A stretch of DNA of 63,320 nucleotides, counting the filler, from Octopus bimaculoides (Eukaryota), in the NCBI RefSeq assembly GCF_001194135.2. It is 5 parts of 5 records of this genome, joined end to end, with 100 filler letters (N's around TTAATTAATTAA, not from the genome) between each part and the next. Parts side by side here need not be neighbours in the genome. Positions count along the whole stretch, not along the records: positions 1 to 14,637 come from NC_069004.1; 4 more parts are not named here. One strand, written 5' to 3'. Numbering within the stretch: the first letter of the stretch is position 1; every line of letters starts with the position of its first letter. The translations under genes were made by a program, and so were the position numbers. Below, piece after piece: positions 1 to 63,320 of this stretch. The notes beneath the pieces are model-generated. The model was not told the DNA's origin, ran no database searches, and saw nothing but the letters and a program-made list of their open reading frames with translations.

Positions 1-64
1 ATATATATTGCGGAGATGTACTTGCATAGCAAATGACCTGATCTGAGATTGTGTGCTGGAACGA

Positions 65-355
65 AAACAATTGCAGTGTGGAAGGCGTTTATAAGCCATT
101 TAAAATAACACACAAAATCCGTTAGATTCACTTCAACATTTAAATTTAATTTGTCGAAATATTTTCGTCGCTTTGAGACCGCAACCTGTTCACTGACAAA
201 ATTCTGTGCTGCACAGAATTTTGTCAGTGAACAGGTTGCAGTTTCAAAGCGACGAAAATATTTCGACAAATTAAATTTAAATGTTGAAGTGAATCTAACG
301 GATTTTGTGTGTTATTTTAAATGGCTTATAAACACCTTCCACGCTGCAATTGTTT
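65..355. repeat. 291-bp near-perfect palindrome (145-bp arms, 1-nt loop at 210), probably a foldback repeat element
   Basis: Positions i and 420-i are complementary except four pairs (77/343, 86/334, 177/243, 180/240). (TA)n lies at the window start and right after the 3' arm. Confidence 0.93.
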
Positions 356-1314
356 ATATATATATATAATTGAAAAAGTTTGTTATAGGTATAAAGATAC
401 CATAAACAAGTATGAAAATGGAGAAAAGATATTAAAATCAAAATTGGATTTAATACATATGAACATTTCAAAAGACAATATAAATATGTAAGAAAAAATT
501 ATTGTAATTACCCCATCTGTTTTTTCTTATTGACTTTTATTAATAACTTTTTTGATGTTCTTCCTTAAATTCTTCACACTGATGAGAATGACAATGCACA
601 ACTTTAATTATAATTATTATTATCATAATTTTTTTCTTACATATTTGTATTGTCTTTTGAAACGTTCATATGTATTAAATCCAATTTTAATTTTAATATC
701 TTTTCTCCATTTTTATACTTGTTTATGGTATCTTTATACCTATAACGAACTTTTTCAATTGTTATTTTCATATTCTTACTACTTGCTCTGGCTGATTTTT
801 TATGAATATGATGAATTTTTATTGGAAATTATTTTCTCCCTTTTTGGATTCCTCAAAAAGTTTGAATTGTTCTATTTGAACTTATTTGTCTCTCTTTCTC
901 TCTCTCTCTCTCATACACACACACCACACACACACACACACACACACCATATGTAATGCTAAAACACCTTTCAGACTGCAAAATTTGATAAAATAGGAAT
1001 AAAATTTTGGAAATTTGTTCTTTCTGTGAGGCCCCAAATAATCCTTGACCTGGTACTCATTCACGGACTAGTTGTTAGGGACCCCTGAGATAAAGGATAC
1101 ACATAAGTATATAATTTATGACTACCAAATTCCATTCACACAGTATTGGTCAACTGAGGGCTAAATTGGTATATACTAGCCTTGGATGCCACAGAGTGGG
1201 ATCGAGCCCAGAACCATGTAGTTACAAAGTAAATTTCTTAACCACACAGCTTGCATCTGTTTTGTATTAATTTTGAAATGAGTTTCATTCAGTAATGTAT
1301 TTCTTTGATTTCAG

Positions 1315-1383
1315 GTTGTCATTGCTAGCCTGATGTGTTCCTTCAATAAAGAAGATTGGCAGAAGTTAGCAAAAAGGGCACAA
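1315..1383 (+). CDS. DPYD: DPYD internal exon (VVIASLMCSFNKEDWQKLAKRAQ), FMN TIM-barrel domain
   Basis: Flanked by tttcag and gtaaga; 69 nt, phase 0/0. The translation matches remembered human DPYD ([21 protein letters not shown]) and the length equals human exon 15 as recalled. Confidence 0.93.
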
Positions 1384-1621
1384 GTAAGATTTAGTGTCTT
1401 ATTTATCTTTAACCATTTATATATTGGGCTGGTGCATAATTAACAGGCGTTTTTTTTTTTGTTGTAAATTAAAATTAAATTAGAAAATAGTTAATAATAC
1501 ACCAACCCAATATTTGTGATCATGCAATATCTATAGATATCTTGTGCTATACTATGTTAAGTAGTTGGTGCTATAAATATTTTGTGCTAACATCATACCA
1601 CATGTAACATTTCATGCTACA

Positions 1622-2010
1622 TGTAATATTCATCATCATCATCATCCTTTAGCATCTGCTTTCCATGCTGGCATAGGTTAGACAGTTTGACTGAAGCTGG
1701 TAAGCTGGAGGGCTGCATCAGATTCCAATCTGATTTCGCAGGGTTTCTATGGCTGAATGCCCTTCTTGATGCCAACCACTCCAAGAGTGTAATGGGTGCT
1801 TTTCATGTACCACCAGCATGGGTACAAGTTACATGTCGCCAGCATTGGCCATGACTACAATTTCACTTGGCTTGAAGAGTTTTCTCAAGCATGGCATATC
1901 GCCAAAGGTCTCGGTCACTTACCATTGCCTCTGTGAGACCCAATGTTCGAACGGTGATTTTATGTGCCACTGACATGGGTACCAGTTATGTGACACTGGC
2001 ATCGGCCATG
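1622..2010 (-). mobile_element. Family C SINE-related repeat in a DPYD intron
   Basis: (CAT)n tail and catgctggcat...ttccttcttgatgccaaccact; the adjacent block is shared with 12590-12790. Confidence 0.7.
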
Positions 2011-2034
2011 ACTGTTATTGATTTCAAATTTTGG

Positions 2035-2231
2035 CACAAGATCAGCAAGTTTCAGGGAGAGATTAAGTCAGTTACATTGCCCCTAGTGTTCAACTGGTAC
2101 TTAAATCGACCCTGAAAGGGATGAAAGGCAAAGTCAACCTTAGCAGAATTTGAACTCAGAATGTAAAGATATACAAAATGCTGTTAAGCATTTTACCTGG
2201 CATACTAACAGTTCTGTCAGCTTGCCACCTT
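2035..2231 (-). mobile_element. SINE family B copy, CpG-decayed
   Basis: gaaagggatgaaaggcaaagtcaaccttagcagaatttgaactcagaa is the reverse complement of the family B core. Confidence 0.78.
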
Positions 2232-2485
2232 AATACAATATATAATATTGCTTATTATATATACAATATTATTATATATACAATATATAATATTGCTTAT
2301 TACAAGTAATAGTATACAGCATGTAATATCTCATACTACATCGCATGTAGTATCCTTATCACATGTATGATCTTTATCACATGTAATATCTCATGCCAAA
2401 TTCAATACATGTAATATGCTATACGTAATATATATCACATGTTACATGTAATATATACCACATGTTTTTATTCTTTCCTTATCAG

Positions 2486-2569
2486 GAAGCTGGAGCTAAT
2501 GCAATAGAATTGAATCTGTCCTGTCCCCACGGAATGGGAGAAGTCAATATGGGACTTGCATGTGGAACA
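2486..2569 (+). CDS. DPYD: DPYD exon with the catalytic Cys loop ([28 protein letters not shown])
   Basis: Flanked by atcag and gtaagt; 84 nt. The [11 protein letters not shown] motif contains the catalytic Cys (TGT at 2522-2524, equivalent to human C671). Confidence 0.96.
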
Positions 2570-2679
2570 GTAAGTCTGTGATTATATTTCTGTATTTTCA
2601 TCTTTATCTTTTACTTATTTCAGTCATTAGACTGTGGCCATGCTGGGGCACCACCTTGATGCAAAGGGCCACAGAAATA

Positions 2680-2960
2680 TCCATGCTAGGAATACCATTA
2701 CGAAAGCATATTTGAAATGAGATAATTTGAGAACAGAATAGAGTGAATGATGTCATTGAAGAGTACCAAAAACACAATTTCCACTGGGTTGGACATGTCA
2801 CAAGGTTCACAGACAACAGGTGAGCCCATGCTGAGGGGTGTCCAAAAGACTGAAAAATACCACTTGGAAGCCTCCATGATTTAGTTAAGCAATTTGGGTG
2901 AAGATGGAAAAGAATGGTGTAATCAAGACAGAATTGGAAGTGCACTGTGACCAGCAGTGT
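2680..2960 (+). mobile_element. RTE-type LINE 3' fragment
   Basis: HWVGHVTRFTDNR followed by a decayed GRPP/RW region. Confidence 0.6.
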
Positions 2961-3141
2961 ATAACAGCATTTGATAGTCTGGTTGATATTGTGATAATAT
3001 TACTATAAAATTTTATTTTATCCCTCTCTCCTACAAGTTCAGTTCCAAGAATGGTTGTTTTTTTACCTTTATTTCAGTGGTGGCTAAATTGACAATATTA
3101 ACAAAATCATAAGAAATTCTTTATTTGTATGTTTATAAATA

Positions 3142-3302
3142 GGCGTAGGAGTAGCTGTATGGTAAGTAGCTTGCTTACGAACCACATGGTTCTGGGTTCA
3201 GTCCCACTGCGTGGCACCTTGGGCAAGTGTCTTCTACTATAGCCTCGGGCCAACCAAAGCCTTGTGGGTGGATTTGGTAGATGGGAACTGAAAGAAGCCC
3301 GT

Positions 3303-3353
<51 letters not shown>

Positions 3354-3562
3354 ATATATGTTTGTGTGTCGGTGTTTGTCCCCCCAACATCGCTTGACAA
3401 CCACTCCTGGTATGTTTATGTCCCCATCACTAAGTGGTTCAGCAAGAGAGACCGATAGAATAAGTACTAGGCTTACAAAAAATAAGTCCTGGGGTCGATT
3501 TGCTCGACTAAAGGCGGTGCTCCAGCATGGCCACAGTCAAATGACTGAAACGAGTAAAAGAG
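3142..3562 (+). mobile_element. tRNA-derived SINE, family A (CORE-like ccttgggcaag block, internal (TA)n(TG)n, 3' tail ggtgctccagcatggcc...gtaaaaga)
   Basis: B-box-like GGTTCAGTCCC. Further copies in the window near 9155-9537 (-), 54721-55017 (+) and 60040-60240 (-), with partial copies near 1130-1250, 8100-8270 and 45180-45270. Confidence 0.85.
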
Positions 3563-3599
3563 TTATGTATTTCTTTTGTAAGATTCTCAATGTAAAAAC

Positions 3600-3645
3600 G
3601 TAGTGTGGCCAAGTGGTCTAAGGTGGTGGTTTTAGGCACCAGTCT
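3600..3645 (+). pseudogene. 5' half of tRNA-Leu(UAG), truncated at the variable arm
   Basis: gtagtgtggccaagtggtctaaggtggtggttttaggcaccagtc aligns to the eukaryotic tRNA-Leu consensus; anticodon TAG at 3633-3635 in a tggt/acca stem; no T arm. Confidence 0.85.
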
Positions 3646-3649
3646 TTTT

Positions 3650-3724
3650 TCCTTGGTAATATAGTGGTAAGTATCCCTATCTGTCATGTGGGAGACCAGG
3701 GTTTGATTCCCTGCTGGGGAGCCA
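3650..3724 (+). pseudogene. Full-length decayed tRNA-Asp(GUC) ending in CCA
   Basis: 72 nt collinear with the tRNA-Asp consensus; anticodon GTC at 3683-3685; most differences are CpG to TpG/CpA; B box decayed (GGTTTGATTCC); CCA at 3722-3724. Confidence 0.88.
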
Positions 3725-4127
3725 TTAATGCTGTTTTGAAAGGTGGTGCTCCAGCATGGCCCTGGCTTTCGGGTGAAACCAGTAAAAGATAAAGATATTT
3801 GGGGATGGTCATCTTCTGCCAAGCAAACACATGCATTATTTGATCTTTACTTTAGTTTTATTATTGTTTTTTTTTAGTTTATTTATCCATCAAAGTTCTT
3901 TTGTCACACATACTGCGAAGCTCTTCAGTTATTGTATAACACAGAAGGACAAAATGGAATAAAGAGAACAAGAGGAGACACATAGGCAGGAGAGTTGCTG
4001 AAGAGGTCACAGAACGTATTGAAAGAACTTTGACGGACGAATAAACTAATTAAATAATAATACTAATAAAACTTGATATATTTATCGAAATGAGACTTGT
4101 CTTAACTACTTTTTTAATCCATGCTAG

Positions 4128-4248
4128 GTTCCAGAAACAGTAAAACAAATCAGCAAATGGCTGAAAGAAGCAGTTTCAATCCCAGTCTTTCCTAAACTGA
4201 CACCAAATGTCACTGACATAGCCTTGATTGCAGAAGCAGCTAAAGAAG
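4128..4248 (+). CDS. DPYD: DPYD exon ([41 protein letters not shown])
   Basis: Flanked by ctag and gtaac; 121 nt, phase 0/1. Contains the FMN-binding KLTPNVT motif. Confidence 0.95.
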
Positions 4249-4964
4249 GTAACATAATACCTCCTCCTCCTCCTCATCATCATCATCATTTATTACTGTC
4301 ATTGTCATCACCATCATTATTGTCTATTTCATCTTCATCATTGTCATCCTCACAAATCCAAAATATCACTTCATCATCATCATTATTTAACGTGTGTTTT
4401 CCATGGATTGGATGACTTCATAGGTGATGGCCAGCTGAAGAGCTACCCAAGCTCCATGTCTGTTTTAGCATGGCTTCTATGGCTGAATGCCCTTCCTAAT
4501 GCCAACCACTTTAGAGAGTGTACTGGCTGCTTTTATGCAGCACTTCAATGTCTTCGTTATCTTCATCTTCATCATTATTTTTATTGTTATTCAAGTCTGG
4601 TGGGCAACCTTCAACATTTTTATATTTAAAAGGGTTTTTCAATCCAATATTTACATGCTATTTATAGAACTATGGCACATAGACTGTGGAGCTCTTCAGT
4701 GACTGTATACCACAGAAGGACAAAATGGAATAAGCAGAACAAAAGAATTATTTCACATTCTTTCAAAAGTTTATACATCCTTACATACAAAAATGCATGC
4801 ATACATACACACACACATGTACATACTTATAACACCTTACCACTTAGCTTTTAATTTTCTTTGTTGTTTGTACTCTGTGCAAGTTTGGTTTTAAAATATA
4901 AATATCTATATTTTTATACCTATTCATTCATCATCAGAAAATCTTAAGTCTTTGCTTTCTTTCT

Positions 4965-5004
<40 letters not shown>

Positions 5005-5978
5005 NNNNNNNNNNNNNNNNNNNNNNNNNNNNNNNNNNNNNNNNNNNNNNNNNNNNNNNNNNNNNNNNNNNNNNNNNNNNNNNNNNNNNNNNNNNNNNNN
5101 NNNNNNNNNNNNNNNNNNNNNNNNNNNNNNNNNNNNNNNNNNNNNNNNNNNNNNNNNNNNNNNNNNNNNNNNNNNNNNNNNNNNNNNNNNNNNNNNNNNN
5201 NNNNNNNNNNNNNNNNNNNNNNNNNNNNNNNNNNNNNNNNNNNNNNNNNNNNNNNNNNNNNNNNNNNNNNNNNNNNNNNNNNNNNNNNNNNNNNNNNNNN
5301 NNNNNNNNNNNNNNNNNNNNNNNNNNNNNNNNNNNNNNNNNNNNNNNNNNNNNNNNNNNNNNNNNNNNNNNNNNNNNNNNNNNNNNNNNNNNNNNNNNNN
5401 NNNNNNNNNNNNNNNNNNNNNNNNNNNNNNNNNNNNNNNNNNNNNNNNNNNNNNNNNNNNNNNNNNNNNNNNNNNNNNNNNNNNNNNNNNNNNNNNNNNN
5501 NNNNNNNNNNNNNNNNNNNNNNNNNNNNNNNNNNNNNNNNNNNNNNNNNNNNNNNNNNNNNNNNNNNNNNNNNNNNNNNNNNNNNNNNNNNNNNNNNNNN
5601 NNNNNNNNNNNNNNNNNNNNNNNNNNNNNNNNNNNNNNNNNNNNNNNNNNNNNNNNNNNNNNNNNNNNNNNNNNNNNNNNNNNNNNNNNNNNNNNNNNNN
5701 NNNNNNNNNNNNNNNNNNNNNNNNNNNNNNNNNNNNNNNNNNNNNNNNNNNNNNNNNNNNNNNNNNNNNNNNNNNNNNNNNNNNNNNNNNNNNNNNNNNN
5801 NNNNNNNNNNNNNNNNNNNNNNNNNNNNNNNNNNNNNNNNNNNNNNNNNNNNNNNNNNNNNNNNNNNNNNNNNNNNNNNNNNNNNNNNNNNNNNNNNNNN
5901 NNNNNNNNNNNNNNNNNNNNNNNNNNNNNNNNNNNNNNNNNNNNNNNNNNNNNNNNNNNNNNNNNNNNNNNNNNNNNN

Positions 5979-6284
5979 ACAGCCTGCTCGTGAAATTAAC
6001 GTGCAAGTGGCTGAGCACTCCACAGACACGTGTACCCTTAACGCAATTCTCGGGGAGATTCAGTGTGACAAGGCTGGCCCCTTTGAAATACAGGTACAAC
6101 AGAAAGAGGAAGAGAAAGTTGTGGTGGAAGAGTATAGCAGGGTTCGCCACCATCCCCTGCCGGAGCCTTGTGGAGCTTTAGGTGTTTTCGCTCAATAAAC
6201 ACTCACAACGCCCAGTCGAGGAATCGAAACTGCGATCCTATGACCGCGAGTCCGCTGCCCTAACCACTGGGCCATTGCACCTCC
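5979..6284 (-). mobile_element. tRNA-derived SINE, family D (head ggaggtgcaatggcccagtggttagggcagcggac)
   Basis: A box TGGCCCAGTGG and B box GTTTCGATTCC on the minus strand; runs into the N gap. Confidence 0.75.
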
Positions 6285-6559
6285 TTTGCCAAGTAGCTAC
6301 ATTAGATACCTTTCCTAATCATTGGTAAAATGGTTCTAGTATTCTTTCTTGGGTATATGTAAGATCTATAAGAACAACAGTTGTCAAAATCCCAATGTTA
6401 TATATATATATATGTATATATATATCTGATCATTTATAGAGATGAGTATCACACGTAATTAACATTGGAGCCACATTCAGAAACACCAGTAATAGTGTAA
6501 TATAAATGTTTTCTTGTCATCCATCATCTTACTATTAAAAAATACTAATAAAAATACAG

Positions 6560-7300
6560 TTCCTCTGCTTGTCTTTCAAACATTTAATTTTGGAGAGAAT
6601 TTTTTGATGAAGTGTAGCTCCATTGCATTTTGGAATTTTGGGTCATCTCTTGAACCTTTGTAAGAGGGAAAGATTTTGAACTTTCGTTCACTGCATATTT
6701 CTAGATGCTTGTTCAGTGGAATCTTGCAGAATTTGTTTGTGGATTCTTGCATGTTGGCAGAGGGAATCATTTGTTTTGCCAATGTAATATTCCTTTCAGT
6801 TGGGGCAAGTAATACAGTATATGAGATTCTGCATCTAAGCCGTTGTTGCATGTTCCATATTTGTTATCTCCGCATTCTTTTATGTAGAATTCTGATTTAT
6901 TCTCTGATGTGAACTTGGCTCTTGTGAGATGTTTTTTGAGATTTCTTGGTTGGCGTCAACTGTTTCATAAGGGGTTTAGTATCAATCAGATCTTTCATTT
7001 TGGGACTTTGTAGAAGTATAGGTAGGTTTGATTTTTTTGGTGTGAAAGACGCTGGCTACCCCAGGATTGTGCGTATTAATACATGGAATTGTCTGTTCAT
7101 TAATTTTTTGGTTTGGTGTCCTTAGTTGTGCGATGCTCAGCTTCATTGCCTTTTTAATTCTCTCATTAATTGTAAGGGGTATTTCTGCTTTGTTAGGAAG
7201 TCTTTGAGCTCATTGAATCAGATCTGACACATTTTGGGGGTAAATCACTATATATTGAAGTGGCTATGAACATTACTTGTTAGTACAGCTACTGCATCGA
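6560..7300 (-). mobile_element. Penelope-like element fragment (RT linker plus GIY-YIG endonuclease), decayed
   Basis: The minus strand reads RQPRNLKKHLTRAKF, LIYCITCPN*KEYYIGKTN and KFKIFPSYK...ELHFIKKFSPKLNV (ORF 6576..6851), with frameshifts and stops. Confidence 0.8.
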
Positions 7301-7623
7301 TCTCTTAGAGAGATTTTAGAACTAGCATTTTTGCTTATATATATATTTTGTATATCACACCCAAGCTGTTATATTTAATTTGTTTATCCACATAATTGCC
7401 ACCATATCTGCTCACCTTGATTTCTCTTACAGCCACTCTTTACCCCATAGAATTGGTCCCTCATAAAGACATCGGAGTCCTAAGTTCAAATCATTTAAGC
7501 ACTAAAAAGTGTTTTCTTTACTGAGAATCTCTGAATCTCATTTGTTGACTAAATACATATTGACTTATATTTTCCTCATCATCTGAACATTTCCCTTCAC
7601 CCTTTGCGATATCTCTGTTGTAG

Positions 7624-7886
7624 GAAACGCTGATGGTGTCACTGCAACCAACACAGTTTCTGGATTAATGGGCATCAAACCAGATGGTACTCCATGGGCA
7701 GCTGTTGGTAAGAAGAGAACCACAACATATGGTGGTGTGTCTGGTAATGCCATCAGACCAATTGCACTGAAAGCTGTTGGTTCCATTAGTAAAAAGCTTC
7801 CAAAGTTTCCTGTAATGGCCACTGGTGGCATTGATAGTGCTGAAGTTGGACTCCAGTTTCTGATGGCTGGTGCTTCTGTTCTACAG
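7624..7886 (+). CDS. DPYD: DPYD exon ([24 protein letters not shown]...[23 protein letters not shown])
   Basis: Flanked by tgtag and gtgcgt; 263 nt, phase 1/0. Contains the ATNT, YGGVSG and ATGGIDSA motifs and overlaps ORF 7668..7931. Confidence 0.96.
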
Positions 7887-9029
7887 GTGCGTAAATTATA
7901 TTTTTACCTAGCTACATACATTTCTGTTTGAATGTGCCTGCCATGTATGCGTGTGTGTATATATATATGTCTGTTTGTCTGTACGCACCTACCTGTCTGC
8001 CTGTATGTGTGTTGTGTGTTGTGTGTTTCATTGTGTGTGACATAGTATTTTGGGCATTAGACTCATAATTGTAATTTGTGGGCTCATTTCCTAAACCAGT
8101 CGGTGTCAATGTTAGAAACATATTGACACACATACACATACATATGACGGGCTTCCATACAGTCTCCATCCACTAAATTTCATTCAGAAAGCATCAATCA
8201 ACTTCTGACACTTACTCAAAGGGTCACATAATATAACCAAACCCCAAACTATTTGATTGTGAAGCAGATTTTTTGACTACAAAACAGCCATATANNNNNN
8301 NNNNNNNNNNNNNNNNNNNNNNNNNNNNNNNNNNNNNNNNNNNNNNNNNNNNNNNNNNNNNNNNNNNNNNNNNNNNNNNNNNNNNNNNNNNNNNTTAAAA
8401 AATATATTTCTAGATAGAGATTGAAACCTCTACCTTCATACAAGTTTGTTAGTTAAATTACTAACACCTTTACCCATTAGGCCATCAAACCAACACCTGA
8501 GAAACAACTTAAAAATGAGATATGTAAATCTTTTTTTATTACTGATTTAATGCTGTGGTAGATTTAATTATCTTGTTTTCCACAGAAATTAACAGATAAA
8601 TAAGCAGTGATAGGACATCCTGCATAATCTGCTAGTGGATTCAAGTCAGACCAGAGTGATAAGTGGAGATTGAAACTTGCAATGCTATTGAACTAATTAT
8701 AAATACCTTTCTTCAGAAGGTCGTCTCTGCAGTAACAAGAACAAACTTAAAAATGAGATATTTATTTAAATCTATTCTCAATAATGATCTGATGCTGTGT
8801 TATTTTTTGCTAAGTACTTCTCCTGCAGTTGCCTTCTTAAGAAGAGAGCATCAGTAGTGCTTTGCCCTGGCACAAAACCAAACTGCATCTCACTCAGTGT
8901 GTCCATATAAAACTGACATTATAAGGAATTTGTTACAATCTGTTAATTACATCAACTTTAAATTCTAATATTAACACTTCTAAATTATATTGATATTATT
9001 TTTTAATTCTGTTCTCCTACCCCCTGCAG

Positions 9030-9141
9030 GATTTGTGCATCAACTGTGGAAAGTGTTACATGGTGTGCAACGACTCTGGATATCAAGCAATAACTTTTGA
9101 CTCTGTGACTCACAAAGCTCATGTTACAGATAACTGTACAG
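9030..9141 (+). CDS. DPYD: DPYD exon, first C-terminal 4Fe-4S motif ([38 protein letters not shown])
   Basis: Flanked by ccctgcag and gtaagt; 112 nt, phase 0/1. CxxCxxCxxxC motif. Confidence 0.95.
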
Positions 9142-9154
9142 GTAAGTGGAATAT

Positions 9155-9537
9155 TCTTTTACTTGTTTTGGTCATTTGACTATGGCCATGCTGGAGCACT
9201 GCCTTCAATGGTTTTTAGTCAAATGAATCAACCCCGGGACTTATTTTTTAAGCCTAGTACCTATTCTATCAGTCTCTTTTGCCAAACCGCTAAGTTACAG
9301 GGATGTAAACACACTAAGACAAGCAGTGACGAGGGGACAAACAAACACAAAGACACACACACTTACACACATGACAGGCGTCTTTCAATTTCCATCTACC
9401 AAATTCACTCTCAAGGCTTTGGTTGGCCTGGAGCTATAGTAGAAGACACTTGCCCATGCTGCCACACAGTGGGACTGAACCCAGAACCATGTGGTTAGGA
9501 AGCAAGCTTTTTACCACACAGCCATATCTGTGCCTAC
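9155..9537 (-). mobile_element. SINE family A copy
   Basis: Reverse complement of the 3142-3562 element along its length. Confidence 0.82.
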
Positions 9538-9689
9538 ATAAACTTTTTGGGTCTGACACTCTCTCTTCTGTGAATGTGACTGGTTTGATGAGGTGTGTTT
9601 GATGTCTGATGTAGAGGCATGTGACTATGTTGTTGTAGTTGTGTAATCCCAATGTGTGACACACATATCCATCTTCTTAGTTATGTATC

Positions 9690-9900
9690 GTTCAAATTTA
9701 AGGAAAACAAAAGACGAAGACCAGTGAGGGAACAAACGAGTGGGTGTATTAGTTTGATGCTTGGGAAGAATGGAAAAGTTTTTGACATTTCGAGCCTATG
9801 TTCTTGAGCAGAAGGAATTGAGAGAAAAAAAAAAAATGGAGAGAGACCAACAAAGAAAAAACAGAAAGAAAAAATGTGTAGAGATTAATGGTTCAACATG
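9690..9900 (-). mobile_element. Probable Penelope-type terminal repeat with a decayed hammerhead-like core
   Basis: The minus strand reads ctgctcaagaacataggctcgaaatgtc, resembling CUGAxGA-stemII-GAAAC; the core is mutated. Confidence 0.35.
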
Positions 9901-10404
9901 ATGATAGACGACATGCCAGAGGTATTTGGGCCTGCAGGGCCCTGTTAGGGTCTCAGCTATGGGTTAAGTAGCATATAACTATCTGAACCAAGGTACATTG
10001 AAATCATAGGAACACAGGATGGTGGATGCAAACTATTTCAGCAAGTGAATTTATTGAGTTAATGACGAGTATCACTAGATGCTGAGCAGATGAACAGACA
10101 ACAAACTGTTGTGTAGATGAGATATTTCAGCTAATGAGAGACCAATGTGACTAAAAACCTAAGTCAGACATTAATGCCTCATCACTCGATTGGGACATTG
10201 GTGTGAAAGAGTCACATTGATCCAAATAAGTCGCCCAACATGGCTGGATGACACACCAGCTGTTTTTTCTAATATTTACCAAACTGGTCCCATGTAAAAA
10301 GTACCCAGCACACTCTGTAAAGTGGTTGGTATTATGAAGGGTATCCAACCATAGAAATCAAGCCAAATCAGATTAGAGTCTGGTGCAGCTCTCCTGCTTG
10401 CCAG

Positions 10405-10790
10405 TTCTTATTTCTTTACTGCCCACAAGGGGCTAAACATAGAGAGGACAAACAAGGACAGACAAAGGGTTTAAGTCGATTACATCGACCCCAGTGCGTA
10501 ACTAGTACTTAATTTATCGACCCCCGAAAGGATGAAAGGCAAAGTTGGCCTCGGCGGAATTTGAACTCAGAACGTAACAGCAGACGAAATACCGCTAAGC
10601 ATTTCGCCCAGCCAGCTCGCCGCCCTCCTGCCAGTTCTATCCAACCCATGCCAGCATGGAAACAAAGATGTATGATGATAATAATCCTTTCTACTATAGG
10701 GACAAGGCCTGAAAATTGTAGGGAGCAGGTAAGTCAATCACATCTACCCCAGTACTTGACTGGTACTTAATTTATTGACCTCGAAAGGTC
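10405..10790 (-). mobile_element. Two family B SINE copies separated by a short family C tail
   Basis: Family B core at about 10490-10620 and again at about 10690-10790. Confidence 0.72.
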
Positions 10791-10914
10791 ATGAGGATGA
10801 TGATCTCCTCCATATCTGACAATCATGTTATTTCTGTTTTATGTGCTCCTTATCTTTGATCTAGTGGATCAGTTACCCAATTTCTTCATTCATCATTCGC
10901 TTGTTTACTTGCAG

Positions 10915-11048
10915 GTTGCAACCTTTGTGCATCTGTGTGTCCCATTATTGACTGCATCGAAATGATACCACGTACAACACCATTTGCCCCAAAGAGAGGT
11001 CCGTTCCCACTTAAAATCAGCACCAGCAGCCAGCTTGGAGAGTATTGA
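10915..11048 (+). CDS. DPYD: DPYD terminal coding exon ([43 protein letters not shown])
   Basis: Acceptor ttacttgcag; phase 1 continues CTG-CxxCxxVCP; stop TGA at 11046-11048. Matches remembered human [28 protein letters not shown]. Confidence 0.94.
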
Positions 11049-11121
11049 TCTTGACAGATTCAAATAACCAAAGAATGATAAAAATTTAATCACTTATAAA
11101 TCATTTGTTTAATTGTTTATA

Positions 11122-11127
11122 AATAAA
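11122..11127 (+). terminator. Candidate DPYD polyadenylation signal AATAAA
   Basis: Canonical hexamer about 75 nt after the stop codon in a U/A-rich context; no transcript evidence. Confidence 0.45.
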
Positions 11128-11544
11128 TTCTTTTTAATCAATTATATATACATACATATATGTATACATGCAGACATATATATATATATATATACACACA
11201 CAGACCCATACATATCTATATGGTATGCATGTGTGTGTAATATATATATGTGTATATATGTATGTCATATGTATGTACATGTCTTTATATATATGTATAC
11301 ATAATTTCAAATTAAATATTATTATATGTAACATTTCTTTTTTGTTTGATTTTTATTTATCGCCCATGCTGGTGCCATGTAAAATTGCCCAGCACACTGC
11401 AAAGTGGTTGGTGTTAGGAAGGGCATCCAGCTGTAGAAACCAAGCCAAATCAGACTGGAACCTAGTCTCCTGCTTGCCAGCTCTGGTAAAAACCTTCCAA
11501 CCCATGCCCGCATGGTAAATGAATGTTGATTAATAATATTGATA

Positions 11545-11742
11545 ATAATAATGGTTTCAAATTTTGCCAAAAGGGCAGCCATTTCAAGGGAGGAGATAAG
11601 TCAACTGGTACTTACTTAATCGACCCTGGAAGGATGAAAGGCAAAGTTGACCTCTGCAGAATTTGAACACAGAACTTAGCGGCAGACGAAATACTACTAA
11701 GCATTTTGCATGGCGTGCTAATGATTCTGCCAGTTTGCTGCT

Positions 11743-11773
<31 letters not shown>

Positions 11774-11976
11774 TGACAACAATAATCCTTTCTACAATAG
11801 GCACATTCCCCTGAAATTTTGGGGGAGGAGAACAGTTGAACTGGTTCTTAATTTATCAACCCCAAAAGGATGAAAGACAGTTGACCCTGGTGGAATTTGA
11901 ACTTAGACTGAAAAGATGTGTGAAATACTGCTAAGCATTCTGTCCAGTGTGCTAACGATTCTTCCAGCTTGCCGCT

Positions 11977-12017
<41 letters not shown>

Positions 12018-12140
12018 TTCATTTATTTGCCACCAGAGCGAAGGATGAGGCGGACTACAGAAACAGACATAACAATCCTTTCTACTATAAGCACAAGGCC
12101 TGGAATTTTGGGGGTGGGGTTAAGTCAATTACATCGACTC
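11545..12140 (-). mobile_element. Three head-to-tail family B SINE copies separated by (AAT)n tracts
   Basis: Repeated blocks aatcctttctac(t/a)ataggcac and gatgaaag...gaatttgaac, each preceded by (AAT)n. Confidence 0.75.
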
Positions 12141-12204
12141 CAGGTGGCAATGATGAAATGAGCTGTCTAGCATGGTAGACAACACTTTTCACTTTTCTTT
12201 AGAA

Positions 12205-12400
12205 CAGTGGTTCTCAAAGTGGGCGGTATTGCCCCCCCCCCGCCCTTGGGGTGGTGGAAAGTTCCAAGGGGGTGTTGAAGAAAAGTGGGGTGTTAATGAG
12301 GTAGCCAAAAGGGGTGATTCATGTAAAAACAACAAAATAATGGGGTCATTAGGTTAAGTTTTATATGTGAAATACAGTTGCTTAAATGAGAAAGATATTT
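12205..12400. mobile_element. hAT (Charlie-like) terminus, partner end not found
   Basis: Starts cagtggttctcaaagtg, typical of Charlie/MER5-type TIRs. Confidence 0.4.
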
Positions 12401-12416
12401 TAGTAAAAATCTTCAC

Positions 12417-12790
12417 TCATCATCATTTAATATCCACTTTCCATGCTGGCATGGGTTAGACGGTTTGACTGAAATTGTTAAGCTCAGGAGCTGCACCAGG
12501 TTCCAATCTGATTTGGCATGGTTTCTATGACTGGATGCCCTTTCTAATGCCAACCACTCCAAGATGGGTACTTTTTTATGTGACACCAGCATTGGCCACA
12601 ACTATGATTTCACTAGTCTTGATGAGCCTTTTCAAGCACGGCATATTGCCAAAGGTCTTGCTCACTTATCATCTCCATGTGGTCCAACATTCAAAGGGTG
12701 CTTTTTACGTGTCACTGGCACAAATGCTTGTTACATGACACCAGCATCGGCCACGACTACAGTTTCACTGGGCTTGATGAGTCTCCTCAT
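12417..12790 (-). mobile_element. Family C SINE-related repeat
   Basis: Collinear with 1622-2010. Confidence 0.7.
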
Positions 12791-13011
12791 TATTTAAAAA
12801 ATTTAATTGAACCAAAGACAGAAATATGGTAATAAAAGAGTTAAACCATCAGGCAACCTTGTTACAAAGAAAGGATTTCAGAGCAGATATAACTATTAAC
12901 AGGTTACTTTTGTTTGATATTAGTGTTCCTTCAGGTAGAAATAATGGTTTGTAGAAAATCTTGGTTCATGGAAGGAAAATGTGCACAGCAACAAACAATG
13001 ATTTCAGAGAC

Positions 13012-13170
13012 ATTCAAATAACCAAAGAATGATTAAAATTTAATCACTTACAAATCATTTGTCTAATTGTTTATAAACAAATTCTTTTTAATCAGTTATA
13101 TATACATACATACATATATGTATACATGCAGACATATATGTATATATATATATATATATATATACAGACC
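13012..13170 (+). repeat. Diverged duplicate of the DPYD proximal 3' UTR (11058-11206)
   Basis: About 110 bp of unique sequence with five substitutions, plus a shared microsatellite and cagacc end. Confidence 0.9.
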
Positions 13171-13379
13171 TCAAAGTTGATTGAATGTAGGTCTCACCCA
13201 CACAAGCTGCAGTCTAAAGGGAATTAACTTTGAACCGTGGAATGTAGGAAGGTAACTTCACAGATTTTCCTGCTGATGTTAAATGATACTTACCTTGCTC
13301 ATGACAGTGTTCATCCAAGACCTCCATCTTCCTCAGCCTCCAGTACATTGTTTTTCATGGCAGCAGACTTGGCTAACAA

Positions 13380-13650
13380 GACTGATACAATACAGGCAAA
13401 TCTTGTGGCACTGAAAGTGATCCCCAAACAACAGTCACAGGAAGTTGATGACAACATCACTTTGTCTCTTCATGCAGTCACCTGCATTTGGTTTCAAAAC
13501 TCTTTACTCCAGCATCATACATGGACCTCCATGCCTTCTGATCAACAGCCAGGGGCTTCAACTGATTAGGAAGGACACTGCACTGCATAAAAAAACCACT
13601 TCAGATGACCATGAAAATGAAGTTTTGGATGTCCACAAGGCCTACATCTA
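13380..13650 (-). mobile_element. RTE-type LINE 3' fragment
   Basis: The minus strand reads GHPKLHFHGHLK...PLAVDQKAWRSMYDAGVKSFETKCR. Confidence 0.62.
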
Positions 13651-14637
13651 GTCTGAAACACTCAAAGACAGTAGAACATCAGTAAGTGATATAGGAGAGC
13701 AAGTCTCTGGTAAAACAAATTATACTTGTAGTCCCTGAGGAGAGAGAGAGACTGAATGTGTTGAAACCATTGTGTCCTCAATTATTGAATAGTTCAAGTA
13801 GTCTGATCCAAGCAACCAACCATTTACACCAGTCTGAAGTTACCAAGTTATTTGACCAAGTGATGTTAGAATAACGGTTCTAGGATGGAGTGAATGCCTT
13901 AGCATCAAGGTGGAGCAGCAATGAATAATAAAGGGCAGGTATTCTTAGTGGAAAAATTAAGGTTGCTTTGTAGGCAAGGCTAGTAATTAGGTCCAAAAAG
14001 AGGAAGAGAAGTAGATGATGGATTGAAGAGTGATGGGCTGCCACAAGGTGTAACAGAGATCAGAAGAACTGGAGGCCATTGATGATGGTGGGTTGGCTGG
14101 ATCCATAATCACATCTGACTGAACTGAATAGTTTTATATTTGTCATTACATAGAGCAAACAAAAATGAAAAAAAAAGTCCAGTTTAAAATGACTGCAGTT
14201 TTATTATAAAATAACAGGTATATTACACATATAACACATGATTGATTTTACATTGTTGAGAATGGTAGTGGTAAGTCACTCAGTAGAGATGAGAGTGTTG
14301 AGGTTACTCGAGAGATGAGATGGAAAGTGGAAGGTAGCCGAGACACTAACAAAGTGTAGTGTGGTGATTGGGGAGGAAAAAAAAAGCTGGTAGTACCAGC
14401 AAAATACAATATTTACATAAGACAAGACAATTTAAAGCAATACAAGATTGGAGTGTTACAAAAGAAACAAAAAAAAAAAATCTGATGGACATTCATGGAG
14501 TTTTGTTACTGAGAGTCTTCTGACATGTCTTTACATGTGGTAGCACAAAGAAAGGAGGACAAATGAGCGGATGTAGACATATTTAGTTTTCAGAATATTG
14601 CTATTTTAATTATTGGTAGTTGAATAACTTAAATATA

Positions 14638-14737
14638 NNNNNNNNNNNNNNNNNNNNNNNNNNNNNNNNNNNNNNNNNNNNTTAATTAATTAANNNNNNN
14701 NNNNNNNNNNNNNNNNNNNNNNNNNNNNNNNNNNNNN
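14638..14737. other. Artificial scaffold linker N44-TTAATTAATTAA-N44 (also 41962-42061, 55307-55406, 61730-61829)
   Basis: The same 100-nt design occurs four times; the 12-mer places stop codons in all six frames. Confidence 0.95.
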
Positions 14738-14808
<71 letters not shown>

Positions 14809-15179
14809 TATACATATATATACATGTATATAACTACATACATATATGCCCAAACACGTTTATATATATATGTGTGTATATATATGTGTATGCGTGTGTG
14901 TATATATGTGTGTATATGTGTATACGTATGTGTGATTTTATGTGTATGTGTTTGAAATGAGAGATACATCTGTTATGTATGCTCGGTATTCAGTAAGAAA
15001 TGATGTCAAACTAAACTCACATGCATCTCACAAGGACATCATGCATACGAAAACACATGCCCAAATACTGAAGTGTGAAATACAATTTAAACATGTAGTA
15101 AACAAATTTAGATACTCGAGACAGGCAAGGTTAGAGAGGGTCATGTAAGTTCATGAATGCGGCTTGGACAGTGGTCCCA

Positions 15180-15480
15180 GATGCTATCATATTGCTCACG
15201 GACTAGTTATGTTTAATAAAATATAAGTTATTTATCTTAAGTTTTAGTATGATCTCAATGGAAATCATCACCCTGCGCAGCAATACAGCGGTTCTAGCTT
15301 TCTTGACAGTTTTGGAAACCAGTCTGGAAGTCGTTTTTAGTAAGCAGGTCTAGGGCATTCCACGATTCATTCTTCATCTCGACAATAGTGTTAAAACGAT
15401 GACGTTTGAGCTGCATTTTGGTCTTGGGGAACAGACGGAAGACTGCAGATACTAAATCGGTCGAATGAGGCAAACGTCTT
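15180..15480 (-). mobile_element. Mariner transposase C-terminal fragment
   Basis: PHSTDLVSAVFRLFPKTKMQLKRHRFNTIVE...DFQTGFQNCQES*NRCIAAQGD is a decayed YSPDLAP region. Confidence 0.8.
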
Positions 15481-16504
15481 TCAACACACACACACACAAA
15501 TTGATATATGCATATATATANNNNNNNNNNNNNNNNNNNNNNNNNNNNNNNNNNNNNNNNNNNNNNNNNNNNNNNNNNNNNNNNNNNNNNNNNNNNNNNN
15601 NNNNNNNNNNNNNNNNNNNNNNNNNNNNNNNNNNNNNNNNNNNNNNNNNNNNNNNNNNNNNNNNNNNNNNNNNNNNNNNNNNNNNNNNNNNNNNNNNNNN
15701 NNNNNNNNNNNNNNNNNNNNNNNNNNNNNNNNNNNNNNNNNNNNNNNNNNNNNNNNNNNNNNNNNNNNNNNNNNNNNNNNNNNNNNNNNNNNNNNNNNNN
15801 NNNNNNNNNNNNNNNNNNNNNNNNNNNNNNNNNNNNNNNNNNNNNNNNNNNNNNNNNNNNNNNNNNNNNNNNNNNNNNNNNNNNNNNNNNNNNNNNNNNN
15901 NNNNNNNNNNNNNNNNNNNNNNNNNNNNNNNNNNNNNNNNNNNNNNNNNNNNNNNNNNNNNNNNNNNNNNNNNNNNNNNNNNNNNNNNNNNNNNNNNNNN
16001 NNNNNNNNNNNNNNNNNNNNNNNNNNNNNNNNNNNNNNNNNNNNNNNNNNNNNNNNNNNNNNNNNNNNNNNNNNNNNNNNNNNNNNNNNNNNNNNNNNNN
16101 NNNNNNNNNNNNNNNNNNNNNNNNNNNNNNNNNNNNNNNNNNNNNNNNNNNNTATATATATATATATATATATATATATGCATACTTGTTAGTGTATGTG
16201 TTAATATTCTTGACGATATTATTCTTACGCGCGCGACAATAAGCTATGGTTCACAGGTAGTTTATTTATCGAGCGATAGTATATTATCCCTCCATTTCAA
16301 ACATTGTAAAGTTCTTTGAAATGTAGAATGGAATATTATGTCTCTAGATATATATATTCAGCACTTCTTTGTTGTCCTTTATCGCCAATATAAACAACTA
16401 GACTGGTATAAACGCGTATAAAGCCCATTTGTATAAGTCTCTGAATGTTAAAAACTTGTTCAGCATTAGTGAATATATTACAATACCTCTCGCAGTATAT
16501 AAGC

Positions 16505-16535
<31 letters not shown>

Positions 16536-16869
16536 CCTATAAACGTATTTGTATATAAGTATACATATATGTACATATATACGTATATATATGTGTGTGT
16601 ATATATATATATATACATATATATAAGAAAAATATGTTTCAAAAAGAAAGTACAAATTACACGTGGAAGAGATATGGGAAAGAAAGAAGAAAAAAGCGCA
16701 AATGCACATGGTATATCCAAAAACTTAAAGGCATTTTTTATGAAAAGTAAGGAGAAATATTTACAATTAGATGAACTGAAGTAGAATTAAGAGGAATAAA
16801 AGTAATTGTTATGAATTGTTAAAGGGATTCATAGTCATAACGGTTTCGTCAAACGGTGTTGGGTATACT

Positions 16870-17040
16870 AGTCACTGAGTAGCTCACAAATTATAAAGAT
16901 GTCATAATCGAAATCGAAAAGATGTAGGAGCTCAAGACGGTTACGATACCATTGATTGTAGCAGCACTTGCAATGATCAAGAAAGGAACTGAACATTGTT
17001 TAAGAACGATCCCTGGCTTACCATCCGAGAGCATTGTCGC
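16870..17040 (+). mobile_element. REL-endonuclease non-LTR retrotransposon C-terminal fragment
   Basis: IEIEKM*ELKTVTIPLIVAALAMIKKGTEHCLRTIPGLPS resembles the P-x-V/I-x-G-A-L-G region. Confidence 0.6.
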
Positions 17041-18749
17041 TGTGCATTTTCTTACCTTTTCCTCTTTTGTTTATTTTTCTATTTTGTATTTTTTTTCCTT
17101 TTCATCTCTGTCTTCACCTTTTCCTTTGTCANNNNNNNNNNNNNNNNNNNNNNNNNNNNNNNNNNNNNNNNNNNNNNNNNNNNNNNNNNNNNNNNNNNNN
17201 NNNNNNNNNNNNNNNNNNNNNNNNNNNNNNNNNNNNNNNNNNNNNNNNNNNNNNNNNNNNNNNNNNNNNNNNNNNNNNNNNNNNNNNNNNNNNNNNNNNN
17301 NNNNNNNNNNNNNNNNNNNNNNNNNNNNNNNNNNNNNNNNNNNNNNNNNNNNNNNNNNNNNNNNNNNNNNNNNNCTATTTTGTATTTTTTTTCCTTTTCA
17401 TCTCTGTCTTCACCTTTTCCTTTGTCACATGACTCTGTAAATAAACAATCCAGTGTTCTTGTTTTAATAGCCTACCAATGTATACAGAATACAGTGTATC
17501 TTTCTCTGCCCTAGTGGCAAAAAAAGGAAACATCATCTAGATCAGAGAAATATCGCAAAGTAGGAAAGTTTGAAAGAATATCAATGCACGACGCCACGCC
17601 ACGCCACTAAGATAAACCTTTGTGTGTTACAGACAACATAAACATTCAATGGCAGAGATAAGAATAAGTAATGAATGAATGCATAGTGTAGCTAAAATAG
17701 CATTCACTCTTATTTGCAGAAAGCAACTCTACATAGAATTACTTTTAGTGACTTTCAAATAAGTGGGGGTGGTTTCAAAATACTTGAACATAAATTACTC
17801 TTTCAGAGTAAAGTACGATTTTTCCATGCAGTCACAATGCAAATACTGTAATGTCTTGTAGCTTAGACCTCATTAGCTTGGTATACTCGGATCAATTGAC
17901 TAGAGAAAACATAAAAGAAATGCGAATATTATTTGGAAAGTATGAATTGCAGCATTAAAATTAAATGAAACAGTAAAATAAGTCAAATGATATAATAGCA
18001 TGAAATCGGATAAATAATTTATGAAGTAATATAATGAATAGCGTATTGAAAGTAAACACAATTCGTAATTAATTGAATTTCACTCTCAACTGGGAAAAAG
18101 AAAATCAAATCCAAACGGTAAATGTTAGCATCTCTGGAAGAAAAATGGAATCAATTACACGGAATTAAGGATTAATAGCTCAATGTTACGTTTACATGCT
18201 TAAGGGAAAAACCCGTCTATGTTCGCAAACAAAAGGCAATTACGGACATGAACAGAGATTTTTACTTTAATCCTCAAGCTAAGAAGGACATTTTAATTAA
18301 TTATTCTTATTCCGTACAGCATTCATTGTATTAATTATTTACCAGCAAAGGTCAGAATATTCCCTAAGTATATAAATTAACTGTGATGAATTAATTCTTA
18401 ATTTCATATAAAATGTATCTGCTTTTGTATGAGAGTCAGTAACAGTTGCTGGTAGGTCTAAATTTCCATTCTCTAATCAATGAGAAAAATTATTTTAGTG
18501 CAGAGTATTCAATGCATCAAATTATTTGAAAAATTCCTCTAAATATCTCATGCGTGGTATTCTTGTTATTTCATCTTATATTTTAATTGAGCAGCCGAAA
18601 ATTATTTGTAGAACATATCCTTTATATAAAGCTATGAAAACACAGATACCACATTTCAATAGACTGTTTCGCACAAATACACCAAAATATTTGTCACATT
18701 TTTCTATTCGCATAACTGTAATACATATATAGATGCTTATATATACACT

Positions 18750-18785
<36 letters not shown>

Positions 18786-19619
18786 CATATATGTTATTGT
18801 GTTTGTATGTATATATATATAGATATATGTATGTATGTTTGTATGTATACATATTTGTATATNNNNNNNNNNNNTATATATATATATATATAAACATCTA
18901 TATATTGCCGCCTATAAGACTATTATCATACTTCGTAATAATAATAAATTATCTATGAATATGCACGTATTAATTTCTTCATATAATCTCTTTTTATTTT
19001 TTTGAGAGTTGCAATAAATGTCGTTGGGTTTTGGTTTTCTTTCCCCATTTGAGATGATAGTTCTATTAATTAAGATAGTTTGTGGTGCAAGATGTTTTGT
19101 AGTGCAATAGAGAACTGCCGAGTGACAAGTGAATAACATGACATTTGACCAGAGTAAATAAATTAGAAAATAACAATACTACACAGAGATATTTTAGAAA
19201 ATATAAAAATTCAAAATATATCGCGTTTGTACACAATACATGTTCACGTCCAGTCATAAATACCTGGCTATTTAAAGAAACTCACTGAACCCATTTAAGC
19301 TGCTGGGCACAAAGTGAAACCCGATGATGTAGTATACATTCCAAATGTTAATTCTATATTCTCAGTTCCTGGAATATTTTACATTAGGGAATTTCAAATT
19401 TCATGAAATAAAGATATACGTAAGAAAAGAGCATTTATATGGGTGATAGTGTTAAATATATCTCAGATACCATAATGACATTTCACTGAGTAGATTCTAG
19501 GCAAGCTGCAACAAGGAAGATTGTAAATTCAATTTTCGGAGCTATAATGTAACAAAATAATAATATATATTACACTGAATGACATGAGGAAATATTTACA
19601 AAGAGTACAATTTATATTA

Positions 19620-19660
<41 letters not shown>

Positions 19661-19751
19661 NNNNNNNNNNNNNNNNNNNNNNNNNNNNNNNNNNNNNNNN
19701 NNNNNNNNNNNNNNNNNNNNNNNNNNNNNNNNNNNNNNNNNNNNNNNNNNN

Positions 19752-19808
<57 letters not shown>

Positions 19809-20137
19809 TGCATACATACATATCCCATTACATAGGAAGTTAATGGAATATATAATTATTTTCATTAATATGAATGAATTTGAATATGTTTACGATTTCG
19901 GATGTCAATAGGTTTACAGCACTGAATATTTAGCTTTTATTTTTATTCATATACATACATAATTATGATACGTATATAGATACTTACATGCAAATCACAC
20001 AGTATGTCTATATATGTGGGGGGAGCGTGTGTTTGGGAGTATGTCTATGTGTGCATGTGCGTGTACGTGTTTGCGTGTGAATGTATACATAATTATGTGA
20101 ATATATTTAAATACATTATATGCACTTATATATATGC

Positions 20138-20264
<127 letters not shown>

Positions 20265-20364
20265 CATACATATATATATACATATATATATACATTTATA
20301 TACATACATATATACAGAGTTACATCCACAGATAGAAAAGAGAGGGGCATAGAAAAAAGAGAGA

Positions 20365-20500
20365 GAGGCGAATTGACAGAGTCGATGACACGTCCAGCAA
20401 AATATATAGTGGCATTCGTTCCAGTTCTGTATATTCTGAGTTCAAATCACGCCAAGGTTAACTTTATCTTTCATGACTTCGGTGTCGGTAAAAGTACCTA
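20365..20500 (+). mobile_element. Diverged family B SINE
   Basis: ctgagttcaaatcacgccaaggttaactttatctttcatgacttcggtgtcggtaaaagtacc. Confidence 0.6.
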
Positions 20501-20899
20501 CTTGTCAATATATCGAGTCGATATAATCCAATTTCCTCTCCTAAAATTTCTATGACTTGACTTCTAAGCTGAATCAGCTTTCCGTTCGGCTAGATATTAT
20601 CTCGGTGTCCTACATGGCATGGAAACCGTGTAACTGGACTTCTGTAAGATAGGGCTTGAGAAGAGATATAATACTTATTTGTTTCATTCTTTTCTTACAA
20701 AGAGAAATCCGCATTCCACATACATACTTATATTAGTATAACTTAGGTTCTGTTATAATAGCATGCTGGATCAACGGTTCTCCATGCTGAAGCAGAATAG
20801 TATTTTTAGTCATTGTTGATTTCATGAGACTTTTCCGAGTATCAATCGTCTTCTAAAAGACATTATCCGCTGTGTTCACATAATGTTTTAGGAATGGCA

Positions 20900-21490
20900 G
20901 GAAGCTGGTAGAATAGTTTGGACGTCGGATAAAATACTCTCTAATATGCTCTAATTTTATATTCCGCTGAGGTCTAATTTGCCTTCTATATTTTTGGTGG
21001 AGGTAAAATGGGTACAAGCCATAAACTGGCCTTTTGTCTATACATAGATACATGCATACATACATACATACATACATTGTAGAAGGGGTTGGATTTCCAA
21101 TATTTGTGCGGGTTTGTCCAGAGTTAATTTTCGAGAGGTATTTCTTAAGTTTATGTTTGGGTATAAAACCTAATTTTCTGGGCGACGCCACTAGCGGCTA
21201 GAGCTTGGCTATAGTAGTTGGCATAGGTATTGAAGATAATTGGCTGATAGATTGGATATTTTGATGGATATGCCTTTGATTATGCTCTCGAAAGTAGATT
21301 TATGGTGGTTAGATTCTGTGTTGATGTATTTGAGGTATTGATTAGGTTTATGTTATTGGAAGTAAAGTGAAGAGTTTAAATATAAAGTAACATCTAGAAC
21401 ATTTGCTTATGCTCTGAGTTTTCGAAAGAGAAATGTTAAATTTGGCGAAGAGTTTGTGTAAGTTTTGTCTAGTTTTTTTCTAATATATTA
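20900..21490 (-). mobile_element. Penelope-like RT C-terminal/thumb fragment
   Basis: The minus strand reads (L)DVTLYLN...HKPNQYLKYINTESNHHKSTFESIIKGISIKISNLSAN...YYSQALAASG. Confidence 0.72.
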
Positions 21491-22050
21491 ATAATATAAT
21501 ATCATATATATATACTTTACGATGAACGTAAACAAACAACGTTTGTTTTATTTTTAGAAGCGTTGAAATGTATTGTAAGATACAGATGTAAATTTATTTC
21601 TCAAATGCGTGATAATGCTATAAATTGTGTAATCAGGATAAATTATCAATATATTGCAGAAAAATACGTTACTGTCTAGCCATAAGACTCGAACTCACTT
21701 CTTAGATACGCAATAATGCGTATATCCATGTAGGTTGAAGTTCTTATATAGTAGACATCCCAAGAAAAAGAGGCGAATATATCAACGTTTAATAACAGAA
21801 TGGCTACAGAGGTAGCTGTTAACAAGAACTAGAAAGCGGGTGGATAAAGTGAGGTAGGAGGAAATTAAGGATAGGCTATATGATAAAGTAATGAGTATAT
21901 GTGTATGGTGTCTAAGAATTGTGTATGGGATAGCCGAGAAGATAAGAGAGAGGATGAGGAGGTAGATTAAGTTATGGTAAAAAAAAAAACCCATACGTTG
22001 TATGTATATATATATATTCAGACATACATACATACATACATACTTACATG

Positions 22051-23100
22051 CGAGGTCTGATCACTAAATACCCGCACTGGTGCGATAAAAACAAAACTAC
22101 AATACGTACCAATTTGGCACTTCAACGTAGTCCCTTTCGGAGGCCAAACACTTATCCAGCACTGTTTCCATTGAAGGACGCATTCCTGGAACTCGTTTTG
22201 TGAGATAATTAGCAGCTGCTTCTTCATATTTGATTTTTGGAAAAAGAAAAATTTTGCAATAGGAGGGATCTGGGGAATACGGTGGCTGCGCTGATTCGGG
22301 AGGTGCATTGCCATGGTGCAATTTCCACTCACCGGACGCATGCATTTGTATCTTGTTCCGATGGATAGTATTCCGCAAACGCTGCAAAATGTCACGGTAG
22401 TACGCCTCGTTTTCTACCTGATCAGGCTGAGCATACTCCTGATGAATCCTTGTAATTGAAGAAAACAATCCCCTTGTAGTCGACTCATTTGTGATTTCTT
22501 CGGTCTAGGAGAGGTTGGGGTGTTCCACTGCGAATACTGAGCCTTTGCTTCGGGATCATAGCCATAGACCTACGATTCATCACCCGTTATGGCCGTTTTC
22601 AAAAAGTTTTCAGCGTTCTCGACACAATCAAGGAGAACTTGTGCAACTGAAACCCGAGTGTCTTTTTGGTCGATTGAGAGCAGTTTTAGCACAAACTTTG
22701 CAGACACGCGTCTCATATCCAAATCTTCATTGATAATGGACTGAACTGAACCATAACTAATCTGCCCATCCTCTGATAACTCACAGATGGTGATTCGACG
22801 ATTTCCCTCACAGCTGCATGCACATCTGCGATGTTTTACTCAGTTCTCCTGGTTGAGTGTCTCACAAAACGTTCGTCACTATCGACATTTTTTCGGTCTT
22901 CTTGAAAACGTCTGATATACTTATACACTTGTGTGCGGATCGTACGCTCCTCCCCATACACTTTCTGCAACATTGCGTAGGTCTCTGATCAGGTATCGCC
23001 AAGCTTTTGGCAAAATTTGATGCAGATTCTCTGCTCAACTTTGTCATGGTCAATGCGACGATCATACGCTACACACGCTCCTTCCAAACACTGCTTTAAG
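22051..23100 (-). mobile_element. Mariner transposon, decayed transposase, one TIR visible
   Basis: WKLHHGNAP...PPYSPD..CKIFLFPKIK and a KFCQKLGD-type HTH region; TIR-like (tg)cgaggtctgatca at 22051. Confidence 0.85.
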
Positions 23101-24169
23101 CAGCGGAAGTGAGCTAGAACGTTATAACTGTGCGCATGCTCAGCTGTGCTGGAGGTCAATCTCTTGTCTTATTTCAAATACATAGACAAATAGAAAAACA
23201 CAGCGCTAATAAACTGTAAGTGGAAACTGCAGGGTAGGTGTATACTGTATATCACTTGCAAGAATGTTTCTAAAACTGCAAAAGCTACGCAGCAAAAAGA
23301 AAATGAAAATTAAATATCCTTTTTTTAAAAATTATCATCTTGTACATCTGGCTTAGTTTTCAAAATACAACATGAATACTTGCAAAGGAATGCTATATAC
23401 TACTTGTAGTAGAATGTTGCAGAAGAAAAGAAAATACATCAGATATAAATAAATTATAAATATAAGAGAATATTTTCTTGGCTTTCCTTGGGCGGTGTAT
23501 TGCTTTACGTTTTGTCAGTGATATTTTGATCTTACGTTCCTTGCCGCTAACGAATCAGCATTATTTAATTCTACAGTTATTTTTCTCTTCTGAATCATTC
23601 TACGTAGAAACAGACGACTAATACGTTGCATGATTTTAACAAAATATTCTAATAACAGACATTCCTTGGTATAGTTGTACTGTTTACAAAAAGTATTTTA
23701 TCGATGTGTTCAACATGTTGAAAATTTATATAGAGCTGTAAAACGTGAAGCGAAATTAATTTTTCTGGAGCAGTGTTCTGATATACAATACATTATAATA
23801 TGTGTGTCTGTGTGGATGTGTGTCCGAGTGTAATGATACGAGTTACTAACAATTTCATGCATTAGATATGCGAATCTAGGCAGGTTTTATAACACACATA
23901 GTGGATCGAAGCAATTTTCGGATACTGAATATATGACCTATCGAATTTAGAAATCAGGACGCTGGAACAAAGAACATCACGAGAAAATGCGAGAAAGTGG
24001 ATCCAAATAGTAGATAGGTGAAAACTAGAAACCACTTAGTGTAAGACCATAGCTAAGTATGACCGTCTACTTCGTATTCTCTACTGCTACTGACATACTA
24101 TTTATAATGACTAGAACATATCACTCCTCACGTGTGTGGGGTATTCTTATTATTTCTCACATCCCCAGA

Positions 24170-25400
24170 ACATCTCCCTTTTTAAGTTTTCTTTTGTCTT
24201 ATGGGAGTGTAATTTTATGTCTTTTAATAGCAATAATTTTAACATCCCCCACCTCCTATTTTTGAGCCTTTTTCATACGGTTATTTAATATTTTTTCGTT
24301 TGGCATCCACTTCCAAGAACTGTACATTTTCATTTTCATTATGCTTGTGCGTCTGGCTCTAATTATTTATAGTATTGTTGGTAGTTGAAAAATATCATAT
24401 AACCATTCCCTTGGTTCTTCCATTTTCTTGGGTTCGCTCCCAATGAATATATTTCTTTTAGTTGGTTCATACGTCACTTCTTTGCACCTGTTCTTCCTTT
24501 TTCTAAGTAAAGCATTTTTCCTATGCGTTTGGTAATCTCGCCATCTTCCCAACTTTTCTTTCCGTTCATATATGCCCTAACAAATATATTTTCACCAAAT
24601 TTGAAATATCTTACATTATCTGTGTTACATTTTTTCTTTTCTTGCCAAGGAACAATTTGTCGACGATTGATTTTATTTTCCTTGCAAACATCAGGTCTGG
24701 AATGGTATAGCGCAGTAGTTACATTATTCCACAGCGAACATTTTAAAAAGATTTTAAATTCAAAAGACACAAATTGCGTTCCATTGTCAGACACTAACAC
24801 GTCTGGGATGCCAGATCTTTTCAGCTGGTAATAATCATCGTGACACATGGCCTATATATATTTTACTCTCATCGTCATATTTCTGCAGAAGCATGGCTCC
24901 TACACCATAATCACTTGCATCTGTAGTCTATCTAATATCCAACTTTGGATCAAAATGCGTTAAGTATAAGTCCGTTGTTAAAATACTATTTAACTCGTCA
25001 AATGCCTTCTGGTACTTATCAGCCCAACACTATTTTGCGTTTATTTTAAATAAATCATTCAGAGGGGCATTTATGTTATGTATATTCGGAATGTAAATGT
25101 GGTAGTAATTTACTAAACCCCAAAATGCTTGTAGCATAGTCACATTATTCGGCGTCGGTATATATATATTTTTTATCGCAGTTGCTCTGGATGGATCCGG
25201 TTTCCATCCGTTCCTGTCTATTATCTGGCCAGAGTATTTAAAGTTTTCATAAACAGCTCACATTTTTATTCCCTTAACTTGAAGCTATATTCTCTAATAT
25301 TTTTGAATACCCTTTTAACGTGTTCTATATGTTGTTCAAATGATCCGCTTTTTATTGGGATATCGTCTAAATAAACACTGACAAAATCACAGCCACAACA
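24170..25400 (-). mobile_element. Ty3/Gypsy LTR retrotransposon pol remnant (RT-RNaseH-integrase) with PPT-like purine tracts
   Basis: YLDD at 25362-25373; LTHFDP...DASDYGVGA; GIPDVLVSDNGTQF (ORF 24474..24848). Purine tracts followed by TGTT at about 24244 and 24172. Confidence 0.88.
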
Positions 25401-27509
25401 ATAAGAATTTCCCATTACTCAACACACACAGAAAGATTTTTAATTGAAACTCAATTCAAATATCATTCAGCGGCTGACCCAATATGAAGAACATTAGCTC
25501 TCGTTAACATTATCACTCGTATACATTATCACAAGAGCCTACTTCCACTTATAACTGTTGACATACTGAAGCATGCCCTCCTTACTAGGTGCGTATGATA
25601 AACTCCGTTGTATAAGAGTCAGAATTTACAGCAACGCTGCAAGATAACCTAACGAAAAAGAAGAATTATATCGGGTTAAGCGAAAGCGATTTCAAAATAT
25701 ATCATGCAAACTGCCTGTCTTCTTTCCGTAACATCAATAAAAGTAAAGCCACTAAGTCGGCTAGCCACTGTATGGGGTTTCGAAACCAACTGCACACCAC
25801 ATTCAATCAAGTGTAGAATCCTTATGTTAATTGATATGAGAAATGCAGCTTATGTGAAGCTGAAATATCACATATTCTTTTTAGATTGAAGACTTCCACC
25901 GTACTACTGAATACCAAACATGCAATTTTCATTAAATATAAACATATAGACAAATAGTTTTTGGGGAACTGGAGGCTTCCACCCTCTCTGCATTGAATAG
26001 CTTTCTCGCCGGTTTAGACTCCTCTCCATTTCAGGTATTCTAGAACAACTAAGATTAATCATGGTTTTATGATCAACGTAACTAATTCTTCTTTCCTTCT
26101 ATTTTTCACCATTCCACCACTCGTATCTTGCCGTTTTTTCCTCCTAATTTCTTTTGTTCCAGTGTTCTGTGTAATAAATTGAATAACCAATCTGGATATT
26201 GTTTGGAGTGACAAGGTTTGAAGTAAAGACCTGCCTAGATACGTGCCTCCAATGCATAAAATTACTGGTAGCGTTTATTTTTGTACAAAATGGATTACTT
26301 TTGTTGCAGATCATACGTTAATGGAATAATTAACTGTATATGTGTGTGTGTCTGTGTGTGTGCATGTATGTGTGTGTATACATATATGCTTGTATGAAAA
26401 TATGCATACACACTCACACACACACACACACATAACTAGGTATTGTTGCGATTTACCGTCTCCAAATTCTAGAGTTTCACTAGCCAAAGTAACGAACCCA
26501 TGGAATCGAACTATCAATAAGGTTGTCGCAAACAACTGTATTAACCATAAAGCAATGTCCACGCCCGTATATGGTGCATATTCATATTTCAACTATTCTC
26601 CTGTTTGGTATTACAGGATGAAAACGTAGTAACATTAAAAAATGCCGACAAACAAACCATGACTATGAAATGGGGAATAAAAAGAAGTCGGTACTAATAA
26701 TGATGATGGCCAGCGTGCAATGAATGTTGAAGTGCATTAATCGATTCCGCTATTGCTCGTAGAGCCGACTAATGTTTTAGTTGAAGGTATTAAAATATGA
26801 AGCTGAACAAGGTTTGACATGTTGACCGGATGTGTTTATAACAGATACAGTCAATAGAATTTTTCACAGCCTCTTAAAAAATATTTTCAAAGACTTTTAC
26901 ATCCTCTGATATCGATATCTATTTCATCAATACATCTATTGCATATATATATATATATACACACATACAAAAATATATATATTATATTACTTATGTGTAT
27001 GTATGTGTGTGTGTGTGTGTGTGTGAAGTACATATATATATATGTATATATGTGTATATATGTGTGTGAGTGTTTGTGTTTGTGGAAATATATATATATA
27101 TATATACTTGTTTGTGTGTGTATGGGTGCGTGGGTGTTTGTGAATTGTAAGCTGCAACCATTTTTGCTCTATATATTTTCCCGTCTACACTCCATCTTGG
27201 CTTGTCTCTCGTTTTGTTTTCATAGTTTGTAGCTACATAGACAGTAAACACACACAAATCAGACATTAAATTATGCAGGGTATTATGCATACGCAATTAA
27301 ATGATATCACACGCACACGCACACATACACACACACACACAAACATCTACATTCAAATTTGCACACACGCACACATACACACACACACAAACATCTACAT
27401 TCAAATTTGCGCACACGCAAATATAAATTTCAAACGCATATACAAACAGGGAACTGTATATGTGCGTGTAGATATAAACAAAAAAACACATGCACAAAAC
27501 ACCAGCAGG

Positions 27510-27546
<37 letters not shown>

Positions 27547-29452
27547 AGCAACACGGATTTCAAAGCTGATTGCAGTACGCACGTTTCATGCTACTTCAAT
27601 TTATTTAAGTAATGCGAGCATTTCCTTAAATGCAATATGAAGAGCAATCTTCAGCTGCACGAAAATGCAGAAAAAATTACTGTAGAAAAGACATTATAAA
27701 TGTGGCAACATTTCAAATCCAAGTGGGAGAGAGAATCCATAAAAATCCAAATGTGAGGAAGAATACATAAGTCCATCTTGACATAGCCCAGTCTATCAGG
27801 CTAGTAATTGATTCTAGACAAAAGTTNNNNNNNNNNNNNNNNNNNNNNNNNNNNNNNNNNNNNNNNNNNNNNNNNNNNNNNNNNNNNNNNNNNNNNNNNN
27901 NNNNNNNNNNNNNNNNNNNNNNNNNNNNNNNNNNNNNNNNNNNNNNNNNNNNNNNNNNNNNNNNNNNNNNNNNNNNNNNNNNNNNNNNNNNNNNNNNNNN
28001 NNNNNNNNNNNNNNNNNNNNNNNNNNNNNNNNNNNNNNNNNNNNNNNNNNNNNNNNNNNNNNNNNNNNNNNNNNNNNNNNNNNNNNNNNNNNNNNNNNNN
28101 NNNNNNNNNNNNNNNNNNNNNNNNNNNNNNNNNNNNNNNNNNNNNNNNNNNNNNNNNNNNNNNNNNNNNNNNNNNNNNNNNNNNNNNNNNNNNNNNNNNN
28201 NNNNNNNNNNNNNNNNNNNNNNNNNNNNNNNNNNNNNNNNNNNNNNNNNNNNNNNNNNNNNNNNNNNNNNNTATATATAAACGTGTCCGAACGTACGCGG
28301 AAAGCACACGCCATTCCTGTTTTCCATTGTGCAATACTAATATTTTTATATATTCTTTTGCTCGGTATCTGTCTACAATTTTGTTTCTCTACATTCAATT
28401 CTTTCATCACCCTGTGTATCAGTATGTCCATTAAAGGTCATATTAATGTTGCTCTATGGTGACTTGTCATTGCAACGTCGAATCGCTATTAATGAATGCT
28501 GTATTTAGAACTAGTATGCTTTATGCGGAGATATTTTCGAAGCCATGTAACAGTGTTACTTGTAAACATAGAACTTAATCTCTGTTATATGATTTCTAAC
28601 ACCCTAAAGGACATGCTGTATCTTACTGAGAATCTGAAACTTTTTGTCTTCTTTTTATCAGTTTAATTTTCAGTTATTTTGCTATGATTGAGAACCTTTA
28701 CTAATGATTTTCAGTAATTTCACATACCATTGAGTATTTATGGAAGATGAATTAAAAGACATCTTTGTTATAATAAATTTAACATATAATTCTACAAGCC
28801 ATGTGGACAACCCTATCATATATGTGTGAAATATCACACATCCCTAACCGCAGGTATAAGGGTCAGAAATTTGATTTCCAGCTTCATGAATATATGTTTG
28901 ATTTCACTGAGCAGCAATTTGAGTAATGGATTCTAAAATATGCTCGGTTTCACCAGTGTGTTGAAATTGATATTTAGTTGATGATAACTGCGCGACAGTG
29001 GGTTTATCTATGTTCCTACATATACACACACAGACACATACGCACGCACGTACGTATGTATGCGTTTACAATCGGTTCCTGTATAGACATCGCCGACTAT
29101 ATATATACAGGCTTATGTATGGGCGTGTGTGTATATGTTTATATGACTGTGTTTCTACATAGTCTTAAGGATTTGTTGGTAATCGATGCGTTCAACAAAT
29201 ATATTTTATGGTATTTACTCTGTCCGAATTTTAAACATTTATGATAGCAAGACTCGCTCATGATCAGATATCGATGGCTGTTACAAAACACAGTAATTGG
29301 TCGATGGAATCTAATATAAATTTTTGACAGAGAGCTCCAGAATGGCCAAAGCCCAAATACTAACTATATTTAAAAAATAACATAAAATATTTTGTCTCAA
29401 AATAACGGTGGACAATTTGCAAACTGTAGCCATAGCTACATTATATCTGAGT

Positions 29453-29790
29453 AGGCGCATAACTCTGTGGTTAGTGCATCGGGCTCACAATCATGAGTTA
29501 CTGAGTTCGATTGCCGGACTGGGCTGTATGTTGTGTTCTTGAGCAAGAAACTTCATTTCACGTTGCTCCAGTTCACTAAGCTGTAGAAATGATTTGTGAC
29601 GTCAATAGTGTCAAGCTGTATCAGACTTTGCCTTTCCCTTAGATAACAACAGTGGCGCGGAAAGGCAAGGCTGGTATGCATGGGTGACTGCTGCTCTGTT
29701 ATAAACGAGTTTGTCCGGACTTCTGCCTTGGAGGGTAACTTTCTAGGTGCAATCCCATGGTCATTCATGACTGAAGCGTGTCTTCACTTT
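29453..29790 (+). mobile_element. tRNA/CORE-type SINE, family E
   Basis: GAGTTCGATTGCC B box followed by gttgtgttcttgagcaagaaacttcatttcacgttgctccagt. Related minus-strand copies at about 46220-46385 and 53330-53550. Confidence 0.72.
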
Positions 29791-30702
29791 TTACCCTTAC
29801 ATTATGTCTGAGCAAAATATTGCAATATTGAATAACATTTCTATAGGTCTGGTCATAAGTATCTGACCTGGAAATAATGAAACTCAATACAGACTTCACA
29901 CAGGAATCAGCGATTATACATACATCTTCATTTACCTGAATCAAGTGATAAAAAAAGGTGGTTTAATGCATATTTAATTATCTCCGAACAGGTAAATCTA
30001 AATTAAGAAGGGACATAAAGGGATCACAAATTTCGACATTCAACTCTCAGTATAATTGGAATTCATACAGTATGTTATTTTTAAAAAATATAATAGAAAC
30101 AAAGACATTTAAATCTAATGTACATAATCGCTTTCTTGAACAAGATTAAAGATTATCATTTATTAACGAAGTGTATTTACTCTCAATTATATAAAAAAAA
30201 AGGATAAAATCTATTTTGTGATGAGATATAAAGTCAATAAAGCGCATTGGTGAAATAAATGTTGTTAAAAAAATGGCCCTTTGAATTTAATCAGGGCATT
30301 CTACAACATATTTCTCTATATATATGAATTATTGCAGCACATGACAGTTTCTCCGTCTACACTCCATCGCCAGTTTACGCCAAATAAGAATCAACTTGTC
30401 ACATTATATATATATATATATATATNNNNNNNNNNNNNNNNNNNNNNNNNNNNNNNNNNNNNNNNNNNNATGAGAATACGCACTTAACAACCTTATTTTA
30501 TTATATGAATCATACTAGAAATATAGAAACAGACGGAAATATCAATGATGTATCAATAACTGTGTATCTTTGTGCCCTTTGTGCATCGCTGATTTTTAAA
30601 AATCTCACATCAGGTGTAACCGCATACAGAATTAAACATACGCAAACTACGCATGCACGCATATACTCACGCACACACACATGTATTTATGCGTGTGTAT
30701 GC

Positions 30703-30746
<44 letters not shown>

Positions 30747-30967
30747 TTACATAATAATATATATCTACATATCTATGCACATACACATAGTTATACTTAA
30801 ATACAGATAGGCACACTCATATATAATTAATTTGTCATTTCATTTATGTGTGTGAGGGGGCGTGCATTTCCATTTATATATATTTATGCGTGTGTATATA
30901 CGGAGGCAACAGAGACTGTTCACTGTGTATTCGTAAAGATTTACATACATTTGTATGCAAACACACG

Positions 30968-31004
<37 letters not shown>

Positions 31005-31558
31005 ACACAGATGCACGTACGCACAGACACGCAACGAACTCTTCTTTTCTTGTGTTTGTATAAGCGAAAATAAATACATGCATATATACATAAGTGTGCG
31101 TGTGCACATAGAGAAAGTGAGAGATGTGGGTGGAGAGACTTTGATGGATATGTCCGTTACTGTGACAAACAGACAATCATGGAATAAATATGCAGATGCA
31201 CATTCAAATATAGAAGCATTCACGTATACATATTTCTGAATTATATTTGTTGTTCTAAACGCAAATCCCAGATCGATAAATACCTTCTCTTCGACAATGG
31301 CATAGCTTAAGTTTTTTCAGCGTGATTCTTTGATTTATTGATTTTTGCCTAAGTCATTTAAACCAGGTGTAAGAACAAATCAATATTGCTTGTATATTTA
31401 ATAACTCGGATTATTTTCTAAGTTTTATCTATATCTCAAACTACATTTACCAAAGTGTAAATACCGAAATCCAGAGTTGTTTGCCTTCATTAAAGTCTTC
31501 CATGATGCATGTGAAAATACATATATGTGTATAGGTGAGATATACGTATATATGCATC

Positions 31559-31594
<36 letters not shown>

Positions 31595-32599
31595 NNNNNN
31601 NNNNNNNNNNNNNNNNNNNNNNNNNNNNNNNNNNNNNNNNNNNNNNNNNNNNNNNNNNNNNNNNNNNNNNNNNNNNNNNNNNNNNNNNNNNNNNNNNNNN
31701 NNNNNNNNNNNNNNNNNNNNNNNNNNNNNNNNNNNNNNNNNNNNNNNNNNNNNNNNNNNNNNNNNNNNNNNNNNNNNNNNNNNNNNNNNNNNNNNNNNNN
31801 NNNNNNNNNNNNNNNNNNNNNNNNNNNNNNNNNNNNNNNNNNNNNNNNNNNNNNNNNNNNNNNNNNNNNNNNNNNNNNNNNNNNNNNNNNNNNNNNNNNN
31901 NNNNNNNNNTATATATATATAGTTACATACTTGTGTGTATGGTGGGGTATGACTAGATGGCTAGCGAGTAATGTAAATTCGATCATTTTGATTAATTGTG
32001 ATACTCAACTCGGTACCAAACTTTTTCACGCCCTCTACAAAGCTGTCGTTGTTTCGACCGTATTTCCTCCTCTCACTACTCATACTTTGTCTCAGCACCC
32101 AAAATCCAGCTATAACACTACAGGTTAATCATTCTTATTTGACATGCGATATTCTCTCATTCCCACAGCATGTTTATTTTGTATTACCTACTAGAGTGGC
32201 ATAAGTTTAAACTAAACAATCTGTTTATCTACCAAACCAGATGTTGAGAGCCCACAAAATACTATAAATATAGGGTGTTCTATTCTAGATAAAATGCAAG
32301 AAATCTAAAAAAAAAAAGTAACTTCTGTACTCAGTGTAGTCCTATATATGCAGGCGGAAACTTCAATAGAAGCAGTGTCTCCTTTTGCAATTTATCTCCA
32401 TAGAAATATACTATACTACATAGAGCAAACATTGATGGAAGTATTTTTTGAGATTTCGAATGCCGATCGTAATAGTTTCGTCTACCATAATACCATCATT
32501 GTTTGTGAGACGAAGTACGGGGACTGAGGAAAAGCGCCAGTTTCTTCGTTGTAGAATACAGCGATGTTTTGATGCTCCTTTATCCATATAGCTACCAAC

Positions 32600-33680
32600 A
32601 CATATAAATTCCTCATCATCAGTGTCGTAGATCACCACTACCTAAAACGAAAAGAAGGCGACAGAGGCTCAAGGTCGATCCAGACTGCCTTTGAATGTCG
32701 TATCATATTCCTTGGGCAACATATTTTAACCAACAAGTGTTGAAGTGCATCCAATGACCAGGTTTACTTTCATGAGGCTGAGAACATCATAAGACTAAGA
32801 AGGCAGCTCCTCAAACAGTATTCCTGACCTGATAACCATAAATACATGCCGAAAAGAAGTCGCACGGCTCTAACGCAATGTATCCTCAAATTAAAGGATG
32901 AGCATATATCACCAGAAGACTATGCATAGATATATTAGTAGAAAGCTCCGAGGTGATAGTAACATTGATCATTAAAGCAGTCTATCACTTGTCGACAACC
33001 GGGTTACTACTTCCCAATTGGAATGGTATGCGTTTCCAATCCAGGAACAGGAAATATCAACCAAATAACTGATGCACACGAGGAGTAGAAATGATGCAAA
33101 CATAGTGGAGTTAACACTGAGAAGACTTTGTGGAGTTAACACTGAATATATTACCCAGACATAAGCAGTTGTCCGAAAATGGTATTATCTACTGATGAGA
33201 CATGATGCAGCTACGTATTGAAATCCGTTGGCAAGATAAACTCGAGAGCATAAAAATAAGAACTCACAGTATTATAGTATCCGCAGCCACTCATAATAAA
33301 AGAGAATACTGGTAGAATGTCCCAGTGAAAAGCTCAATAAAATGTCGACACAATAGACCTCATATAATGATTTAGAATAGAAAAGAGAAACTGTGTACAG
33401 TCGTGGAAATCAGCTACCCAGCAGATGTTAACATAAAGCTGAAGATCACTGAAAATGAGAATACCTATGCTGAACTATTGAGAAATCTCGAGTTACTCTA
33501 TCCAGATTACCAGTTCAAGTTTATACCTGTAAATATTGGGGCACTGGAATATGTAACACACTGCCTAAACACCCATCTTGAAAAATTAGGTTACTCAAAA
33601 CTAGAAAGGAGACGATTGATTCGAAGACTACAGATCCAAGCCATCACAGGAACTGTAAAAATCTGTAAAACATTCTAGAT
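32600..33680 (+). mobile_element. R4/Dong-like non-LTR retrotransposon 3' fragment (RT tail, CCHC, REL endonuclease)
   Basis: DHHYLKRKEGDRG..SIQTAFECRII; RLCGVNTEY...SSCPKM...RHD; HNRPH...VEISYPAD...FIPVNIGALE...LQIQAITGTVKICKTF (ORF 33403..33678). Confidence 0.82.
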
Positions 33681-34159
33681 TGTTATCACTTAAGTATGGC
33701 GAGACCTTGAAAGACGCCAACCAGCAGAAGGAAACTGCCAAGACAGTAAACTCAAAATTGACAAGGCTCCTCAGCCCAGTAAGTACAAGGTCTGGTGTCT
33801 ATAGCATATGCTGATAGCAATGTTGCTATTGCCTTTGTTAGTGTACGAAATTGCAAATTCGGCAATAGAAGCACTGGAAGAAAAATAAATAACTACAGCA
33901 GTAAGTGACTTAGTGTAATACCTGTAATACCAAGTCAGAGTGATGTTGCTCTTTACTGCAAGAGGACAAAACTAAGACTGCCTCTCAAGTCCCTAGTCGA
34001 AGAGTTCAAGGCGGGGACGAGGAAGTCACATTTTGTATATGGCTGTGTACCTGTCTGTGAATGAATGCGTGCGAGTGTATGAGTGTGCATATGTATCACA
34101 GTTTGTTTCTTTCCGCATTTGACACGTCATTGAACACACTATATATACGTAAGTGCTCA

Positions 34160-34820
34160 TGAGTGTCAATACGAAATTTCTTTTTCATTTCCATTAAAAA
34201 TATAACATTTCATAGAGATAATCATTCTTTGTCAACAGGACATTTTATACCACAACGGCAACGCCATCCCAGTTTGTATACGACTGTGTATCTGTATGTG
34301 CATTTATGCGTGTATGTGTATGAGTGTGTATATGTCTCATAATGCGTGTCTCTGTCTGCGTTAGGTAGGTTATTAAATACACACACATCCACACATACAT
34401 ATACATATGTAATGTTACATTATTAAACATACAAACACACATCTACACATACATATACACATGTGACGACTGAGAAGGGTGAATGTATGTCTGTCTGTGT
34501 TTATCTTACTTTGAGCACTTGCCTGTGTGAATACGAAATTCTATCTAACTCTATATATGTGAGGGATGACCAATGTCAATACGAAATTTTGTTTTCATTT
34601 CCATTAAAACAAAATAACATAGAGATAATATTTCTATTGTCAATAGGAAATTTTATACCACGACGACAACGGCATCCCTTTTTGTATATGACTGTGTATA
34701 CGTCTGTGAGTGTATGTGTATAAGTTTATGAGTTAGTATGTCTCATAAAGCGTGTGTCTGTCTGCGTTAGGTACACTATTCAGCATATGCACATCTACAC
34801 ATACATATATATATATGTAA
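34160..34820 (+). repeat. Diverged tandem duplication, period about 410 bp
   Basis: tgtcaatacgaaattt...ttccattaaaa...catagagataat...ttttataccac...gtctgcgttaggta occurs at about 34163 and again at about 34575. Confidence 0.85.
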
Positions 34821-35286
34821 CAACTGACATGCGTGAACGTATGTCTCTGTGTGGCTATTTTAGTATATGTGTGTGTGAGTGTATGTCATTGAATATCTAG
34901 TGCGAGACCGATCGATAAGGCTGGCCGTAATGATTATATCATACTGTCCACTTACATTGATATACCCACTATATGCGAGTGCATGATTTTTATTTATTTA
35001 TGGATACTTAGACAGCTACATATATGTATATGTCAGTATGTTTCCCGCGCGCGTGCGGGGTTAACGGAGCAAAATTGCGTTTGTCTCTCTAGCCGATAAC
35101 TGATGTGAAGTTAGGGATTTTCTTTGTATGTTTTCTATTCGTTTGTGCATTTAATGTGTGCTTTTTAACTGCCATTCTGTGTCTGTTTCCATTCCTGTAT
35201 ACATTTCCTATACGTTTTAGCTTATTAATTAATGAAACGCTGTGCACACTTGATTTTATATATACATACATGTATTATGAATGTAT

Positions 35287-35339
<53 letters not shown>

Positions 35340-36427
35340 GATAGGAAGATAAACAGATAGATACGACATGCATGTATTTTAGACATTTCTTGCAAAAAGA
35401 ACGTTATTTGAATATGATATTGATGCTATGTATCATATAGCCAGTGAATATCAACTAAGAATCTGGTAAAAGTGTTCTATATCAAAGGGGGATAAATGTG
35501 AGCTTTATTTAGCAATCATACAATTATATTTTAGAGAAAAACTTACATTTTAGAGAAAATCTTATGCCATTCAGCTCTGACAAAAGATAAACGTAAATCG
35601 AATAAAAGTAATACTAAAATATATTTAATGCCGATTTTGATCTCAGAAATATTTGGTTTCTTAAGCTGTGAATCAACAATATTTTATTAAAAGATATATG
35701 AAAAATGAAAGAAAAAAGTCAGTAAATCTAAAATTGAATTTACTATCACATGAATAATGAGAATAACATTCTCACGAATAGAAAGCTGCAATATATTAAT
35801 GATGAAAAGAATGTAGCTAATTCTAAGTACAAAATATTGTCTTGAATATTAATCATAGTCTTTGTCTGCTTTTGTAAATCTAGAGATCACCCAAAATCTG
35901 TTATGCATCAAAATTTGTAATGATAAAATTGGAGAAATATATAAAGGAATTAAATCATAAATAAATGGTGATGGAAGAGAGGAATTATTATTATCATTTA
36001 ATTTTAAAGATTTAAATGCAGATGTCGATATCGGATTAAAGACAAAATATTTTCCAATAAGTCTATACAAATGCATAGAAGCACAACAATAAATACATAC
36101 ATATATAGACACATAGGTACAAGTAATTACACGAAGTCTATATAACACAAAATGCACAATCCCATATATGCAAGCATACATAGACAACATGCATTCACAT
36201 AATACTTGCATATTTATATGCAGATATAATTTACACTGCCGTCAAGGTAAAAATCAACAATACGAGTACTCCATCCAGTGAATATCATTTAATGTATAAT
36301 GTATAAAAATAAGAGCAACTAATAGATTCTTACTATGAAGAATCAAGGCTAGGCAGAGACTATATCTCCAAGCAATCTTATGGCTTTTAGTACGTCTCTT
36401 GTAAATGGCAGATATGTTAAAACGAAA

Positions 36428-36652
36428 GGCGGCGAGCTGACAGAAACGTTAGCACGCCGGGCGAAATGCTTAGCGGTAATTCGTCTGCCGCTACGTTCTG
36501 AGTTCAAATTCCGCCGAGGTCGACTTTGCCATACATCTTTTCGGGGTCGATAAATTGAGTGTCAGTTATGCGCTGGGGTCGATGTAATCGACTTAATCCC
36601 CTGTTTGTCCCCTCTATCTTTAACCCCTTGTTGGCAGCAAAGAAATAAGAAA
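36428..36652 (+). mobile_element. SINE family B (Meta-domain-like block gtcgactttgcc...catc..tttcggggtcgataaa), CpG-rich copy
   Basis: tRNA-like head with GAGTTCAAATTCC B box and many related copies in the window. The MetaSINE assignment is from memory only. Confidence 0.8.
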
Positions 36653-36859
36653 TGTTAAAATGAATTAATAATGCTGAATGACCACAAGTAGTGAACAAAA
36701 AGTTATATTTCTGTAAAGACGGTAAACAACGCAAGCTAATCACAGTACGAAATAAGAACAGTGCAAAATAGTAAGGAACTTAAAAATTCTCTATTGATCT
36801 TTCCATGAGGTTCAAAGAAAGGTAAGTGGCGAAGATGGCGGAGAAAATATGTTGTCAGA

Positions 36860-37500
36860 ATATTGTTGAAGCTGATGAATAAGCAAGCCCTTACATCTAT
36901 CACAAGAGAAAGAGAACAAGTGATGCATCAAGCAGGAATGCTGTGGGCTGTAGAAAAACCTGCCCCAGAAATGCAACAGCTGACATATCAAAGCTCGTGT
37001 TGCAGTGCTGTAGTTTCGTTCGCCACATCGATGGGGTTGCACCTGATTGATTCTAAGGCTGTAAAAAAAACCATAGGGGCCGAAAAACATAGAAAGAAAG
37101 AGATTGATTAAGACTTCTACTACTATCGGTTATATAATAAGAAATTAAATAAAGATGATAACAGCATAATAACTAATAGCTCTAGCCATAATATAAACGA
37201 TAGTGATAGAAGTCTTAATCAACATATAGAAAAATGATAAGACTAAATGTAAGCTCCCTAATAATAGTACTATCGATAATGTAATTTATAGAACAATAAT
37301 AATAAAAGTATAAAGCTTATATTGGATCAACAGCTAATGAAATTTAGAAAAAGAATATCCCAATACTACCAGAGTTTTAAAAAATCCCAATTTAAGTAAG
37401 TCTACAGGCTTAAGTAAATATATATGGGAATTAAAATCTAGAAAAAGAGAGTACAACCTTAATTGGAGTATAATAAGTAGAGCTATTGCTATTCGTATGC
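36860..37500 (+). mobile_element. Penelope-like linker plus GIY-YIG fragment
   Basis: KTKCKLPNNSTIDNVIYR...YIGSTANE...KSTGLSKYIWELKSRKREYNLNWSIISRA, read across frameshifts. Confidence 0.78.
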
Positions 37501-37593
37501 TAATTCAGAATGTTATTGTCTTCCCCACCGAAGTTTTCTTGACGCACACACACACACACACACAAGCGCGCGCACGCATACACACACACACAA

Positions 37594-37630
<37 letters not shown>

Positions 37631-38993
37631 TGTAGACACACGCATACAGACATAATTTAGGAAGGATATAGGAGAATATACAATGATGTGATCCAAATAC
37701 GTTTACCCTGCGTTGTGTTTCGGGTAAAATTCATATTCTCTAACTTCGAGGATATCCATACCTTATGACTTAAAATAAGTAAAATGTTGCGCTCATTCAA
37801 GAAGAACATTCATGCCACACGCTGTAACACACAATATGAAAGTGTATTAACGTCTTTAGAACTAATATGAATTTATGTTTGGTGACTTAGTAGGATGTCT
37901 TTGAAATATAAGCTGATTATTAAGCGATCACTGAACTTGTAACTGAAAGGCAAGTATTTCGAAAGCTGATGAAATATCAGTAAATCCATGACAGCAATTT
38001 TCGCTATAATATGCCTTAAAAAATGTCAGAAATACACCTAAAATAGCTCTATTTAGAAATGCATTAAATAGCTAGCAGGTATAGCAAGAACATATTTTCG
38101 AGTAAAATCTTCCATCAGAGGACACGGCAATCATGGGACTATTTATATTCAGAAGAATAAATGTGTGAAATACAAAATTGGTTAACAAAATAATACAGTG
38201 GTTGCAAATATCTACTTGTTATAAACATTAAAGTAAACAGAAACATATTTTGTTGTCTGGATATCAATCCGTATTTATTTACAGTTGAATTCCACAATAA
38301 ATGTCGTAATATTTTCTTGAGAATAAGGCAGGAAGTGCGAATCTTCAGAGATATAAACTGATCATTTACAGATACGTAAACCGAAAAGTAAAAGTGGAAA
38401 AGAACAAATATTTGCAGAATATTGATATTTGACGATTTTTCTCTTTATAAGATTTTTTAAAGTAATATTTTGAGTGTAATCTCAGGAATTTTATTGTAAA
38501 TATATTTCAAATAACATTAAGTCCTTAAATATGAATTTATTTTCACATCTAGATAGGATATTATACAACTGGTGTAAAGAATTGTTAAATATTATTCATA
38601 TTTTGACTGCATGCTCATCTTTCCGGTGTTTCTCTTCGGTTTTATCTGAAAGTATAGCAGCTATATTTCACTTCCTCTTCAGTCTTTCTTTTCTCCCGAT
38701 CATGAAAATGTCACACATTTTATTCTAGGCTACGAGCTGTTATGAAGACAATTTTGTGTCCGGAGAGAAATATATCAATAGGCATATGTATCAGAAAATG
38801 TGCAACGATATTTTTGGTTCTTTTTCCTTTTTCTTATGAATATATTTTCATATTTATATTTTAGTCTGCTGCTAAAATACAAATAAGAATAGCAAAAATC
38901 TTCTACGTGAAAGAACACAAATGTAATGCTTACATAATATATAATTTTGTTGCCAAATATAAATACATATATTCTTACAAGTGTGTGTATATA

Positions 38994-39028
<35 letters not shown>

Positions 39029-39539
39029 ATATATATATATATATATATATACCATGCATGTATGGAAAAAATCCAAGCTGTATCCTCAAGAAGAACATCT
39101 ACTTATTCCAGTATTACGACCCAGGATTTATATTCTCAAAATGTTGTTTGTAGTGTTATTTAACAAAAGAGGAATTTGGATATTGGGAAAAGTTTGGTAT
39201 TATTTATTTACCGATTACATATGTTTCATTTGTTAATACGAATCACAAAATCGTTCATGTTGGATAAACATATAAGAAATTTTTTATTACATTTTTTCAG
39301 ACAGTGAATCAAACAATATTATAGCTTCATCCTCTGGTTGAAGAATTTTTTTCAAATTTTTGTTCGTGATGTACATACCCACATACAAGAGGATTAAATA
39401 TTTAACATCCTATCAAACAGATAATATCACAGTACATGGATGAATACCTACTTCAGCCTGGATACCGGTGTTTCTCTTTGACTTCCTAATTGTCTTCGAT
39501 GTTTAACATTTTTATAGAGAACCAATTTCTAATCACCAA

Positions 39540-39936
39540 TCACGATTCCGTCCAAAAATGGTTAATTCTTGAGAAATGGCAGCAAAGAAGAGCACACATT
39601 CATTCTCTGCACGTAATTAGACGCTGAAAGTTCGTGAGGAGTCCATTGACCCAATTTGCTGAATTTTCTGATTGCACGCAAGTGTCGATGAATAGCTTGT
39701 TCCATCAGGGTTTGCAGGACATATTCGTCGAGCTCTACAGATCTTCCAGGATGAGGATCGTCATGTAGGTTGTAGTTTCAGGCACGGAATTTCTGGAATC
39801 ACCGCTGATATTGACTTGCGCATGTTATCCGATCCCTATATAGTGCATTAATATTCCTCGCACTTTCCGTTGTGTTTTTGCCTTTATTGAATTTATGAAG
39901 TAAACTATGCTGAATATGCTCTTTAGCCACTTCCAT
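39540..39936 (-). mobile_element. Mariner (Mos1-like) transposase N-terminal fragment
   Basis: MEVAKEHIQHSLLHKFNKGKNTTESARNINALY...FQKFRA*NYNLHDDPHPGRSVELD. Confidence 0.82.
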
Positions 39937-40412
39937 TATAGCTTTGAAAAAAAAAAGTAACTGTTAAAATCGAATTGCACGCTTCAACGCTTGCACTAAA
40001 AATAGGTACAAGGTAAAATCACTACCGGCCTTTATATCAAGTACACAGTAGCAGTCAAACAGCTTCAGATACTCATAAATATTATAAAACCTTGCAGTTA
40101 TTTTAATATACACAATATAATAAAGACAAACTCTATATTGAATTTCGAGAAAAATTAAAAGTAGTCTCTGTTTTATGCTTTGATACTTGTTCTTCGAACA
40201 GAAGAAGAAATTTCGTTCTCCAGGCATCGGTACATACTTGGTGCTAAGAAAAACTCATCATCAATTAATTTTGTGCAACAGAAGAAGTCATCAAATCCAT
40301 GAAAGAAATGGATGAAAGCTCATATATGAAACACAAGATGTGACTCAGTTAATCTATCGAAGTTATTCCCCTTGGATTAGATACTTGTAGTCAGTGTCCA
40401 AGAAGTCCCATC

Positions 40413-40468
<56 letters not shown>

Positions 40469-40639
40469 GCTTATATCAACAATAACGATAAGAATAACGA
40501 TTACTTACATATATGTGTGTGTGTTTAGATGTGTGCGTCTGGTGGTTGTCTACTCCTTATGGAGAGTATTTACACCTAAGATCCATCATACCACCAGATT
40601 TTTAAATCAGACATTGTATTGAAAAGTCACCTACTCAGA

Positions 40640-41560
40640 TTGCATATCTGCAGTTAAGGTCTGATATTTATAGATCTTAAAATGCCTTTTGAGGTCTACC
40701 TTAGATTTGCAGACTTTATGGTATATACGGCATTGAAATATGTGCACAGATATATAGTTCAGAGTAGTTCGTGGAGGTTCGTTATTCGTGGGTCCGCAAA
40801 TTAGATTTGAGCTCAGCAAAAGCAAGGCATGATCTGTCATAAGCTGTGCACACAAACTGTTCACTGGCATTCACCTTGTTGATCGTGATGTTCTTGTTTA
40901 AATCTCTCTTGAGCCCGCATGTATCATCCTGGCCTCCTCATAACATTTCACTCCACTCCACAATTTTGATCGCCATCCAGCTCGATCCGATGCAAGGCTT
41001 TCTATGGATTTTGGATCCATTCCATTAGACTTCATTGTATACCTTATGCCGTCCTTAGACCTATTTTTAGGTTTGCACCGATCGCGTTTCAACTCTGCGA
41101 GCTCGACATAAAGCAGTTGTTTGTGTGTCCGTTAATCCGCCATTTGAACAGTATGGCCAGACCATCTCATCTGATTTTTCAGAATCATTGATTTAATTGA
41201 AATGATGCCTGCAGGCGCAAAGACATCTGTGTCAGGAGTAAAAAGGCCACATTTAAGGTTTAAAATGCAGCGAAGGCATTTTTGGTAGAATCGTTCTAAC
41301 AATTTGAAATGGCTTTCATAACACGCCCATATTTTAAAAGAATACAACAGGCATAGTAAGACAAACGATTTGTAAAGATCCAATTTTGTGTTGTTATTTA
41401 TATGTCGTTGGCACCACACGTGACTCGAAACCAATAAATGCTTGTGCTGTCGTTTGAATTCGCAGAAGTATTTCTGTGTCCAGATTTCCATGAATTTGTA
41501 CAGATCTTCCCAGGTCGATGAATGAGTCGACGTCCTGAAGTAACTAACCCTATTAAATAA
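40640..41560 (-). mobile_element. RTE (BovB-like) LINE ORF2 C-terminal fragment
   Basis: VDSFIDLG..., TKLDLYKSFVLLCLLY..., MRWSGHTVQMAD, SIESLASDRAGWRS and a terminal CxxC..H motif (ORFs 41132..41491, 40898..41092, 40631..40870). Confidence 0.85.
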
Positions 41561-41638
41561 AGTAACAGTTGTGTACTGTGTGTGATGTAACTCACTTCCT
41601 CAAAATTGCTGGCCTTGTGCCACAAATTAGAAAGAATC

Positions 41639-41699
<61 letters not shown>

Positions 41700-42647
41700 T
41701 TTATTGTTATTATTGAGTAATATCCTTACCTAACATATTAAAGCTTATGACAAACAATTTGCATTTAACTTTCCTGCCAACATTTATAAGTGTTAATGTC
41801 TGTCTGCCTTGAAACAACTTTGCCATTTCTTAAGGATTCTTTACTAAATTTCACAGGGAGATTCAAATACAATACAGTATAATGCCTGAAGAAAAAAAAT
41901 CCTGGGTCTGAAATCCCCTTTAGAAGAAAACAGGAATGTGTGGAGAAAAAGAGATGTAGAANNNNNNNNNNNNNNNNNNNNNNNNNNNNNNNNNNNNNNN
42001 NNNNNTTAATTAATTAANNNNNNNNNNNNNNNNNNNNNNNNNNNNNNNNNNNNNNNNNNNNTATATATAAATATATATATATATACATACCATACCTACA
42101 TAAACGCATATAATATGCATCATGCGTACACATGTTTGTATGCATTAAACACACGGTGTATAAATTCATTCCGCGACAAACCAGCAGAGTTTGATATTAG
42201 TTCACATCCAGATACACAAGACGAAGCCAGCATTATACAATCGCAACCGCATGCGGCACACAACCACACAGAGATACACTCTATACATACACAAACATAC
42301 ACTTACAGATATTCCTTTAAACAGACATGGATGCACAGATACAAGTATACACGCCTAATTGCTGCCACCATACACGTAATTACTATAGTTCGCTACACCT
42401 CACACTGATGTTGCAATCCTGAAAACTGGTGGTATGGTTTGGAATTCACAATTTCCAGATGCGCCTGCAAATAATACAATTATATTCACCCGTTTAGAAA
42501 AACACTAGTTTGACACATTAGGATGAAGTTAAATACAAGTATCAATCGTACGCGCGTATATACAGCGACACACATATGTATATACACAAATGCACATGTA
42601 TAAGCATTCACAGATATACACTTGCACGCGCACACAGACACAAACAC

Positions 42648-42682
<35 letters not shown>

Positions 42683-44287
42683 GATGCGTATACGCCTACA
42701 CGTGTACATATATACACACAGGCATATATATACTGGCACAAATATATACATGTACATATATACACATGCACATACATATACATGCACACATTTTAACATG
42801 GACATGTATGTATGCATGTATGCATGTATGTATAGATGTATAGATGTATATATGTATGAATATATATATATATATATATATATANNNNNNNNNNNNNNNN
42901 NNNNNNNNNNNNNNNNNNNNNNNNNNNNNNNNNNNNNNNNNNNNNNNNNNNNNNNNNNNNNNNNNNNNNNNNNNNNNNNNNNNNNNNNNNNNNNNNNNNN
43001 NNNNNNNNNNNNNNNNNNNNNNNNNNNNNNNNNNNNNNNNNNNNNNNNNNNNNNNNNNNNNNNNNNNNNNNNNNNNNNNNNNNNNNNNNNNNNNNNNNNN
43101 NNNNNNNNNNNNNNNNNNNNNATATATATTTAGCCACGTTTATACACTTGTAGAGATATTACACGTCCACATACATAAATACACAGAAAAAGCTATATTG
43201 AAACACAATATAGTGGTCTGCTACCAACTTCGAAGTTTTGTTATAAGTCTCATAAATTGTGAAGTCATTCCGTACGCTGATAGGGGGAGGGCGATGGTTT
43301 TAAAAGCCTCCGTTTAGTAACTCGTCTGCCGCCACTGTAATCACAAATTTGCTCATATACATACAGACAATGAGGTTTATATACATGCATATACGCAACA
43401 ATACATATTCACATACAAACACTTACACACATACAAGCATAAATGTATATGTGTGTATACATACGTATGTGTATTTGTAACAAATTGGAAATATATATAT
43501 ATATATATATGCATGCATATACAAAGCCACATGTGTGTATATATACTCGTATTCATGATTGTGTGTGTATTTAAACGTGTGTGTTTGTATATATATATAT
43601 ATATGTGTGTGCATGTGTGTATGTGTGTGTATGTGTGTATGCACGTTTATGTTCACACTCATATTCATACAGATGAATATACACGTATATGCATATCTGT
43701 CTCAATGAATATATATCGATCTCTCTATCCATACTTACATACATGCCCATAGACACACACACACGCAACCACGCACACACGCGCACACACACACACACTT
43801 ATATATACACGAGTATGTATTTATATATGTACTGTAGGCACATTTTAACACCATTGCATTCATGCTTTTAGCTTCCCACACGTTAAACCTCCCAAAGTTT
43901 TGGGTTTTCGTTCAGCAGATACCACGTCTATATGCCAGATCATCTACATACACGTACCCCCCCCACACACACACACACAGAGTTATGCATAGTGTTGCGT
44001 TATATATGAGCATGCGCATACATTTGGATATATAATCTCGGAATTACATACACGTCCTCTCCTCGCAGAAACACACCACATTCGATGTTTTAACACTGGC
44101 GCACACGCCAATACACTCACACCCTACACTTACCTCACTCATTCCTGTCACTTGAACCCCGCCGCTTTAGCGCACCATAAATTACAGGTGCAGCCCCATC
44201 TGATATATTGCTATATTAGTTTACGGGTCGCTAAAGCTGAGAGAACGACTTTAGCGAGTCGGTTTATGGCATGCAAGATGTACTTAC

Positions 44288-44339
44288 GGCGCTGATATAA
44301 CAACGTTTGGCCAGTCACATGATTCATTCTAGGCGCCAT
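44288..44339 (-). CDS. Putative first exon of an unidentified gene (MAPRMNHVTGQTLLYQR-)
   Basis: The minus strand reads aagATGGCG...cagcgcc|GTAAGT within a locally CpG-rich stretch; no homology recognised. Confidence 0.33.
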
Positions 44340-46219
44340 CTTGTGAACGTGTAATCTTCGATCGATTTTTTTCGCTTCGTTTTTAAACGTTCATTTTCTG
44401 AAAGCTTGCTTATAGTTGTTATTGTTGTTAGTGTTGATGACGCTGAGCGTGGTGTCAGAATTGGTGTTGGAAGTGAAACTGGTGTTATGTGTAGTTGTTG
44501 TGTAGTGGTGTTAGTTCTTTTGTTGGTGGTGAAGGCGGTGGATTATGATCTGGTTGAAGATGTCAGTATTATATTTACCGTTGCCGTTATAAATGTCGGT
44601 TACAAGGTTATTTATGTTCGCTATAAATGTTCGTATTTGATGGTCGTTTTCTGCCGTGTAAGTATTACAGCGAGTTTTAGTATCTGAGACATGGCAGTCG
44701 CATTTGTTGTTGTTGTTGTTGTTCTAAATTCCCAAGTGAACCATGACCATCGCCACACTTTACAGCATTATATATCGCAAACTACACTACCATTTTATAT
44801 AAAAAAAAATCTATGGTTTGATTCGAGAGAAAATTATATGGATGTGTGGCTGGTAAACTCTGAAAGTCTGCATTGGTGGCGATGTATAAAACATTGGAAG
44901 TGCTTACGTAGTGTTGTACAGAAGTAGTACAATTCTGATATCCAGAACGTTCCGTTCTTTACAATCCACACACTTATTAAACGAAATATTACAAAGCATT
45001 GTTCCATTTTAAAAAATAATTTGCTTGGATTTTTGCACCATTGATCTGTTGTTTATTGTTGTAGTTATTATTGCTGTTGTCCACAATGAGCTTATGATAA
45101 TGTTGCTGGTAATGTATTGTCCAACAATATGCCTCCACAACACTAGCAACTACAACACAAGATTAACCACTTTGAAGCTATAGAAGAAAACACTTGTCCC
45201 AGGTGCCACACAATAGGACAGAACCCGGAGCCATGTGGTTGGGAAGCATACAAATTATCACACAAGCCATCACTGCGACTAGGTTAGTATCATTTAAATT
45301 ATACCTTACGGTTTCAAAGATTTCACGTACCATAATTCAAATTTGGGTTGAAAATCGTCGGGAAAAGATGGGGTGGTCAAGTGAGGCATCCCTTCCATCA
45401 TTTATTTGCAACGTCAGCACCGAACAGGAGATAAATGACAACATCAGCAGCAGCAGCAGTGACAGCGGCAGCGGTGGCGGTGGCAGCAGCAATCAACCAT
45501 TAATTCCAGTCCCTTGTTTAATGACATGGTTTTAATCTTTAAGACGTATTGAACAAATCCAGGAATCAGTTCCAGACAAGCAGAGAAGAGAATAAATCGA
45601 TTTTTACATATCGATCTCATCCTCTCCCACTGCATTGTGTATAAATTTTATACACTGTATTTTTATTATATCTGTTGGATTTCTTGTTTTGCTTCTATGT
45701 TTTGTTTCATTTGTATGTATTTAATCATCTTTTATATTCTCCTGCGGTTGCGTTGAGATTTCTGCGTTTTATGGCGTGTTGTCACATGCGCATGGAGAGA
45801 GAGACAGACAGACAGAGACAGAGAGAGAGAGAGTGAGAGAGAGAGAGTTTTGAATGCTTGCAGACATATCACAAGTTAACATTTACGAGGGCCAGCCATT
45901 GGACCATTGGATATGGTTGAAAAGGAATGACGCAACCAGGCTGCAGAGGTGATCATCCTGAAATGGACTCGTGGTCAAATACTAGTCAGTCAAATACTAG
46001 TGGTCAAATACTAGTCAGTCTCCTGATGACCCCAAGAACCCATTGGCATCTGGTATAGTAGAGGTTTCGACTGACTCTACTTGCAATAGCAAGCAATTTT
46101 CAAGTTTCTATAAAACAAAAGAGCTATGATCCAAGGTCCCTCCCGAGAAATAGACTCATAAGGCCGGTGTCACGAATTTTGTCGTACATATATTCTCCAG
46201 CTTACTGGAATGTGTGCCC

Positions 46220-46385
46220 CTCACGTTACAGGATTACTCATCATGCCCCAGCTCAGTACTTAGAACAACGTGAAGTGAAAAGGTTCTTGCTCAAGAACAC
46301 AACGAATCTCCTAGCCTAGAGAACGAAACCCCAATCTTACGATCATGAATGCAGCGCTCTTACCAAGAAGATATGCACCTCCACA
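46220..46385 (-). mobile_element. Family E SINE, diverged
   Basis: ggttcttgctcaagaacacaac is the reverse complement of the CORE-like block. Confidence 0.6.
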
Positions 46386-46954
46386 CCTCCAGTTCGCAGC
46401 CTCACTTACACTACAACGGCCATTTTACAGAGTGACGTAAGAGATGCATAGTCTTTGTTTTGACACCTTACCTGTGAAATCATTTGTATGCAAAGATGTA
46501 GATTAGTTCTTTTTGGGCAAGAACATACTTTGTGTAGAGAGTGGGATTGACCTATTGCAAGCCCTTTAAAAACTTCAGATGTAGTCAACGTTTCTGATAC
46601 ATTTTATATGCTATGGACAGCCGTAACCGAAAAAAGCAAAGCAGTCAACGAAAAATATTCCAAATACAACGAAAGCATGTGTCAGTGTGCGTGATTAGTT
46701 CTATGAACACCTGTTGCAGGAGCCGATCATCGTTTCTACATCTGTGTAAAAGTTTGTAGGTCACTAGCAAGATTGCAAAGCCAGAATCCTACAACTTTAA
46801 CAGTACAATGAAGCGATGATGTTGTTCGAAATCCATTTCAAAATCTCATTTATGTTTATATGTATGTATGTATGTATATAAGTGTATATATATGTGTCTA
46901 TACGTGTATGCATGTATGTATGTATGTATGTGTGCACATATGTGTCTCTCTCTA

Positions 46955-46991
<37 letters not shown>

Positions 46992-47890
46992 NNNNNNNNN
47001 NNNNNNNNNNNNNNNNNNNNNNNNNNNNNNNNNNNNNNNNNNNNNNNNNNNNNNNNNNNNNNNNNNNNNNNNNNNNNNNNNNNNNNNNNNNNNNNNNNNN
47101 NNNNNNNNNNNNNNNNNNNNNNNNNNNNNNNNNNNNNNNNNNNNNNNNNNNNNNNNNNNNNNNNNNNNNNNNNNNNNNNNNNNNNNNNNNNNNNNNNNNN
47201 NNNNNNNNNNNNNNNNNNNNNNNNNNNNNNNNNNNNNNNNNNNNNNNNNNNNNNNNNNNNNNNNNNNNNNNNNNNNNNNNNNNNNNNNNNNNNNNNNNNN
47301 NNNNNNNNNNNNNNNNNNNNNNNNNNNNNNNNNNNNNNNNNNNNNNNNNNNNNNNNNNNNNNNNNNNNNNNNNNNNNNNNNNNNNNNNNNCAGTGAAGAA
47401 TGTCACTGGAAAAGAAGATATAAGGTTTGCCAGATTTGTCTCTCTCACCAAGGTCATCAGCTGTCGAACGCCGACGAAGGGAAATAACCCTGAAATCCGG
47501 ATACGTTCGTGCTGCTGGTCGAGGTGAGAGGGATAACTCCCTTGGCAAACAGGACACAGTCGTGTGTCGATAAGCCAGCTGGAGGAGATGTCCTCCTGGG
47601 GCTAAAAGCAACAGTAACATCCACCCCTAGGGGTCAGCCACACTTAAGTGGCAATATACTACACTTTATCGTGCAGTTACTGTTAATACTTCATATAGAG
47701 AATTAACATTGCTTATATATATATATATATATATGTATATGTATGTAAACGTATATATATACGCACAAATTAAGAGATAGTACTAGAACGAGAAAGCATA
47801 GCCGATTAATTATAGTAATGCATATATATTTATACATATATGCATACATACATACATGTATATATACATACATACATATATATGTATGTG

Positions 47891-47924
<34 letters not shown>

Positions 47925-48126
47925 AGCGTGTTATACTTTCTCTATATATACTACTCTTTTCCTTTCGGTACATATACATGCATATATGCGTCCAGGTATG
48001 TTTGTGCATGCGTACACATGTATAAATATATGCACATATGTATGTATACACTAACATACGTACATAAATTCATGCACATGTGTATATATGCATGAATATT
48101 TTAGAAATACACCTACATAAGGGAAA

Positions 48127-48166
<40 letters not shown>

Positions 48167-48873
48167 NNNNNNNNNNNNNNNNNNNNNNNNNNNNNNNNNN
48201 NNNNNNNNNNNNNNNNNNNNNNNNNNNNNNNNNNNNNNNNNNNNNNNNNNNNNNNNNNNNNNNNNNNNNNNNNNNNNNNNNNNNNNNNNNNNNNNNNNNN
48301 NNNNNNNNNNNNNNNNNNNNNNNNNNNNNNNNNNNNNNNNNNNNNNNNNNNNNNNNNNNNNNNNNNNNNNNNNNNNNNNNNNNNNNNNNNNNNNNNNNNN
48401 NNNNNNNNNNNNNNNNNNNNNNNNNNNNNNNNNNNNNNNNNNNNNNNNNNNNNNNNNNNNNNNNNNNNNNNNNNNNNNNNNNNNNNNNNNNNNNNNNNNN
48501 NNNNNNNNNNNNNNNNNNNNNNNNNNNNNNNNNNNNNNNNNNNNNNNNNNNNNNNNNNNNNNNNNNNNNNNNNNNNNNNNNNNNNNNNNNNNNNNNNNNN
48601 NNNNNNNNNNNNNNNNNNNNNNNNNNNNNNNNNNNNNNNNNNNNNNNNNNNNNNNNNNNNNNNNNNNNNNNNNNNNNNNNNNNNNNNNNNNNNNNNNNNN
48701 NNNNNNNNNNNNNNNNNNNNNNNNNNNNNNNNNNNNNNNNNNNNNNNNNNNNNNNNNNNNNNNNNNNNNNNNNNNNNNNNNNNNNNNNNNNNNNNNNNNN
48801 NNNNNNNNNNNNNNNNNNNNNNNNNNNNNNNNNNNNNNNNNNNNNNNNNNNNNNNNNNNNNNNNNNNNNNNNN

Positions 48874-48923
<50 letters not shown>

Positions 48924-49999
48924 TAAATTCTAAAATAAATTTTAGGATTTATGAAGGGTGAAATTTGTGAACAAAAACATGACAGTAGAGACATACTAGG
49001 AAACCAAACGAGAACAAACACAGAGGGTCATTTGACCAGAACGAGAGGGAAACTGAATGCTGGGAGTAACGTTTTTATTTTGAAAAGAGAAAGGATAGAA
49101 GAGAAACAGAAAAAAACACGTCCGTTATTTTGAACGTCCGTCCAAGAAAAGAAAGATGGCCCCTTGAGGAAAACCAAGAATGGACGATGGCCACGTGTGA
49201 GCAAGGAGAGAGAGGAAAAGCGAGAGAGAAAAAGAATAGAATATATATATTACTTTTAAAGCAGATGGCGTTTCTGAGTAATTAATCTCATTGATTCTTT
49301 TTTTAAAATCTTATACATGCAAATATTTCACATGCACTTATGAACAATATGGTGCATCTGCTAGTGCGACGAGATCTATTGTCCACTGAGAAGGTGTAAT
49401 AATTCGGAAACTTATGAAGTATTGTATCGTGTGCTTACAAAACTTTACAAAATATAAAATATTTAAAATATGTTTAAAATATCACACAATCATTTTAGTA
49501 CTGACCACACGAAATACACTAACACTAATTTAACCACAAAATGTATTCTCCACACTTTATCATAATCTAATTATTTGCGCCGTTCAGTGCTGTTACAAAC
49601 ATTTCGGTGCAGTTTCCCACTTACTACAGAACTAGTAATTTATCATTGGTGACGGTTATATTCCCACTAAATAAAGAAACCATCCCTACTTGTTTCCCTT
49701 GCTTGCTCAACCAGACAATAATGTTAGCTACACCATTAAATGATTCTCTTATCACTGTAGTTAACTCTCCACACACGGAGTTTATTTTTTCGTGTTCAAA
49801 TATTATAGATAATCAAACCCCTATTCTCGATATTATTACCTTTTCGTTTCACGTTTCCGGTTTTAATTTTAATTCTTTACCTTATTCAGTGTCTTGTTTT
49901 ATGTATNNNNNNNNNNNNNNNNNTTGTAGTATCTTTCCTATTTTTTCTTTTCGTTTCACATCCTTAAATATACAGTCCTCTTTTAGCTCGCTTCTTCGT

Positions 50000-50254
50000 A
50001 AATGTCTTTCTTCCTTCATTTCTTCATTACTGTATTTCTTTCTCCTTTCGGTTTTTCTTCATCTTTAACTCCTTCGATATTTTGTATTCTTTCTATTTCT
50101 TCAATTTACTTTTCTCTCATTCTCATTTTTCAAAATTTTATTTCTTTCTTTTCCTCATACGTCATTTTCGTTTTTCTTCCCTCCCCTTTCTCTCTTTCTC
50201 CCTATTTACCTATCGATCATTGTCTCTCCCCGTATCTCTCTCTCTCTCACTCTA

Positions 50255-50294
<40 letters not shown>

Positions 50295-50630
50295 TCTCTC
50301 TCTCACTCTACCTCTATTATTCAGGAATTCAATTTTTCGATTTTCTCAGGTTCAAACTCTCAACCTTTCTTTCTTCTCTATTTATTTATTCCTTCCTTCC
50401 TTTCTACCCCTTTCCTTCCTTTCTTCCCCTTTCCTTCCCTTCTTTCTTTATTTCTTTCTAGCAGAGGTTTTTCCTTTCTTCTTCTTCTTTTAATCTTCCT
50501 TTTATTTCATACTTTCTTTCTTCCACCCTTCCTTTCTGTCGCCAGTTCTTTTTCACTTCATTTCAATTCTTTCTCACAAGATTCTTTAAATTCTGCTGTT
50601 TGCGTGCCTTTTTTTCTTTAAAAGCTGTGT
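50000..50630 (+). repeat. Long polypyrimidine/(CT)n low-complexity tract
   Basis: Direct base composition. Confidence 0.85.
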
Positions 50631-51216
50631 TTACATACAATGCAGTGTGTTTATGTATCCGTTTCAAGAAATGAGTGTATATTTGTATGTTCAGCGATGA
50701 GTGTGTCACTAAGGGCGTATACGCATGAGCATGCGTGTTTCATNNNNNNNNNNNNNNNNNNNNNNNNNNNNNNNNNNNNNNNNNNNNNNNNNNNNNNNNN
50801 NNNNNNNNNNNNNNNNNNNNNNNNNNNNNNNNNNNNNNNNNNNNNNNNNNNNNNNNNNNNNNNNNNNNNNNNNNNNNNNNNNNNNNNNNNNNNNNNNNNN
50901 NNNNNNNNNNNNNNNNNNNNNNNNNNNNNNNNNNNNNNNNNNNNNNNNNNNNNNNNNNNNNNNNNNNNNNNNNNNNNNNNNNNNNNNNNNNNNNNNNNNN
51001 NNNNNNNNNNNNNNNNNNNNNNNNNNNNNNNNNNNNNNNNNNNNNNNNNNNNNNNNNNNNNNNNNNNNNNNNNNNNNNNNNNNNNNNNNNNNNNNNNNNN
51101 NNNNNNNNNNNNNNNNNNNNNNNNNNNNNNNNNNNNNNNNNNNNNNNNNNNNNNNNNNNNNNNNNNNNNNNNNNNNNNNNNNNNNNNNNNNNNNNNNNNN
51201 NNNNNNNNNNNNNNNN

Positions 51217-51248
<32 letters not shown>

Positions 51249-52345
51249 CATGTATGTATGCATGTGTATGTGTTCATGCGATATCTGTATATATATATAT
51301 ATATATATACACTCATATGTAGGAATATACATACATGTTTATACATATATATGTGTTTGTAAGAGGGAGTCCATGTAATCCTTAGTTTTGTATGTCCATA
51401 TAAATTCATGCATATTTGTGTATGTATGTATATATACATGTGTGTCTGTGTTTGTATATATGTGTGTGTATATATGTGTGTGTGAGTGTAGTTTTTGAAT
51501 TGGTGTACACACCTACGTACACGTCGTGTAATCCGAGTAGAAAATTATTCGCTGATCTCTAAAGCTGTTTAGAAAGTGATGAAGTTTTTAATGCCGCAGT
51601 CTATTCATACAAGTTATCGTGTTATCTGACAAGCTGTGATGTGTGAAATCGCTGTAAAAATGGTAAAATAAGGAGTCGAAACGTAATCCATCATTGCTAC
51701 AACTTGTCAGGATTCGTTCTTATGATTAGAACAAAATTTACTTATTTTACAACATTTATTTTCTTTCTTCGTAAAAGACAAATCAGAGAATAAGTGAAAA
51801 CAAGCAGAAGTGAAAAACATAATGAAAAAAAATCCTGAAGCTTTCGTCTGCTTCAGCAAATAACAAGTAAATAAGAAAGAGAATACACACACACACGAAC
51901 ACACATACAAATACACTCACATACATACACACATAGAAACTTGCGGTTGAAACGTGAAAAGTGCACCTTAATCTACTGGTTAGTCAGCACTTCCTGCTGC
52001 GCATGCCCAGTGAAACAAAAATATAGAAAGCCATGATGTGATCGAATAGGATCAGACAAGTTATCCTAAAAACTAAATGATTGGTATTCTATATGTTTGG
52101 GTAGTCTCAGTGTCTGGTATACAATCATATATACACACACACACACACATACATACATACATACATACTTACATACATACATGCGTTCATACATACACAC
52201 ACATAACATACGTATGAATATATTTTATTTTTTTATTTGGGGATGATCATTTTAACTATTATATACATGTGAATACATATATACATATGTGTGAGTGTGT
52301 ATGCGTCTGTGTGTGTATGTGTGTGTGTTTGTATTTATGTGTGTG

Positions 52346-52392
<47 letters not shown>

Positions 52393-53329
52393 ATATACAT
52401 GTGCATATTTTAAATATATGTATNNNNNNNNNNNNNNNNNNNNNNNNNNNNNNNNNNNNNNNNNNNNNNNNNNNNNNNNNNNNNNNNNNNNNNNNNNNNN
52501 NNNNNNNNNNNNNNNNNNNNNNNNNNNNNNNNNNNNNNNNNNNNNNNNNNNNNNNNNNNNNNNNNNNNNNNNNNNNNNNNNNNNNNNNNNNNNNNNNNNN
52601 NNNNNNNNNNNNNNNNNNNNNNNNNNNNNNNNNNNNNNNNNNNNNNNNNNNNNNNNNNNNNNNNNNNNNNNNNNNNNNNNNNNNNNNNNNNNNNNNNNNN
52701 NNNNNNNNNNNNNNNNNNNNNNNNNNNNNNNNNNNNNNNNNNNNNNNNNNNNNNNNNNNNNNNNNNNNNNNNNNNNNNNNNNNNNNNNNNNNNNNNNNNN
52801 NNNNNNNNNNNNNNNNNNNNNNNNNNNNNNNNNNNNNNNNNNNNNNNNNNNNNNNNNNNNNNNNNNNNNNNNNNNNNNNNNNNNNNNNNNNNNNNNNNNN
52901 NNNNNNNNNNNNNNNNNNNNNNNNNNNNNNNNNNNNNNNNNNNNNNNNNNNNNNNNNNNNNNNNNNNNNNNNNNNNNNNNNNNNNNNNNNNNNNNNNNNN
53001 NNNNNNNNNNNNNNNNNNNNNNNNNNNNNNNNNNNNNNNNNNNNNNNNNNNNNNNNNNNNNNNNNNNNNNNNNNNNNNNNNNNNNNNNNNNNNNNNNNNN
53101 NNNNNNNNNNNNNNNNNNNNNNNNNNNNNNNNNNNNNNNNNNNNNNNNNNNNNNNNNNNNNNNNNNNNNNNNNNNNNNNNNNNNNNNNNNNNNNNNNNNN
53201 NNNNNNNNNNNNNNNNNNNNNNNNNNNNNNNNNNNNNNNNNNNNNNNNNNNNNNNNNNNNNNNNNNNTATATATATGTGAAAGTTTCTCCCCTAAGCATA
53301 AGTCCGGCATGTTTTTTTTATGGGACACC

Positions 53330-53550
53330 TTCAGTCACCCATGCATACCAGCTACCACCAACCCACACTTCTCTACGCCAATACAGCTTGGCACCAGTGA
53401 CCTCGCAACCCCATTTCTATAGGTGAGCGGACTGGTGCTACGTGAAATAACGTGTCTTGCTCAAAGACACAACACACAGCCTGGTCCGGGAAACGAACTA
53501 AGTATTTCATGACTGAGCCATACGCTCTAACCATTCGGCTATGCACCTTC
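53330..53550 (-). mobile_element. Family E SINE, diverged
   Basis: gtgtcttgctcaaagacacaac...ctaaccattcggctatgcacc. Confidence 0.62.
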
Positions 53551-54720
53551 ATATATATATGTGTGTGTGTGTGTGCGTGTGTGTGTGTTGGAAGGTAATT
53601 CCCCCTACTTACCGTTTATGAAATACTGTAAATATGACACTGGTCAACCGGAGATGTAAGCAAATGAAGCATATGCAACATGGCAATAAGTGGGGGTAAA
53701 TATGAGACTGCGTGGATGCGACGTTGATATCCTAACGACACGGCTCCACCTGCCGCTAAGTTACTGAAATATAACTCCTGCACATTTTCTGATTGTAAAG
53801 TGCTCTACCAGTTCTCTTATCCTACCCATTAAAATAATTTTGTATCAAAGGACTGCGTTGTATCGTCGATTTAATCAATCCAACATTCGTATGGGGCTTT
53901 TGTTATCGACCCCGGAAAGATTAAAGCCATATTCGATCCCGATGGAGTTTGAACCTTTTACATTCGAAATTCAAATCCAACCGGGATTACATTTCATCTT
54001 TCCAAAAGTTGATCACATTAAAAAAAACAAAAAAAAAAACAACAACAAAGAACAAAAAATAAATAAACCCTCAAACACAGATATCGTTTTAATCAATTGT
54101 TCCCTATCGGAAAATATATGACCTTGTATCAAGATTAAAAATCAATATTGTTAGAATGGAGAATATATTTGTTGCACAGTCGTCGATGTTGTAGTTATAG
54201 TTGCCGGTGTTGTTGTTGTTATCGTCGATGTTGTTAAGCGAGTTACTAAACCTTCGTATTAATCTTGGTCACAGAGCCCTATGACTCAGTGTATTCCAGT
54301 CGGAATCATTTTTGATGCTTTATGGTAGTCTTGGGGCTGCAATTTCTAAAGGAATATTAAAATCATTTCGAAAAATACTTCCATGATAGTGTAGATACAG
54401 ACATACAATTATGGAATCCAACAAACTTGTTCGAGGATTGAAATTCGTGCACAGACAAATTCAAACGTCTATCCATCCATCCATGGATACATACACACAC
54501 ACATACATAAATACATACATACATACATTCATATATATATATANNNNNNNNNNNNNNNNNNNNNNNNNNNNNNNNNNNNNNNNNNNNNNNNNNNNNNNNN
54601 NNNNNNNNNNNNNNNNNNNNNNNNNNNNNNNNNNNNNNNNNNNNNNNNNNNNNNNNNNNNNNNNNNNNNNNNNNNNNNNNNNNNNNNNNNNNNNNNNNNN
54701 NNNNNNNNNNNNTATATATA

Positions 54721-54866
54721 GTCGCAGGAGTGGCTGTGTGGTAAGTAGCTTGCTTACCGGCCACATGCTTCAGGGTTCAGTTCCGCTGCGTGGCGCCTTG
54801 GGCAAGTGTCTTCTACTATAACCTTGTAAGTAAATTTGGTAGACGGAAACTGAAAGAAGCCCGTTG

Positions 54867-54897
<31 letters not shown>

Positions 54898-55017
54898 GTG
54901 TGTGTGTGTGCGTATGTATTTGTGTGTCTGTGTTTGTCCCCCACCATCGCTTGACAACCGATGCTTGTGTGTTCACGTCCCTGTAACTTAGTGGTTCGGC
55001 AAAAAGAACCGGAGTAT
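54721..55017 (+). mobile_element. SINE family A copy (3'-truncated)
   Basis: Same head, ccttgggcaag block and internal microsatellite as 3142-3562. Confidence 0.82.
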
Positions 55018-55406
55018 ATTCAGTGCTGAATATTATATATATAATTTTTATACACACGCATACATATGTCTATATATCTGCATGAATGTATGCATATAAA
55101 ATCCAGTCACATATTGAAAAAATTAATAAAATTTAATCGATTTGATTATATTTTATTTTCTATTTGAAAACTTGGTTATGAAACACGTGTAGTCGTTTTA
55201 TTATTATAATTATTTTATGATTTTTACTTTGTATTTTATTATACTTATTTATCGTGAAATTACTTATTAATTTTTTCTATATGTGACGGTGGATTTTCAT
55301 GGATGANNNNNNNNNNNNNNNNNNNNNNNNNNNNNNNNNNNNNNNNNNNNTTAATTAATTAANNNNNNNNNNNNNNNNNNNNNNNNNNNNNNNNNNNNNN
55401 NNNNNN

Positions 55407-55572
55407 ACCCACTACACTCTCTGAGTGGTTGGCGTTAGGAAGGGCATCCAGCTGTAGAAACTCTGCCAAATCAGACTGGAGCCTGGTGTTACCATCCGGT
55501 TTCACCAGTCCTCAGTCAAATCGTCCAACCCATGCTAGCATGGAAAGCGGACGTTAAACGATGATGATGATG
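55407..55572 (+). mobile_element. SINE family C 3' part (gttggcgttaggaagggcatccagctgtagaaa ... catgctagcatggaaagcggacgttaaacg(atg)n)
   Basis: Recurs near 1622-1860 (-), 4375-4530 (-), 10270-10400 (+), 11360-11530 (+), 12417-12600 (-) and 56210-56420 (-); (GAT)n tail. Confidence 0.78.
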
Positions 55573-56449
55573 TTATGGGTCACTTAGCTTAATGGTACAG
55601 AGTGCATAACCAGAGTTTGAGAGGTATGGAGTTTGATTCTCTGTAGCAGCCAGATAGGCACCTTTTTTTCCCCATGTTCTCTATGGCTATTTATCCAGTT
55701 TTCTAAGTGGTTTTCACTGCTATTCTGTGTTTGAGGTTTCCTTTATGTTTTGTAAAATACCAATGCATGTGGCCCTTCAAAGTTGTTTGTAAGGTCAAGT
55801 TTTAGTTACTTGCAAGCTCTTCTAGACTTCATCACTAATGCAGTTCTGAACCAAATTGAATGTGGTGTTTTTAGCAATGATGGTTCAGTCCTAAGCTACA
55901 TTTTGAGGTAAAATAATTCAAATTTAGTTTATTAGAAAAAAATTAGATCAAAATACGTGAGGTCAAAAATGGGAAAGTAAGGCAAAAAAAACTGATCTTG
56001 AATCAAAATATCTCAGTTATTTTAAAAGTATTGATTAATTAGGTTTAAAAGAATGAGCTCATTGAGAAGAACCTTTTGTTGAAAACCTCATTAGAAAGTA
56101 TTAGCTACAAAAAAAAGGTGGCATTAAGTAATGAAAAAATAGTTAGTAACCCCCAAAATTGACTTTGAATCAAAATATCTCAGCTACTGTAAGAGAAAAC
56201 TATATGATATCATCATCAATATCAACATTTAATGTCCATTTTCCATGCTGGCATGCGTTGGACAGCTTGACAGGAACTGGCAAGGTTAGGGGCTACACTG
56301 GTTCCATAGTCTATTTTGCCTTTCCTACACAGAGTGTACTGAGTGTTTTTTACATGGCACCATCACCAGTGCTTTTTAAGTGGCACCAGCACCAGTGCCT
56401 TTTTTACATGGCACCAGTACCCACACCAATGCTTTTTATTTTTTCAGGA

Positions 56450-57353
56450 CAAAATTTCTAGAAGAATTCTTTTTTGATTCAGATTTAGACGATGATTTTG
56501 AAGGATTCATTCAGGCAGATATCAATGGTGAAATGGTTGGGGGTGACAGTGACTGTGTTTACAGTAGTAATGAGCATGATGCACCAAGTGGATATTATCA
56601 TCCATGGCTGGGTGATTTTCAGTAAAATACTGGCTTCAGGAAAATAATGTCTCTTCCTTAATGATGAAATTATAACTTTGTTTATCAATGAGACAAATAT
56701 ATATGCTAGTCAGGAGAAGGAAAAGAGAAGGGAAAATGCTGGCACCCACATGTATATCAACATGTGGAAGGACACCACTTTTGAAGAAATAAAGGCATTT
56801 GTTGCAATTTTGCTTTTGAATGGGCTCACAAAATGTTCGTCATTTAATCTATACTAGTCCACTGATAACTTTATTGAGCTGCCAGTCTTCACACAAATGG
56901 CAAGTGACAAATTTCTTAGAAACTTGTCCTTTTTTCATATTTCAGACAATTTCAAAGTGAAACCAAGGAATCACCATGAGCATCATAGGGTACATAAAAT
57001 CTGACTGCTTTTTGAAAAGCTTGTGCTACTTTGACAGAAATATCTTGGAAAGGAACTTTCAGAGGATGAAAGTATGATTCCTTTCAGAGGAAGAACAAGG
57101 CTACTAATATACATGCTAGCAAAACAAACCAAGTGGGGCCTGAGAGTTGGCTGTTACAAAAACTGGCAACATCTACAATAACTTATCCATTCCTTTATTA
57201 GTATAGGAAAAATTAAGTCTATACACACAACACAAAGAAAGTTATAACAATTTTAAAACAATAGCTGCTCATGTCTTTTTGCTCCAACAAAAAACAAAGA
57301 AAGCAGTGACAAAAGAAACAATTCTAGGGACAAATCAGCGTGCTAAAGGTTAA
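56450..57353 (+). mobile_element. piggyBac (PGBD4-like) transposase remnant ending at a TTAA
   Basis: INETNIYA...WKDTTFEEIKAFVAILLLNG...DESMIPFRGR...YMLAKQTKWG, with stops and frameshifts; terminal aaggTTAA at 57350-57353. Confidence 0.85.
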
Positions 57354-57763
57354 AAAATATTTTCAATAGTATCATTTATTCAATTATAAAGGTAAATATA
57401 ATTAATTATAATAATAGAAGGGTCGCCTGGAAAAAGTGGACTTGAATGAAAAGTCCAGACATAGAATCCTAGAATACTCCTAAGTATTGATCCTACAAAA
57501 GCGTAGCACAAATACTAATTAAGCCTGAACAAGAATAAAAAAGGGAAAACTTAAACATTGGTGCTGAAATATCCTAATTAAATTTCTGAAACTGTTCACC
57601 ATATGATCTGAAAATTTCTTTGTATCAAGCTAAAACATTTCTGCTTTATTTTTAGTATCAAGGTGTCTTGCTGTAGAGAGAGAGAGAGCAGCTATTGTTT
57701 TAAAATTGTTATAACTTTAGTATCAAGGTGTCTTGCTGTAGAGGAAATACAGGGTTACCCAGC

Positions 57764-57827
<64 letters not shown>

Positions 57828-58095
57828 AAGAGAGAGAGAATGAGGACAGAAACAGGAGATACCTACTTTCCCTGCCAGAGAGAAAAGCGAGCGAGAGAGA
57901 GAGAGAGAGAGTGTCCAAGAAATGAGGACAGAGACAGGTGTGCTGTTGTAAAGGAGATACATGGTTGCTCAACCAGAGGGAAGAGCAAGAGAAAGAGAGT
58001 GGAAGACAGCAAGAGTGCAAGAGAGAGCAGGAGAGAGATGGTGGCGAAATGCCAGGGCATACTCACAAGGAACAGGAATCAGAACATAGATATGA

Positions 58096-59429
58096 CTAGC
58101 AATATAGCCCGGCGCTGCTCAGGATTAAGCTAGGATTATTAAGTGATCAAGTGCTTTATTTCAAACCAAAATAAGTAACATGGACATCAGATTTGAGCGA
58201 AATCCGTTGAAATTGGTTTGGCTGAAAATGGTTTGCTGGCAATTTGATTGGGAAATCCCATAAGGAATCAGTTTATTGGTTATTTCCACTCATTGACTGT
58301 TTTTTTTTTTTAAGTTGCATTAGAGATCTGCATAGGAGAAGGTTGATCTGAAGGTTTGCATTGGGAATCTGGATTGGAGTAACTTAGGAAAACTTACCAA
58401 CAGCCTTAACCAAAAAATANNNNNNNNNNNNNNNNNNNNNNNNNNNNNNNNNNNNNNNNNNNNNNNNNNNNNNNNNNNNNNNNNNNNNNNNNNNNNNNNN
58501 NNNNNNNNNNNNNNNNNNNNNNNNNNNNNNNNNNNNNNNNNNNNNNNNNNNNNNNNNNNNNNNNNNNNNNNNNNNNNNNNNNNNNNNNNNNNNNNNNNNN
58601 NNNNNNNNNNNNNNNNNNNNNNNNNNNNNNNNNNNNNNNNNNNNNNNNNNNNNNNNNNNNNNNNNNNNNNNNNNNNNNNNNNNNNNNNNNNNNNNNNNNN
58701 NNNNNNNNNNNNNNNNNNNNNNNNNNNNNNNNNNNNNNNNNNNNNNNNNNNNNNNNNNNNNNNNNNNNNNNNNNNNNNNNNNNNNNNNNNNNNNNNNNNN
58801 NNNNNNNNNNNNNAAATGATTTTAAATAAATATATTTGAATTGTTGTGTGAGAAAGTATATATAATCTCATTATAGAATATAGTGTCTTTCAAAAACATC
58901 GTATATTTTAAACTATATCTCATGTTTAAGAAAAAGAAATGCATTTTACATTTTACACTTACTCTGCCTTCCTTACCTACATTTTCAATCCCAATACGCT
59001 TTCTGCCTCCCTCTTCCACTTTTTCGTTCTTTTGTTTGTTTGTTTTTTTTTGTTAGACGCTAGTAAAGTAAACTCTGTCTTGCTTAGAAAAATTTGCTTT
59101 GATTTCTGTCTGCCTTACCCACTTTTTAATTTTATTTATTTTTTTAGCTAGACGCTACCAAACACTCTGTATCTCCCCCCTGTCACAAACACACTATTTC
59201 TTTCTTTCTCTCTCTCTCCTTCACGCACGTACACACAGATTTGACTTTGCCATGTCAACAAACTTCAAAATTGGTAAAAGTTTATCGATTTTTACAGCTG
59301 TGAGAAAAAGTTGATGAAAACGCAGGTAGGGTCATGAACAATGTCCTAAAATTGGAGCGACATGTGTGCTAATTTGTGGACGTGCATAAACTACATTCAC
59401 ATCCACACACACATCCTCTCTTTTATAGA
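58096..59429 (-). mobile_element. Non-autonomous Helitron with both termini (N gap inside)
   Basis: The minus strand starts A|TCTATAAAAG at 59429 and ends cctgagcagcgccgggctatattgCTAG|T at 58096 (GC hairpin plus CTAG); A|T insertion site. Confidence 0.58.
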
Positions 59430-59699
59430 TATTAATGGTAGAGTAAATGAAGGAGAGAGATAGATGGTGGCAAGTGCTAGGATATACCCTAATGGTATGG
59501 AGGTCATAGTATAAGTGCAGGGTGATGCAAAAAAGCAAGTGTACAGAGTAGAGGTGGTGGAGATACCAATGACACAGTGAGCAGGGCAGTGAGGACAGGA
59601 TTGGGAAGTGGAAAATAATGAAAGAGGAAATGAGATGAAGAGAAGAGATGTAATATGCTTTGTTGAGGTAGGGTGGGTCAAAAGTTTTATTGTTATATG

Positions 59700-59890
59700 T
59701 GGGAATACACAGTACTTCTAGAAAACAGTTTTGCTGACATGAGCGAGTCTTCTCTAGACCTTCATATTGCCAGACATCTTGGTTCACTGTCATTTCCTCT
59801 TTGAGCCTTAACATCCTGAGATTGGTCCTCATCAATAACTCCAACTCTCTTCTTTTATTGGTTCTTTTCACCCTCCCATGTTTTACATTC
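59700..59890 (-). mobile_element. RTE-type LINE 3' terminal fragment
   Basis: GRVKRT...NLRMLRLKEEMTVNQDVWQYEGLEKTR at the start of ORF 59332..59892. Confidence 0.55.
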
Positions 59891-60039
59891 ACTTTCCTCT
59901 CATTTTTTTTCTTCTGATTTCCCTTGTTCTACTGTCCTGACTTGTAACTTGTACAAGCCATGTGCTCACTTGCTTAGACCATGTCTCTAATGTATGAAAT
60001 TATCAGTAACTCTTAACTATATACTCTCTCTCTCTTTTA

Positions 60040-60224
60040 CTTGTTTCAGTCATTTGACTGCAGCCATGCTGGAGCACCGCCTTTAGTCGAGCAAATCGAC
60101 CCCAGGACTTATTCTTTGGATGCCTAGTACTTATTCTATCAGTCTCTTTTGCCGAACTGCTAAGTTACGGGGCTGTAAACACACCAAGCAGTGTTGGGGA
60201 GGACAAACACAGACACAAACATAT

Positions 60225-60240
<16 letters not shown>
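60040..60240 (-). mobile_element. SINE family A, 3' half
   Basis: cagtcatttgactgcagccatgctggagcaccgcc...gtaaacacacc matches the family A 3' region. Confidence 0.78.
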
Positions 60241-60281
<41 letters not shown>

Positions 60282-60649
60282 ATTATATGTATTTATTCTA
60301 TCCTAATAAATAATAATTCTGATAGAATAAATGGGTTAATAGAAACCAAGGTAGCAAAGATCACAAAATAAATGTGGTGTAATTCCTGTTGGTGAGGCAG
60401 AAACTCCTTGATATTTTGGGTATTTGAGTATATGTAAAAATTTAAGGAATGGAGAAAACACATGTCATAACTGCATACTTTATTCCGACATATGTTTCAA
60501 AGAATTACAATTTATGCGATCCATAGGAATCGGCGATGTTAAAAATGTAAACTTCTCCTCAGGGAAAAGCATGGGAATCATCTTAAACGTAAGACATTAT
60601 GACCGAGTATGATAACTATAGTTGGATAATGTTATGACGGGATTCAATT

Positions 60650-60984
60650 TGAAAAAACCGTTAGAGATTTGGACGCTACCAGATAGTAGGATGGACAACA
60701 CCATTTCTAACCATTTCTCGACATTTAGAGATAGAAACAAACGTAATACTACGAGCCTAAGCAAACTAATTTGGGATCTTAAAGATAATAACATTAAATT
60801 TAAACTAGACTGGCTAATTCTTTCTATTTCTAGGCCATATGAAAAGGGTGGAAAATTTTGTTCCCTTTGTGTTACGGAACTCTACTTTATTTTATTTTCA
60901 AAGAATTACCTGGTAAATACCTTTATAGAAAATTCTTACAGATGTAAACATTGGCAAAAACATGTATTTTCAGCATTTAAATAA
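60650..60984 (+). mobile_element. Penelope-like GIY-YIG C-terminal fragment
   Basis: ORF 60622..60984 contains NHFSTFR..RNTTSLSKLIWDLKDNNIKFKLDWLIL...CSLCVTE...CKH. Confidence 0.8.
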
Positions 60985-61829
60985 CAATCATTGTTTTTAT
61001 AGAAAACTATCATATTAACCCTTAATATGGGAGTTCATCAAATAGTTCTAGTAAAACAGGTTATTAATTCCCTCACATGTTAGAAGATTAAGATTAAAAT
61101 TGATCATGATTCACAAAATTTATCTAATCATTCGTTATTTATTAACCTAAATTAGAACATATATTAAATCTTGATATATTCATGTAACAGCAAATACATA
61201 CAAAAAGTATATGTGCGTATGAGTATACGTGTATAAATGTTTATATATACACGTGTATTTGTGGGAGAATGTGTGTGTGTCTGTGTGCACATATATTCAT
61301 GTTTTTGTATAAACTGGATGTGTTTGTATAAATTTTTGTGTACATTTATGTATTAGGTATTATTATTTTTATTTTTATCCTTATTTTTACTCCTATTACT
61401 ATCACTTATAAGAAATATATAAAAATATATATATACGTATGCTTTATTGGATGTATGTACATTTTTGTGCACAGATATATTTATGCATAAGTTTCTTTAT
61501 ATATTCATATATGAGTGTATTTGTGAATTTGTATGGCTGCGAATTTGTGTAAATGTATTTTTATATATAAAAAAATATGTGTATATTTGGATGTATATAG
61601 ATGTGTGTGTATATATATATGTGTGTGTGTATATAATTGTGTATACATGTGCATGTATGTGTGTATGTGTATGTATATATATGTATATATGTGTGTGTGT
61701 ATATATATATATATTATATATATATATATNNNNNNNNNNNNNNNNNNNNNNNNNNNNNNNNNNNNNNNNNNNNTTAATTAATTAANNNNNNNNNNNNNNN
61801 NNNNNNNNNNNNNNNNNNNNNNNNNNNNN

Positions 61830-62265
61830 ATCATCATCATCTTCATCATCATCACCATCACCACCTTCATCATCATCATCATCATTATCATCAGCATCAC
61901 CATGACAATCATCATCATCATCATCATCATCTTCATCTCCAGCACCGACATCGTCATCAACGTCATCCCCACTGCCACCATCTTCATCATCAGTGCCCAC
62001 TTCACTCATCATCATCATCACCATCCCCACCACCATCACCCTCACCACCACTATCTTCATCAGCCCCCATCATCATCATCATCATCGTCACCATTACCAA
62101 TACTCCTAGTTATGATTGTCCTCATCATCACTATCATCTTCATCATCATCATCACCATCATCATCATCTTCATCATCATCACCATCACCACCTTCATCAT
62201 CATCATCATCATTATCATCAGCATCACCATGACAATCATCATCATCATCATCATCATCACCATTG
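61830..62265 (+). repeat. (CAT)n low-complexity array with an internal ~100-bp duplication
   Basis: 61830-61930 recurs at about 62160-62260. Confidence 0.85.
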
Positions 62266-62353
62266 TCATCTATTTATTGATATTTTCATTAAAAGAAGCA
62301 GCGAGAAAAGAAAAGAGACAAAAATGGAAACCAAAAGAAATCCATTGAGGAGA

Positions 62354-62396
<43 letters not shown>

Positions 62397-62715
62397 AGAG
62401 AGGGAGAAAGAGAGGGAGAGAGTGCGTGTGTGTGTGAGGAATTGGTAAATAACGACTGGATTCTCTTGTTGCAGTGGTGGGCGTGGGGAGCAGGTTGATA
62501 CGCTGTGATGGTGGTGGTGTTGGTGGAGGGGAAGCTGAAGTGGTGAAAATGGAGAAAGAAGACATAGAAAGTGTGAAGGTGGGAGGTAGGGGATGAGGGA
62601 GGAAGTTGTAGCAGAAAAAGAAAAATAATATAATAAACAAAAATGAATCATAAAGCAAAAGACATTAAAAAACACACGACAACAATGATAACAATACAAT
62701 AATAATTAAAAAAAC

Positions 62716-62762
<47 letters not shown>

Positions 62763-62839
62763 CAATGATAATAAAAAACAATAATGATAATAACAACAAT
62801 AATAATAACAATAATAATAACAATAATAATAATAATGTT

Positions 62840-63170
62840 TTCAAATTTTGTCACAAGGCCAGCAGTATGTGGGGGGGTAAATAACATTGAGACCCCAATA
62901 CTCAACTTATTTTACTGACCCAATAAGATGAGTGACAAAATCAACCATTATCATTCTTATCTCCTCTCGGCACAAGGCCCGAAATTTTTGGGGAGGGGGC
63001 CAGTCGATTACATCGACCTCAGTATGCAACTGGTACTTAATTTATTGACCCCAAAAGGAGGAAAGGCAAAGTCAACCTCAGTGGAATTTGAACTCAGAAC
63101 GTAATGGCAGACGAAATAACACTAAGCATTTCACCCGGCGTCTTAACGATTCGGCCAGCTCGTTGCCTTA
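62840..63170 (-). mobile_element. Family B SINE copies embedded in (AAT)n/(ATT)n arrays
   Basis: Full core at about 62970-63170 plus a degenerate tail at about 62840-62930. Confidence 0.78.
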
Positions 63171-63176
63171 GTCAAC

Positions 63177-63251
<75 letters not shown>

Positions 63252-63320
63252 CTAGTAAGAGCAGTGCATGCCATCAAAGTGACACTGGGGTAAAATATAC
63301 GAAGCCCAATATACCCATCA

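What the first reader, a model, noticed from the sequence alone, without database searches (positions are those of the whole stretch)
3600..3795. Chimeric tRNA-Leu half + tRNA-Asp-CCA + SINE-type 3' tail: a possible new dimeric-tRNA SINE
Seen in the sequence: a tRNA-Leu(UAG) 5' half (3600-3645) is joined through a T run to a complete decayed tRNA-Asp(GUC) (3650-3721) ending in CCA. About 15 nt later comes aaaggtggtgctccagcatggcc...tgaaaccagtaaaaga-taaaga (3739-3795), nearly the same 3' tail as the family A SINE just upstream (3510-3561) but with a different short hairpin spacer. Established: eukaryotic tRNA genes do not encode CCA, and SINEs arise when a Pol III head acquires a LINE-recognised 3' tail. 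Inference: this is a retroposed product of mature tRNAs (RT template switch) and possibly a separate SINE family or a SINE-birth intermediate.
Basis: partly seen in the sequence, partly recalled or inferred. Interest (0 to 1): 0.7.

Follow-up and report, generated by a model that had tools for sequence, protein, structure and literature searches.

The report
Chimeric tRNA retrocopy with SINE tail
In an intron of the octopus DPYD gene sits a decayed, reverse-transcribed patchwork of part of tRNA-Leu, a whole tRNA-Asp and the 3' tail used by octopus SINEs; it shows how a new SINE could start, but nothing here shows that it became one.

Summary
Window 3600-3648 matches positions 2-50 of tRNA-Leu(UAG). 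Window 3650-3721 is a foldable tRNA-Asp(GUC), followed by CCA. After a 14-nt spacer comes the 3' tail module (3739-3795) of the abundant CORE-type SINE.

Every internal boundary falls at the end of an RNA. That is the signature of a reverse transcriptase jumping from the tail-bearing RNA to tRNA-Asp and then to a 5' fragment of tRNA-Leu. Retro-chimeras of this kind, including three-part ones, are already known.

The claim of a new dimeric-tRNA SINE is not supported, though it is not excluded:
- The Leu part has no B box.
- The element carries three T runs of 4 or more, including a T6 at the Leu/Asp joint and a T4 just before the tail. Five of six copies of the real SINE have none.
- Both promoter boxes of the Asp part are hit.
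- No target-site duplication was found.
- No second copy occurs in about 35 kb of octopus DNA.

Verdict: an ordinary but neat member of a known kind.

The parts
3600..3648 (+). Copy of the 5' part of tRNA-Leu(UAG), positions 2-50. It has an A box but no B box, and it ends in the loop of the variable arm.
   Evidence: Ungapped alignment with 41 of 49 identical; best of 12 tRNAs; score 33 against 13 or less elsewhere in the window. Four of the 8 differences are CpG transitions, and two form the compensated pair 31:39.
3645..3650 (+). T6 run at the Leu/Asp joint. It overlaps the last T's of the Leu copy and T1 of Asp, with at most one extra T.
   Evidence: Read from the sequence; T-run inventory. 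It would act as a Pol III terminator on the sense strand.
3650..3721 (+). Complete, still foldable, CpG-depleted copy of tRNA-Asp(GUC), starting exactly at tRNA position 1.
   Evidence: ARAGORN; Rfam tRNA 44.1 bits; 58 of 72 identical to the canonical sequence, 12 of 14 differences are transitions and 9 are at CpG. The G7-C pair and the CCCTGCTGGGGA 3' end match native tRNA-Asp genes of other eukaryotes, seen as antisense ORFs.
3722..3724 (+). CCA directly after the discriminator G.
   Evidence: Sequence. Chance probability is about 0.01 at this base composition (my estimate).
3725..3738 (+). 14-nt spacer ttaatgctgttttg of unknown origin, with T4 at 3734-3737 abutting the tail.
   Evidence: Sequence. 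No significant match to the SINE or to the LINE fragment.
3739..3795 (+). 3' tail module. Hairpin 1 is 3742-3761 (conserved). Hairpin 2 is 3762-3782 (variant CUGG.CUUUC-GGGU-GAAA-CCAG). The terminal repeats are UAAAAGA-UAAAGA (3783-3795).
   Evidence: Motif search, alignments, folds. All similarity to the other 12 tails starts at 3739/3740. None of the other 12 tails in the window and L130 has this hairpin 2.
3145..3561 (+). Context: a full-length copy of the abundant CORE-type SINE (tRNA-like head, CORE-like box, internal TG/TA microsatellite, same tail), 38 nt upstream.
   Evidence: Alignments with the copy at 9155-9536(-) and with copies in O. vulgaris locus L130. Match to the MIR core, p about 0.003.
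2570..4127 (+). Context: the 1.56-kb DPYD intron that holds the element in sense orientation, between the exons at 2486-2569 and 4128-4250.
   Evidence: The exon peptides match pig dihydropyrimidine dehydrogenase residues 660-820 and 945-1016, E = 3e-99.

Best explanation
The element at 3600-3795 is a decayed, non-functional retrocopy. Its sequence was assembled by a LINE-type reverse transcriptase that changed template twice.

Proposed steps:
1. Reverse transcription began on an RNA carrying the 3' tail recognised by the enzyme. That tail is a variant of the one on the abundant CORE-type SINE: two hairpins plus terminal GTAAAAGA/TAAAGA repeats.
2. After about 57-71 nt the enzyme jumped to the 3' end of a tRNA-Asp molecule. 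This was either mature tRNA with CCA, or a pre-tRNA that was 5'-processed and still carried a 3' trailer ending in UUUU.
3. It copied that molecule to its exact 5' end.
4. It jumped to the 3' end of a 5' fragment of tRNA-Leu(UAG) that had been cut in the variable-arm loop, and copied that to its 5' end.
5. The cDNA was joined into an intron of DPYD.

After insertion the copy lost nearly all its CpGs. It also lost key promoter bases: G10 in the A box and C56 in the B box of the Asp part.

This locus is most likely a one-off, or at most a member of a small family. It is a stillborn SINE precursor, not an established dimeric-tRNA SINE.

What is shown: the three parts, their boundaries, the tail structure and the T runs. 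What is inferred: the order of the jumps, the enzyme, and the low copy number.
For: - Identity of the three parts, all in the same orientation.
- Every internal boundary is an RNA end: Leu starts at position 2, Leu ends inside the variable-arm loop, Asp starts at position 1, and Asp ends in CCA or a U-run trailer.
- Only the tail is repeated; the Leu and Asp parts have no other copy in the window plus L130, about 35 kb.
- Tails occur about once per 2.7 kb (13 in 35 kb). A same-strand tail starting within 20 nt of a given tRNA end by chance has a probability of about 0.004 (my estimate).
- The second tail that is not part of a SINE copy (2601-2657, minus strand) breaks at the same AAGG boundary, has the same AAAAGATAAAGAT end, and is fused to foreign sequence: an antisense RTE-like LINE fragment. 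The enzyme therefore seems to leave its template at this point repeatedly. Template switching at specific sites was reported for fungal chimeras (PMC2104539).
- Hairpin 2 of this tail is a structured variant, with a change that completes the stem. The tail therefore came from a distinct functional tail lineage and is not a decayed copy of the common one.
- Against an active SINE: three T runs of 4 or more, including a T6, in 196 nt, compared with none in five of six copies of the true SINE at 376-430 nt each; no B box in the Leu part; G10A and C56T in the Asp part.
- The downstream flank holds no 3' half of tRNA-Leu.
- Bipartite and tripartite chimeras made by LINE template switching, and tRNA-half/LINE-1 chimeras, are documented (PMC2104539; bioRxiv 10.1101/2025.02.02.635956).
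Against: - No target-site duplication of 6 nt or more flanks the element, so a single-event insertion is not proven.
- The 14-nt spacer is unexplained if the template was mature tRNA-CCA.
- Copy number was not measured. Only about 35 kb of octopus DNA could be examined, and the protein-database trick is blind to SINEs (the control with the abundant SINE gave only 2 hits).
- Three-part one-offs are very rare in other genomes. Meeting one in a random 14.6-kb piece is a priori less likely than meeting a copy of a repeated family. Octopus genomes are reported to hold hundreds of unclassified SINE families (PMC13282606).
- Two of the three T runs may be partly due to later mutation.
Confidence: 0.55

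Rival explanations
1. The locus is one copy of a real repeated SINE family. The family could be Leu-part + Asp-CCA + tail as a unit, or a simple Asp-CCA-tail SINE to which this copy added a Leu fragment at its 5' end. Either family would itself have been founded by the same kind of template switch.
For: - It has all the modules of a simple SINE: a tRNA head 58 of 72 identical to tRNA-Asp and a structured tail of the type used by the abundant SINE.
- The variant hairpin 2 points to a separate tail lineage.
- Octopus genomes are 11.6% SINE, with about 900 mostly unclassified SINE families reported as recently active (PMC13282606).
- A random window is more likely to hit a repeated family than a unique event (inference).
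Against: - The T6 between Leu and Asp and the T4 directly before the tail would stop Pol III before the tail is transcribed. The true SINE is strongly depleted of T4 runs.
- The Leu part has no B box.
- The differences from the tRNAs are almost all CpG decay or native-looking compensated pairs, so no family-specific diagnostic changes are visible.
- No second copy and no other tail of this type among 13 tails in about 35 kb.
- No TSD.
Confidence: 0.3
2. This variant concerns one step only and is compatible with either explanation above. The Asp template was not mature tRNA. It was a pre-tRNA-Asp that was 5'-processed and 3'-unprocessed, with trailer CCAUUAAUGCUGUUUU. On this reading the CCA is a coincidence and the spacer is the trailer up to the Pol III terminator.
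For: - The spacer ends in TTTT one base before the tail module starts.
- A T run 12-16 nt after a tRNA is the normal terminator position.
- 5' processing before 3' processing gives exactly such La-bound intermediates (established knowledge of tRNA maturation).
- U6 in U6/L1 chimeras also ends in its U run (recalled, not checked here).
- It explains the 14 nt that the mature-tRNA model leaves unexplained.
Against: - CCA in the first three trailer positions has a chance of about 0.01.
- One G lies between the T run and the tail.
- The spacer could equally be the donor's own sequence upstream of the tail module.
Confidence: 0.3
3. The tRNA parts are remnants of tRNA genes that stood here (a Leu/Asp cluster with a deletion). 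The tail is an unrelated, truncated SINE/LINE insertion that happened to land next to them.
For: - TTTT lies 12 nt after the Asp part, as in a real tRNA gene.
- Tail-only insertions exist (2601-2657).
- The region is a hotspot of insertions.
Against: - It needs CCA by chance (about 0.01) and a same-strand tail within 20 nt by chance (about 0.004).
- A DNA deletion would not be expected to end exactly at Asp position 1.
- No Leu 3' half lies downstream.
- The site is inside a 1.56-kb intron of DPYD that otherwise consists of retro-insertions.
Confidence: 0.05

Closest known systems
Chimeric retrocopies made by LINE reverse-transcriptase template switching: U6/L1, tRNA-half/L1, and tripartite chimeras in human, mouse and Magnaporthe (PMC2104539; bioRxiv 10.1101/2025.02.02.635956)
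   Same: Copies of different cellular RNAs are fused directly. The 3'-most part is a 5'-truncated LINE/SINE 3' end. The small RNAs are copied to their 5' ends. tRNA fragments take part. Double jumps give three-part elements. Switching happens at preferred sites.
   Different: The tail here is a short structured module of the kind expected for a stringent LINE, in a mollusc, and not L1 with poly(A). Both tRNA parts are in sense orientation, whereas tRNA/L1 chimeras are mostly antisense. A 14-nt spacer is present. No TSD was found, whereas the published tripartite fungal case has a 14-bp TSD.
SINE genesis by fusion of a tRNA with a LINE 3' end (Okada and Ohshima 1993 and Kojima 2018, as cited; SINEBase definitions, PMC3531059)
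   Same: A tRNA head is joined to a LINE-type tail, which is the postulated first step in making a SINE. By my recollection, some SINE consensus sequences from squid, salmon and tortoise carry CCA after the tRNA-related region; this was not checked here.
   Different: There is no evidence of amplification. Internal T runs and a damaged promoter are present. An extra tRNA-Leu fragment lies in front.
Twin SINE of Culex pipiens and other dimeric tRNA-derived SINEs (Feschotte et al. 2001, cited in PMC3531059)
   Same: Two tRNA-related regions stand in tandem at the 5' end.
   Different: Dimeric SINEs combine two complete, or nearly complete, SINE or tRNA-related units (SINEBase definition, PMC3531059). 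Here the first unit is a 49-nt 5' fragment without a B box, separated from the second by a T6.
Tailless tRNA retropseudogenes of mammals (Schmitz et al. 2004, as described in PMC3747384)
   Same: They are retrocopies of truncated tRNAs. The Leu fragment here has that character.
   Different: Those elements lack any tail and stand alone. This element ends in a LINE/SINE tail and is composite.

Membership tests
SINE (SINEBase definition, PMC3531059) | Short (<1 kb) interspersed genomic repeat | tested here: inconclusive
   At 196 nt the length criterion is met. Only the tail is repeated; no second copy of the Leu or Asp parts in the window plus L130, about 35 kb.
SINE (SINEBase definition, PMC3531059) | [quoted passage not shown] | not testable with these tools
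No octopus DNA in genome contigs or viral contigs. The metagenome scan gave only chance hits. The protein databases hold almost no SINE ORFs (control).
SINE (SINEBase definition, PMC3531059) | [quoted passage not shown] | tested here: met
   The Asp part is 58 of 72 identical (81%) to canonical tRNA-Asp(GTC). Rfam tRNA scores 44.1 bits.
SINE (SINEBase definition, PMC3531059) | [quoted passage not shown] | tested here: inconclusive
   From sequence only. T6 at 3645-3650 and T4 at 3630-3633 and 3734-3737, against none in 5 of 6 copies of the true SINE. G10A in the A box and C56T in the B box of the Asp part. The present copy looks incompetent; the state at insertion is unknown. No expression data could be obtained.
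SINE (SINEBase definition, PMC3531059) | 3' region shared with a partner LINE | tested here: inconclusive
   The tail is shared with the abundant CORE-type SINE. No intact LINE with this tail was found. The adjacent RTE-like fragment shows no similarity to the SINE body.
LINE template-switch chimeric retrocopy | Same-sense copies of different cellular RNAs fused directly, with a 5'-truncated LINE/SINE 3' end as the 3'-most part | tested here: met
   Leu 2-50, Asp 1-72 plus CCA, and the tail module, all on the + strand.
LINE template-switch chimeric retrocopy | Junctions fall at the ends of the donor RNAs | tested here: met
   Asp starts at position 1. Leu starts at position 2 and ends in the variable-arm loop. 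Asp ends in CCA or a U-run trailer.
LINE template-switch chimeric retrocopy | The whole chimera is flanked by one target-site duplication | tested here: not met
   The best flank match is 5-6 nt and is not above shuffled controls. TSDs of the neighbouring SINE copies are themselves short and TA-rich, so the test is weak.
Dimeric tRNA-derived SINE (Twin type) | Two complete, or nearly complete, tRNA-related units, as SINEBase requires for a dimeric SINE | tested here: not met
   The Leu part stops at position 50, with no T arm and no B box. Rfam and ARAGORN find only one tRNA.
Functional tRNA-Asp gene | Intact cloverleaf with conserved G10 and C56, and no encoded CCA | tested here: not met
   The cloverleaf folds (44.1 bits), but G10A and C56T are present, all canonical CpGs are lost, and CCA is present.

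The most novel reading that the evidence does not exclude
The block is a copy, or the founder, of a so far undescribed octopus SINE family. Its head was built from RNA molecules (a tRNA-Leu 5' fragment plus tRNA-Asp with CCA) joined to a variant tail hairpin. If so, it would be a young, datable example of SINE birth by template switching in a cephalopod, possibly tied to a distinct LINE subfamily that recognises the variant hairpin.
Probability: 0.2. Interest if true: 0.55.

Novelty: new member of a known kind. Interest (0 to 1): 0.3.

Why it matters
It is a clear single-locus illustration, outside mammals and fungi, of how a reverse transcriptase can stitch cellular tRNAs to a LINE/SINE tail. 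That is the step thought to create new SINEs. Together with the second tail in the same intron, which breaks at the same AAGG boundary, it suggests a preferred exit point at the 5' edge of the tail module. This could help explain why octopus genomes hold so many SINE families. It changes no established view. Its value would rise only if genome-wide copies, or the donor LINE with the variant hairpin, were found.

Tried and rejected

(2) Scans of public DNA.
- The metagenome scan with the 17-nt tail core gave 120 or more loci.
- A 24-nt SINE tail pattern found nothing in genome contigs or viral contigs, so no octopus DNA is held there.

(3) Searching for other copies through spurious ORFs.
- The antisense ORF across the element (3598-3822) had no word-sharing hit among 5.8 billion proteins.
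- The full HMMER search found only antisense ORFs across tandem tRNA-Asp gene arrays of other eukaryotes.
- The control with the abundant SINE gave just 2 hits, so these nulls say nothing about copy number.

(4) The third protein search, with the decayed LINE fragment and meant to sample more octopus loci, found nothing.

(5) Exact look-ups of seven window ORFs found nothing on record. Only P0001 and P0002 gave loci: L130 (20 kb of O. vulgaris) and L131 (591 nt).

(6) A split tRNA-Leu gene with its 3' half downstream of 3795 is rejected: the alignment score equals the shuffled null.

(7) TSD search around 3562-3605 and 3786-3850: nothing above chance.

(8) The spacer against the SINE and the LINE fragment: only a 9-nt match, compatible with chance.

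(9) Full-text search for the tail sequence in papers: no hit. The supplement of the 2026 O. vulgaris repeat paper is a single short document (6,437 characters) and was not opened.

(10) Rfam at E up to 10 finds no second tRNA in 3130-3830.

Full report
**What is in the sequence**

Window 3600-3795 consists of three recognisable parts, all on the + strand.

The first part, 3600-3648, aligns without gaps to positions 2-50 of a canonical metazoan tRNA-Leu(UAG).
- 41 of 49 bases are identical.
- The score is 33, while no unrelated place in the window on either strand exceeds 13.
- Leu-TAG is the best of twelve tRNAs tried.
- It is therefore more than a 'half'. It runs through the whole anticodon arm and stops in the loop of the variable arm (..CAGTCTCTT | CGGAGG..).
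- Four of its 8 differences are CpG transitions, and two form the still-paired 31:39 couple.

The second part, 3650-3721, is a complete tRNA-Asp(GUC).
- ARAGORN calls it, and the Rfam tRNA model gives 44.1 bits against a gathering score of 29.
- 58 of 72 bases equal the canonical sequence.
- 12 of the 14 differences are transitions, and 9 of those lie at canonical CpG sites.
- The T7-A to G7-C change is compensated.
- Antisense ORFs running over tandem tRNA-Asp genes of other eukaryotes show the same CCCTGCTGGGGA 3' end. Several of the 'differences' are therefore probably native to the source tRNA.

CCA follows at 3722-3724. Then comes a 14-nt spacer, ttaatgctgttttg. The third part is the tail at 3739-3795.

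**The tail**

The 17-mer GGTGCTCCAGCATGGCC occurs four times in the window, where 0.01 are expected.
- Two of the sites close full copies of a roughly 400-nt SINE (3145-3561 + and 9155-9536 -). This SINE has a tRNA-like head, a CORE-like box and an internal TG/TA microsatellite.
- A translated SINE copy led to an Octopus vulgaris protein and a 20-kb locus, L130. That locus holds nine more tails. The host is therefore an Octopus, and the SINE is extremely abundant. It is probably the OR2-type CORE-SINE named in PMC4758252.

All similarity between the element and the other 12 tails begins at 3739/3740, at AAAGG/AAGG.

The module folds into two hairpins followed by GTAAAAGA/TAAAGA repeats.
- Hairpin 1 is conserved.
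- Hairpin 2 is CAGUC-AAAU-GACUG in all twelve other tails. In the element it is CUGG.CUUUC-GGGU-GAAA-CCAG.
- The single change in the downstream block (AAACAAG to AAACCAG) completes the new stem.
- A replaced, still-pairing hairpin between near-identical flanks is not decay. It points to a different functional tail lineage.

**How the block arose**

Each internal boundary coincides with an end of an RNA molecule:
- the 5' end of tRNA-Leu, less one base;
- a cut in an exposed loop of tRNA-Leu;
- position 1 of tRNA-Asp;
- the 3' end of tRNA-Asp.

This is what run-off reverse transcription with end-to-end template jumps produces. A DNA deletion in a tRNA gene cluster would not be expected to produce it.

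Chance adjacency is unlikely. Tails occur about once per 2.7 kb, so a same-strand tail within 20 nt of a given point has a probability of about 0.004. CCA has a probability of about 0.01. Both figures are my estimates.

The downstream flank contains no 3' half of tRNA-Leu. The element therefore did not split a Leu gene.

The other tail in this intron that is not part of a SINE copy (2601-2657, minus strand) has three things in common with the element:
- it breaks at the same AAGG boundary;
- it shares the AAAAGATAAAGAT end;
- it is fused, within 2 nt, to foreign sequence, namely the 5'-truncated end of an RTE-like LINE fragment in the opposite orientation.

Two of two non-SINE tails leaving the template at one point fits template switching at preferred sites, as reported for fungal chimeras (PMC2104539). 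Bipartite and tripartite chimeras, and chimeras of LINE-1 with tRNA halves, are documented.

**How strong is the CCA argument?**

The spacer ends in TTTT one base before the tail. A T run 12-16 nt after a tRNA is exactly where a Pol III terminator sits.

A pre-tRNA-Asp that is 5'-processed and 3'-unprocessed is a normal maturation intermediate. If its trailer happened to begin with CCA, it would explain both the exact 5' end and the spacer. The mature-tRNA model leaves the 14 nt unexplained, unless they belong to the donor of the variant tail.

My rough likelihoods favour mature tRNA only about 2:1. Either way the product is a retro-chimera.

**Is it a SINE?**

SINEBase requires an interspersed repeat of at least 100 copies with a Pol III-type head (PMC3531059).

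Copy number could not be measured:
- The public DNA collections on hand hold no octopus DNA.
- Protein databases are blind to SINEs, as the control with the abundant SINE showed.

What can be read from the sequence speaks against an efficient SINE:
- The Leu part has an A box but no B box.
- A T6 lies between Leu and Asp, a T4 lies directly before the tail, and another T4 lies in the Leu anticodon loop. Five of six copies of the true SINE, at 376-430 nt each, have no T4 at all, where about two per copy are expected from composition.
- G10 and C56 of the Asp promoter boxes are mutated.
- There is no convincing target-site duplication.
- There is no second copy and no other tail of this type in about 35 kb.

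Against this stand two considerations:
- Unique three-part chimeras are very rare elsewhere, so a random window is a priori more likely to hit a repeated family.
- Octopus genomes are reported to contain hundreds of unclassified SINE families (PMC13282606).

I therefore put about 0.55 on a one-off or a very small family, about 0.3 on a real family, and about 0.05 on tRNA-gene remnants plus an unrelated insertion.

**Context**

The window covers the 3' part of the dihydropyrimidine dehydrogenase gene (DPYD) on the + strand.
- The exons at 2486-2569, 4128-4250, 7626-7889, 9030-9143 and 10902-11000 match pig DPD residues 660-820 and 945-1016, with E = 3e-99.
- The element lies in sense orientation in a 1.56-kb intron (2570-4127).
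- Most of that intron is made of retro-insertions: the tail-only piece, the LINE fragment, the SINE and the element.
- This short intron between conserved exons is an easy target for cross-species comparison. Such a comparison would date the insertion and reveal the empty site.

**Verdict**

The retro-origin by template switching is well supported by the anatomy. The claim of a new dimeric-tRNA SINE is not supported, but it could not be tested at genome scale. This is a new member of a known kind, of modest interest.

Noticed in passing
window 2486-2569, 4128-4250, 7626-7889, 9030-9143, 10902-11000 (+): Five exons of dihydropyrimidine dehydrogenase (DPYD), matching pig DPD residues 660-820 and 945-1016. 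The open frame after 11000 runs to a stop codon 16 codons further on (..[18 protein letters not shown]), so this is probably the last coding exon. The window is the 3' part of the gene, and its introns are only 1-3.5 kb.
   Followed up: yes
window 2601-2657 (-) and 2660-about 3000 (+): A tail-only copy ends at the same AAGG boundary as the element. It abuts, head to head and within 2 nt, the 5'-truncated end of a decayed RTE-like LINE ORF2 C-terminus (MQRATEISMLGIPLRKHI.NEII..HWVGHV..). This looks like a twin-priming inversion or a second template-switch chimera. No similarity was found between this LINE fragment and the SINE body.
   Followed up: partly
window 3145-3561 (+), 9155-9536 (-); L130, nine copies: The abundant SINE has a CORE-like box (ACCTTGGGCAAGT), an internal TG/TA microsatellite of variable length, 3' ends with 1-3 GTAAAAGA-type repeats often followed by (TA)n, and a strong lack of T4 runs on its sense strand. 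It is probably the OR2 CORE-SINE of Ohshima and Okada (1994).
   Followed up: partly
window 65-355 and 368-760: Two near-perfect foldbacks: arms of 145 nt (97% complementary, 1 nt apart) and of 131 nt (96%, 131 nt apart). The first gives symmetric sub-threshold Rfam hits to the plant MIR6140 family on both strands. It is most likely a MITE-like palindrome and not a miRNA gene.
   Followed up: no
window about 1640-2270, 10300-10800, 11390-12170, 12410-12830: Several copies of at least one other repeat family, with a tRNA-like B box (GAGTTCAAATTCCGCCGAGG) on the minus strand. This is a second SINE-like family, different from the CORE-type one.
   Followed up: no
window 5005-5978 and 8295-8394: Runs of N (assembly gaps). 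The second lies between DPYD exons and may hide the exons for DPD residues 821-944.
   Followed up: no
window 3630-3633: The Leu copy has T31-A39 in place of the canonical A31-T39, a change on both sides that keeps the pair. If this is native, it puts four T's in a row inside the octopus tRNA-Leu(UAG) gene itself.
   Followed up: no
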